Source: Diadema antillarum
Lineage: Eukaryota
Direction of reading: 5' to 3'
Length of the DNA stretch: 64,000 nt
Assembly (NCBI RefSeq): GCF_040938485.1
Contig: NW_027271449.1
Coordinates: 1,612,001 to 1,676,000, forward strand
In this document: one piece after another, positions 1-64,000 of the stretch
Numbering within the stretch: position 1 is the stretch's first letter
How the letters are laid out: each line of letters begins with the position of its first letter
Notes under the pieces: model-generated
What the model was told of the DNA's origin: nothing
Database searches by the model: none
What the model saw: only the letters and a program-made list of their open reading frames with translations
Made by a program: the position numbers and the translations under genes

Positions 1-179
1 CAATTTTTCATGAAATAAAAAATAATCTTATTCTAAACTATATCGGGACTTGTAATATTTTCAAAATTTGATAGCATCATCTCTGTTGCTAGGTGTTTAT
101 CACAGACAAGGGAATGATAGCGTAAATGGTTTCCCGGTACATTATGTTTCGAGAATGTTGTCAGCGAGCGTCTTGGAAG

Positions 180-225
<46 letters not shown>

Positions 226-2799
226 AAAAACAGCTCTATCGATTCTTCCGTGCGGACGTTTTGAGGATACCATAGCATGCCACCTCATGCTGGGTGAACA
301 AACTTTTAGGGATGTTAGTCTATATTTAAGACCGAGTTCTTTTTCCACATTTTACACATGACAGCATCTACGCACACTATCTATGTGAATAACAACAGAA
401 TGTGTTTTTCTTGTCAATTTAGTAATTCATATCAGTAAAAGTAATTACTGAACTAACAAAAATTGGTTTAGGGACAATATTTAAGCATTCGTGTAGTGCG
501 GCGATGAAAATTGTGTACGCGTATGTACATCGCAGACTAACAAGGCCGTGCGTCATTCACGCGTGCGTAGCGTTTACTAGTATTACGCGAAGAAAGTTTG
601 CTGACCCCCTACTCAACTCTGGGTATGCATCGTAACCATACAACGTCTGACGATCGATGCGTCGAAGAATAATAATGTAAATGGCTGGCTGTGTATCTAA
701 AAAAGTCTGCTAAAAAACAATAGCATATCATAATATGTTTGCTTCGCGGGAACTCGCTGTTCTCACAGACCACAAAATACATTTAGCGCTGCTATTCATA
801 CCTCGGATTCAGTTCACGATTAATATAGGCGGATAGGAAAGTGAAAAAAAAAAAAACCAACTTGTTCATTCGTTGTATTCTAGATCCTCGCAAAGCCATA
901 CGGAGTTAGATTATTCCAATCCTGTAATATTCCACTAAGAAGGAAGCATTTTCCTTTCCCAGTTAGTCAAACATGTTATGATAAGACGATTTGTGTTCCA
1001 TGGGATATTTTATCACGGCTTCGACTGTGTGACCAATCATGAATCTTTCGCATTGTTTGTTTTGTTTTTTTCTCAACATCCTCATTAGTCAACTTTTAAT
1101 GTTTGATATAGCCCTACTCGTCTTTTTATCAATCTTAAATAGGACCTAAATGAAGTACATGTATAGCATTTTAGCGGTGGCTTTATGGCACGGCGGCATC
1201 ATCACTGGACAGATCAACAAAAAGTGATGCTTTCCTTCTTTTATTTTTGTCAGCTTATCTGAGCTATGTAACAATAAGTAAACATTTGTGTCTTTCTGTA
1301 AAAATGAAAATGTCGCACTTATTTCAAAGACAGAGAGGTCTGGGAGAGAGAAAAGAAAAAAAAATACACAGTGACATGCAAAAGAAACAGCGTAAATTCA
1401 CTTCGAAGTCCACGTACCATCCCACTATCCAGCTGTTCTTTTTTAATCATTTTCAAGTACTGTTTATAATTATGTAAACTGTTGAATAGGAAAAAAAAAT
1501 AAATCTACAAGACATCGTAAATGTGTGACTCCTCATGAAAATGTCATCTTTTATAGATGCGACGTACTACTGTGAAGTGTAGGATGCAATGGAAGATAAC
1601 TGGGTATGCCGAAGCGACGTTCATTCCCAAATGTTTCACGACCGGGAACACTTCTCCTTCTTTCGATTAAGTAAAGGCCATCAAGTGGTGGATCAGTGTG
1701 GCTTCCAATTGAAACACAGGAAAAACTTCCTGCTCTTTAAATTCACAGCGTTTATGCCGGTACCCTCGTATACAATGTGTGACTATTGCGTGACTGAGTG
1801 TTTACAACCCAGGCGCGCCCTGAGATACCTTGTGAATGCTAAAACATTTCATCATGTAACAGACAACAAAACAATTATTTTCGTAAATGCCTAGTCGGTC
1901 GGCCCTCATTTTTGCGGACAAATCTAAGCCGAGCTGATATTCTGTGCATGGTAAGCTGACATTCTTTAATTAGCCGAAGAGAAAAATATAAAAACCTCGG
2001 ATTTCCTTATCTTTTAACCAGCTTTCTCGCATGATGCCAAAAAGTGCTGTAGTAGATACATCCTACATATAATTTGGATCTAAAAAGGTCAACGCTACTA
2101 TAGTAGGAACTAAAATGTCTAATCTATCCTATACAGTAGGGCGCTACATATAAAAACAGTGCACCATCTGCATGTTTCGAGAAACACTTTTCATTTTTAA
2201 TTATTTGTGCGTGTACAAATAATGTAAGCCTATAAGTGACTGTCATGGCGCGATCATGTGAACATCAAGCAAGATCGTACAATTTGATTAGATTCTATGC
2301 ACTAAAAACCTTTAAAATCTTTAATTACCAATAGAGATGCATGTTTATGGGGCTCATCACATTCTTCACCAAAGTCATTTGAAGGCCTGAATTTGCAAAT
2401 GAGTGTGTTCTACAGGCCGAAATCGAAAGTAAGGTTAAGATATGAAAGTGGTGTGAGATATAAGCCCTACAAGTGGGGAAATCATGCTGGAAATTAGATG
2501 TAGGCCGTATGTATTTACTGTAATAAATTTATGAAATGCGTCGTCCTTCATACATGTCTAGGAATGTGAGACTAGGTACTATGGAGGCTCGCGCTTCCGC
2601 AGCAAGGTTATCTGCTGGGCTCTCAGAAAATAGAACGAGACAGTCCCGTGGTTCAACAAACTTTCCCCCCTTTCATTAATATTCAGTAGGCGCTCCTTAT
2701 ACAGTCTGGCAGCCTACAACACACACACACTCACGATGCATTGTGAATGTGTGTTGAATGGGATGCTTGGTACGAGATACTTTGCATCTCTCCAGCGAG

Positions 2800-2955
2800 C
2801 GGCTCACGTGAGGTATGATGACGTCACATGCCTTTCCCGACACGTAAATATTTCACGATGCATGTGTTGTGACGGCGGCGGATGGAATATAAATCAACCG
2901 CAGAGAGTGTGTGCAAATCTGAGCAATTTCTCCCTTTTGCTTTGACTGTTTGGTA
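2800..2955 (+). promoter_or_regulatory. Candidate Pol II promoter (E-box, CRE, TATA)
   Basis: TCACGTGA at 2804-2811, TGACGTCA at 2819-2826 and TATAAA at 2888-2893 in a locally CpG-rich stretch; possible donor TTG|gtaaat near 2951. Confidence 0.35.
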
Positions 2956-3613
2956 AATGGGAGATGTCATTATGACACAACTTGTATTCTAGTACTTCTT
3001 GAGCTTTTATTTGTTTGTCTTATTCACCTTAGATTATAGAAGCTCGTCATCAGATGTATACATGCTCCAAAATTACTACCTTTTTTATCAGATAAATATG
3101 ATAATCATTTTGCCCCCAGTAATGCTGGTAGTAAAACTAGAGGTTATATAAAGGAACTAATTCAGTATCTTCAATTGGGTGATACATAAAGCTCTGAAGA
3201 AATGACATCTACCATCCTCATTTAGAGTACTTACCCTCTGTCAAATGCATTTTTCTTTTTTTTCTTTTTTATTTTAGTACGTCATACTAATAAATATGCC
3301 AAACACTAACCCACGTACACACACAATTAGCAAACTTGTGTCCTTCCTAAGCCAGGTGTTCAGTTTTGCCTTTGTTTTTTACTAATGCCTTGTAAGTTGT
3401 ATCAGTAACCTCCAAGCAGGTACCAGTAGCCTGAAAGAAGGTTCATGTCGCTACAGTGCAACCTGTCTGTAGCGGCCACCCACGGAAGACGACAAAAAGT
3501 GCGTAGCCATTATATTCAGATGTCCGCTATTGACGGGGTATTTCATATGACTTTTCTCCGGCGGGAATTGTTCTGTATGCGGCATGTGGCCACTAAGGCA
3601 GGTTTGGCAGTAC

Positions 3614-3916
3614 CAGGGACTCCAACCCCAAGCACCTTCTGATCCGGAGATTCTCCCGCCCGAAACCCCTAGCAAACGGGAGACTCCAAGTTGATGTGTG
3701 CGAAGCGCGAAGTTCCTAGGGTTCTAGATGCTCTCTGGTGCTATCTAAGGCTTATTTTTTCAACTTACGATAGCAATAAGTAAGAAATCCTTTCCACCGG
3801 GAGACACAGTGCCAGGGCGGGAGAAATCAAATCTCAAGCGGGAGAACGGGAGATTTAAAAAAAATGGGGTTTCGGCGGGAGATCTCCCGTCGAAAACGGG
3901 AGAGTTGGAGTCTCTG
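3614..3916 (+). mobile_element. MITE with CAG...CTG termini and 6-bp TSD, copy 1
   Basis: TIR CAG(G/A)GACTCCAAC, many internal CGGGAG motifs, TSD CAGTAC at 3608-3613 and 3917-3922. Confidence 0.88.
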
Positions 3917-5342
3917 CAGTACTTGCTAACACTAAAGGAGCCACAAGATGGTATGGGAAACGTTTCTCAACATCATTATTCATGTTTCCCTGCAAATAAA
4001 ATTTGAGCTCGTATATGGACAATGATTATCATCACTGTTATGTTGTCAGTCAAAAGCAAACAAAGAAACAAACGAATACACAAACCATGACAAACAACAC
4101 TAAACAAATTTCTTAAAGGACTGTGGACTCCATTTTGTGAATGCACTTAACTGTAGGAAAATTTGATAAAGCTGCTATAATGTTGTCTTCTGGAAATTCC
4201 CGTAAGTAAAATTAGCACGCAGTTGTTCTTTGTTGAAGTATGTCTTGTAGCATTTTTCATTGTGTTATGATTGTACTTTGTTGAATTACATCTCTCAGCA
4301 TGGTGTGTTGTATGATGAAAATCATCTCGTAATCCGGTCACACATGTAACAAGGTCAAGGACGATTGTGGAGCAACACCATATCCACTTGGAATGAAAAC
4401 TGGATGACAGGAACTTCAGATCCACTCACATTTTTAATTCATTTCAGCAGTCTATATCTGAAGAGCGAAAATAGAGTGGTATGAAGAAATTCTATTGTAG
4501 GGTGGCTACGTAAAAAAGTGGAGATTAAGTTACATTAGTTCATACAAGACTATGCGATGAGCAAGAATGTGATATAGTACCAGTCTCCTTCCACACAGAT
4601 TGGTCCAACACAACAAAGGATCTTGGACCTAACTTTAAAAACCTTGGTTTGCCATGTACTCCCAGATTCCCATGTGAGGGCAAACTAATTTAACACATAA
4701 AAATCTGGGTTGCCTCTTCAAATAAACAACACGAAATCGTATGTTGGTGAAAGATTAGATGGAAGTGCTCTATGAACTCAGGAGAAATGTCAGAAATTTG
4801 CCACTGTGTGACACACAAATGTCAAATTCAGTCTTCAAGTGTAGCCAATCCAAGGATCATTTATAGAGATGGTGATTTAGAGGCCTTTGATGATTACTAC
4901 AACCAAAATAAGCATATAATGGTACAGGTATATGAACAAGATAGGGTTCAAACTCAGATAAATTATTCATTTTAGCAATGAAAGATTAAACGTATTAGAA
5001 AATACAACATCAGAACACGTATGTAGTTTCTGTGACTTTATGAGTTTGGTATATCAATAGTAGATGAAATCTAACTTCGAAATTAATCATCAAACAAGGG
5101 TCATTGTGGGGGTTGGGGATTGATTACACATAGCATGAGACAAAACAGACTTGGTATACAAGGATATGGATAAAAGCTACATCGAGGTCACATGAATGGT
5201 ATATAGTTACAGATAAATTGACTTCCAGATGTCATGGGATATATAGTGTAACATGATATCTTTATACCGAGTATGAGCCAGGTGATACAGACATACTGGG
5301 AACTCTTGGCACTGTGCCAGAGCACGATGGTTTGTTGTACAG

Positions 5343-6309
5343 TACAGTAGGACCTTGATTATCCGGCCACGATTATCCGACCGGTAGGTGTCCAGATAAT
5401 CGATTTGGCTGGATAAGAGAGATATGCTAAAATACAGCACTTTCTAGCATATCATGGTGGGGTATATATACACATGTTATTGCTAATTCACTAATATTAT
5501 GATAATCTGCATGGCATTGTCATGTTTCATACTCCACAAGTTGATAGGGAAACAAAATGAAATATAAGTAAAATATCCCTTCATTAACGTTCATTTGATT
5601 GATATTGACTGACAATGGCACCGATATTGTGACTCTTCGAATACTGCTGCTGCATTGCACTGTAACCAGTGCTGTGCACTTGGTGCCAGTGACAAGTGTG
5701 ACGCCAGTCATGGACATCGTGTCACATAGTGGCTTAAAGGGAGTGCATAGTTTTATTGAGACCTAACTTCCGGTTTCTAATATTTTTTGGTGAGATAATG
5801 AGAAACCTCTGATGAAACATGAGAGAGCATGTAATTCCAAAAGATATTCAACTTTAATTTGATGAATTTTTTTGTTAAATTACTGAGATATCAAAAAAGA
5901 GCATTTCTAATAAAAGGTGGTACCCATCTTTTAACAGGATCATTTTGTTTTTCTTTGTTTTTGGATGTCTCAGCGATTCCAAAACCAATTTTCATTTAAT
6001 AAACTTTGAATTCCTCTGAAAATGGTATGTTCTGTACTATTTCTTAAGTGTTTTCTTGGTATCTCGCAAAAAGTTAAAAGCCCAATTCTCATCTCCACCA
6101 ATACTATACCACCCCTTTTTAAATACTACAATCTACTGCGATGATTGGTATAAGTCCCGTCATGTATTCACATGATAATGGTTGAACATTTGTTTTGCTT
6201 TGAGTGAGATTTGTCACTGAAAATACATGAATACACTGTATATTAAAATGAATGTCAGCAAGTCGGCATCCGGACAACAGAGAATCCGGATAATCGAGGT
6301 CCTACTGTA
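5343..6309. mobile_element. Tc1/mariner-type MITE (TA TSD) containing a nested TTAA MITE
   Basis: TA|CAGTAGGACCTTGATTATCCGG ... CCGGATAATCGAGGTCCTACTG|TA; related copy at 31727-32109. Confidence 0.75.
5734..6122. mobile_element. Kolobok-type MITE (TTAA TSD, AGGG...CCCT ends), family A copy 1
   Basis: TTAA|AGGG ... CCCTTT|TTAA; homologous to 17036-17425 and 34327-34729. Confidence 0.75.
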
Positions 6310-7664
6310 CATAGCTGCAGCAGACAAGATTGGGATGCCACAGACAGTGCAAGGTGACGTTCTCAGGCATAACATGGAAAATGGTCACATGACTCGTATC
6401 AGCTTGCCTTCAAGGTGTTTTCCTTTCCTTTATCAATGAATGCCCTCTGTGCACATGACAATGATATTGCCAGTACTGTCTCATTGACGGTAATGATATA
6501 CTCTCCCTAGTTGGTTCCATGTCAGAAGTGTTATAGGTATACATGCACAGGAAGAAAAATGTATGTTATAAAATGTTCTCCCCTTTACTGAAGTTATCAA
6601 AACATCAATGTTTCTCAGTGACAATATTGGCAACAGCATATATGCCTGAAGTTGAGATTAACAGTATCAAGAGTTAGAAACAAATGATAGTTTGAATGAA
6701 AGATAAAAATTGTAGTGGTCTTTATAGCTTGAAGGATTCAACTTGTCCTCTTTCAATTTATGCCCATGCTCAAAATGAAATTTAGAGATTTATGATCATT
6801 CAGATTTCTGTACAGATGGTTTGGAGACTTGTTTGGTTATGACATCATCTCATCCCACTCTAAATTTCCAAAACTTTCTTATTTTGTGTTCAACTTTGAT
6901 GAAGTCTATACCACTCTTTTAGCAGGATGCCACTTTATGTATTGAAGTCAATATCATATGAGAAAATATTGTACAAACCTCTTGTTTTGTAAAGCTTCTT
7001 CTGTCTATTTCTATACAGAGCAAACAGAATTACGATAAAATTCAACCATTCCACTGACATTTCTAAAACTATGTAATATTGCTGGAGTGGCACATTGTAA
7101 TCTTATTGTTCTGCAAAGTGTATTATACCATTTGTATTTATTGCACAAACATTCCAATATGAATTGATATAAACAGTGAAGTTTGGCTTATCATAGTTTA
7201 GCAATTCGTAGCTGTGTAGAATAATATCTGTAAAGCCTCATATACAATGAAACAAATTGTGTTCTAAATCTAGATTTACAGCACTGTAAACCCATTTTGT
7301 GCATTATTAAAGGAGATTCACAACAAAACTGCTAGACTACAATCACAACCCCATCTCACTGACAAAAGTGCAGCCATCTTGCAATACACAGGTTTATGTA
7401 TGCTTTGCTAGATCTGCAACAACTATACTGTGTGGGCTCAAAAAACTTCATAGACGGATATAGACGTGTTAACACACGTTCCAAATGTACCCCTCATTAC
7501 AACTGGTGTGTGCTGCATTATCACGCATGCATTATCTGTACCAGCAACTTTTCTGCCAATAAGACAGGACAGGTCTGCACTGATAAAGACTTCATATGCT
7601 GCAATGCCATTTGTTCGAGAGACACACTGAAATAAGGAAAAAGAGATTTAGGAAGCAGTCAGCC

Positions 7665-7666
7665 CA

Positions 7667-7724
<58 letters not shown>
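7665..7724. repeat. (GT)n(AT)n compound microsatellite
   Basis: Direct reading. Confidence 0.95.
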
Positions 7725-7726
<2 letters not shown>

Positions 7727-10078
7727 AAAAGGTTGAAAATTAAAAACAACAACAAAACAATACCACGTTTAATTCCATCTATTTCAAGATGAAAATATTG
7801 GAGTGCTAACAAGGTATAACTGTATCTAAACCATGGCATTAGAGAATTGCATGATTGGTAAATGGCATCAACTGAATCCTCACACTTGGCTCGGGGTAAT
7901 CTAATGGTAAACTGTGAGAGTCGACCACGCAAAATATTCATGATATCTCCATGGCAACATGCACCACTAATCTCAGCATAAATGTATGTTTTGTGAGAAA
8001 TATCAAAAGTCATTGGTTTTCCATGATGCTTTTCATTCTTTCAAGATTATTGAACAGTAGCAAGCATGCAGAAAGATGATAAATGCAATGCATATCACCT
8101 TTGCATAAATTCTGACATTCAGACCCTCCTTATAAAAAACAAAAGTCTTGGAGAAGCTACAGTAATAGAAGCAACGCACAGTGTAAGATAATCTTTCCTT
8201 ATCTATACAGATTACTAAGTACATGTTTGAGGAAAAAAAAATGGAACCGTGCGACAGAATGGTGGCTCAAACTAGCAAGACGTGCGAATGCTGAAACATG
8301 TGTAAGTCTTTGATGGCTGAAAAGGATATAACTAAAGTGGTGAATACATTAAAATGATGTAAGTCAGTATAACTTGTCATATTCATAAAGTTTTAAAAAT
8401 TGGTCTCTCTTATATTATTGTAAGTTGACTATGAGATGTACCAGGCATTTTTTCATTTAATAGAGGTCAGAAACAAGCAATAGTCAGCAATTGATATCAA
8501 AATCATTGAACCAGGCACATTGTACCAAAAGAAGAAGAAGAAGAAGAAGAAAAGGAAGAATAATAAAGGCATTGAGACAAAGTGAAAGAAATAAAATCAA
8601 GCAAGAGTTTAGTTGCCCCATTGCATGCTCCAATCATTTGGTTGATTGAGACAAAATTTTGTAAAACTGCAAGACTTCACCTTAGGGCTAAAAAAATAGT
8701 CCAAGACTGATTTATTAAAAATGTAAAATTTGTAGATATTGGAAGTTACTCTGTGCCTGGAAGTTCACTCTGGTCAAAGGTTCGTAAATTGTGTGATAAT
8801 GAGGTGAATAGTTTCCTCTCGAAAACTGAAACCAAAAACTCCCACTACACGTCTGCATGACTCTTCCGTTCAAGACCTTGGAAGATATATTTAGCCTTAG
8901 CCTTGCCTGGCTATGCTTGCTGGTACATGGAGAAAAAAGCTACATGAATAATTGGTGTCTGTGAATAGCTTCCTAATTAGGCCTATATCTGGCACGTAGC
9001 AGAGGCATTGTGGTTTTACACCACATCCAATTCTTGCAACAAAAACTTCCTGCATTGTCCACACTGGCAGCTCTTGCTTGTTTTATTTCCAGCTATAAAA
9101 AAAAAGGGGGGGGGGGGAGTGAAAAATACTCACACCCAGCATGTCCTGCATTAAAAGCATTACTTACCAATTGCAGATGAAACAAAAATATAGTTCTAAA
9201 ATGTGAATTAGGGATAGAAACAACCAATGTAAAAATGTTAATCAATGTGAAGTATTGTTGAATATAGAAAATGTGGACAATATAGTTACAATAAAATTGT
9301 TTTAAGAAATAAATCGTCTACAATTATGGTTCATTGAGAAAAATAGTGATATCTCCTTGTATTTAAGGCTTCCTTGCAATATCTTTATATGGTATGATGT
9401 TTTGTGATACAACTGATATACACATATGCATCAAATGTAATAATCCAAATAGTGGTAATTAAACAGTACCATCAATGATAACTACAAGTTATCTTCTCAC
9501 AAAAGAAAAAACTGAAAATTACCCTGAAGTTTTTTTATCTTCCTATGAGAGATATTTTGATTGGAGATTTCACACAAACTCAACATTTACACTTTCATTT
9601 CATTGTTACTGCATGTGGATCGTGACGTGAACATGGAACTATATACAGTGCAGTTCCATGGTGTGAACAAACGAGGGTGCAAACTTTATGGGGGAGGGGC
9701 AAGGTAGACTGGTTTGACCCCTTTCTGCATTCATAACTGGTTCAAGTAATATTCACAGTATGATTACACAGCTGCAGTGCTCCACTATACAGATCAATGG
9801 CATGAGGTCAAGGAGCTGTGCTTGGCAGGGCATGAGGACATACAATCCAGGTTGGGGGGGGGGGGGGGGAGGAATTCAGGAAGTATATAGACATGTGATA
9901 GCTGTTGATGCAGCTGATTATTTTCTCACACAATATTGATCATCTCTCATACACATATAACACTGACTTCCTGTTGAACATATGGTATATTATTTTATTG
10001 CCATCACAGTGCTATCTATGCTGCTGCACCGCTTTCCTGGCTCCTCAAGACCAAAGAGAAAGAGAGGTGTTTTGATTT

Positions 10079-10683
10079 GAAGAAGAAATTTGTGCCAGTA
10101 AAAAGTTAGTCTAAAAAGAAAGAGTAAAATTTTCTAATCAAAATAAATGAAAATATGATCAAAATCAAAATAAAGTTTTGAAATTGTTAAGTTTTGCAAA
10201 TTTTTACAAAACAGTTCTTGAGCAGTCGACAATAACATGCAACTAGTAGTGAATTGATGATGTCACCCCCTCACAACTTACCAATACCATGCCATTTGTA
10301 CATAAAATTAGGCAATTTCCTTTTCTTTTTTGTTCAAATGCAATTATGCCCTGGTCTACAATCCTGATATATATGAGTGCTCATTATTTCAGTTATTAAA
10401 ACCATAAATAACATCATATTTAGCACTTTCATAGCAGATAATAATTTGTCAAATTTTTGCATCAACAATTACTTGAAAATTTAAAGGAGACGACATCATC
10501 AGCTCACTCATTTACATATTCATATAGTACTGTTCGAGAATTGTTTTGCAAAAATTAGCGAATCTCTGAAATTTTGTAACTTCCTTAAATCTGATGTATA
10601 CGAGATTTTCACTGCCTATATGTCATATATTTTACCCTTTCTTGTTAAAAACTATCCTTTATCTGGACTGGATTCCCCTGTAA
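10079..10683. mobile_element. Degenerate Kolobok-type MITE (left boundary approximate)
   Basis: Ends in GGATTCCCCTGTAA (decayed CCCT|TTAA); internal GATGATGTCACCC / GACATCATCAGCTCAC symmetry. Confidence 0.45.
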
Positions 10684-10764
10684 CCTGTATAAAGATAGTG
10701 GCTTCAGTTACAGCGCAGGACACTGATATGATCCCCACTGCCATCACCGTTCCATGCTCATACT

Positions 10765-10793
10765 TGCAAAACAAGTTCAACAAGATCTGGATG

Positions 10794-10854
<61 letters not shown>

Positions 10855-10915
10855 GGTGGACATGACAACCAGGCAATGCCTCCAAGACCCTTTGGGACAG
10901 AGGTACAGATAAAAC
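10765..10915 (+). mobile_element. 3' remnant of a HINE/Helentron-like element with (GACA)n
   Basis: (GACA)n array followed by a short CCTC...GAGG stem-loop and an A-rich end. Confidence 0.45.
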
Positions 10916-10948
10916 TACAATCACTACAATGTTGTGTGATATTCAACT

Positions 10949-11505
10949 TTAAAGGACAAATCCATCTTCATATACATGTGGATTGAGTGAATGCAGCAAT
11001 GTTTGTAGAACACATCAGTGAAAGTTTGGGGAAAATCGGACAATCCCTTCAAAAGTTATGAATTTTTAAAGTATCGGCACAGTCACTGCTGGATGAGAAG
11101 ACTACTAGAGTGTATGATGTCACATGCGTACAATGATATAAATAGGAAAATATAAAGAGAATTTCACGAAATTGTACTTTTTTAAAAAGGTGCACATTTC
11201 CTTGACTCATCACTGACGTAACCTTCCCCTTTGCCTTCTGAAAGAGGGAAGTCAAGTGTTCCTTTGTTATGCGATAAAAGTGAAAATATGTTGAATTTTC
11301 TTTATACTTTATTTATATCATTGTATACATGTGACATCACAAGCGATAGTAGACTTCTCATCCCGCCGCAACTGAGCAGAAACTCCAAAAATTCATAACT
11401 GTTGAATAGATTGTCCGATTTTCTTCAAACCCTCATTGAATTGTTCTACTAATATTTCTGCATTTACTCAACCCACATATCTATGAAGGTGAACTCGTCC
11501 TTTAA
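10949..11505. mobile_element. Kolobok-type MITE family B
   Basis: TTAA|AGGAC ... GTCCT|TTAA; subterminal inverted blocks (AAAGTTATGAATTTT / AAAATTCATAACT). Confidence 0.75.
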
Positions 11506-12806
11506 TACTGAGTATGCTGCAGTCAATGCTGCGATGTGAAAATGCACTGTGCTGTATATTTGCTCATTGTCTGGCCCCATAAAAATACGGTCAAAAGCCA
11601 CTCAATTCACTGTTCCAGCAGCCATTTGTTTGGTCACAAAGTGAAAGAGCAGCAATGTAAGAGAAGATGACACAGGAAGCATCAGAAAATACTTGAGTAC
11701 AACACAAACACAAAAAGGAAAAAGAAAAGAAAAAGGGAGCCAACTTCAGACTTTATTGATATCTATATGTGCTCTTAACACTTTCAGCCGCCTGATATGT
11801 TGCCAGTTGGGGCCCCCCCACATCTTAGTGGGTTGCCTTGGTAACGCAATGATGCCCTTCAATGGGGGACAAGGACATCCGACCAAGGAGGGAAGTCTGC
11901 TATGAAATGTGAGTCACAAGACCCACAGGATGTTGGGGGGGGGGGGGGGGTGTATAGATGAACCTGACCTTAAGGCCATCAGACGTCTTATGTAGGCCTA
12001 CTGTGGATATGATGAACATTTTGCAAGTACCAGGTCTGACATTTCAGCAGTTCAGGACATGAGATCTCATAAGCATTATCCCTCTTCAAGAAGGAAAGTT
12101 TAGCAAATTCTCAATTTGGAGACAGTAAATATTGTTATTTGTAAAATGGAGGGGGGGGGGGCAATATTTGTGTGCATTGATTTGATTTCACTATACATGC
12201 AAGTCCACTTACAAAATTTGTCAACTAAATGGGATATTCCCCAATGAAAAGGATGTAATGAAATACATTTCTACTTGTAATATTGACTTGATGCCATTTT
12301 CCTTTCTCTCTCTCTCTCTCTCTCACTTGATTTCTGACTGACATTGGCAAAGTGACAAGTCATTTCTAAAACAATGTGGTACAGTGTATTGAGAAAAAAT
12401 GTAAAAACAAAATGAAACTGGCAATGTGCTGCGATGGTGTGGAACTGAAAACTGAAACTTGCCAATTCTTTACACCAGCTTTAGGCAAAATACCATGACA
12501 CACTAGAAATACAATTGTGCAAGAAAATAGCTGCATTCCTTTTCACTCTTACGATGGTAAACCCATAGGCAGTGATAGACTTACTAATCAGTCATGAAAA
12601 AGACAGGAAATATGATGGTCAGTGACTATACAACACACTACAAGTATGGTTGTTGGTACAGTAACCCCACAGTGTAAATTGGCACATTATCATACTACCA
12701 GCAGGGGCGGATCCATGAATTTCGTAAAGGGGAGGCGGCTCTACAAAATTGAATAGGGGCGCATGCACCCCCATTTTTTCTTTTTATTTCTTTTGTTTTA
12801 ACCAAA

Positions 12807-13756
12807 AACAAGGAAAAGCAGAAATTACGCGGTGCGTAATATATGTCCCCGCCGGAAGTAGTATTTTTTTGTAGCAAATGTACAATACAGGTCAAAAATC
12901 AAGGTCAAAGGTCAAAGAAGTCAAAGATCAAAATTCTGTGTACAAATTTTGAAGCCCTCACCTAGTGCCATCACATAAAGCAAACGGAATCGAAATCGGG
13001 TTAGAAATGGCGAAGGAGTAGCATTTTGTAGCCATGCAATGTACAATATAGGTCAAAAATCAAGGTCAAAGGTCAAAGAAGTCAAAGGTCAAAATTCTGT
13101 GTAGAAGTTTTGAAGCCCTCAACTAGTGCCATCACATAAAGCAAACGGAATCGAAATCGGGTTAGAAATGGCGAAGGAGTAGCATTTTGTAGCAAAATGT
13201 ACAATACAGGTCAAAAATCAAGGTCAAAGGTCAAAGAAGTCAAAGGTCAAAATTCTGTGTACAAGTTTTGAAGCCCTCACCTAGTGCCATCACATAAAGC
13301 AAACGGAATCGAAATCGGGTTAGAAATGGCAAAGGAGTAGCATTTTGTAGCCATGCAATGTACAATATAGGTCAAAAATCAAGTCAAAGGTCAAAGAAGT
13401 CAAAGGTCAAAATTCTGTGAAGAAGTTTTGAAGCCCTCAACTAGTGCCATCACATAAAGCAAACGGAATTGAAATCGGGTTAGAAATGGCGAAGGAGTAG
13501 CATTTTGTAGCAAAATGTAAAATATAGGTCAAAGGTCAAGGTCAAAGGTCACAGCTGAAATTCTGTGTAGAAGTTTCAAAGCTCCCATGTAGTGCTCTCA
13601 TATAAAGCAAACAGAATCAAAATCGGCTCATAAATGACAGAGAAGTAGCAAATTGAACATTTTGATCACACACGGACGCACACACGGACACACGGACACA
13701 CACACGTACGGAGCCCGTTTCATAGTCCCCTGGTCGAACTCGTTCGGCGGGGACAA
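12807..13756 (+). mobile_element. Non-autonomous Helentron-like (HINE/pearl-type) element with an internal satellite
   Basis: Absent from the empty MITE copy; inserted in an A-run. Subterminal inverted pair TGTCCCCGCCG / CGGCGGGGACA, (CACACGGA)n microsatellite and a 3' GTCCCC...GGGGAC stem-loop. Confidence 0.7.
12881..13560 (+). repeat. Tandem repeat, 4 full units of 157-161 bp plus a partial fifth unit
   Basis: Unit starts at 12881, 13042, 13200, 13361 and 13518. Confidence 0.95.
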
Positions 13757-14635
13757 TAAAGAGGGGGCATGCGCCCTCTGGATCCGCCACTGACCAGGGA
13801 GGTGATTCGTCTCATCTCCCCGATACTACAAAGCATTTCACTTTCTCTGAATAATCTTGTTCTTAACTCTTCTTTTCAAGTTATAAGTTGGTAAATTTTC
13901 CATAAGAGAAATTTCTAATAGCTTCCCTCCCCCCACCCACCTCTCTCTAAGCAAAGTATACAGTAGAACAAAAGTAGAACAAAAAACAAACACATAGCGA
14001 TCACAAAAATGAAAAGATACCTCTCCAGCCATATTAGGCAAGCTACTTGATCAGAATCAGATGAATGAAGGCACGAATATTTATCATTTGCAGATGAACC
14101 CCCCAGCATAAGTGCTTCAAAAATGTGAATAAGGGATAGAAAAAGCCAAGGTAAAAATGTCAATCAGTATAATCGAAGTTCAGTATTGTTTAAAATGTGA
14201 ACACCAAAACTAGAATAAACCATCTAGAGTTATGATCATTGAGAAAATTAGTGATATTTCTGCTCATATTTGTGGCTTTATTGCCAAATATGTATATGGT
14301 AGGATGTTTTGTGATTCTACTGAACTATACATATGCATCGAATGTGATAATTTGAATATTTTCTTAATAATCACTGCTTACAAATGTAAACAGTGGCTTT
14401 AAAGCAGCAAATTAATGATGATGTAAAAGGCATGACTGTATTAAGTTCTCATGTAGGGAAATCACTCAGAACATCTAATCCTGTGAAAAGAAAAATGCAT
14501 CTTTCTCTTCCAGCTTTCATTCCATAACATTATAGGACAAATCTGGGTCTAAACAACTTTGCAATAAATCTTGTCTTTTTTTTTTACTTTGATGAACAAT
14601 CAATGGCAGTTCTTGTACAAAACCAAAAGGAGACA

Positions 14636-14680
<45 letters not shown>

Positions 14681-14821
14681 CATCTTAGTCACATGACCCT
14701 TTAGATGGCCCCCTGGGATGATGCCATGTCATGTGACTTATCAAAATTCAAATGGTAACAACAGCCTTTTTTGCCAATGTAATCTTGATGACTATTCTCA
14801 TGATCTGCTGCCATTTCACTA

Positions 14822-15008
14822 TACAGGCACCTCCCATTACAACAAAGTCCTCGGGACTGGCAGTTTTCTTTCATTGTATCAAAAGGTTTGTCATAGCCAA
14901 ACAATAAAGTTTATAAAGACATTTGTATGGAAGATAATTTTGGGACCTGAATTTTTACTTCATTGTGACAAGAATTTTGTGTGTTCACTGCAACAGGAGT
15001 GCACTGTA
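14822..15008. mobile_element. Tc1/mariner-type MITE
   Basis: TA|CAGGCACCTCCCATTACAAC ... CAACAGGAGTGCACTG|TA; related to 17598-17787. Confidence 0.6.
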
Positions 15009-15499
15009 CTTATTTAGAGAACCCCCCCCCCCCAAAAAAAAAAAACAAAACAAAACAAAAAAACTTCCTTTTACGTGAAATTCTCTCTATTGGCATCCCC
15101 ACACTGTATCTCAGACTTGCATTTCTTTTCTTTTCACCTACATGCTTTGCAAGCTGGTCAAAGAGTGGAGAACATTGTGTGAAAAGCAAATTACAATTAC
15201 GTTCTACAGCTACCTGAAATGCCTATACAATCCACTGATAAAAATAGGATAATAGGATAAGTTCTAGCAAATACGAGGTCACAAAACTCATGGATGGATG
15301 ACACAACAGAAGACACACACACAAAAAAAGAGAATCAGATCAAGGTATTTGGGGGAGTAAGGAGCTTTGTATGATAATCATGCTAAAAGGATAGACCAGT
15401 GTGTGCTTTGTAGAAGGAAAGAAATTTTATGTTAGTTTCCTGTTTCTTTGATAATGTAAGAGTCAGGGTAGGGTGGCAGAGAGAAAGGGGGGGGGGGGT

Positions 15500-15505
15500 G
15501 GATTG

Positions 15506-15554
<49 letters not shown>

Positions 15555-15570
15555 TGAGAGAGAGAGAGTG
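15500..15570. repeat. (GA)n microsatellite
   Basis: Direct reading; similar arrays at about 190-220, 12305, 19720 and 46920. Confidence 0.95.
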
Positions 15571-16149
15571 GATGGACTACACACTTTCTTTGACCACTGA
15601 CCATTCATTGTGATAAGACCAGTCTTGGGTGTAACGGTCCAGTGCCAGGACCTTGCATGCATCACATACCCCCAGCAATGGCTAAGCTGGACTTTGAGAC
15701 AAAGGCCAACACACTGTCAATGCACTATCTGGAATGGTTCACATCAGGACACGGCAGAGGTCAACAAACTTTGAAAACACATTTTTGTAAACAAATTCTT
15801 TCCTCGTTATATATACAGGTGTATTTTTTTCAGCTTCATTGGTCTCTGATTTCCTCATGATGGATTGATGACAGCCCCATATTCAGTATGTGTGCATAAT
15901 TATATTCTCACAACAAACCAACATGATCCTATTATGAAGCACAGAAAAGTTTCAGAAAGATTGACAGATAAATATTCAGACAAGTGTACCACTTCTCAAG
16001 ATTGCTGGAGTTTGCATGTGCAGAGTGTATTTCTGTGTGCATTTGTCAACAAAGAGGGCAGCATACTGATTCAAACCTTTGGCAGATGCTACCAGTGGGC
16101 CAATGGATTATAACAACTCTGGAGCTTGCCGTGTACACAAGAAAAATAG

Positions 16150-16325
16150 TAACACCAACATCATCATCACCACCACCAACACCATCATAATCATCATTAT
16201 CACTATCACTATCAATGTCTTGTCATCACCATCCTTCTTCTCCTCCTCCTCCTCCTCATCATCATCATCAGCAGCAGCAGCAGCAACAGCAGCATCCTAA
16301 TCCTCATCCTCCCCATTGGCATCAT
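16150..16325. repeat. Compound trinucleotide microsatellite (CAT/CAC/CCT/CAG)
   Basis: Direct reading. Confidence 0.9.
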
Positions 16326-17035
16326 TATAGTGAAAGTAACACTTTGACTCACTCTAACATAGCCAATGTAAAAGAAGAACTCTGGATGATTTTCAGACTT
16401 TTGTATTTGAACATCTATAAATTGGTAACACTGGGTACAGTGTCATAGAATTTATAGTACTTCAGATAAGGAATAAGAATGTTTCAAAATCCATAACAAA
16501 TCACAGTGAACAAAGATGATGTCCTAGCAGCTTCATATAAAAATGCATGATTGGGTGCTCATGGAAGCAGAACGGAAGAAGAAAGCATGCATTAATTCTT
16601 CATGGGTGAACTTGTTAGAAAGCAGTATTGTAATGGAATTACATTGCTACAATACTGGAAAATGAGAGCCTCCTGTGTCATCACCCTTGTTCAGTAATAT
16701 CATTATTATTTTTTTTTCTTCAGAGCATTGGTTTACCTGCTCAAGAACCACAATAAATTCCTCAAATCTATCAATGGCACTATCAATTTATGTACTACAT
16801 GAAGTGAAATTATGGAAATGTCTGGAATTCCCCTTTTAAAATGAAAATGGTCTTGTGACAAGTAAGCAAAAAGTCCCTCAAATTCTATCTTACAAACACA
16901 CACACACACACACACAAAATACAATCACAAAACCCATGGAACAAGAAATGAAACTAAGGTAACAAAGCAACAGACCAATCACATTTGACAGTGTAGACCC
17001 TTAGTAGCATGTATCGAGCTACAGTGCCAAAGACT

Positions 17036-17425
17036 TTAAAGGGATCATATAGTTTTGGTTGAGACCTAATTTCAGGTTTCTAACATTTTTTGGTGAGATA
17101 ATGAGAAACCTCTTATGAAATACGAAAGAGCATGTAATTCCATGAGGAATTCAACATTTATTTGATGAAAATTGGTTTTGAAATGGCTGAGATATCCAAA
17201 ACAGAGCGATTCTAGTAAAGTGTGGGACCCACACTTTATTACTATCGCTTTGTTTTACTTTGTTTTTGGATGTTTCAGTCATACCAAACCCGATTTTCAT
17301 CAAATAAACTTTGAATTCCTCTTAAAATGGTATGCTCTGTACTATTTCGCAAGTGTTTTCTTGGTATCTCGCAAAAAGTTAAAAGCCCAATTCTCATCTT
17401 CACCAATACTGTATTATCCCTTTAA
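17036..17425. mobile_element. Kolobok-type MITE family A copy 2
   Basis: TTAA|AGGGAT ... ATCCCT|TTAA; internal sequence shared with 5734-6122. Confidence 0.8.
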
Positions 17426-17597
17426 ACAAAATGCCAACAGAAATGAATTGAAAGTGTAAACAGTGTGGAAGATATACAGGGAATGGAAACAGAAGAGGGT
17501 GACAAGATGACATCATGGCAGACAATATGAATGTGCCTGTGAGTCTTCCCTATAAATATCCATTTCTTGTGACCTGTTGAAGCCACTTATGTCAAAT

Positions 17598-17787
17598 TAC
17601 AGTAGACTCCCATTATAACGAATTCCTCGGGACCGGCAGCGTTCTTTCTCCATAACGAAATTTTGTTATCGAACAAATAAAAAATAAAAAAACAAAAGTG
17701 GATATTAGTTGTTGCGGCCTGAAAATTTACTTCGTTGTAACCGAAATTTCGTTATAATTGTGTTTGTTATAACAGGAGTGCACTGTA
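17598..17787. mobile_element. Tc1/mariner-type MITE
   Basis: TA|CAGTAGACTCCCATTATAAC ... GTTATAACAGGAGTGCACTG|TA. Confidence 0.7.
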
Positions 17788-19323
17788 TCTCTATTTAGCC
17801 ACAGTCCAGAAATATGCTTCATCTTGAAAATAACCCTGAAATACTTTAAGTCTGATAAATTAATTTTATTCAAATCTTTTGAAGCAGTCACCATCGAACT
17901 TTTCATCTTGAAATCTGACTGTCATTACACATTTGACTTCACATCTTACAAAGATGGCATTAACAGAATTATTGCAAGACATGTACTTATATGTATTTAT
18001 TACATATTTCTTATTTCTTTTACATTTTTGATGGAGGGTAGTTCCCCCTGTAAATAATATCACTGGTACAGTAAACTTTGCCATTTGAATTTGACACTAG
18101 ACATTTTACCTTTATTGAATATTTACCAATGTGTGAATGGGCAATCTTATAATGGTCACAACATTGATGCTTCATCATAATACCTTAAGCCTTCTTTCTG
18201 AGGTCACCATGGATGGTAACAGATGATAATAGAGAGAAGAATGGACAAATGAAAAAACCTTTGTAATCATGGCAGCTGATGACAGATGATGCACAGACTG
18301 AGATAGATTTCACCCGCTGTGCATTCAACATGAGTACTATGCAGAAATGCAAAGTTTAATTCCACCACTGTATGCCAATCACCTGTGTTTGGTCACTCTT
18401 ATGTTTATGTGACACTGGTAGCCCACTTTTGTTAATCATCTGAACTGATACAAAATTTACTTCAAATGCTATACCTAGGATACTTCAATAACACTAACAT
18501 GAACTTTCAGAGGAGCATACTTTCACACGTAGAACAAGATACTGTAATGAGCATTCCATTTAGGTTTGCAGTTTTCCTTTATTTCTCTCAGGGTGAATAC
18601 AAGGAAAATCTATCACTCTTTACAGATAAATTCTGGCTCAAAAAAGTATTTCAAAAACCAAGACATGATTTCAAGTAGTATAGCTGGATTGTTCAACATT
18701 AAATGTAGTATTTTCTTTTTAACTGCATCTTTCATTTCTTCTTTCATTCAAATACAGACTGAAATCAGATGCCATGTCCATGAGTAAGTCCTTTACAAAA
18801 ATGGCTCTGAATATTCATGATCAAACTATTGGTATTTAAATTCATAAAATGAAAATACCAAACAAAAATTTGAGAGTCCCACATATTAAAATCTATGTTG
18901 CCTCTTTTTAATATAAGTGAGCTTCATAAACTGTTGAGTCATCTTAACTTTGCTTTCAGACACAATGAAGAAAATGAAAGAAATTTGCAAAATTCAGCCA
19001 TTGAAAACACAATCGTTAGTTTTGCTCTGAAGAACCAAACGGTACTTTGCACATGGAGGCTTACATCTACATAAAAGTCATTGATATACTGACTACAAAG
19101 AATGAAGCCGTAACCCATCTAGAGGCCTACCTGCTCTGTAATTACTTCAAATTGCAAAAAGTCATACCTTCTGTAAACATAATATATTCCCATACACAGC
19201 TATCTAGTCTGAGTACCTCTGTATATGTTAGTCAATCTCTAAATAACAAACTTGTCCCTGCCAGTATCCAATCTTAAGCAACAGTAATCTTTGATAATGA
19301 TTGCAATTCATTATTCTCATTAA

Positions 19324-19590
19324 CAGGGTGGCACACTAACCCATTTTTATGTACTGGTCTGACCTGTCCATTGGACCAGTAGATACCAAGTTTTTCCACA
19401 TTTTACTGGTCCGAACCTAAAATTTACTGGTCCTGCTCTTTTTTTTTTCTGACTAGCCCCGGCAATGTTATTTTTTTTTTTTCACCGGTCATATTGGACC
19501 AGTAAATTTGGCAGTTCCTGAAAAGTTATTGGCCAGACAATGATTTTTACCGGTCTGGAACCGTCGGACTGGCGCCAGTGTTAGTGTTAA
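19324..19590. mobile_element. Degenerate CAGGG-terminated MITE with ACTGGTCC subterminal repeats
   Basis: CAGGGTGGCACACTAAC at the left end; GTTAGTGT near the right end; TSD not resolvable. Confidence 0.5.
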
Positions 19591-19994
19591 GCGTTGTCTT
19601 ATAGACCGAGTGCCCCCAGATATTGCCACATTTCTGTTGAGGTATGCATACTTACAAGCCTAATTAATAGTTTTCAAGAGCATATATTACTTTTCAATAT
19701 CAACTCACGAAGATCTCCACCGAGAGAGAGAGAGAGAGAAAAGAAAACTTCTCACATCTATTCATAATTAAATGCTTGTTTTACTATAACAAATACTGTC
19801 TGGTTGACTACTTATTTATCTATAATGTCACAGCTATACTAGATAAATCTATATCTCTTTATATCTTTTTAAAAATATCTGTAAGAACTGAAAACAAACA
19901 GGACAAAAGACTGGACTATCACAAACCCGATAGAACTCTTTGAAAACTCATGGAACTAAACGCTCGCATGTTTTTAGACCTATACACATGATAT

Positions 19995-20630
19995 GGTATA
20001 GTAAATGAGATTATATACCTCATAAGTGAGATTCGTATCACTGATTGGTCAAAAGTATATCACGTGACAAGGTGTAGTCCCGTCTATCTTGCCGTAGGGT
20101 TTTCATGTAAGTGATAGAAAGGCAAAACCCTCCTGATAGAAAGGCAAACCCCTCGTGATAGAAAGGCAAAACCCTCGTGATAGAATTCGTAAACCCTCCG
20201 CGACTTTTGTACACATAACAAGTACACTAGACTTCGCGCGCGGTGTCCGCAACCCCTCCACCCACCCACAAGGAAGTTCACTACGCGCATCGTATAAACA
20301 CATGTGCAAAATCATCGCACTAGCGCACAGAGCAGGCATGTTTCAACGTGGCATGGTGATCGAGCGCTCCTCCGTGATTTGAAGTGAGCTGGATCAAAGA
20401 TCGTACACTTTGCAATTAAACGATGAGGTATATAAAACAAATATTAACTGCTCTGTATTCGGATGGTGGTGGAAATTATCACTCCCTCGGTGCTTTTCAT
20501 ACCGACCCTTCCATCACCCCTCGGCTAACGCCTCGGGGTGATAGAAGGGTCGGTATGAAAAGCACCTCGGGAATGATAATTTCCACCATCATCCTCATGA
20601 GCAGTCAATATTTGTATACTAATTACTAAA
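19995..20630. mobile_element. Non-autonomous element with a long terminal hairpin (possibly Crypton-like)
   Basis: Internal inverted pair TTATATACCTCAT (20011) / ATGAGGTATATAA (20423), four 22-bp tandem units (20112-20199) and a hairpin of about 185 bp (20433-20618). No TIR or TSD seen. Confidence 0.5.
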
Positions 20631-20791
20631 ATTCTCGGTTAGAGCCCAAAAGGAGAAAAAAAAAACCCTTCTCATTTGAGTTTGGAATCATAAATCATGC
20701 ACTTACTGGTATAGTATTTATCTCATATCTTGTCTGAACTGCACAGACCGCCATATTGCCTACAGAGCATACTCTACATGCCACTGTACAT

Positions 20792-20935
20792 CAGGGGGGT
20801 GTTTCATCAACGAGTTCGTTGGAGGTTTTCACCGACAAATTTGCTATCAGCCAATCAGACGCAAGGATTTCAGTAGCTTTTAACAGTTGTCAGTGTAAAT
20901 CACCGACAAAAAGTTTCATGAAACGGTCCCCTGGA
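20792..20935. mobile_element. Short Harbinger-type MITE with an internal CCAAT motif
   Basis: GGGGGGTGTTTCATCAA ... TTTCATGAAACGGTCCC; similar design to 54415-54572. Confidence 0.5.
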
Positions 20936-21077
20936 CCCACGATTCGCGAGTGCCCGTTTCAAAGAGCAGTTTGTCAACAGTGTAAGGTATAGGGCCTACT
21001 GCAGTTACCAAGGTAACGAGTTGATAAACACTACCAGCAGCTTGGTCTTTGCCTTGCTGCTGCCTTCATTACAGCGA

Positions 21078-21293
21078 TACTGTAAAAGTGGATATTTTCG
21101 TGCGACTAATTTTTCGCGCTTGGCCGTGTAAGAAGAGTTACACATGCTTTTAATTCCGCGGAATCAAGTCATCAAGAACTGGAACATATGGCATGCAAAA
21201 ATATTTGCGTGCTTTTATTTTCGCTCTATTAGCTTCTGGTTGCGCAAAATGCGTGAAAATTTCAACACCGCGAAAATTTCCACTTTTACAGTA
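21078..21293. mobile_element. TA-flanked MITE (TACTGTAAAAGTGG family), copy 1
   Basis: TACTGTAAAAGTGGA ... TCCACTTTTACAGTA; copy 2 at 32110-32322. Confidence 0.75.
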
Positions 21294-21333
21294 GTGATGG
21301 GGAAAAAAGACTTCCTTTTTTCTTTCCTCTTAA

Positions 21334-21426
21334 TTAACCTGTCGAGGACAGGCTAATTTAGCTATAACACACATTTCCCATAGACTCCTGCCCGAGTATA
21401 CTCGAGACTAGTCTTCAGTGGGTTAA
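21334..21426. mobile_element. 85-bp piggyBac-type mini-MITE copy 1
   Basis: TTAA|CC ... GG|TTAA; related copies at 23008, 55666 and 56962. Confidence 0.75.
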
Positions 21427-22404
21427 AAATGGGAGTTCTGGAAGCTGTCAGTGCGCCACCACTTGCCCATTCTTGGCCAGTCGACGAAGCCACCCAATTT
21501 ACCAACAGGGCTGGAGAGATCAATGCCCCGGTACACAATCAGTAGTGTGGAACCACAGCGCCTGCCCTGCTGGTTCCCTCTACCAATAGCAACTTGTTGG
21601 CACACAATGTCAAGACCATGTTGGTGAGAAGGTCTTGAAAGGGTTCAAATACCCTACTCTGATATTCCTCAAATGGAACAGTAAATCGCACTCAAAATAC
21701 GACTAATATAATATAAAACTGTACATAAAAGCTATGCGTTTCTTCTGTAAACGATAAGTTCATAAATATATTTTGTACCTAATGCAAAACATGATAGAGG
21801 AAAAACAGGTAAAACAAAATCCAAAGCAAATAACAACAACAACAACAACAATAAACTATAAACTATACTGGCAAAGGAGAGTTATTTGCGATATATGTAT
21901 CACTGGTTTTGAAAGTGGATTGACAGCATGTCTCCAGTCAACAGAGTCTCAATGCCGTTAAGGTGGCAGTTATATCCTATTCCATGGTATCAGCAGGAAG
22001 ACCAAAGTGTTCTCTACATATTGGTGCCAACCTTTTATCAATTTCTAACCATTCTTTTCTTCTTCTTTTTTTTTTTTTCATCTCATGCGAGTGAAAAAGG
22101 TCAAAATACACTTTCATATTTCAAAAGCAGGCAGTTTGACTGATTCCTGATTCTTTTTTTTCCTCATCTCCTTGTCAATATCATCTCCACTACTTGCTCA
22201 GTTTTGGTCCCGAAACTGTCAGAGCTGGAAGCAAAACATTGGATGGTGCAAACAGTTAAATAGGGCAGACATGTAGGATACCCTCTACTGATGGTGGGAC
22301 ACAGAACAGCTCCACCTGCCATACGAGTCCTCCTACGGTGTGAGTTTAAGTACACTTCATGGAATGGAGAAACAAAACATGCAGCTGCCGGACTTTTCGC
22401 TCGA

Positions 22405-22498
22405 TCACACTGACTGGACGGTATTGGATGGCACCTTGGGAACGTAGCCGTAGAGGAATGTGGCTGATATAACAAGGGCAGCTCCAAGGAAGAAAAAG
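22405..22498 (-). CDS. SLC35A3: SLC35A3 last coding exon ([31 protein letters not shown])
   Basis: Acceptor ctgcag|C; TGA at 22407-22405. Confidence 0.9.
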
Positions 22499-25400
22499 CT
22501 GCAGACAAAAGAAACAGAAAAGCAAAGGAAAAACTCAGAGAAATTAGTTGCTAAAAAAAACCAACACAAAACAAAACAAAGCAAAACATATCAATTGAAC
22601 AGAAAGGTTAAAAAGAATTAAACAGAATGCAAAGAAACACGATCAAACAACTTCAAACAAATTATGTGCATACACTTATCACTGGTAGAAACATGCAATA
22701 TATGAATTAATGACAAACAAACACACAAATTTCTTAGTTTAAAGACAAGAATAATGTCGAGCCCTGGGGCTGCTCTTACCTTGTTGGCGTGAAGTCATGG
22801 AGAAGGTAATATGAGATGACAGTCGATAGAATTATTGATAACGACGTTGCAAAGCCTTTTAGGATGTTATCTGCGTATTTGATGACTGCAGCTATGACAA
22901 GGCCACCAAATGCCTGAGGAGGAAAGATATACAAAATGAAAGAAATTGATCAAATTTCATCTTGACTTTCCACCATCATCAACCCTTCACATGCTCAGAC
23001 GTTTATCTTAACCCGTTGAGGACGGGTTGATTTTGCAACAACACGCATTTCCCACAGACACCTGCCCGAGTATGTTCAGGACTCGTCCTCAACGGGTTAA
23101 CTTGCCAAGCTTTTTTTTTTTTTTTCAATCAGCACTCAGTAATCCATCCAAACTTGACTACGACCCTGTTTACACTGTAAACGCGCAGAAGGCCAAATGC
23201 AGTACCAAAATCGGCCGCGCATTTCGCCAAGCTCCGGAGGTAGTCTCGGCCGCGGCTCGGCCGTGGCCGAGCCCGACCTTTTTTCACTGTAAACGCAAAC
23301 TGGGCCAAATGCGGTACCTAATTGCGACCGGCGCGCTCCAAATAATAGTCGTTTGTTTACAAGCAGAGCGCCACTACGACAAAATATTGAAAGGTTTGAA
23401 TTAAAAGCCCGGGCCGGTCCCTCCACTGTAAATGGACAAAATTGCGGGGCCGAGTACCACAATTGAGGCTGGGCTCAGCCTGGGCTCAGCCCGGGCTCGG
23501 CCCAGCCTTGCACGGTAAACAGGGTCTTAGTCATTAAGTTAGCAAGCCCACTAAGATGTAGCAATGTATGAGATTGAGTTTTAGTTTGGTCTATTTCGAC
23601 ATGGTCACTCACTTCAGTCAAAGGCTCTCCTTCAGTGTGTCCGTGAAGCAATAAAAACAAGACAAAGGGTTTGTTCAAGCGCTCTCCTGTAGCAAACTAT
23701 GTCCGTAACATGCACATACATCATAATGCAAAGAGTTCATTCTCTTTGTTCTAGACATCTGTAAGTAGTTCAAGCGTGCCGGATGAATGATCCTTTAGCT
23801 ACAAAATGTGTGACCCCCTCTAAAAATAACACATGAGGTACACTTTCTCAACAGAATGCTCGAATGCTCCAAATCTGGCACAGTACAGTTCAATACAATT
23901 AGCTTTTAAAGTTCAGTTTGCTTTCTTTGGTTTGCTCTAGAGTGCTTGAACACACCCAAAGTAATATAATACAACATTTTATACATAGTATGCATAGCAT
24001 AAGAAAAAAAAAGTATCTTTCAAAATAGTTCAACAGGAACACACGGTGACATCACAGGGATTAGGGCGATTATGTGATCTCTATTCACTGACGATAAGTT
24101 TTCAAACATTTGTGCCAATTTTCAATGAGATAAGCACTTCCACACACATGCTAACTGGTGAACAAAACACAATAAGGATTAATTAATACTCCTTATGTGA
24201 CTTGTAACCAACACACCACAAAAATGATGGGGAAAAATACTTTCATATTACTAACTCATCAAATGCCACTACAATTTCCGTGGGAACAGAAGAGCGATAA
24301 TCTGGAACACACCTGTTTGAAACAGGAAACAATAATCACTACCTACGACATATTCCATGGACCTTAATATTTTCACCATAATGAAATACACCAATGACAC
24401 ACAGTTCTCAGAAGTCATATAAAGACATGAAATAACCATCAGAAATTATAACTCATGCTAAATAAGCAGACATTTAGAAATTGGCATTCACTCCTAATGG
24501 TGACTCTCTTGGGATAGATAGAAAGATATATAGAGAGGTAGAATAGTAGGTAGATGAAAGGATAGATACAATTGTACCTTGACAGATAAATTGGTAAATA
24601 CACTGTAGAAATGAAAATTTCTGCACATTTTGCACAACAAAACTAGCAGGAAAATAAAAGCATACAATTTTTTTTTTGCTTGATATATCACATCAGCTAA
24701 TGATTTGATTCCCCAGATTCCAAAACATGCAAAATTCATCATACTTGGCTGCACAAAAAAACACATCCACTTTCCCATTACACAGGTAAATATCAAACTA
24801 CACATCTCAATGAACAAAGATAAATAGAACAGACACATACATAAATAACTAACTGGCTGACTAAAAAACAAACTAACAAAATGAATAAATGAATAATAGG
24901 ACTGACGGATAAGTAAATGAAAAACTTAAACAAGAAAGTATACTGTTCAATTTATTATGCATGAATTTTTTGGAGGGAATTGATTTCCTGTCTGTGGCAA
25001 ATGGTCAAGGGATGGGAAGTTAGTCTTGCATAGAATGAAATTATTTATTGACTTACTTGTAAGATGACCACAACCCATGTGACTGCTGAGTAACCCTGGA
25101 GAAACCCATTTTCCCGCACCTTGTCGCCATCTTTTCCAATGACGCCTCCGAGACCAAACAGTATCCCAAAGAAAGCTGAAACCACAAAAGACGCAAAAGT
25201 GAGATTATTGCAACCATTTACATAATCATCTTACAATTCCCAATTTACATTAGGCAGGGCTCGACACTAATGGTGGCCCGGTGGCCCGGTGGCCCGGGGC
25301 CACCAAAAATGAAAGTCGGGCCACCAAATTTCAAAAAATGGCAAATTTGGTGGCCCGCCTCGGGCCACCAAATTTTTATAAAAAGTATGTCAATAAATTT

Positions 25401-28400
25401 GTTACTTTTTGCACCGGAAATGCATAAATGCATGCAGTGAGTTAATGTTTTTTTTTTTTGGTTTTTTTTTTTTGGGGGGGGGAACCAAATTTTTCTCTCG
25501 GGCCACCAAAAATTTGAAATTGATGATTTTGGTGGCCCCATCGGGCCACCAAAAAAAAAAGTTAGTGTGGAGCCCTGCATTAGGTATGAGATATACAGTA
25601 TCTTGAGGCATGAGTTTTTTCTATAATTTGTCTGTCCTCTGTACAAATGAAACTTGTAAGATTGTAACTGCCGATATTTTCTTTAACGAACATGTTGGAA
25701 GAAAGGAACCAGCGGGAATCGAACCCGCAATCTACTGCTTTCTGGGTAGTGACACTACCACCAGGCTATTCCTGGTTGCCGGCAGTGACTTGATGAACTT
25801 GGAACAAATACCAAAGCTCCAAAATTTTCCGACCTTTTTTTTAAAAACAAAATGCAGATCAGCTGCTGTGATAAAACAAATTTCATTTGTACAAAGGGAA
25901 GACACAGAGACTCCAACTCCCCCGTTTTCGACGGGAGATCTCCCGCCGAAAACCCATTTTTGCAAAATCTCCCGTTCTCCCGTTTGAGATTTAATTTCTC
26001 CCGCCCTGGCTCTTTGCCTCCCGTTGGAGAGGATTTCTTACATATTTCAATCGTATGTTGAAATAATAAGCCTTAGGTAGCACCAGAGAGCATCTAGAAC
26101 CCTGTGAATTTCGCGCTTCGCACACATCAACTTTGAGTCTCCCGTTTGCTAGGGGTTTCAGGCGGGAGAATCTCCAGATCAGAAGGTGCTTGGGGTTGGA
26201 GTCTCTGAAGACAAACTGATGAAAACTCATATGCCTCATGTCTTCACCCCTCTGCTTAATAATCTCTTGCTTTCATATACGGTGTTTGTCAGCCGAAATC
26301 TATTGCTTTGTGGCACTAGTCAAATGTTTCCCTCGTGAATTCACACCTGGAAATCTTTCCTTCAGGACCTACCTAGCTGTATATTCCTGAGCCATATCGA
26401 CTGTTTGGTGCCTTTGAGGATCTTCTCAAAGTAGACCCCCGCGAAACCGCTGGAGAAACACGCCGCTAGGACAGCTACAAGGCCAATGACCTCTGAAGAC
26501 GTTGATAATTCTTTCTCTGCAGGTTTACTCTCAGCAGGCATCTGAAAATCATTTCAAGTGTGTTTGAAAAGAATGTATTAAGCTTTTAAGTAGTAACACG
26601 CACACAAAGCAACAACTTACAATGAACCACAAAATCTCTGTGTGCTGGTAAGAATGAACATAATTTTATCATCTGCAAACAATAAAAGAATTTTCAGTTA
26701 AAGTTTGATACATGTAACATTATAAACCATTAAAAAAAAAGAAGAAGAAAGAATTGTTTTCAATTAGCTAAAAAAAAAAGATACAACAGTGATATAACAA
26801 CGAAAATTAGATGGGTGATATCAAACAAATATCTAATGATGACATGACCTTTGAACGTGAGTATATTGTCTGGCCTATCACATTCAAGACTTCAAAACCT
26901 CCAAAATAGTCACATGACTACAGTGTTTCTATTAAACATTTCGCCATAAGTCTTCAGCCAAAATCATCATGATTCTGTTTTTCTCTATCATTATCACTGA
27001 GCCCATAGGAATACACTTTTTCTGTATTTTGGATGATGTGTAGCGATACAAATACCCATCACATACTTGAGCATAAACGTGGTGCAAAGACTGTGACATC
27101 CTGATGCTGAAATCATTGTGGAATTGTTTTCCAACATGTATTTCATTTGACATTGTATTTCTCCAACAGCAAATCTTAGCAGGATGGTGCATGTGGATTT
27201 ATTATAACACTCTGCACTGCTACCAAATATAGTAACGTAGACTCATTGTACATATTCAGTACATATGACTGACTTTGCCAGCACACACATGCACACACAC
27301 ACATCAATATATAATAAATGTCTACACTGTAGGCCAATACATCCCTTTTGAAACTTCATACAATAGCACTGATCAGACCTTTGCAATTAATTAATTCATC
27401 AACTACCAACAGGTGTTACCCCATACCAGATGGTGTAGCTATGCAAATATCTGATGTGGACAGTGGAATACAGCCTACCTAACTCCAGCTGCTCCAACTG
27501 TGTGTGTGTGTTTGTATGTTTACTCTACAAATTGAATGTCCTAACTGGAACATGCAATCATTGACAACTCACATAGAGAACCCTAGGACTAGCTTTGATT
27601 TCAAGACAAAGAGTTACCGGTAGCTTTTCTTTTCCTTTTCTTTTTTCTACACGTGTATACCACCCTGTATTGGCAGTCTATATTGATTGGTCTTGAAGGT
27701 TCACACACAAAAAAACAACAACACTGAAATGAAAGCAAACAAGCATCAAAGAAAATTTGAACAACTTGAGACAAATTTAAATACAGTAATGAATATTTGA
27801 ATGTAATTCCATTTTTTCACTGATAACATTCTTTGAGATCTCATCCAAGCAAACTGATATGTGCATTGGTTACATGTCTTGCAGTAATTACAAGCTATAA
27901 AATGATTTTAGGTTTCCTGAAAGAAATTAAGACTTTGGTGACATTTCTATGCACTTCCCCGTAATTATAATCAAGTGCTAACATCATGTAGTGCTCCATT
28001 TCCAATCTCTATACTAGATAGATTTGCAGACGAATATACAATCAAATTTTAATGACCAAACATGCACTTTAATTCATGTATAATTTGCATTTACAAATCA
28101 TCCCTTGCACATAGACAGGGCATGAACTAAAACAAAACTTGAAGGATTACCATGCCACTTTGGATCTACAGCTGAAATATATTTTTATGTCATTCAGCAA
28201 TTTTAGGATTATATCAGTATTCCATAATGCCTGAACTTTTGAGAGAAAATTTACTACGAGCACCAGGCTGTTTTGTGGGATGTTTAAGTCACACGCCTGG
28301 AGAAAAGATACCCTGGAAAATGTACACACTGATATTGGTCATGGATGTGTCCAAAACCAAACAAAAATCATTACCAACACATTCGTACATACCATTTCAT

Positions 28401-30255
28401 AGCAAATATTGTCGTTGTTGTTTTTTTACAACAATCACAACTTGTGATAAATGCAGTTACTACGGCAACAGCAAAGGTAACAACTAGGAGTAGTTGGGAG
28501 CATTCTTTCCAAGCCATTGGCATGGCAACAACAGTCAATGCAATTTATATGTGCACACATCAAAAATTTGTGTCTGCTACAGTGTCCCTTACAACTGAAA
28601 CTTATAAAATGCATTATGGGAAGGCTCTGCGGTCCTTGCCGAGTGGAGAATATCTTGTCCATCTGCACGGCATATTGTGTCACATGGTTCTGTACTCACA
28701 TGATGCCAGTAGGGGAATATACAGCACAGCCCTAATCAGGGGCGGATCCAGGAATTCTGTAAAGGGGAGGTGCAGTGCCAATACAAAATTATAAGAGGGG
28801 CGCTTACGACCCCCCCCCCCTTTTTCTTTTTATTTCTTTTGTTTGAATAAAAAATAAAGAGGGGGTGCGTGCCTGGTGCGCCCCCCTCTGGATCTGCCAC
28901 TGCTAATGGACCATGACTGTAAACACACCAGGCACAGAAGCATCACAAATGCATGGACTAGAAGTAACTGCATTGGAAAGAAAAGGTTACATTATATTTC
29001 AATGATGCAGTGCATCATGGGATGTCTTGAGGTGAATCATGTGACTCCTCACCTGAACCAGAGCGACTCCAGCCATGAGTAGGACCAGCGAAACCCACTT
29101 GAGCCGACTCAGCTCCTTACCCAGCATGACGACAGAAAACATGGCTGTTGTTAGAATCTTCAACTGGTATGTCACCTGCGCAGGAGAGGTTTGTGAGAGG
29201 GGCAAAGATTTCATGAGATGTCACAGTGTTGACACGTCAGGAACTAAAAACCTAATGGTCAGAATTCACAAATTCAAAGAAATTTGGCCCATGAATAATG
29301 CTAATTTTGTCTGCATAAGTGTACGTGACAGATCATGTACACAAACAAACTTCCCATAATGAATGTGAGCTGATATGTGAAATATACACTGTATGCCTAT
29401 TTTGCACTCACTTTAGTCTATGGACTACAAGTGAATTTGATTTAAACTACCTTTGTGAATTGAGGTCTATGTTTTGCAAACCACCTGTTCATACACTGTT
29501 CAATTGTCCCCTCTTACTCTATACCTTTGGTATTCATCACATTTGTGTCTGCAGTAATTCAAGCATAAAATAAAAAGAAAGTATTCTGCAAATCTATCAG
29601 AGCTTTCTTCACATGCAGCAAGTCACGAAAATTTAATGATTCCCATGTTGGCTTACATATCTCCAATATCAATAAAGTCAGAAACAACACTTCAAACAAC
29701 TTATTGTAAGAGTCATTTTGAACTAATTTGACGGTTGGGTGATGACGCATCACCAGCTAGGAACACGTTTTCCCCCAAGGTTAGAGCTTAAACAAACTTG
29801 GCATGAAAAAGCAAATGTCATTCATGCTTCATGCAAAAGGAAATGATCCATAAATACAGACAGGGTTTGGGGTTCACACTTGTTTAAGAAATAATCACGC
29901 TTGATTACAATTGCAATGCAGTCATGTTGAAGGCAAACACATTATCACGACAAATATTTATCAAAGTAAACATAGAAACTACCTGATCAAAGTAAAGCTT
30001 TTAAGTGCATCAGGCATTCTCACAAAGTAAATGGCTCGACATGTACATAGAGCATTACTTTAAAAAATAAAGTGGAACGCCCACTATCTGACAGGTTATT
30101 CATCACTGGTAAAATTGCTTTATTTTGGAATTGATCAATTATATTCAATGGAATTCACACATTACCTGGTATGCAATTATGCTTTCATGGGACCAATGAT
30201 ATTATACCCTTTGCAAGGTACCAAGGTATGTGCATCTGTGTACATGAGTGTGTGT

Positions 30256-30317
<62 letters not shown>

Positions 30318-33300
30318 ATGTGTGTGTTTTGTGAGAATATTTAGGACAAAATGTTCTCCCCCAGCAGAGAATAATTTTCCAACTCAAATCTGATTAGCAA
30401 TTTCAGCTGATGAACAATATTTTAAATGTTATCCTGTACACTTCTACGGAAGAAAACTGCTACACAAAAGTTAGTTTGTGTAGCAGTGTTGTAAAAATGC
30501 ATAGCAAATTGCAATGCGATACCAGGAAAATTATTCCCTGCCCAGTAAGGCAAACATCATGTAAATGCCACGGTAGCACCATTATGCTCCACTTCCGTAC
30601 TTGGCATCCTAAAACTGCTGGGTCAGAAACAAACTTAGAATCAATTCAATCTATCACTCCCTTCCCTCATGGCACACAATTTCTTATTCTAAACAACAAT
30701 ATGTTTGAGTAATTAACATACAAGACCACCTTCTGAGTCTGACATGAGTCTTTTCACATCAATTTTTAGGATGTGCCGTTTTGATTGATACAGATACAGT
30801 ACACAGGTATTGGATATTGCATTCATATTCATTAAACTTGACAATAGGTCCTCTATCTACTCAGGGTGAGAGACAGCTGTTTGGTCGAGAAAACTTCTTG
30901 TAGAAGACCATTTTCCTGAGCATTTTCTCTCTAGATTTTCTTTGGTTCCTTTTAAACAAGTACATGCATTTGATGCTTTCATGTCACAGTCTAGAGATGG
31001 TTTATCATACTTGCAGGTGGAATGTAAGGTATATGAGGACTCGGGCTTAATATCACAGTATTAAGGAAAAAAAACAGCTGAAAGTTTTTACAAGCCTTAC
31101 TTTTCACTTGCACTGCTATCTAACACATTAAACACTACCAGAAATCATTCTCAATTCCCTTGTTTACAGCCAAATCGGGTATACATATGCATGCAGGTCA
31201 TTATTTGAAAATTTAGGGCCTACTGTATTCTGTGTAGTTGTCCATCGTGGACTAGGGCATTTTTTCTTTCCTTAGGTCTGGGCATGTCGCTGCTTCATTG
31301 ATTGATAAGAGTAAATATTAACCTCACACTTGCAGGGCTGATGGATGGAGTAGGGTTGGGCGATAATGGCAAATATCTGCATGACTTTTAAAGCAGAGCA
31401 AATGTTTACGTACAAAATAGTCCCACAAGACACACAATATTGAACAATGGCTGGATCTTGTCAATAAACTGCTGTGATGCCAATTGCCAGTTTTGCCCCT
31501 TTTTCCCCTTTTGCCCCTTTTCCCCCTTTTGCCAAAGGGGAAGTAGCAAACCCGAGGCCAGCACTTAATAATAACTTGATCATTTGAATCCACCCACATG
31601 ACTGATATTGTATTAGGTACCTCGCTGCAATGTTTGTCATATTCCACCCCCAGTAATAATATTTGCAAAGGTATGTGTATAGAAAATGCATCCTTAATGT
31701 AGATCACACAGTTTTCAACTGATGTTCAGTTCGACCTCGATTATCCGGCTTCCTTTTATCCGGAAATCTCTATTATTCGGAAGCATTCACGCAGTGAAGG
31801 ACTTTTTTTTTCAACCAAAACTTGAGAAAAAACAGTGACTTTAAACTCAATCAAAATTTCTACAAAACTCACATGATCTACCTACAAGATATACTTTATT
31901 TTTGTGAAGAAGGGACTACAATTTTTCGCAGGCTAGCATAGATTACACCACCGTTGCGGGGTATGCTACCTGCCTAGTTGCCAGTGCACTGGGATGGCAG
32001 CTTGGACGGCAGCTATATACATTAACATTGTGTCTCCCATATTTGGCCAATTTGCTTATCCGGATGAGCGCCGGTCCCGACATGGCCGGATAATCGAGGT
32101 CGAACTGTAATGTAAAAGTGGATTTTTCGCGCGACTAATTTTTTTTTGCGCTTGGCCAGGTAAGAAGGGCTTCGTGTGTTTATAATTCCGCGGAATCAAT
32201 ACACCACACACAGGAACAAATGGCATGCAAAAACATTCGCGTCCTTTTATTTTCGCGGTACTTTCTGGTTGCGCGAAATGCGCGAAAATTTCAACACTGC
32301 TAAAATTTCCACTTTTACAGTACTCCGGTATGCTTTTTCAATGATGCTTGAACTACAACATACACCAAGTATGTAGAAAGTCTAATTTTTTGCGAATTTG
32401 GACTTCCCAACAATGTATGCATGCATGCTGCTTTCATGTCGGGACCAAAGTTAATATTTCAAGTGTTGTTGAATTCATAATAAGCATCCATCTCACAAAG
32501 TTTTTGAAAGCATAAACCCCAAGAAATATGTGGAGTAAACGGTAGTTTCCAAACCAAGGTCAAATGCTTGGTTCAGATAGGCTATATTCTGGGAAATGAG
32601 TGCCTGAGCTCACCTGGTACGTAGCAGCATCTAGATGTGACAATGCAAGAAAGAGCAGGTTGTTTTGAAGTGTATAGAGGCCCGAGGGTATTGCCAATTT
32701 GAGGGAATCAACTGGTTTTTCAATGATCTCTTCCTTTATTACTTTCAAGAAGCCTTCAATGGTCCGTCCACCTGTCACAATTGAAAAAAAAAGCAATAAA
32801 GAATGTTAATCTAAAGATACTAGAATTCTTTGATTTCTTCATACAGAGCTAGTGACAGTAAAATTAAACACGACAGCTCTTACTTGAGAGAACAGATACT
32901 TTTTGCAGCGTAACGCAACACTGTCGCTCTGACAAATACAATCCCAAAACTATTCACTGTTCTTCCAATAATCTGTGCTCATATCAGAGGCTATTAATTA
33001 AAAATTTACTTGCATTTGAAAAGAAATTCATCTCGCTGGTAGTATAAATAATGTGAATAATTCCTTTTGTCACAACCAACATAAGACGGAAAAAAATTAC
33101 CTCCGGAGACTTTTCGCGGCTAAGCTAGATGCTTCCTCAGTAGAATAATGCGATGACTGAAAATCCTTCGATTTGCGCATACACAGTGGGGATGCCCAAG
33201 GATTTGAAGTCATCCCATCATTCAACTGCAGATTCGTATAGCCTAGCCTTGAATGTCTCTACAGGTTATTCTTTTTCATCTTATTTGGCTGTGACAAGAA

Positions 33301-33742
33301 CAAATTATTTACATTACTTGCATTTGCCTTTCCAGAGGGTTGCTTTTGATAAAATCAATTTAAACACAGGCAGCAATTCAGTAAAAATTTCTGGCTAATT
33401 TTTTTTCTTTCTTAGAGACTGTCATCATGATACATCATGATACATCATGATACATGATACATGACATGATACATGACATGACATGACTTGACATGATACA
33501 TGACATTTCATAAAGGAATACATCATTGCATTCTTTCTTCCCTAACCTTCTTGGAAGAAGACTAGCACAACACAGGCACAAATCTTCATCCCCTCCGCCA
33601 GCACCACCGCCGTGGAGCTGAGGTAGCGATGTCCCCCGGACTGCACGGTCCTGGAGTAGCGCATCGTCAGGACCAAGGAGGTGGTCTGCAGGATCAGGAT
33701 CCCCAGCGACAGGTACTTGAGGTTAAAGGTCACGGTGTTCAT
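22405..33742 (-). CDS. SLC35A3: Golgi nucleotide-sugar transporter, SLC35A3 (UDP-N-acetylglucosamine transporter)-like; 7 coding exons, 330 aa
   Basis: Exons 33742-33547, 32771-32614, 29175-29053, 26541-26373, 25175-25057, 22913-22780 and 22498-22405 all have GT-AG borders and compatible phases (993 nt). Peptide motifs match the SLC35A family: [80 protein letters not shown]. The N-terminus is closer to SLC35A3 than to SLC35A2, as I recall those sequences. Confidence 0.93.
22780..22913 (-). CDS. SLC35A3: SLC35A3 coding exon 6 ([21 protein letters not shown]...DFTPT)
   Basis: Acceptor cctcag|GCA; donor AG|gtaaga; 134 nt. Confidence 0.93.
23008..23100. mobile_element. 85-bp piggyBac-type mini-MITE copy 2
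   Basis: TTAA|CCCGTTGAGGACG ... CGTCCTCAACGGG|TTAA; perfect 13-bp TIR. Confidence 0.85.
23162..23526. mobile_element. GC-rich MITE (GACCCTGTTTAC TIR)
   Basis: GACCCTGTTTACACTG ... CACGGTAAACAGGGTC, with internal GGCCG/GCCCAG repeats. Confidence 0.65.
25057..25175 (-). CDS. SLC35A3: SLC35A3 coding exon 5 (AFFGILFG...TWVVVILQ)
   Basis: Acceptor tttcag|CT; donor CAA|gtaagt; 119 nt; contains NGFLQGY. Confidence 0.92.
25255..25577. mobile_element. CAG...CTG MITE with 7-bp TSD and GGTGGCCC subterminal repeats
   Basis: TIR CAGGGCTC(G/C)ACACTAA; TSD CATTAGG at 25248-25254 and 25578-25584; truncated relative at 57767-57890. Confidence 0.85.
25703..25775 (-). pseudogene. tRNA-derived sequence (SINE head or tRNA pseudogene)
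   Basis: Minus strand shows an A-box-like TAGCCTGGTGG and an intact T-arm GCGGG-TTCGATT-CCCGC; the acceptor stem does not pair properly. Confidence 0.6.
25905..26207 (-). mobile_element. Same 6-bp-TSD MITE family, copy 2 (inverted, in an SLC35A3 intron)
   Basis: Reverse-complement match to 3614-3916 over the full length; TSD AAGACA at 25899-25904 and 26208-26213. Confidence 0.88.
26373..26541 (-). CDS. SLC35A3: SLC35A3 coding exon 4 (MPAESK...WLRNIQL)
   Basis: Acceptor tttcag|ATG; donor G|gtaggt; 169 nt; contains [13 protein letters not shown]. Confidence 0.93.
28737..28902. mobile_element. Same 5-bp-TSD MITE family, empty copy
   Basis: CAGGGGCGGATCCAG ... CTGGATCTGCCACTG; TSD CTAAT at 28732-28736 and 28903-28907. 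Confidence 0.85.
29053..29175 (-). CDS. SLC35A3: SLC35A3 coding exon 3 ([10 protein letters not shown]...GVALVQ)
   Basis: Acceptor cgcag|GTG; donor CAG|gtgagg; 123 nt. Confidence 0.93.
30248..30328. repeat. (GT)n microsatellite
   Basis: Direct reading; similar arrays at about 14638 and 34812. Confidence 0.95.
31727..32322. mobile_element. Two abutting TA-type MITEs (31727-32109 and 32110-32322)
   Basis: CAGTTCGACCTCGATTATCCGG...CCGGATAATCGAGGTCGAACTG|TA, followed directly by a copy of the 21078 family. Confidence 0.7.
32614..32771 (-). CDS. SLC35A3: SLC35A3 coding exon 2 (GGRTIEG...DAATYQ)
   Basis: Acceptor gacag|GT; donor CAG|gtgagc; 158 nt. Confidence 0.93.
33423..33506. repeat. CATGA-based compound microsatellite
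   Basis: Units CATCATGATA, CATGATA and CATGA. Confidence 0.9.
33547..33742 (-). CDS. SLC35A3: SLC35A3 coding exon 1 ([10 protein letters not shown]...VFFQE)
   Basis: Acceptor tgtag|ATG; donor G|gttagg; phase 1 out. Confidence 0.92.
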
Positions 33743-34326
33743 CTACAGCACAGAATGGTCAAACCAGAAAGATTTGATAGGGTAGTTTCATCCTCTTGAG
33801 CCGAGAGGCAAGACTAACTTGGTAATTTAGCAATGATACATTGTTAATTTGAAGAGGCTGATTAACATTGAAAGGCAATCATCAAAATATATTTTTTTTC
33901 TTTTCATTATCACTCATCTCTGCATAAACAATGATTTCTTTTCATGTTCTCACTGAAGGGCTGCCACCATTCAAACATTAGAATCAGGGAGCTTTCAGAG
34001 AGTTTTCGGAAAGATACAGGTATGCTGCTGTAAATGCAGATTTTTTTTTTTGCAGTACACATATTTCACATTACTTTTGGCTAACACAAATTCTAGATCC
34101 TGCAAAAATATCTTCACAATTTTCTCTGCACATGTTAAAAGAGTTAAATCGTATATTTTGCATTACTTTTGGCTAACACAAATTCTAGATCCCGCAAAAA
34201 TATCTTCTCAATTTTCTCTGCATATGTTCAACGAGTTAAATCATGGGCTCTGTCAGTAGTGTCTCCCTAATACGAGTGTGTGTGCCCAGTAGTATTCCTT
34301 TGAGCGCATGTGTGCGTCAATTGAAA

Positions 34327-34729
34327 TTAAAAAGTAATGGTACAGTCTGCTTGAGATGGGTTTCCAACGCTTTTTTCATGATCATTTTTTTAGATAATGA
34401 GAAACCTCTTATAAAATATGAAAGAGCATAATAATTCTTAGAGGAATTCAAAGTCTACCTGATGAATACCACTTTGAACTGAGATTTCCAATTCAAATTG
34501 ATCCTACAATAAAAGGTGGGAACCACTTTTTTTTTTTTCAAGATCGCTTTGTTTTACTTTGTTTTTGGATATCTCAGCCATTTTACAACTGATTTTCACA
34601 AAATAAACTTTGAATTCTTCTTACAATTGTATGCTTTTTAACATTTCACACAATGATTTCCGAGTATCTCAAAATATTTTAGTTAAAAGCTGAATTCTCA
34701 CCTCAACCAATACTATACTATCCCTTCAA
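34327..34729. mobile_element. Kolobok-type MITE family A copy 3 (diverged)
   Basis: Shares GATAATGAGAAACCTCTTA...AAACTTTGAATTC...CCAATACTATAC with copies 1 and 2. Confidence 0.7.
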
Positions 34730-34809
34730 GACTGGTATTTGAAACAAGAAATATAATGACGAGAAGGAACAAAAATTTCAAAGGGAGGGAAATCAACAAT
34801 TTCCCTGAC

Positions 34810-34861
<52 letters not shown>

Positions 34862-36607
34862 CACATCACACACACAAAAGAGGACCCTATAGATATATCT
34901 ATAATCTTTAGAAAGACACGGTGCCATAAACAGCAGAAATGTACATGTGATATGGGAAGGATTCTGGAATTTAGAGATGAAAAGAAAGTAGGGCGAGGTG
35001 AATTGCCCTCACAGATTCTAATGGTCCTAACAAACATCTTTACAAACCAACAGTAATGAAAACCAACAGCAATGACAAAAAAAATACAGAATTGGACATG
35101 GTTCACATCTTTAGCTTTTTAAATCTATTTTTGGATTTTTGGAACTACCAAAGTTTCTGAAGTGGCGCATGACTGATTAAAGTGTTTATTGACATCAAAC
35201 ACAAAGTAAACACATCACTTTACAATGGAAGAACCTTTCACAGCTATTTACTGTATGACATTCTTGTTGTTGTTGTTTTACATTGTAAAGTTGTGATGTA
35301 GTCTTCATCAAGGATCATCTCCTGATTTTCTCTGTAACGAAGCAGTGGAACGATTTTCTGGTGTACATAAAGGTTGTACAACTGTACATCGCGTATACAT
35401 GTATGTGTTTGCCTTTTAAGTGTGACTGACTGACATACATCTCTGAGTTTACAGAATAGAAGCATTTCAATAACCAGGATATGTATCATATCACTATCGT
35501 TTGAAAAAAAAAAAAAAAAACTGCCAAGAACTCTTTTGATTCTTTTATGCAGAAATCCCTCTTGTCTTTGGTAGCATGTACATCCCTTTAATCTTTCTCA
35601 TCTCTTTAGAAAATAAATGCAACAATTTTAAGTAATAACTACATGTGTAACTCTTGAAATCAGGCTTGTGCATATATTGATGTGCGTAGTACAGCTATAT
35701 ATGTGAGTGTGTATCTTATTTTTAGTACAAATAATTACACCAACTAAATAAAAAAACAACAACACCTATGCCCTGATCCTCACCTAAAAGTAACTCCTCA
35801 CGTGTACCAGGTGACTTTCTTGGGAACAAAGTCTGATATTTTGGTTTGTCCTAAACAAATACCTACACTAGAAATGAACTGGCTGCCCTAACAGGGCAGC
35901 TACCATTAAAATTCTTAGCTTCTTGATTGGCCTTCATCCTTTCCAAACAAAAAAAAATTCTAATATAAACAAAAACACAAACAAATCAAAACACAGAACC
36001 AAAAAGAAAAAAAAAATCAAAACTAAGCAAAAACAAAAAGCTAAAACTAAAACTCCTACAAAAACTAATACCTGGTACTAATCATAAACAGATGACTGCT
36101 AGGGTTCAAATTATTGTACATCTCAGGACATTCCCTTCCTGTTGTGACACTTGTATGCCACTCGTGCTTGTCATTCAAAAAATGTCAGCAAAATGGATCA
36201 CCCACAGAGACGGACAGATACATGTATACTTCCATCTCCCTGGATCAACCAAGGAGATACAAGGATGTACTTGGATGAACCGAAGCAATGCAATGTTTGA
36301 ATGAAACCTTGAACAAGACTACAGTTGAATGCGCGCTAATCGCTACTTCGGTAGATATATAATTATATACATCGGATATGAGATTGAAACGAGACTCTTT
36401 TGGAACGTGAGTGATTATAAAAATGGGGGCTCAACAAATTTGTTTCCTCCCAGAGGGGAGATTGGCAATTAACTTTTATCACCATGTACTGTCTATTTTT
36501 CTACTATTTGTACATCACATCACACTTCAGAGCTATTCACTACTTTCCACCTCATTTGTCACGAACAAAACTTCACTTGTCTGCATTTTCACAGGCAGCC
36601 AAGGAGG

Positions 36608-37209
36608 TTTAATTTTCCATCAGCCAAAAGGAATACGCAAAGGCTTGCTGATTCGCCGTAGACCAACATTTCATGTTCCACCATGTGTACAAATGAATCG
36701 CAGCAGCAGACATGTTACTGATAACAAAGTAATGTCCATAATATGGCATTTTCTGTTGACAGAGCAGATAGAAAAGCTCATAGGTGCCATGCTTCAGATA
36801 ATATCATATTACCTGTCCACCCCCCAAGTGACAATGCCTCCATCCTGAGTTTTGTCGACTTGACGTTTTGGAACACTTCTCGTTTGTGACAATATAGTTT
36901 AATTTTCCATCAGCCAAAAGGAATACGCAAAGGCTTGCTGATTCGCCGCAGACCAACATTTCATGTTCCACCATGTGTACAAATGAATCGCAGCAGCAGA
37001 CATGTTACTGATAACAAAGTAATGTCCATAATATGGCATTTTCTGTTGACAGAGCAGATAGAAAAGCTCATAGCCTAGGTGCCATGCTTCAGATAATATC
37101 ATATTACTTGTCCACCCCCCCCCCCCCCCCCCCCCCCCCCCCAAGTGACAATGCCTCCATCCTGAGTTTTGTCGACTTGAAGTTTTGGAACACTTCTCGT
37201 TTGTGACAA
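36608..37209. repeat. Near-identical direct tandem duplication, period 290 bp
   Basis: Copy 1 at 36608-36892, copy 2 at 36898-37209. Differences: a few substitutions, a 5-bp insertion and a C6 -> C28 expansion. Confidence 0.95.
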
Positions 37210-37329
37210 CATTTATCGCATTCACTTAGATCTCTATCCTCGTCACGAGTCGAATCAATCCACTATCAGTGATTATAGGTGGATATGAACAAGGTCAAAG
37301 TTTACTCAGTCAAAATGCCCCTGTCTTAG

Positions 37330-37770
37330 ACTGCGTTTATCATTTTTCCCTCAGTTCGAAATGGCTTTCCATACCCACTATAAAAAGTTGTTTCCAAAGC
37401 CCTCTTAATACAAATGCCTTCAAAAATAAGTTGCCTTTATCAACTCATTGCCCACACAAAAACGGGCCTTGTCACTGCGCAGCTGCATTGCATTGTTTGA
37501 CCCGAGGAGAACGGGTAATATACAGCATGCGCAGTACAAGCTTTTTCAAAACAGCTTTGCGTTTATCTCGCTTCTAGAAACACGTCTCTGGCTGATACAA
37601 CTTGTACCTGTTTCAGAGAGCACAAATTTGAGGTTTTCAAAAAGGCTTTCCAACCCCATTTACTAATCAAAACAGCTTTGCATTTATAGTAATCTCTAAA
37701 AAAAAAATCTGTGAAAGCTGTTTGGAAAACCTGTTTCTGCTGATAAAAAAGAGTTGATAAACGCACCCTT
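37330..37770. mobile_element. Harbinger-type MITE (TTA TSD)
   Basis: TTA|GACTGCGTTTATC ... GATAAACGCACCC|TTA. Confidence 0.55.
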
Positions 37771-40640
37771 AGACAGATGTTCATGAATGATAAATAACAA
37801 TCTTACTGGTAAGCAACAGAAAATGGCGGATGCCTCTATTATCCCTGAAGAAATATCTTGAAGAAAATTGAAGGAATTTGGGGTTTCCACTTCATTGACT
37901 CTGTCTGTAGTTATGTGGTCAGTTTCCTCCCTTCCATTCATACAAAATGCCATCAATGGTGAAAAGCTTGTGAACATTTTGGAAGGGCTGGGAAAAGGTT
38001 CCTGTCATTGTACTTCTGCATAGTGGAAGTTGATTAGAATTAATCTCCCACAGCAAAGCCTATCAGGATTTCAGAGTCACAATGGAAAGCAAACACAGAA
38101 AACAAACCTTTCGAGGAAGGCACACAGAGCAGCTACAGTAGGTATTACCAGGGGGGCATATATGGGAGATCTCCTTTTATACCTGCATGGCATTAGTCAT
38201 TTCAAAGGTACACATCGTGAGGAGTCTGAAAGGGACTGGTTCCAGTGTAGAAGATTGAGACTGGAGGAATGGAGAAGAGGAAGGGGATTTGAAGTAGGGA
38301 TGGTCTCAAAAGTGTCGGACAGTTTGTCTATCTGTCACAAATTACTCTGATCCACTGGGAGGTGATCCCTGATTCCTCTGGACAATTTGTGGAACATATT
38401 GATAGCATGTTTGATCAATTCAAAGACTGAGGATTAAGTTGCTTCAAATGTGTCTGTTGGTCAGAGTGTCTATGAGTTTGCACAAATTAAATACAAGCAA
38501 CAGAGCAAATCATAAGTGACATTCTTTTATGTTACTTTTTTGAGACATTTATTTTTTATTATCTGACCTATCTTCTGAACAACCTTTTCTGTATTTTATA
38601 ATAAGAATGAATGGCATTACACTTAATCTATGTAATAAACTGCATACACACAAACATACAATTTAATGGATATAACACAGCATTTCAAGTCCTTTTGAGA
38701 AGAATTTTTTTTTATGTTTCTCAAAGACATGTACCACACATCAGGAGTCTACTTGCAAGAGGTCAAAATATGCAAGCCAGGAAATCTCTAACTTTGTTCA
38801 CTCATACCCAAGACACACAAGACCTATTTGTATATTTCTCCTCCCCCCTTCAGCATTTGCTCAGTTTCTATGCATTTAGCACTTAAAAGACTTTGCAACA
38901 GTTCTCACTCACACATGGCATACAATTGAAATAACAACCTCCATAGAGAGGAAATTTATGAATGGATCACATTTTGGGTAAACTTTCTTGATATGTTATG
39001 CTATTTGCAACTTACCTGGGCTGCATTCATCTTTGATTTGCAGTCCTCACAAATGAATCTGATAAAAGTTTACGCAACAAAAACACTGTCTGCAGTCACC
39101 TCAAGGATGAAATGCACGTAGATTGTTCTGTCCTCTGGTAGCTAGGGGCAGTGGATGTCCCAGTCAATAAAACTTGTTTAATGATCAATCTTCAGAAACT
39201 ATTTTAATTCTTCAGAAGAAACACACACACAAAGCTGCAATGCTTGTGGAACAGAAACCAAAGGGCAAATGACGAGAGAGCTATACCAATGCACAATGAT
39301 AAAATCATGTACAGCCCAGGAAACACTTAAGATATGACATGCTCGACTGTACTCCCTTGGTATCCATTAACAGGGGCACACTGTACCATGTGTGACATCA
39401 GCTTGTACTCCAAGCCGGCTAAAGTGTGCACTGCTCGATAAACACAGGATATAGCTCAATTGATTGTCACATCAATGGTGCGGGTAGACTTCTATTCAGG
39501 ACCAACTTTCACATGGTTGCACGACTCTGAGCTGTATACACTCATATATACAGGGATATGCAAGCATTATATCGAATAAAAAAAATGAAAATTACTGAGT
39601 TTCTCATAGGACACAGTACAAAAATGCATAAAGCAGGCACTGTCCAATGATAAGGTGTGGATATGTCACCACCTGCAAAAACAAACCAATGTGGAAATTC
39701 TGTTTACATTTGAGTGGACTTTAGTTTGTGGACGCAAATCACCTCATTCAACTTGCAGTGTGTGGAACGGTATTGGACTTGAATGAGACTAGTCAAAGCT
39801 TCACATCCCAACTCATGTTGGGTTTAAATGGATACCAAGTAAATATTCATCTCAAAATGTCTTGCAAAAGAGATGAGTTTTCTAGCATTCTGCGATAGTA
39901 GCTGAGCAAGGCTGGTCTACAATGCAAGTTATATTTTGTTTACCAGTATACATAGTCTGTAGCTGAAGACTACAAAGATGAGCTTTTTATGCTGGTACCA
40001 GCATAGTAATAGAATATGAGAGCAGTGCAAGTGGCCTTGGACATTGTCAACTCAATTAAGTATTTAAGTACAAAAAAGCACTCAATGAGTGGCCATCCAA
40101 CACCTGGAAGAAAGGCTATATTTCCCAACTTCCTTGGAGTTAACAAGGCACTTCCTTTTTTTGTTAAAAGTAATTAAGAGAGAGAAGAGTTTTACTTGCT
40201 TCTAAATACACTAAAAATATACTTTCTTGATGAAGTTGATGTTGCTTGAAACTTTAGTCTTGGAAGTGGTCCAGGTCCAAATCTATGCTTTTTTGTCCAC
40301 ATTCAGCTGCCCACATAATGAAATGGAAAATTGTCTTGGAACAATAATTTGGATCCAGGAAATGTAGAGAGATAATCTTCTAAGTGGAACACTGTGATAC
40401 AGTGTAGTTTGGACAATTCCTTCAAAAGTTGAGAATTCTTCCGACACACTGTCCTCTCCAAGATGAAATCTCTAAACAATGTCTTTCTTTTTTCATAATG
40501 AAAGGAACACATTAGCTTGACTTGTTACCGAGATATGTTACTCAAAATATTTTCAATGTTTCATGGGGAGCCGACTGTCCAGAGTACTCTTATGTCTTGG
40601 TTTTCAATGAGTTTTCATAACACTTTACCGCGTTTATATC

Positions 40641-40888
40641 CTGTATATGCCAAATATTTCACAATAAGGTTTTTATTTTTGCGAATTTCGCGAGTCAGGT
40701 ATTATTTGTGAAATTAAAAACACACAAAAATATTGACTCTGATCCCAACATAAATGTGACATGCACATCTGTATATTTCTCCGTTCTGTACTGTACTCCA
40801 CAATCGCGAATCTAACCACTCGTGAAATCGTACGGAATTCCCGATTCGTGAAAATTAAGACTCGCTAAATATATGGCGTATATATAGT
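40641..40888. mobile_element. TA-type MITE
   Basis: CTGTATATGCCAAATATTT ... AAATATATGGCGTATATA; internal CGCGAA motifs like the 21078 family. Confidence 0.5.
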
Positions 40889-42569
40889 ATAGTAATTGTG
40901 AGGTGGAAGAAAGAACTTCCACCTCCCTGGACCTTGCCAACAGACCAGTTTACTAACATGTATTCAAATTTACATACATGTATTCTACTAACCTATAGGC
41001 TTACATTGTACCTCAGAAACAATTTTTAATACTTGAAATTTAGTTTGGATGTGTATATAGTTGAACACACTAGTCGAACAAACCTCAGGCAAACTTTCAG
41101 GTTGTCAAGAAGAACAATAAACCTGTTCTGTTATGTATTCAGAGTTTTGAATATGCATGCCTTGTTTACAAAAGATGCCCGTAATGACCTCAAAGCTTGC
41201 TGAAGGCTTGCCCTACCTAGCAACAACTAAGTGAATTCCTGCCTATTCTACAGGGAGCAGGTGAATGGAATAATTTGTTACTAGGCTGTAGGAAAAGAAA
41301 CATCCATAAATAGTAATAAATTACAGGAACGGTCTATTGTCAGAAAGGCATGCCTAAAACATTCTTTTGTTGACAAATTTCCAGCTAAAGAGGGCAGCAC
41401 ATGGAATTGTGTAAATTTTGTTTCCATGGGTTGGGTGCGGTGGGGACTTAATACATATTTGATACCTAGCCATTGCTACTAAAGGGAGCAGAACAGGTGA
41501 GTGCCCTGAATGGTGTTAGTTCTCACTTGTAAAGCAGGTTAAGTTGCCTTTTGGGGAATAGGGTGCAATCAAACCTGTTCTAGTGGCCACATTTTTTTTT
41601 TGTGGTCACTCTCTTTCAATAAACATGGTACAACAGCCCTATGGAGAGAATAGTGTTTCAAGATCAAATTGTATAAATTTCAAACCCTGATGCCTGATGA
41701 AGGTCTTTTTTCTTTAATAGGGTAAGCTATCTAGACTTACTAGTCATCACTCCAGTGTGTCTAATAATGTACATACCGTATTTTGTCTTCCTTGGGCCAA
41801 TATTTTAAGGAACAGTGTGACAGTTAAATGGCTTAACGGTGAGAAGAACGTCAGAGATAAAAATTTTTGGAAAAACATTTTAAGATGGTCACTGGTCTGC
41901 AGTGGTCATTTTCAGTAAATGTGGCTGACAACCAGACTTTGGCTTCTTTGGTCAGTATATCAATGCACAGAGTGACCACGAATTCTTGGAAGAGTCTTAT
42001 TTGCCAGTAAGGTGAGTTAGTGTTCTTTCAGCCTGCATAGCTGACTTTCACTGCCCAGTCTTTTTCAAGGCCAGAAATTATGTATATAATGTTAAAAATA
42101 AATAATGGAAACAAAAACCGATATTGTTCTTTTTTTATTTGCACTTTAGAAATGTGGCAAAAAGATGGTTTGCATGTCAAACAATGCATGAGACATGCAC
42201 TCAAGTGCTATGCTGAGTGGATGATTGATAATACACTTGTACACAATGTAAAAAACACATCTTGGAAACCAACATGATCACATGGCCTGCCAGTCAGCTT
42301 TATTGGGGTTTTCAGCTTATTTCCAGAATGGGTGACCTTCAAAACCATTAGTTTGCATACTTTGGCAAGCAATTTATGATTCTTTTTCTAGTATTTGCCA
42401 AAAGTAAAATATTTTTGCGGCCTGAGCAGTCTCAGGCCATTGGATAGGACCAGAGAATCCAATCCTATGCATCTTGAGCGGAAGAAATTAACACTTTATC
42501 TGTGAAGCAGCATGCAAAAAACTACAGGCCATAAGATTGTTTTTGTTTTGATCTTCATTGATCTAGATG

Positions 42570-42934
42570 TTAAAGGTCCAGTTTACCTTTGGGAGCAGTG
42601 ATTTCAAAAATGTTCAAGATATCACATTTGATGCATATGTGTAGGTCTGTTGTATCACGAAACATCCTACCATATAAAATTTTTGCAATAAAACCTAAAA
42701 TGTAAGGAGATATCAGGGTTTTTCTCAAAACCGTAACTGTAGACGGTTTAGTCTGGAAACATTTTTATTATAACTATTGTTCACATTTTGTGTATTTAAC
42801 AACACTTAACATCGATTATACGGATTCAAATTTTTACAGTGGTTGTTTCTATTCGTAACTCACATTTTAGAACTATTTCAAAGCACTAATGCTGGGTTTT
42901 TGTTTCATCTGCAAATGTTGAATTATGTCTTTAA
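42570..42934. mobile_element. Kolobok-type MITE family C
   Basis: TTAA|AGGT ... GTCT|TTAA. Confidence 0.6.
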
Positions 42935-43104
42935 GACTGTATAAAGTTTGCTTCCTTTGACATTTTATACAAACACATGATACAAACTTTGAATCTCTTC
43001 TTACCAGAGCTTGTTCATGGTATAGTTTAAAGTTTCAGTGTTTTGTATCAGAAATCAAAAACCTGTATACATATCATTAACTAACGTTCAGAATGTTCAA
43101 TGCT

Positions 43105-43169
43105 CAAAAAACAAAACAAAAACAAAAACAAAAACAAAAACAAAAACAAAAACAAAAACAAAAACAAAA
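43105..43169. repeat. (AAAAAC)n hexamer microsatellite
   Basis: Direct reading. Confidence 0.95.
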
Positions 43170-45778
43170 TGGAAAATCATCACCATTTTAACCAGACCTT
43201 TAACCCTGTTGCCCAAAACTTTCTCTGTAGACTACAAGTATCTTTCCTTACACATTACACAATCATAAATTTATACAATATTTTATTTCACTAAATAAAT
43301 ATATCAAATCCCTTCCAAAACATACAAAAATATGTTTAAAAAAATTACAACGTCAACACCAAACAAACATACAACCCAACCTTCAGCTCTATAACCCACG
43401 CTTTCAAAAACACACTTAAACAAACACACATGTTGTCGCACAGTAAGATACATTTAACAAATTTTCTAAGAATACTGAGCCACTTGGTCATTGAAATACA
43501 TTGCATTACAGTGCTCTGTAAAAAAAAAAAAAAAAAAAAAATGAAACTCTAACATTTCACCTGACTCTTGATTTCTGCCCCATGATCCCATATTTATAGA
43601 AAATATAGCCATAGGGCGTTTGTCTACTTTCGTTTCATATGTCCAGAGGCCCCAAGCCCTGGCCCCAGCCATCCCAAGCTGTGGCTCAGGCATGGGTGAG
43701 GATGGACCCGGATAGGGCCCTCCTTGAAATGACTACGGCTCCAGCCTTAGGTTGGGGCAGGGGCCTACTAAGGCAATGTCCCTGCACCTTAGCCTCTGCC
43801 TAGATATGACTCACATTTTCCACCCAGATATTTCAAACAAGATGTGGAGCCAACCAAACCCTGGCAGGGGCCCGGACCAGATGGTCCCCTTAGTTGACAG
43901 GGCTGCCAACACTGGAAACTAGTTGAGAGTGAGACTCCCATAGGCCAATGCTATAATTTAGGAGTCAAAATGTGTGAGATCAATAGAAATGCATGCAAAT
44001 GAAATGCATTTCTAGAGTTTTAGAGTGAGAAAGGACCAAAATGCGTGAGAGTTGGCAGCCCTGAGGGGAGTCCTCAATAATTGCGACCCAGAGACATGTC
44101 TGGACCCGAACTTTGTGTACTGAGTAGTCGCGACTCAGGACGTGGGCAATGTCTGGAAGCTTGCCCTGGGTATTCACCCAAAATAAGCCTCCAGTTATAT
44201 AGATGGGCATTGGCAGGCTCTGCTCTACCACCTCAACCACCCCCAGATGATGGGGCTCAGTGAGGTCAGTCTCAACTTCACTGTGCCTCCCAGCAGTGGC
44301 CAGACCAAGAGAACCTATTCAGGGCTCTCCTGGAACTGGGCACCAGGGGAAGGATTTCAATCCTTCATCTCAGATGTGTTGGAGATCAGACTGGGGTCCA
44401 TGCCATCAGCCACCCCCTTCTCAAGTGGCACTGCCCTGGAGACCAGCTAGTCTACCACTCCTTCAGTGGAGATGGTCTCCAGGTTAGAGCCTGGACAGCC
44501 CTATTCCCCTATTGCTGTTTTGGGGTGTCGGTGCTAGTCCAATCCCTGCCAGATCCCAGAGACCAGCAGTGAGGGAGATCCCCCTAGATCGCCTGATCTC
44601 GGAGACGGAAGCAGCCCACCTCGCCCCTCACCCAAGGCATGCATTATAACATGCCATGCTTCCTGGGTGATGTTGGCAGGTTGGTGGCCAACATCCGGGG
44701 TCTCCTTCTGGCCCGACTGATGGCAGTTACGACTGCCAATACCCAAGGCTATACAGGTACTAATAACCCCTGCATTCCATAATTCATATAGGGAAAACCA
44801 CCTTTGTGTATAGTAGGCATACTGTACAGACGGATATATGTATGTTTAATGAATGGGAAAGTCAACCTAAGAAAATGATTATGAGAGTTTTTCTTTTTGT
44901 ATTTTAAGGTATTGAAGGGTTATGTTTTTGTTAATACTTTTCTGTAAGGTGGATATTTCTGCGGTTACTTGCAATAGTCTGTTGGAGGCTAAGGCTGACA
45001 TTTCTATATATTCTGAAATCTCCCAAGGGTCTCTGGGTTGAGGGCTTCTTTGGGCTCAGCTGAAAACCCCTTCACGTATTTCAGAGGACTAGGTCTATTC
45101 TAGACCGAGAAGTCTGCTTGACGAACTGAGCCGGACTGTAAAGATAATACCCAAGTGGAAGGCCACTTCACAGTCAGCCCTACGGATGCCCTAGAGCTCC
45201 CCCCTCCCCCAATGACTAAGGGCATATATGGATATATGGAGAACGTTAGCCTTTATTATTCATGTTGAATTTTGAATTTTGTCAAAGTTAGGTATTATAA
45301 GTGGAAGTCACTTATCTTATGTCAGAAATATTTGGGTTTTGCCCTGGGTGCCCATAAAGTAACATGTCGGGTTCAGGCAAATCTAGTTCAAGACTACATT
45401 ACATATCTCGGCAACAGGTAAATTTTGAAGTCCTGAGTTATTATGCTGCACGTTCGACTCATGTCAGGGCATGCTAAGTTTGTATATTGTTCAAATGCAT
45501 AAACCCATCTAAATGATGAGATGATGGATAAGGCATCAAATGTCACAGTGCCAGTTTGATCGTATGCAGCTGGCACTAGGCAGTGACTAAATAACAAGCA
45601 TTGTCATTTTGGATTTCTGAGTGAAATGCAATTTTTTTTTTTGTAATTTTGTGTGGTACAGGCATGTATTGAATAATAGTAATTTCACTAATGCCAAGTA
45701 ATTACCAATTGCAATTTATAGTATTATAGCGAGTAGAAAATACTCTAGAAAACACAATACACATACATAATACACTAA

Positions 45779-45932
45779 CGTTAGACAGAAAGATCCGTCT
45801 GTCCGGAGGAGACTTTTATTTTTTTGACATTAACGCTCTCTCGGGGATCTGTAAAGTCAGACACAGTCTTCGCAGAACATATCCCCGACGACTAGATACA
45901 TGTACAGACCAAGACCGATCTTTCGGTCAACA
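45779..45932 (+). repeat. Dispersed repeat with an inverted relative at 50592-50780 and a fragment at about 59350-59390
   Basis: Shared AGACAGAAA(G/A)ATC(C/T)GTCTGTCC and GACCGATCTTTCGGTCAA blocks. Confidence 0.6.
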
Positions 45933-46512
45933 CACACACATACACACATACACACTAGTCACTACTCAATTCAAACAAACTGTATAAGAGTTCTAATGAG
46001 ATAATGACATCTTCACCAAAGAGGAGAGAAGTAAATAAAATTGTACATGTGAATTGACGTTCTAACTAAATTTATATAGATCTACTGTGTACAGTGTGAG
46101 TAAAAACCACCAGACTATTAACACTAACAGTAACACTACACTCTACTTGGACTGGAGTTGGACGAGCCGGATAGCCCGACCACCACAGGCACCAGAGGCA
46201 GAGCTCCAGTCATAAAGACGCTGAAGATGCTAGATGCGACTTCTGAATTCTGTACAATACAGCGACATGACACAGCACAGGCAGCGGCATAACCCCGTCG
46301 CGGGGCGCTGTAACACAGTAACAGTACGGTACGTATTTGTCCGTATGGGGTCGCTGCTGCGGTTAGCAGCGGCAGAGCAGGAGGGCCAGGGCCGGGCGGG
46401 CGCTAACACTGCACTGCCGTCACTGGATCTGGAGAGGACTAGCACGAGTCTATTATTAATCTACGACCACAAGACACGACAAGTTATGGTAACAAATGTC
46501 ATACTAACTTAC

Positions 46513-46620
46513 TTTTGTTGGTGATTTGAATTACATGCGTACTCAGAAATCAAGCTCAGCCTCAGCTACATAGCGCACAGCAACACAAGACGACCTGCCT
46601 GGTTTGTGTTATTACAGCTC
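46513..46620 (-). other. SLC35A3: Probable non-coding first exon of SLC35A3 (5' boundary approximate)
   Basis: Strong minus-strand donor AA|gtaagt at 46512 in a CpG-rich island. The first coding exon starts at an acceptor directly before the ATG, so an upstream exon is required. Confidence 0.55.
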
Positions 46621-46727
46621 GCGGTATACATACAAATATACAGGAATTATACATACAGGAATTCCCGTATGTGGGTACGTGGATTGTAGTTACTAGTACA
46701 GTTACGTGGCCTTGTTTAGCTTTGTTT
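46620..46727. promoter_or_regulatory. Left part of a putative bidirectional SLC35A3/ATPAF1 promoter
   Basis: Lies between divergent first exons. Carries an ACTACAA (ZNF143/THAP11-type) motif on the minus strand at 46684-46690. A YY1-like GCGCCATCT lies at 49021-49029 on the other side of the insertion. Confidence 0.5.
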
Positions 46728-46754
46728 CAGTGCCGTATTTAATATACGGCACTG
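46728..46754. mobile_element. 27-bp fused-termini remnant of the adjacent hAT-like element
   Basis: CAGTGCCGTAT (first 11 nt of the left TIR) joined to TTAATATACGGCACTG (last 16 nt of the right TIR), flanked by CTTTGTTT on both sides (46720-46727 and 46755-46762). Confidence 0.85.
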
Positions 46755-46762
46755 CTTTGTTT

Positions 46763-49003
46763 CAGTGCCGTATATTAAGAGAGTCTGGCCAACTCATAAA
46801 TTGAACGCCATGTCGTTACCCAGCGTACAGTGCGCTTATGGTTTTAGCGTGTGCGCTTTGGGGTTAGCGCAGGCGTCCCAAAGGCGCAAGGCACTGTGTT
46901 GCTTGACTTTTTTTTTATAGAGAGAGAGAGAGAGAAAGGGTGTAGGCTGGGGGAGGGACATTCATTCATTCCATCCATGTTGAACAAAGCCAACAATCAA
47001 TCATTTTTACACATTCAAATAGACACAAGCACACAGGTGTATAAACAATAGGGAAGCTGTTTAAAGGACATAATTCCTGAATATAGACAAATATGATAAA
47101 TTATTGCTGTATAAATAAAAGAAGAATTCACAGTATGTCGTGTCGTAAACTTTCACTAGACTGTAGGCCCCTATGCTATATTGCATATTTAGAAAGTTGT
47201 CCAGGGAACAAGAATATTGTATAACAAAATGATGCAATATATATATTTACAATTCTAGCGGTGCGCAGACGATAGACGAATTTCACAGTTTTACTGTTTC
47301 GCACATAAATAACCATCAATTACCATCCTATTTAGTACCATAAACTGACATGAAGGCCTACTAGTATAAGTAGGCCCTAATTCAAGAGGAATACACCTAT
47401 GTACAATGTGTGAAACGTCATCGGCAAGTGCATAATAAATGGTATGTGAAATGATCACAAATTGTTTAAAAATAATTTCAAAAAAAGACCTTTAATTGAA
47501 CAATTGAACAAACACAAGTACCTGGATAATACAATAATCATGAGGGATATAATATCCTCGGTGACATCCGTACCAAATATAAACTATGATCAGGACCATT
47601 GAATGGATATGAAATGAGTTTAAAAAAATAAAAATGTCCAAATGGCGACCTGTATACCTCCGCCATATTACATTGTTCTTAGCAGATGTAGAGTACGCCT
47701 TGACAATGTTACACGACAGTTTCACATATTATCGGCAGAAAAATTTGTCACAAAATTTAATGCGTCGAGTGTTTACTTTCCTTGAACTAGGTGTAAATTG
47801 ATGAGTTTTATTTAAAAGAGAAGTATTAAGGAATTTGAACATTTTTTACTCGTAAGTTGACCAATCTATTTTCATGGCAATACTTTAAGCGGTTATTTTA
47901 CAAATCTGCGGAAATTACTGTCATTTTAGTATTTTTACTTGACCTTTGACCATCTTGGCCAAAATCTTTCCCTATGTCATGCATCATTGTATAGTATAAT
48001 GGTGGCATGCAAATACCGCGTTTGGTTTTAAGTTTGTGCATTGGGTATAATCTCCAAGGTATGGATGAACTGGGTAATAATATTTCAACAATAGATAGTA
48101 GAATTTTAACATTTTAACATTTTACCTGACATCGATCCTTGACCTTTGCCACCTCCCATCATAACCCCCAACCCCAACCCCCCCCCCCCAAAAAAAAAAA
48201 AAAAAAATCACAAGAGAATCACGGTCGGGCAATAAGTTTCGTCTGGAAATACATGTACTCACCTTCAGAAATTGTATACAGATATGGGGGAAATGGCTGT
48301 ATTTTAAGATTTTAACCAGTATGATTTTGACCGTTCACTTTGAGCATGTTTACACACTATGCTAAAAAAAAACTTCGTCCACTCCCACATGCACACAATC
48401 ATGTAAAGTTTCATGGCCAACGGTTTCAACAAAATTGATCACGAATGAAGGACAGACAAATGCCTCAGGCGACACTTCGTACGTTATAGCGGTGACAAAC
48501 AATCTTAATGTGAATCAAAACTTGGATAGTCTGAAAGACACCGCGAGGAATCCAAAGAAAAAAAAATCATATAGTTTCCCGTCACATCACTCTAATTTCC
48601 CACTTCTTTCATTCGTTGTGGATCTGTCGGAAAGCGGTGCATCATTACACTTGAGCCAGGTCGGTTAGCGTAACGCCATGCTGCGCAGGAAAGGCATGAC
48701 GAATTTTCAGTTTATCGCAGTAAGATATCAAAATATCTTTCGCATACTTCAATGACATAGACAACGGCAAGGACACTGCACCGCGACTGATATTGGGGAT
48801 TTCCCAAAGGCAAGCAATATTAACGCGTAGCTGCGCATGTTCAACAATGGGCACTGCGTATGAACTCTCCTCACGCCCGCGTGATTGACTTTGGTAACGA
48901 CATGGCGCCTGTAGATCACGGGACCAGCTTTTGACCAATCACAGGCTTCAAAACACATAAGCCGAAAACCGAGTTGGCCAGACTCTCTTAATATACGGCA
49001 CTG
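46763..49003. mobile_element. Non-autonomous hAT-like DNA transposon, 2241 bp
   Basis: Perfect 33-bp TIRs (CAGTGCCGTATATTAAGAGAGTCTGGCCAACTC at 46763-46795; reverse complement at 48971-49003). 8-bp TSD CTTTGTTT at 46755-46762 and 49004-49011. No transposase ORF. Confidence 0.9.
47510..48510 (+). mobile_element. Helentron/HINE-like non-autonomous element nested in the hAT-like element (boundaries approximate)
   Basis: TGACCTTTGACC-type motifs, a GACAGACA remnant and a terminal stem-loop-like end near 48460-48500; same architecture as the other HINE-like elements here. Confidence 0.45.
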
Positions 49004-49046
49004 CTTTGTTTATAGTAAGCGCGCCATCTACGATCTCTTTTCGTCA

Positions 49047-49252
49047 ATGACCTCGAAAACGAAAATGGCTTTTGCCCGTGCTAACGTCGGCTGCAGACAA
49101 TTATGTTCACGATTTCGGCATCAGGGGTTTTCCGAATTATGGCGGACTCTGACATTGTCTTCCATGGTATCTGGGGCACAGGATGACGAATCTTCCATAG
49201 AGAAGAACGCTTTTTACGCTAAGTATGCAGACAAGATAAAGAAGCTTCAGAG
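49047..49252 (+). CDS. ATPAF1: ATPAF1 exon 1
   Basis: ATG at 49047; donor AG|gtgagc. Confidence 0.9.
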
Positions 49253-52200
49253 GTGAGCCATAAAAACCGCGAGGTATTCCCAGCTCTGGCATCAGCTCTA
49301 GCCAGTTATACTGGCCGCGCATGCATTGCCATTGAAGCACGCACGTGCGCCCCATGGTATGGCCAAAGCAGTATGCCCAGCGGACAGCGGACAGCTGACT
49401 GGCCGGCCGGCCAGCTGACTGTGCTGCTGTGTCAGCAAGAAGGTGCTGCTGAGGCCAGTGAGGGCCCCTGAAATCCAAATGCATGTTGATTTGTGTTGAT
49501 TTATGATACTCTCAACATCAGTTTTGCGGTGAAACGAATATCTAGTAGAAACATTCCATATATTTTCGATGATTTTTTCTTTTCTTTTTCTTCAGATTAC
49601 TTGGGAACGCCCACAAAAAAAGGCCTTCCAAACCAAATATTCCTCAGAATCAGATGACCTCGTCTGTCAATCATTGCTAAACTAAAGTACTGAAATGTTT
49701 AACAAAAGACGTTGGAATGCACCTTCCCCTCGACTCAGCATAACTTGCATGTTCCCTCGCCATGTCTTTTGTTAGTCACAATAACAATATCACAGAAACA
49801 TGCAAATTCTGCTGAGTCGAGGGGAAGGTGCATTCCAATGTCTTTTAATTGTTTGTTAAACATTTCAGTACTTGGCAATTTGCATGTTGATTGACACGGA
49901 ATGACAGATGAGGTCATCTGAGGAATATCGGTTTGGAAGGATTTTTTGGAGGCATTCCTGAGTAATCTGAATTGAAAAATAGAAGAAAAAATCATTAAAA
50001 ATATTATGTGGAATGTTTCTTGATATTTGTTTCACTGCAAAAGTGATGTTGAGCGAGGGTATCATAAATCAACACAAATCAACAATGCATTTGGATTTCA
50101 GGGGCCCTTTAAATGTATTAGAGCGCTGTTGCTCATACTTGTACTTCGCTGGGCGATGATGGGTCGGGCCTTGCTATTTCTGTCCTCCAAAATTGAGGGG
50201 GTTGATGCTTTCCTCGGCTCTAGTGATTATTCTCAGAAGTAAAACCTTTGTCAAATTCAGCGAATTATCCAATTAAAATGCATGCTTTAGTTTTTTATAT
50301 CGGTATCCACGTCAATGATTACCCCCTGCCCCCGTTTTTTGTTTGTTTGTTTGTTTTTTTGCCCATCCAAGACTAGTAGGGTGTCAAGTTTTTGTTCAAT
50401 ATTCAGGAATTGTGTTAATCTCCTACCTCTAACTTGTAATGTTAGTTTTGAGAAGGCACAAGTAGACTCTACATGTACAATGTGAATACAAAATGTAGAG
50501 AGCTGTAAAGCAAGCTGCCCATACACATGTAATTTGACTGCCAGCTACTTGTACTGTTTAAAAAACCTATGGGATGTGGACACCTAGGTCCTTGACCGAA
50601 AGATCGGTCTGTATATGGTCATCGGGTAGACCCCCTATATGTTCCGCGGGGACTGCATCTGGCTTCATGGAAGCCCCTCCTATATGTCTATGGAGGAGAA
50701 GAGAGCTGATAAAGTAAAAAAAAATGATAGAATTGAAAGACTCCTCTGCACTGGACAGACAGATTTTTCTGTCTTACATTTTTTGTACTCTTACATTAAT
50801 TTGTAGGTCCCTATGCTTCTGCATGTGGTCAAATTTTGTCAGAGGTCAAACCTTGTGTGGGTTTTGTAATCTCTCCCAAAGCAAAGAAAACAGGAACAAA
50901 TTTACTGTACCAGGTATACAGAAACAAAATACAGAAATTCATTTCGTGTGCCATGTGACAAAAAAAGGAAGGTGACAATTGTTGGAGGCATACCTGTGAG
51001 CTAGAAGATGGAAAATAAATTTTGCTGCAACTTACAAGCCATCGAGCTAGGGTATCCCCATTACAGGCCTCACTCAGTATGTCCTTGATGTGGAATTATG
51101 TTACTTTACTCTTCTCAAATTTACCACCAGCTCAGAACCTGAAGTTTTCCAGTCCAGGCTAGACATGGCAAAGGAAGCAAAGAAGAAGAAGGCTGCAAGT
51201 TCCGCACAAAGTGCCAAGCAATCGGTCAGCGCAGGATTGTTTTTATTTTAGTGTCATCTTTTTATTTTTTTACTCATGCATAATTTCTTGATGAGGTAAT
51301 TGCAACAAAATTATTGTCATGTCTTAGACATAAATGTACATATAGTACATGTCATGAGAGGGGAATAATGTGATGGTTTTATATAAATCTATGCACAAAG
51401 CAATCCTTGAGAGTGAAACTTTTTTTTTTAAATTTAAAATGTTGATATTTGGATTTTATTCTGGTGTGTTTCACTTTAGTGCACTGTACTCTTGTGCATG
51501 CATTTATTTTACCAATACACTCTACATCAGGTAACAAAATGTTGTATCCCAGCCATTTTGAGCTGCATTCAAATGTTGTAGATGCCAGGTCCTATTGTTC
51601 TCTCTATGCCAAAGCCATAACAAGATATGCTCCTTTCTTTAGACATCAGTGACTTGTTTTGTTCTAACATGATAACGACCTGGCAGTCAGACAGAGTTCC
51701 ACTTCAGTATAAGTTTGTTTTTGTGCATGGTTAGCAGCACAATGCATTTGTCACCTCAGTTGCCAGTTGAGGAAACTTGTGAATGCATTTCTAATACCAA
51801 GTAGTTCAATCTTGCTCACCTCTCAAAAAATTTCTGGTTAGTAGTGAGTGCATCAAAATAGTATTGTACACCCAAGCAGATTATTTTTTTCTGTAATCCT
51901 TAGACACATTGCCAAAATGTTTTTTTTTTCATATTTGTTCAGCTGTCAGATACTCCAAGCCCCCCTCAAATGAAGCCAGGAGAGTCACAAGGGCAGAAAG
52001 TAAGTATACACCACAACTATTGAATAATGTCATAGTTGTATGAAAGGGCTTTTTGTTTTTAAGAGGCATTAAGAGATACAGGATTTGGGAGTTTACAGAT
52101 AAATTTGCAGTTTTGTCCTTCAAGACAATACTTTTGTAGAGAACCAAGAGTGAAGATAAATGTGTAACCATGCTCACACACTTGCACATACAGCATTGCC

Positions 52201-55200
52201 ATGATTATTACTCCCATCCCTCTGGTTTAATGGTAGAAGCTTCTTTGTTTGGCTGTCTATGTGTGAGTAAAGTCACATTTAGATTTTCTATTAGAGATAC
52301 CAAACAGGTGTCAATCTTTCATGTATCTTCTGTTCTGAATTAAATTTCATGTTCATACAAAGAAGAACATTTTTTGCACATTGTGTGATGCACAATAGTT
52401 GCAGGTGTGTGGGCAGATGAAATAAGCCTGCAAGACACACTCGTTTCTAGACACAGGGTCAATACAAATGACCTCAAGGATATCGTAGATGCTAAAGGCC
52501 AGATATTTTTTAAATGTAGCTACTGAAGTACATGAATTATCTTCTGTTTAAACCTAATTTGTCTCATCCCCCGTCACCAGAGCTTGGATGCCATTGTCAA
52601 GACAGACCTACTGAGACAGCATTCAGTGGAGGAGATCACACAGGTGAGTGTCTGCTTGCTGTTACGTAAGGCATCTGTGTGCAGCAAATTCTGACAAATA
52701 AACTGCACATGATTGTTCATAGAACAGAAAACATTGTAGGGACAGAAGTAAGCAGCATTATTGAAACACAAAGTTGAGGAACGTATGGACCAGTGTCATT
52801 AATAAAGCCAAAGCAGATGCATCCTAGTGTTTGTTGTTGATGTTTTTCAAGTACAGATGCTTTGAGAGAATCCAGTGATGATGCATTCACAACAGTCAAA
52901 TGTTATTGAATAGACTCGGTGCCAATAATTCAAAGAGATTGTAATGAAAAAAAAAATGTGATGGAACTCATAACTACTGTGTACAAGTGGCCTAAGATGA
53001 TGGTCACTTCCTTTGAGAATCACTTTGAACAATGGAAATATTGTACAGATAATGATAATCATTTCAGTAGTAGGCAGGAATTGTTTCTTGCGTGATTGGT
53101 TTTTCAGAGAGGCTACATTTTTTAATGTCGTTTTTAATACCACCTGTGTATCCCACGCACGTTTTATCTCCCAGATATTCTAGACTTGTGTTCAACATAC
53201 TTTGCATTGTTTTGATGTGAAGGCTGTGGGAGAAAAGCCTCCTTAGTACTTTGTTTGTTTTTGCTTTGGTGTAAAGCGCCTTGAGCATTCAATCAGAATG
53301 GAAAATGGCGCTATAGAAATTGTATGTATTATTAATTGTCCCTTTCCTTCTTTTTTGTACAGATATGGAAAGACTTCCACAAGGACAAGGACTACATCTG
53401 TGCTGTTATACCTGTAAGTTTGTGATATGACCGTGCTCAGTTGTGGGTGCCTCCTTTGCGATAATTGTATTTCCCTGCAAGATTCTATTCAGTTGTATCA
53501 TTTATTTCCTTGGTTTGTGCATAAAATAAAAAAATAAGGAAAGATTTTATTTGTTGGGTCAATCATTCTGCACGCAACTTTCAAACTCATCGTATGTACA
53601 GCATTTCAACTCAGATTTATATGATGTGAAGGATACAATTTTTCATCAAATTCATTTTGAAAGATGATGTTTAGTGAGGATTCTGTTAAGATTCAATTTG
53701 CATGCATGACATTGACAAACAGAGCTTTGAAATTATCTGACTGTCTCATTTTCATGATTGTGATTCCAATTTTCTCCATTTTCTTTGTCTGCTTGACTCT
53801 AGATACTACAATAAGTTTATCATGAGGACCTGTTGGACTGTAGTTTTGTCATCATTACTATATTACTATATTATTGTTACTTTTTTTTTTCAAATTTCAG
53901 AGTGATACTTATTCCCGAATGCAAGAAAAAGCCAGAGAGTTTCCTATGGTGAGTTGTATAGTAGTCTGTCTGTTTCTCAGTCTGTGAGTTCATGTGCGAT
54001 ACTGATTGATAAATATATGATACAATTTTTGTATAGCCACACCCATTATTTTGATAGCATGGATGGTATCATAGGAAGGAAATTAAAATATAAAAACAGT
54101 TGACAGATTATGTATTCTTAACACTTTAGGCAACCTGTTTATAAGCATCCCAACGCCAGTGTATATTTTGCATATGAAAAGATGTTATTTTACACGTAAT
54201 TATACAATGGGCAGTGTATGTTCAAGGAAAAAAAAAACAGAATATAAAGTTATTTTAATCAAATCTAGGTCTTTCCTCTAGATTTGGTCTTAAGATATAT
54301 TAATCATATCTAGATCTCTCCTCTAGATTTGGTCTTTAGATATATCAATCATATCTAGATCTCTCCTCTAGATTTGGTCTTTAGATATATTAATCAAATC
54401 TAGGTCTTTCCTCCAGGGCCCCATTTCATAAAGAGTTGATATGATAGCAACTCTTGCTGGGATGACAATTGTCATGGTAATGACTAGAATACTGCTTACT
54501 GATTGGCTGTTGCTATTGGAAGTTGCCATTCCAGCAAGAGTTGATATCAACATCTTTTATGAAATAGGGCCCTGATTTGGTCTTTAGATATGCTGGCAAT
54601 TTGAATTCTTATTATGGACATAGTAGTTGCATGATACATATTTGTGAACAGTGAGTGAATTGCTATGAGCACATTCAATGGATGAAAGAAGAACTTCGAT
54701 GGTTCAAATTAACCCATCAAGGAAGCATGTTTCTGTACTGTATTGTTGGTTGTTTCTTTCTTGACATAAGTTTGTCATTCATTGTTGACGAAGTCAGCAT
54801 ATATCTCTCGGAAGTATATGCAGTGAAATTCAGAGTTGCCAAGTTGTTGATTTCTCTCTGATTTTGAGCAGATTTGATTCATTTTAGCTAGTTCCATGTA
54901 ATCATTCTCCAGTACAGATATAATGCAGTGAAGTTCAGTGTTGCCAATTTGGTGATGACAAGATGATAATTACCGCAGCATAACTTCTCCAGTACTTGAT
55001 TGATTGATATTTTCCCTCCCCTGTATCCCGACGCACCCAGTTCCTGTACCCTCTGCCCAGGGCTGAGGGGTACGAGTTCTTCTTTGCCCAGTTTGACAAC
55101 CACTGCTGCTACTTCACCTCTGTCATCAACTATCAGGTGAGTTTCATCTCTCCTTTAGTATTGTCCTCTGCAGAGGCATTTTAGGTATTTTGTTACAGCC

Positions 55201-57481
55201 ACTTTATTGTATAAGATCCATTCACCATTGTCTTCCTACCTTAAAGGGGATAACTAGTAACTGATCAGTGGGAATCAATGGGAATGCTGGGGGATGATTG
55301 TTCCAATCCTTGTGGGATTCATTTAACAGTACATTACATATCTACTGTTGTGTGAAAATTATTTGCTTCAGAATGGTCTCATATTCAAGTATATATGCAA
55401 TTTAAGGCCCTGTCACTGTACAGGCATGCTACCCTGGAAATATTAAACTGCACATTACTTGAATATGAGACCATTCTGAAGCAAATGATTTTCACACAAC
55501 AATAGATATATAATGTACTCTTAAATGAATCCCACAAGGATTAGAACAATCATCCTCCAGCATTCCCACTGATTCCCACTGATCAGTTACTAGCCATCCT
55601 CCAACAGAGGGTTTCCAGTTTAAGATTGATTTCTCTTTGCCCGTGACTTCCTAAGATTCTCTTACTTAACCTGTTGAGGACAAGTCGTGAGTATATTCTG
55701 GCAAGCGTCTTTGGGAAATGTGTGTTGTAGCAAAATCAAACCGTCTTCAACGGGTGTTGTTGAGTTTGGTTTAGTAATCATAGATCATCGAAGGGAATTT
55801 ATACCGTAGGGGTATATGGGTGGGGATACGATAGTTGGAAAGGATATTTGTCAGTAGTGTGTGAACTCACTTAAAGGTAATGGCTGAAAGTAGACTCACA
55901 TTTAATAGATGCTTTGCTTTCTCACAGAATATAAATGTTTTTGTTCATTCCTGACACAGGCCTACCAAGAAAACACACCTGCCCTACTCACAATTACTCA
56001 TTATCCAGAACTGCAAGAAGAAAAAGGTACAAATCCTTGTTTCATTCATACCAGAGCAATAAAGCATAGTGCTACTGGTAAAGCTATTTTCGTAATACTC
56101 TAATATGAACCTTGTTGTTGTTGTTGTGTTGGTTTTAATGGCGTGTATCACTCAAGACTGAGTATTACGTATAAACAGAACCTGTTTGTTATACATTTAG
56201 CCTTTGTTCAAGGCCCTCTTGCTGTAGTATTTTCAAGTGTACAGAGCGTAGACACTGCATGCAGTTACATTCTTGTCTGTGCTTTTATTTTCACAGATTT
56301 TTTGAGTCGAGTGATATCCACAGAATCAATTATTCATGAGAATATTGCCTTCTGTAACGAAAATACAATGCATATCTTGATATAAGTTTGGAGATAACTA
56401 TTTTAATTTTCATGAAAATTTTTTCCTGATTTATCATTCCTCGACTGGGGGTTTTCATCACAAATTCAATCACCTGTAAACCTGTCTTACAAGGCCCAAT
56501 ATGTAAACTGTCATAGTGGCAAAGCACATGGCCAGTTCAACATTTAGTTGCAGATTCCCTTCATTGATTAAAAGTTGACATTGCAAGGATTTGGGGGAGG
56601 ATTCAAGGGTTAGTGCTATGACTTACATACATACATACTTGTAGTATATTCTGATGGAATCCTTTATTTTCTTTTCTTTTTTAAAATTGAATCTCTATTT
56701 TCAAACCTTTCGATATGAACCTTTTAGGAATTGTGCTGATGCGAGGGGAGATGGACACAAAGTTAGTGGTAAGTCGGTCTTCAACCAACTCATTCTGTCT
56801 TAGCAGTAATGCTATTTAGCGAAAGAAATATAGTACTCCAGTATACTAATTGCTCTATGAATCAGGAAAACTATAATGCAATAAAGCAAGATTTACATCA
56901 ACAGTTTTAACTGTGAATTTACTGTGCCATTGGAAAATTGTTTTTATATTGCCTGCAATATTTAACGCGTTGAGGACGAATCCCGAGTATACTCGGGCTG
57001 GTGTCTATGGGAAATGTGTGTTGTAGCAAAATCAAACCGTCCTAAATGGGTTAATTTTGTGTGCAATATCTGAAATTTACTATGTACTTGTACTTACTGG
57101 TATACAAATATAGTAAGACACATTAATTATGCAAATGATGTAGGATGTCAGTTTGCCTGGCGCTAAATTATATGCACATTATACAGACAAAGACACATAC
57201 CAACACACACATAAACTTACAGTATCTATTTGGGGTTGGATGGTATAACATGGGATCATTCAACAGTAGTCAAAATATTGCATGTACGTGCAATCCATTC
57301 TCCTTTCATTTCCCAGTCTGTCCAAGATGCTCAGTTCTTTGCCAACCAACTTCAGCTGTACTACGCCACCGAGGACGCCGCCCGCCAACAGTTGCTAAGC
57401 GACTTCAACCGACGCCCAGCAGATTTCAAGCACATGGACCTTATAGCCCAGCTCTCAAACACGGCCGTCGGCCTTGGCTGA
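49047..57481 (+). CDS. ATPAF1: ATP synthase mitochondrial F1 complex assembly factor 1 (ATP11 family); 10 exons, 295 aa
   Basis: Exons 49047-49252, 51131-51224, 51943-51999, 52581-52643, 53363-53413, 53901-53948, 55041-55136, 55960-56026, 56728-56768 and 57317-57481 are in phase (888 nt). Motifs: [67 protein letters not shown]. The Arg-rich N-terminus resembles a mitochondrial presequence. An alternative start at 49065 has a better Kozak context. Confidence 0.93.
49461..50113. mobile_element. Fold-back TTAA-type MITE in ATPAF1 intron 1
   Basis: About 80-bp TIRs (AGGGCCCCTGAAATCCAAATGCAT...; right end CCCCT|TTAA) plus a second inner inverted pair (about 49630-49770 vs 49795-49945). Confidence 0.75.
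51131..51224 (+). CDS. ATPAF1: ATPAF1 exon 2 ([12 protein letters not shown]...AKQS)
   Basis: Acceptor accag|C. The donor TCG|gtcagc is weak and was chosen for phase. Confidence 0.75.
51943..51999 (+). CDS. ATPAF1: ATPAF1 exon 3 ([19 protein letters not shown])
   Basis: ttcag|CTG ... AAA|gtaagt; 57 nt. Confidence 0.8.
52581..52643 (+). CDS. ATPAF1: ATPAF1 exon 4 ([21 protein letters not shown])
   Basis: caccag|AGC ... CAG|gtgagt. Confidence 0.92.
53363..53413 (+). CDS. ATPAF1: ATPAF1 exon 5 ([17 protein letters not shown])
   Basis: tacag|ATA ... CCT|gtaagt. Confidence 0.92.
53901..53948 (+). CDS. ATPAF1: ATPAF1 exon 6 ([16 protein letters not shown])
   Basis: ttcag|AGT ... ATG|gtgagt. Confidence 0.92.
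54256..54590 (+). repeat. 45-bp minisatellite (about 4 units) interrupted by a Harbinger-type MITE (54415-54572)
   Basis: Unit starts at 54256, 54301, 54346 and 54391; unit 4 resumes (GATTTGGTCTTTAGATAT) after the GGGCCC...GGGCCC element. Confidence 0.85.
55041..55136 (+). CDS. ATPAF1: ATPAF1 exon 7 ([14 protein letters not shown]...VINYQ)
   Basis: cccag|TTC ... CAG|gtgagt. Confidence 0.93.
55241..55604. mobile_element. Palindromic TTAA-type MITE in ATPAF1 intron 7
   Basis: TTAA|AGGGGATAACTAGTAACTGATCAGTGGGAATC... with a nearly complete reverse-complement arm of about 150 bp. Confidence 0.8.
55666..55755. mobile_element. 85-bp piggyBac-type mini-MITE copy 3 (opposite orientation)
   Basis: TTAA|CCTGTTGAGGAC...CCGTCTTCAACGGG; right TSD decayed. 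Confidence 0.7.
55960..56026 (+). CDS. ATPAF1: ATPAF1 exon 8 ([22 protein letters not shown])
   Basis: cacag|GCC ... G|gtacaa. Confidence 0.92.
56728..56768 (+). CDS. ATPAF1: ATPAF1 exon 9 ([14 protein letters not shown])
   Basis: tttag|GA ... GTG|gtaagt; 41 nt. Confidence 0.92.
56962..57054. mobile_element. 85-bp piggyBac-type mini-MITE copy 4 (opposite orientation)
   Basis: TTAA|CGCGTTGAGGACG...CGTCCTAAATGGG|TTAA. Confidence 0.75.
57317..57481 (+). CDS. ATPAF1: ATPAF1 exon 10 ([17 protein letters not shown]...AVGLG*)
   Basis: cccag|TCT; TGA at 57479-57481. Confidence 0.93.
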
Positions 57482-59097
57482 GCTGGTACTCAATACAAAA
57501 GTAATCATCTGTCGATAATTACAAAGGGGATTGGAATGTTCAAGGGCACCGAATGGTAGATCAGTATTATAGGTATGACATAAAGCTGTGGATGTCTTTC
57601 ACATTGGTGCTGAATGTATTCGATAAGAATCGTGTCAAGAGTGTGTGCTGTGGTACCAAGTCAGTACTCCTGCTTCTCAGGAGGAGGATGATGATGAACA
57701 AAACGTTCTTTACAGTCTATGTCTTTACGAGGTATTCATTTGAATCATTGAAAATCATAGACATCACAGGGCTTGACATTTACACTGGCCCCCGGTGGCC
57801 CAGTGGCCCGGGACCACTAAAAAACACCAACAAAAAGATGTCTGGCCACCAAAATTTCAGACAAGTTTATCTTTTGGTGACCCGACTGGGCAAATTGAGG
57901 TTCAAAATGGATTGTTATTTTCTTTTTATTTCGGGCAAATTCATATTTCTATTTCAGGGGCAGACATATTGAAATGGAACTAAATTAACCTATTTAACAT
58001 ATTTTGTCTTACAACTATGCAAACAGTCATTGCCATATTTCTTCCTGGCTATGTTTTTCTCATTTAACTGCTACATGATAAAACAACATGAGGTATAATG
58101 CAATGATAAAGCACATAACTATTTTTTTTTTCTTAATGAGCTTTATTGTGTAAATGTAATATACATGTACTGTATGTGTCTACCTTCTGTCTTGATGGCG
58201 TCAAGTTTTGCTGGCTTGCCAGTCCCACATGTGTCACCATATCATGGAAACCCTCACGCTTCAAGGAGAAAGTGGTGATACAATGGCCCCCGACTAGAAA
58301 TTCTCTCCACTATAAATTCTCTTTATCGAGATTAAGAAGAGCAAAATGTTTAGAATGAAAGTAGCATGCAGTTATAACAGTGCTATACACATCGCAAATG
58401 TAACTATCTTTTCCATTTTGGAAGTTTGTTAGCTGGGAATCTAAACCTGCCTAGATATCCACATAAAAAGGAAGCACAAACACAGTCATGGAGCTCTTCC
58501 TCAGCTCAGACTGGTGCCAACTAACACTGCCTTAAAAACTCTCTAGATCATCTCTCTATATTGAGAGATAGGACTATTTAGTAGACCAATATGTTGAGAA
58601 TATAATGCAGATGGCAGCAGATGGATCTACACTAGTGGGACTGCAGCTTACCAGTAATTTTTACATGTTACAGTGCACACGTGTTGTCTACAATGTCAAG
58701 TGGTGATTTTGGTTTGCCCCTCGGGCATTAATGTCTTTATAGCACATTCAGTTTTGAACCCATCAATTATACTCACACACACAGAAACAAGTAATGAAAT
58801 AAAAAAGAGCGATTCAGAAACTTTGTAGCAGTGTCATTTCTGGTCCCCCCCCCCCCAACACACACGTACACCCATGTCTACACTACATGTATGATTATCC
58901 TCCCCCATCAACCCGAAAACAAAAAAGGAATAGATTATGGATAATTATCAATACCGCAAGGTTTCAAACATATGGAAGAGTATGATCGTAAATTGTATTT
59001 TAGTCTGAATGGGCAACTTAGCATAGTAGTGTAGTCTATTGAAGAGCGCAGTATACTAGAACCCTAACTTTTGGCAAAAATCTTGGCAAAATCATGA

Positions 59098-59428
59098 AAT
59101 CGGCCCCATCACAGTGCGCATGCATTAGCAATGTTAGGTTTAGGTTTATGGTAAGGTTAAGGTTGTATTTATGGTTATATTAGTCGAGGGACATTGAGCA
59201 AGTCTTCCGAGAGTAAAACACAGAAAGATATGAAAGAACAAAAGAAAATACGGGAGAAAGGACTAAAGATGCTATGATGTGAAAATTTGGTGGGGCCACA
59301 TTCACAAGTATTAACTATGGATATTGTAAAAAAGTATAACACACACAAACAAAATTCTCCGGACGGACAGATTTTTCTGTCTAGCCGCCGTAGTATTAGT
59401 ACGAACACACAGTGATGGGGCCTATTTC
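59098..59428. mobile_element. MITE with GGCCCCATCAC TIR
   Basis: AAATCGGCCCCATCACAGTG ... CAGTGATGGGGCCTATTT. Confidence 0.55.
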
Positions 59429-59524
59429 ACAAGTATGCCAGTCTCTTCATTGACAAATCAAGTTGTATTAATCTACAAAACCCAGCAGTGCTAAATGATC
59501 TTTTCATCATCGTTGTCACACCAA

Positions 59525-59770
59525 TTTTTGTCGAGCCCACCGGAGGTGAGGGGAGACTAAGGGATCGCCTGCGGTGTCTGTCCTTCCTTTGTCCATCCGT
59601 TGTCTGTCCGTTACGCTACTAAAACTTCAATAACTCTTTACTCTGAGCTTCAATTGCAATCAAACTTCGAGGGAATAGGGGTCATACAAAGTTTCACATT
59701 TTACCATTTATAAAGGTCACCTCAAGGTCAAAGCTCACAGGCAGGGGTCAATGAACTTTATGGCCCAATA
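59525..59770 (-). mobile_element. HINE/Helentron-like fragment
   Basis: T-run, stem-loop, (GTCC/GTCT)n microsatellite, then AAGGTCA motifs. Confidence 0.5.
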
Positions 59771-60199
59771 TTAAGTTTTTATGGCGCAATTTATGGGCAA
59801 TTTTCCCAATTCCATATGGTGCATGCGGACCCAGGTTGAGTCGTACTGTGACTCAGCGAAATGTAGCCCACAAACAATTTTCTACCTAAAATTGCCAAAT
59901 TTAATGCTCTCTTTGAATGTCTACTTTACTGATTTGTGACATCATGGGACCTTGTCTACATATGGTCAGTCTGCTAACTGTATAACTATATTGCAGTTTT
60001 TCAGCTACTGCAGACACCCAGCATGTATTGCAGCCCCTATTCTGCACCATCCCCACCCATGCCCCAGCCATGGCTCAGGAGGGCTGGGGTGCTGGGGCAT
60101 TTTTGGGGCCCACTGGACCTTGCTCTGAGGTTTGCGGCTTCTTGCCCAGCTCTTCTTATCAATGTCCGCCTCCTGGCTCCCCTTGGGAAGGTAGAGACG

Positions 60200-60370
60200 G
60201 GTGGAGGTGGAGGGCTCTGGGGCTGGTAAGGTTTCTCTGATCTTCTTGACGGCACATGCCGGTATCACTTTCCTTACGCCTTTCCCAAGGGAGGAGTGCA
60301 CCCACTACGTGAGCATGTGGTAGGCAGCATACTTATCGCTTTTTGCCAGTCTTGTCCAGCAGACGTTAAT
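60200..60370 (-). pseudogene. C-terminal fragment of a KolX / P2X7-ballast-like protein
   Basis: KYAAYHMLT*WVHSSLGKGVRKVIPACAVKKIRETLP matches the family pattern Y-x-AYR...W..G.LG...R.V.P.C....IR..(F/Y)P; one in-frame stop. Confidence 0.75.
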
Positions 60371-60479
60371 CTGTATGATTTGGCCTAAATTGAACTTAAC
60401 ACCTTTATTGCAGAAAAATGCAACACGTCTGAAGTATACTTATGCTTGTGCATGTGTATGCCTTGTAACAGTAGGATGT

Positions 60480-60950
60480 GTTATGATTGCAATATTCCCC
60501 AACTAGATGATCCCATAGGGTAGTTTTCTCCATACAAACGTCCACTGGAATGAAGACTTTCTGCTTGGCATTGAGGAACATTGCGTTCATTAGTCGGGTG
60601 TCCAGTGTCCACAGCAGACAATTTCTTTGTCTGATAGCATATATCATGGCTTCTGTTCTGAGACGACCTTGAGGCTATTGACCACAGCATACTTTCTTCT
60701 CAATATCAGTGGGCATATCCTCTCATTTTCCACACGTGCACCATGGTATATCTTCTCGTGGTGGAGGCGGTGGCTGCTGTTCTTGCGTACATGTGTACAA
60801 AATGTCGAATACCAGTCCAGGGGACCTGTCAATCTGCCTTAGCATTATTTCCTCCAACTCCTCACATGTCAGCTTCTTTACATCATTGGTCGGGGATTTT
60901 TGAAACAAACTTGTTCAGCTTTGGGAGCTCTCTCTTTATAGTTCCTCCAC
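60480..60950 (-). pseudogene. Second, more decayed KolX / P2X7-ballast-like gene
   Basis: VKKLTCEELEEIMLRQIDRSPGLVFDIL...PWCTCGK*EDMPTDIEKKVCCG, then frameshifted remnants consistent with RKV.IP...VWR...ENYP...GEY. Confidence 0.65.
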
Positions 60951-60974
60951 GTGACATCCCGTCTTTTTAAAACA

Positions 60975-61790
60975 CTTTGAAAATCCCATTTGCGGATGCC
61001 GAGAGCCATGGCTTGTGTGTGAAAACTAACATGCCGCTGTGTGAAAGATGACAGTTCTGGTGAATTTGGTTGAAGTATTCATTTGCTCGGTTGAATACCT
61101 ATGACTCCTTTTCCCTTCCATAGATGAGAGGTGCTGCATTGATCTGTGCAGGAGCAGGTTTTGTGACTTTCAGAAGAACAGATGGTGCTGGATTGTCATG
61201 ATTGGTGTGTAGGACAGAATGAGCAGATGAAGCAGTAATGCGCCCTGCACGGTGCTCATGCCAGATAGTTGAATTTGCTTGCTCTCGGGTTTTTTTCTTC
61301 CAGGTATTCTGCTTCACGTGGGGTGATGTGTAAGGATGATGCCAGGTCTTCGCATTCACATTTGAGTTCAGATGGATGGAGTTGGGTGTGAGTTTCCTTG
61401 TAATGTGATCGTAAGGCTGTTGGCAAATGTGGTGTCGGTGGCAGAGTTCTTGTAGAATGGAAGGGGATGGATGATGAGGAAAACAATGAAAGTGCAACAG
61501 GAGGTTGCTCATTATTGCTAAGAATCTGTAAAAAACTTTGCTGTTCTGCATCAGACGGAAGAAGCATCTCGGATGTTGGCCGTCTCTTGCTTTGCGTGAG
61601 TTCGACTTTGTTGATCGCTTCCTTGCTATAGAAGCTGATTGAGTGGATGGGGGCTGGTTGGACTTTTTCATTATGAAAGTTGTTCCATTCACATGGCTTG
61701 CTGGTGCATGCAACTGTTGTTACTCCAAGGCGAACGGCTGCCTCCAGCTTGAAGAGCAAGGCAGCAACATGAGAGCAGGATTCACCAAGG
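60975..61790 (-). pseudogene. SWIM zinc finger + YqaJ (lambda-exonuclease-like) transposon gene fragment
   Basis: Acceptor at 61791, then LGESCSHVAALLFKLEAAVRLG (SWIM tail). After a +1 frameshift in an A7 run: WHEHRAGRITAS, YGREKES* and SGMLVFTHKPWLSASANGI (YqaJ PWLGASPDG motif with the catalytic Asp lost). Confidence 0.8.
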
Positions 61791-62059
61791 CTGAAAATAA
61801 TGAACAAGACAAAGGAATAAAAGGATAGTGATATACAATATGTCAAAATAATGAATAATATATGACTATCATCCTCTCAATAAACAGACTGTTTTAACAA
61901 ATGTGTGGAAATCTGAACCTAAACATGGGGGGCGCGACATTTTTTGGTTGGCTGAAAAAAGGCAGGTTTCCTTTATTTGCAGCTACGACTACTGCAGGGA
62001 TTGGGCGTCTCCAGGGATGTGGCGGCTCTGGGGGTGGGGCACCTCAGGAACAAGGCGTC

Positions 62060-62750
62060 TGCTGGGCTGGATTTCCTCTGAACGCTGTACACAAGGGCAT
62101 TCATGGGCTCTTTTTCTTTAAATGTATTGAATTGGTAAAGACATGCATTTTCAATGAGATGATCCCGTTCTCCCACTCTCGGGCATAGTGGCCATGATGC
62201 CCACAATTATAGCAGGGCCCATTTGGGGCGCGGGGCGCATTGATTGGGATCCCTGACTGGCTAATTCCATTTGTTTAAGTTTTTCCCAGAGTTCCCTGAC
62301 TTCTTTTTCGAATTCAAGATGATTTTCTTTTGGCTCATCAACTTGAGTGGCATGGGCACCTACTCTAGGTCGTGGGTGTTGGGGGGGTAGTGTGAAACTT
62401 GTGGAAGTCTTGTGTCTCTTGTTCGACTAGCCTAGATGCCCGAACTAGTTCACAAAGGATTGCACTACAACATATTTGTGGTGGATGGCCTGTTTTGTGA
62501 TCTCATCAGTTAGCCCCTTTCAGAACATGACGCGCAAAGTTTCATCTTTAGCAGTGGGAGAGAGCCTGCCCCTTTGCTCAGCTTTATCAACTGCAAGCTG
62601 CAGTCTTGCACTGTAGGCCGCTATCGACTCTCCTACATTCTGTTCCATTGAATAGAGTTGCTGGACCAGTACCGCTCCAGACTCCGCTCCAGACTCTACC
62701 GTCCAATAAAATCCCTCCAGTTTTTCGTCAATTTCATATACCCTCATATC
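62060..62750 (-). mobile_element. Decayed Gypsy/Ty3 gag (PNMA-like capsid + CCHC knuckle), possible protease start
   Basis: LYSMEQNVGESIAAYSARLQ...LRVMF*KGLTDEITKQAIHHKY...LVRASRLVEQE; knuckle CYNCGHHGHYAREW (last Cys changed to Trp) at about 62170-62215. Confidence 0.8.
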
Positions 62751-63121
62751 AAGTTTTTAAGTACATTGTAATTTTCTCTCTTTGTGCAAATTACATTGTC
62801 ACAATAAAAACGAATAAAAACAAATATTTCAATTAAGGCAATGAATAAAAAAAAGAAAGAAAAATAAATGCATAGGCCCACTTGAATACAACCCCCCCCC
62901 CCCAAACAAACAGTGAAAATCAAAATAACAGGGTTCGTTAATGTAATTATACATTGTACAAGATGAAATATCCAAGGGGTACATGAATCTGTCCTAATCT
63001 TACAACTATCTGGATGATTAAAGTCTCCTTGTAGCCATACAATGTACAGATGTAGATTACATGATTCCATCGAATGCTGTCAGTATTGCAATTATATGGT
63101 TAATTGCTTTTTTTAGCAAAC

Positions 63122-63415
63122 CTGCTTGTTCTCTAGAACTACTGGTACTTCCAGACGATGTCCTCTAATATCTCGCCTCGCAATGTGAAAAACTCGGAGG
63201 ACTGCTCTCGTTATGTAGACTTGCCTAAACTCATCTGAGTCGATTATACATCCATCGGGATACAAGTCTCTACACTTCGGAATTTTGCGGCAGCACAAAC
63301 ATTCCACAGCGGTCTTCATCACCGGGCAGTTGCTGCGGCAGAGGCACCACCTAATGTTTCCCCCTCCTATCAGGAACAGGAGTAGGATCGGGAGGTTGAG
63401 CAGCAGCTCCGACAT
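63122..63415 (-). pseudogene. N-terminal Cys-rich exon of a KolX / P2X7-ballast-like gene
   Basis: DRRGNIRWCLCRSNCPVMKTAVECLCCRKI...CIIDSDEFRQVYITRAVL, with a +1 frameshift in a G5 run at about 63360; donor CAG|gtttgc at 63121. Confidence 0.8.
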
Positions 63416-63483
63416 TTATTTATATTAATCGATGTCGATTTGATGTGGATCTTGAGGACCCCCTGAATAATTGAGACTGGGGC

Positions 63484-64000
63484 TTTGCGAGCTCACCTAA
63501 GCCGAAGGCTCAAGTGAGCTATTGCGATCGATCTTCGTCCGGCGTGCGGCGTGCGTCGTGCGTCGTGCGTCGGGTATTATCAAATTTGATAACAAGATAG
63601 TTTTACTCAATTACCTGTCATTCAAAATTGAAATTACCTTCTCTTCAAATTCTAAAACAATGTAGTGCAAATGTGGGCTACTACCTTCAGGCAAATTGTG
63701 TGCTGGAGTTAGCACATACACTTAGAAAGTTTCAATGATCCCTGGATTAAATAAATTTTAGACCATGGTTACATAATCTGTGGTCTACATGGCAAGATTA
63801 AGCGTGAATTTAGTGCTTTTTCATTCAGGAGCATTGGAACTTCTAAAGTGTATGTTCTAAATCAAGCTTACCGTACTTATCCCACAAAATGTGTCTAACC
63901 CATTGTCTGAATTAAACCATCTTTACAAATTCTGGCCTATAAGTTCACGTGGGCCTGGGAATTACGGAGAGTTTAGAGGCAAAAGCCTCTTCTATTGCCT
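63484..64000 (-). mobile_element. HINE/Helentron-like element (runs off the window)
   Basis: Hairpin AGCTCACC-TAAGCCGAAGGCTCAA-GTGAGCT followed by a (CGTCGTG)n microsatellite. Confidence 0.65.

What the first reader, a model, noticed from the sequence alone, without database searches (positions are those of the whole stretch)
46513..49065. A young 2.2-kb transposon appears to split a compact bidirectional promoter of two housekeeping genes, ending 43 bp upstream of the ATPAF1 start codon
Seen: perfect 33-bp TIRs and an intact 8-bp TSD (CTTTGTTT) define an element at 46763-49003, so it is probably recent. Only 35 bp separate the right TSD from the ATPAF1 ATG at 49047. Removing the element and its remnant puts the putative SLC35A3 exon-1 donor (46513) about 250 bp from that ATG. 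An ACTACAA motif lies on one side and a YY1-like motif on the other. Established: ACTACAA/ZNF143-type motifs are typical of bidirectional housekeeping promoters, and ATP11/ATPAF1 is needed for F1 assembly. Inference: this allele cut ATPAF1 off from its shared promoter, so ATPAF1 transcription must start within about 35 bp, start inside the element, or splice it out.
Basis: partly seen in the sequence, partly recalled or inferred. Interest (0 to 1): 0.8.

Follow-up and report, generated by a model that had tools for sequence, protein, structure and literature searches.

The report
Polymorphic hAT-like transposon at ATPAF1 start
A 2.2-kb non-coding cut-and-paste transposon sits 43 bp upstream of the ATPAF1 start codon on this haplotype, other read sets of the same species carry the clean empty site, and its effect on ATPAF1 or on the divergent neighbour SLC35A3 could not be tested.

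Summary
Perfect 33-bp inverted ends (46763-46795, 48971-49003) and the 8-bp duplication CTTTGTTT bound a 2241-bp element with no protein domain. CAGTG tips, the 8-bp duplication and repeated tip motifs fit a non-autonomous hAT-type transposon.

New here: assembled contigs from one, probably two, other samples of the same species join 46718 directly to 49003. That is the exact empty site with one CTTTGTTT, so the insertion is real, recent and not fixed.

A 27-bp stub of the same ends and a third CTTTGTTT lie next to it, so the target was probably hit twice.

The "split bidirectional promoter" reading is only partly supported. SLC35A3 coding starts 12.8 kb away (33742, minus strand), directly after a splice acceptor, so an upstream non-coding exon must exist. 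The donor at 46512/13 is the best candidate. One distant relative (L001) keeps the two genes head to head, 1.19 kb between start codons. The ACTACAA motif is weak evidence.

No RNA data could be reached, so transcription starts and any expression effect are untested.

Earlier notes of this scan report other transposons at gene starts in this genome. This is an ordinary kind of event in a useful natural allele pair.

The parts
46763..49003 (.). 2241-bp non-autonomous hAT-like DNA transposon
   Evidence: Perfect 33-bp inverted ends. No other copy in the window. No ORF above 97 aa, and the five longest have no Pfam match. The family is high-copy in read sets of organisms A and B.
46763..46795 (+). 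Left terminal inverted repeat, tip CAGTG
48971..49003 (-). Right terminal inverted repeat
46806..46820 (.). Subterminal 15-nt repeat, inverted partner at 48893-48907; probable transposase-binding region together with repeated CAGTGC motifs
46720..46727 (.). Target duplication CTTTGTTT, copy 1
46728..46754 (.). 27-bp stub made of 11 nt of the left end and 16 nt of the right end of the same element
   Evidence: I3, D2.
46755..46762 (.). Target duplication, copy 2
49004..49011 (.). Target duplication, copy 3
46513..46718 (-). Native DNA left of the insertion: candidate non-coding exon 1 of SLC35A3 and its proximal promoter (donor AAA|GTAAGT at 46512/13). Inferred, not shown.
   Evidence: It is the best minus-strand donor in native DNA between 44000 and 49046. 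CpG observed/expected is about 1 or more here.
49012..49046 (+). 35 bp of native DNA kept next to ATPAF1: YY1-like AGATGGCGC on the minus strand (49021-49029) and a pyrimidine run CTCTTTTC (49035-49042)
49047..49253 (+). ATPAF1 exon 1, with in-frame ATGs at 49047 and 49065 and a donor at 49254
   Evidence: ATP11 Pfam match on the last exon, 57230-57478.
33545..33742 (-). First coding exon of SLC35A3; a pyrimidine tract and AG lie directly upstream of the ATG

Best explanation
A non-autonomous cut-and-paste transposon of the hAT type, moved in trans by a transposase encoded elsewhere, recently inserted at the 8-bp target CTTTGTTT. The target lies in the CpG-rich DNA between the divergent genes ATPAF1 (plus strand) and SLC35A3 (minus strand). 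The insertion is on the assembled haplotype only; the ancestral empty site still segregates in the species.

The same 8-bp target was used twice. One copy was later reduced to a 27-bp stub, most simply by abortive gap repair after excision. The full copy sits in the neighbouring duplicate of the target.

The insertion leaves ATPAF1 with 43 bp of native upstream DNA before ATG 49047, or 61 bp before the better ATG 49065. Everything further upstream is moved 2.28 kb away.

Shown: the anatomy, the empty allele, the gene identities and the divergent order. Inferred: that this DNA is a shared promoter, that SLC35A3 exon 1 ends at 46513, and that ATPAF1 on this allele starts inside the retained 43-61 bp. 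If it does, its core promoter survives and only upstream elements are displaced.
For: - Terminal repeats and target duplications.
- Tips CAGTG with an 8-bp duplication, plus subterminal repeats of the tip motif.
- No coding capacity.
- Empty allele: X1 contig record 3 (821 nt) maps to 46366-46718 and 49003-49489 with contiguous contig coordinates (475/476). X2 record 16 (949 nt) ends its listed piece at 46718 with 97 letters left, exactly the distance from 49003 to that run's contig break at 49100.
- The overlap between the two junction sides is 9 nt, far shorter than the 31-letter words the runs' contigs are indexed by, so the assembler should not have made this join without reads that span it (inference).
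- Family depth is in the thousands against about 20 for the flanks.
- CpG observed/expected is 0.89 in the element, 0.485 in the window and 1.3-1.7 around the insertion point.
- Splice acceptor directly before the SLC35A3 ATG, here and in L001.
- L001 keeps ATPAF1 exons 1-2 and the SLC35A3 coding exon head to head, with start codons 1.19 kb apart.
- No protein domain in the ten long ORFs scanned between 33.8 and 46.2 kb.
- hAT elements such as Hermes and TcBuster are discussed in connection with nucleosome-free regions (papers listed, not read in detail).
Against: - No RNA evidence of any kind. No RNA run was listed, and X15 covers only repeats.
- The filled allele itself was not seen in independent reads.
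- The X2 tail piece is inferred from lengths, not listed.
- The target CTTTGTTT fits the hAT consensus nTnnnnAn at only one of the two positions (consensus from my own knowledge).
- No transposase partner was identified.
- Nine other loci, L002-L011 from about five relatives' SLC35A3 variants, show no ATP11 exon upstream of SLC35A3.
- The intergenic DNA does not align between the window and L001.
Confidence: 0.75

Rival explanations
1. The DNA is only the one-directional ATPAF1 promoter. SLC35A3 starts at another non-coding exon somewhere between 33.8 and 46.5 kb, and the GTAAGT at 46512 is a chance match. The element then affects ATPAF1 alone, if anything.
For: The donor is 12.8 kb from the coding exon. 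GTRAGT is a short motif. Other CpG-rich patches exist at 37.2-37.6 and 40.6-41.2 kb. Most relatives examined lack the pairing.
Against: L001 has both genes 1.19 kb apart, so its non-coding exon must lie beside ATPAF1. 46512 is the best minus-strand donor in native DNA between 44.0 and 49.0 kb. No other gene is detectable in the interval.
Confidence: 0.3
2. The filled state is old, and the empty allele arose by loss of the element, for example by slippage or recombination between the 8-bp direct repeats.
For: Three tandem copies of CTTTGTTT could support such a deletion. The state in organisms B and C was not resolved.
Against: The ends and duplications are perfect and the element's CpG content is high. 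hAT excision normally leaves footprints (my own knowledge). An 8-bp repeat is a poor substrate for exact loss of 2.28 kb.
Confidence: 0.07
3. The element belongs to another superfamily that makes 8-bp duplications (P, Merlin or a Mutator relative), not hAT.
For: 33-bp terminal repeats are long for hAT. The target fits nTnnnnAn only in part. No transposase was seen.
Against: The YARNG tip (CAGTG) and the repeated subterminal tip motifs are typical of hAT (consensus from my own knowledge).
Confidence: 0.12
4. The insertion is an assembly artefact.
For: Contigs of X1 and X2 show only the empty junction in the listed pieces.
Against: A mis-join would not create an exact 8-bp target duplication at the exact ends of a perfect inverted repeat.
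Confidence: 0.03

Closest known systems
Non-autonomous hAT elements (Ds of maize; hAT-Charlie-type passengers of animals)
   Same: 8-bp target duplication, CAGTG-type tips, subterminal repeats of the tip motif, no transposase, many copies, and internally deleted derivatives.
   Different: The terminal repeats are 33 bp, longer than usual. No autonomous partner was identified. The adjacent stub is only 27 bp and shares a target duplicate with the full copy.
Promoter-proximal insertion polymorphisms of DNA transposons (P element, Ac/Ds, Hermes, TcBuster)
   Same: Landing in open, CpG-rich DNA just upstream of a housekeeping gene, and segregating presence/absence alleles.
   Different: The effect on expression is untested here. 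The site lies between two divergent genes.
Bidirectional promoters of head-to-head housekeeping genes (PMC3082894)
   Same: Divergent genes, CpG-rich DNA without a TATA consensus, and an arrangement kept in one distant relative.
   Different: Transcription starts are unknown. There is no intact ZNF143 site. Human ATPAF1 and SLC35A3 are not neighbours (my own knowledge).

Membership tests
hAT superfamily transposon | 8-bp target site duplication | tested here: met
   CTTTGTTT at both flanks, identical 8/8.
hAT superfamily transposon | Terminal inverted repeats beginning YARNG | tested here: met
   The tips read CAGTG. The arms are 33 nt and perfect.
hAT superfamily transposon | Target consensus nTnnnnAn | tested here: inconclusive
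   CTTTGTTT has T at position 2 but T, not A, at position 7. The consensus is weak and is recalled from my own knowledge.
hAT superfamily transposon | Transposase with RNase-H-like core and hAT dimerisation domain, in this copy or in a partner with the same ends | not testable with these tools
   This copy has no ORF above 97 aa and no Pfam match. The rest of the genome could not be searched.
Bidirectional promoter | Two genes on opposite strands, 5' ends facing | tested here: met
   ATPAF1 is on the plus strand from 49047. SLC35A3 exons are on the minus strand from 33742 downwards.
Bidirectional promoter | Transcription starts less than 1 kb apart | not testable with these tools
   No RNA run was available. 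The figure of 249 bp rests on an inferred donor.
Bidirectional promoter | Arrangement conserved in other species | tested here: inconclusive
   Present in L001, with 1.19 kb between the start codons. Not seen in L002-L011.
ZNF143/THAP11 site (ACTACAA plus SBS) | ACTACAA followed by the SBS core NNCCCR | tested here: not met
   The sequence reads ACTACAA then TCCACG. The heptamer occurs 20 times in the window. The core requirement comes from PMC3082894.
YY1/TISU element | ATGGCG core just downstream of the start, in the direction of transcription | tested here: inconclusive
   AGATGGCGC is unique in the window but lies on the minus strand, pointing away from ATPAF1. The ATG at 49065 has only AAAATGGCT. 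The location rule comes from PMC2518114.

The most novel reading that the evidence does not exclude
The element's ends carry their own outward-facing promoter modules: an ATGGCG box about 44 and 97 bp from the tips, and a CCAAT box about 65 bp from the right tip. Such copies would replace the upstream promoter DNA they displace. That would explain why this genome tolerates so many transposons at gene starts, and why the same 8-bp promoter target was hit twice.
Probability: 0.1. Interest if true: 0.6.

Novelty: new member of a known kind. Interest (0 to 1): 0.3.

Why it matters
A segregating filled/empty pair at the 5' end of an essential mitochondrial assembly gene is a ready-made natural experiment. 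Allele-specific expression in heterozygotes would show how much upstream DNA a housekeeping promoter needs, and whether a divergent gene pair really shares it. Apart from that, it is an ordinary insertion polymorphism in a very heterozygous, transposon-rich genome.

Tried and rejected
**RNA evidence, all routes blank**
- The run search listed no RNA run.
- X15, of unknown kind, covered only repeats.
- An exact look-up of the ATPAF1 exon-1 ORF found nothing.
- A word search with the same ORF found nothing.
- A word search with SLC35A3 exon 1 gave at best 73% identity, so this species is not held at exon level.

- Looking up the spliced full-length proteins. They have no reference and would have had to be typed.

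**Comparative work**
- Nine further loci from relatives showed no ATP11 exon upstream of SLC35A3.
- A word search with L001's ATPAF1 exon found only itself.
- The intergenic DNA of L001 and the window does not align.
- A shared CCACGTA 7-mer is within chance (my estimate is about four shared 7-mers for two 250-bp stretches).

**Other checks that led nowhere**
- Pfam found nothing on the five longest element ORFs or on ten long ORFs in the 33.8-46.2 kb interval.
- Rfam gave only a sub-threshold mir-341 match.
- The CpG scan does not single out one promoter.
- A findings search by sequence was blank.

The hit list included human and other vertebrate SLC35A3 fragments. I fetched and compared none of them.

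Full report
**1. The observation**

The sequence is as described.
- Two 33-nt arms, 46763-46795 and 48971-49003, are perfectly complementary.
- A 23-nt tip pattern occurs only at these two places in the window, with none expected in shuffles.
- CTTTGTTT flanks the element on both sides (46755-46762 and 49004-49011).
- The element is 2241 bp with 38.6% G+C, and the window holds no other copy.
- Its end lies 43 bp before the ATG at 49047.

**2. What the element is**

- It has no ORF above 97 aa, and the five longest have no Pfam match.
- The tips read CAGTG, which fits the YARNG rule of hAT elements (consensus from my own knowledge). The duplication is 8 bp.
- A 15-nt subterminal repeat lies 44 nt from the left tip and 97 nt from the right tip. 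The tip motif CAGTGC recurs in both subterminal regions.
- In read sets of two closely related organisms, the summed contig depth over the element is hundreds to thousands, against about 20 for the flanks. It is highest at the two ends.

I read it as a non-autonomous hAT-like element of an abundant family. No partner transposase could be sought.

**3. The empty allele (new evidence)**

Contigs of four public runs were laid on 45251-51250.
- In X1 (organism A), one 821-nt contig covers 46366-46718 with its letters 476-821 and covers 49003-49489 with its letters 1-475. It therefore joins 46718 directly to 49003 and has one CTTTGTTT, no stub and no element.
- The two sides of that join share only 9 nt, far fewer than the 31-letter words of the index. 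I infer that the assembler should not have made the join without reads that span it.
- In X2 (another sample and study), a 949-nt contig ends its listed piece at 46718 with 97 letters to spare. That is exactly the distance from 49003 to the run's contig break at 49100, so X2 very probably has the empty site too. This step is inferred.
- Whether these samples also carry the filled allele cannot be told from contigs.
- The state in organism B (X5) was not resolved. Its ATPAF1 exon 1 differs from the window at 4 of 194 letters.

The insertion is therefore not fixed. Together with the perfect ends and a CpG observed/expected of 0.89 against 0.485 for the window, it is young.

**4. The stub**

Between 46720 and 46762 lie CTTTGTTT, then 27 bp made of 11 nt of the left end and 16 nt of the right end, then CTTTGTTT again.

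hAT excision does not leave element tips behind (my own knowledge). The stub is therefore best read as a copy that lost its interior through aborted gap repair. The triple duplication means the same 8-bp target was used twice. One cycle could account for both features: excision, abortive repair at the donor site, and re-insertion of the excised copy into the neighbouring target duplicate. This is inference.

**5. The genes**

ATPAF1:
- Exon 1 runs from 49047 to 49253 on the plus strand. Exon 2 is near 51120-51230, and the last exon matches Pfam ATP11.
- There are two in-frame ATGs. The one at 49065 has A at -3 and G at +4, and it lines up with the start of the relative's protein.

SLC35A3:
- It lies on the minus strand, with a first coding exon at 33545-33742 and further exons down to 22779.
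- A pyrimidine tract and AG stand directly before its ATG, so a non-coding exon must lie upstream.
- Ten long ORFs between 33.8 and 46.2 kb were scanned and none matches a protein domain.
- The donor AAA|GTAAGT at 46512/13 is the best minus-strand donor in native DNA between 44.0 and 49.0 kb.

**6. Comparative test**

A Logan contig from an unidentified relative (L001) carries both genes.
- ATPAF1 exon 1 is on one strand (ATG at 4159) with exon 2 at 2399-2286.
- The SLC35A3 coding exon is on the other strand (ATG at 5351), so the start codons are 1.19 kb apart.
- A pyrimidine tract and AG again stand directly before the SLC35A3 ATG. Candidate donors lie 200-240 bp from the ATPAF1 ATG.

The divergent pairing is therefore inherited, and in that species it is compact. 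Nine other loci from relatives (L002-L011) show Notch/ankyrin genes or nothing upstream. The intergenic DNA itself does not align.

**7. Motifs**

- ACTACAA (46684-46690, minus strand) occurs 20 times in the window against 12.6 expected. It is followed by TCCACG rather than the ZNF143 core NNCCCR. PMC3082894 shows that the submotif acts only together with that core.
- AGATGGCGC (49021-49029) is unique in the window, but it is on the minus strand. YY1/TISU boxes lie just downstream of the start, in the direction of transcription (PMC2518114), so it would fit a minus-strand start better than ATPAF1.
- No TATA consensus is present. CpG observed/expected peaks at 1.3-1.7 around the insertion point.

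**8. Consequences for the filled allele**

- ATPAF1 keeps 43 bp of native upstream DNA before ATG 49047, or 61 bp before ATG 49065.
- A start inside the retained 43-61 bp seems most likely. A start inside the element's CpG-rich right end is possible. Neither was tested.

**9. Limits**

- No RNA data were reachable.
- The spliced full-length proteins have no reference, so they were not looked up.
- Earlier notes name the genome Diadema antillarum. I did not verify this.
- For that species, PMC13511894 reports 2.52% heterozygosity, many heterozygous structural variants of 1 kb or more, and an RNA-supported NCBI annotation. That annotation is the obvious place to settle the open points.

**10. 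Verdict**

This is a real, recent, segregating hAT-like insertion in the shared 5' region of a conserved divergent gene pair. It is an ordinary kind of event. The promoter-splitting reading is plausible and unproven.

Noticed in passing
window 46281-46373: An 85-bp stretch (46281-46365) is absent from the X2 contig, which joins 46280 to 46366. It is a 76-77-bp hairpin-forming element (-38.7 kcal/mol) flanked by an 8-9-bp direct repeat GCAGCGGC(A). Its depth in the read sets is very high. It looks like a second polymorphic miniature transposon, about 230 bp from the candidate donor.
   Followed up: partly
window 49451-50250, 45651-45850, 50451-50650: Very high-copy repeats, with summed depth up to 38,000 against about 20 for unique DNA. 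The one in ATPAF1 intron 1 shows many opposite-strand joints, as a foldback element would.
   Followed up: no
L001 3968-5548: An unidentified relative keeps ATPAF1 and SLC35A3 head to head, with 1.19 kb between start codons and the same acceptor-before-ATG structure in SLC35A3.
   Followed up: partly
window 49047-49067: ATPAF1 has two in-frame ATGs 18 nt apart. The second has the strong context and matches the relative's start, so the first may lie in the 5' leader.
   Followed up: partly
window 49100: The A>T variant in X1 changes codon 18 of the exon-1 ORF (Gln to His). It could serve as a marker for allele-specific expression.
   Followed up: no
window 48262 (minus), 47852 and 48720 (plus), 49004-49015: The element carries consensus splice donors on both strands. 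The target duplicate plus ATAG just right of the element resembles a splice acceptor, so parts of the element could be spliced into or out of transcripts.
   Followed up: no
window 46905-46945 and 48157-48210: A (GA)n run and a poly-C/poly-A tract lie inside the element. Depth falls in its middle (47251-47650), which suggests a composite interior shared by fewer copies than the ends.
   Followed up: no
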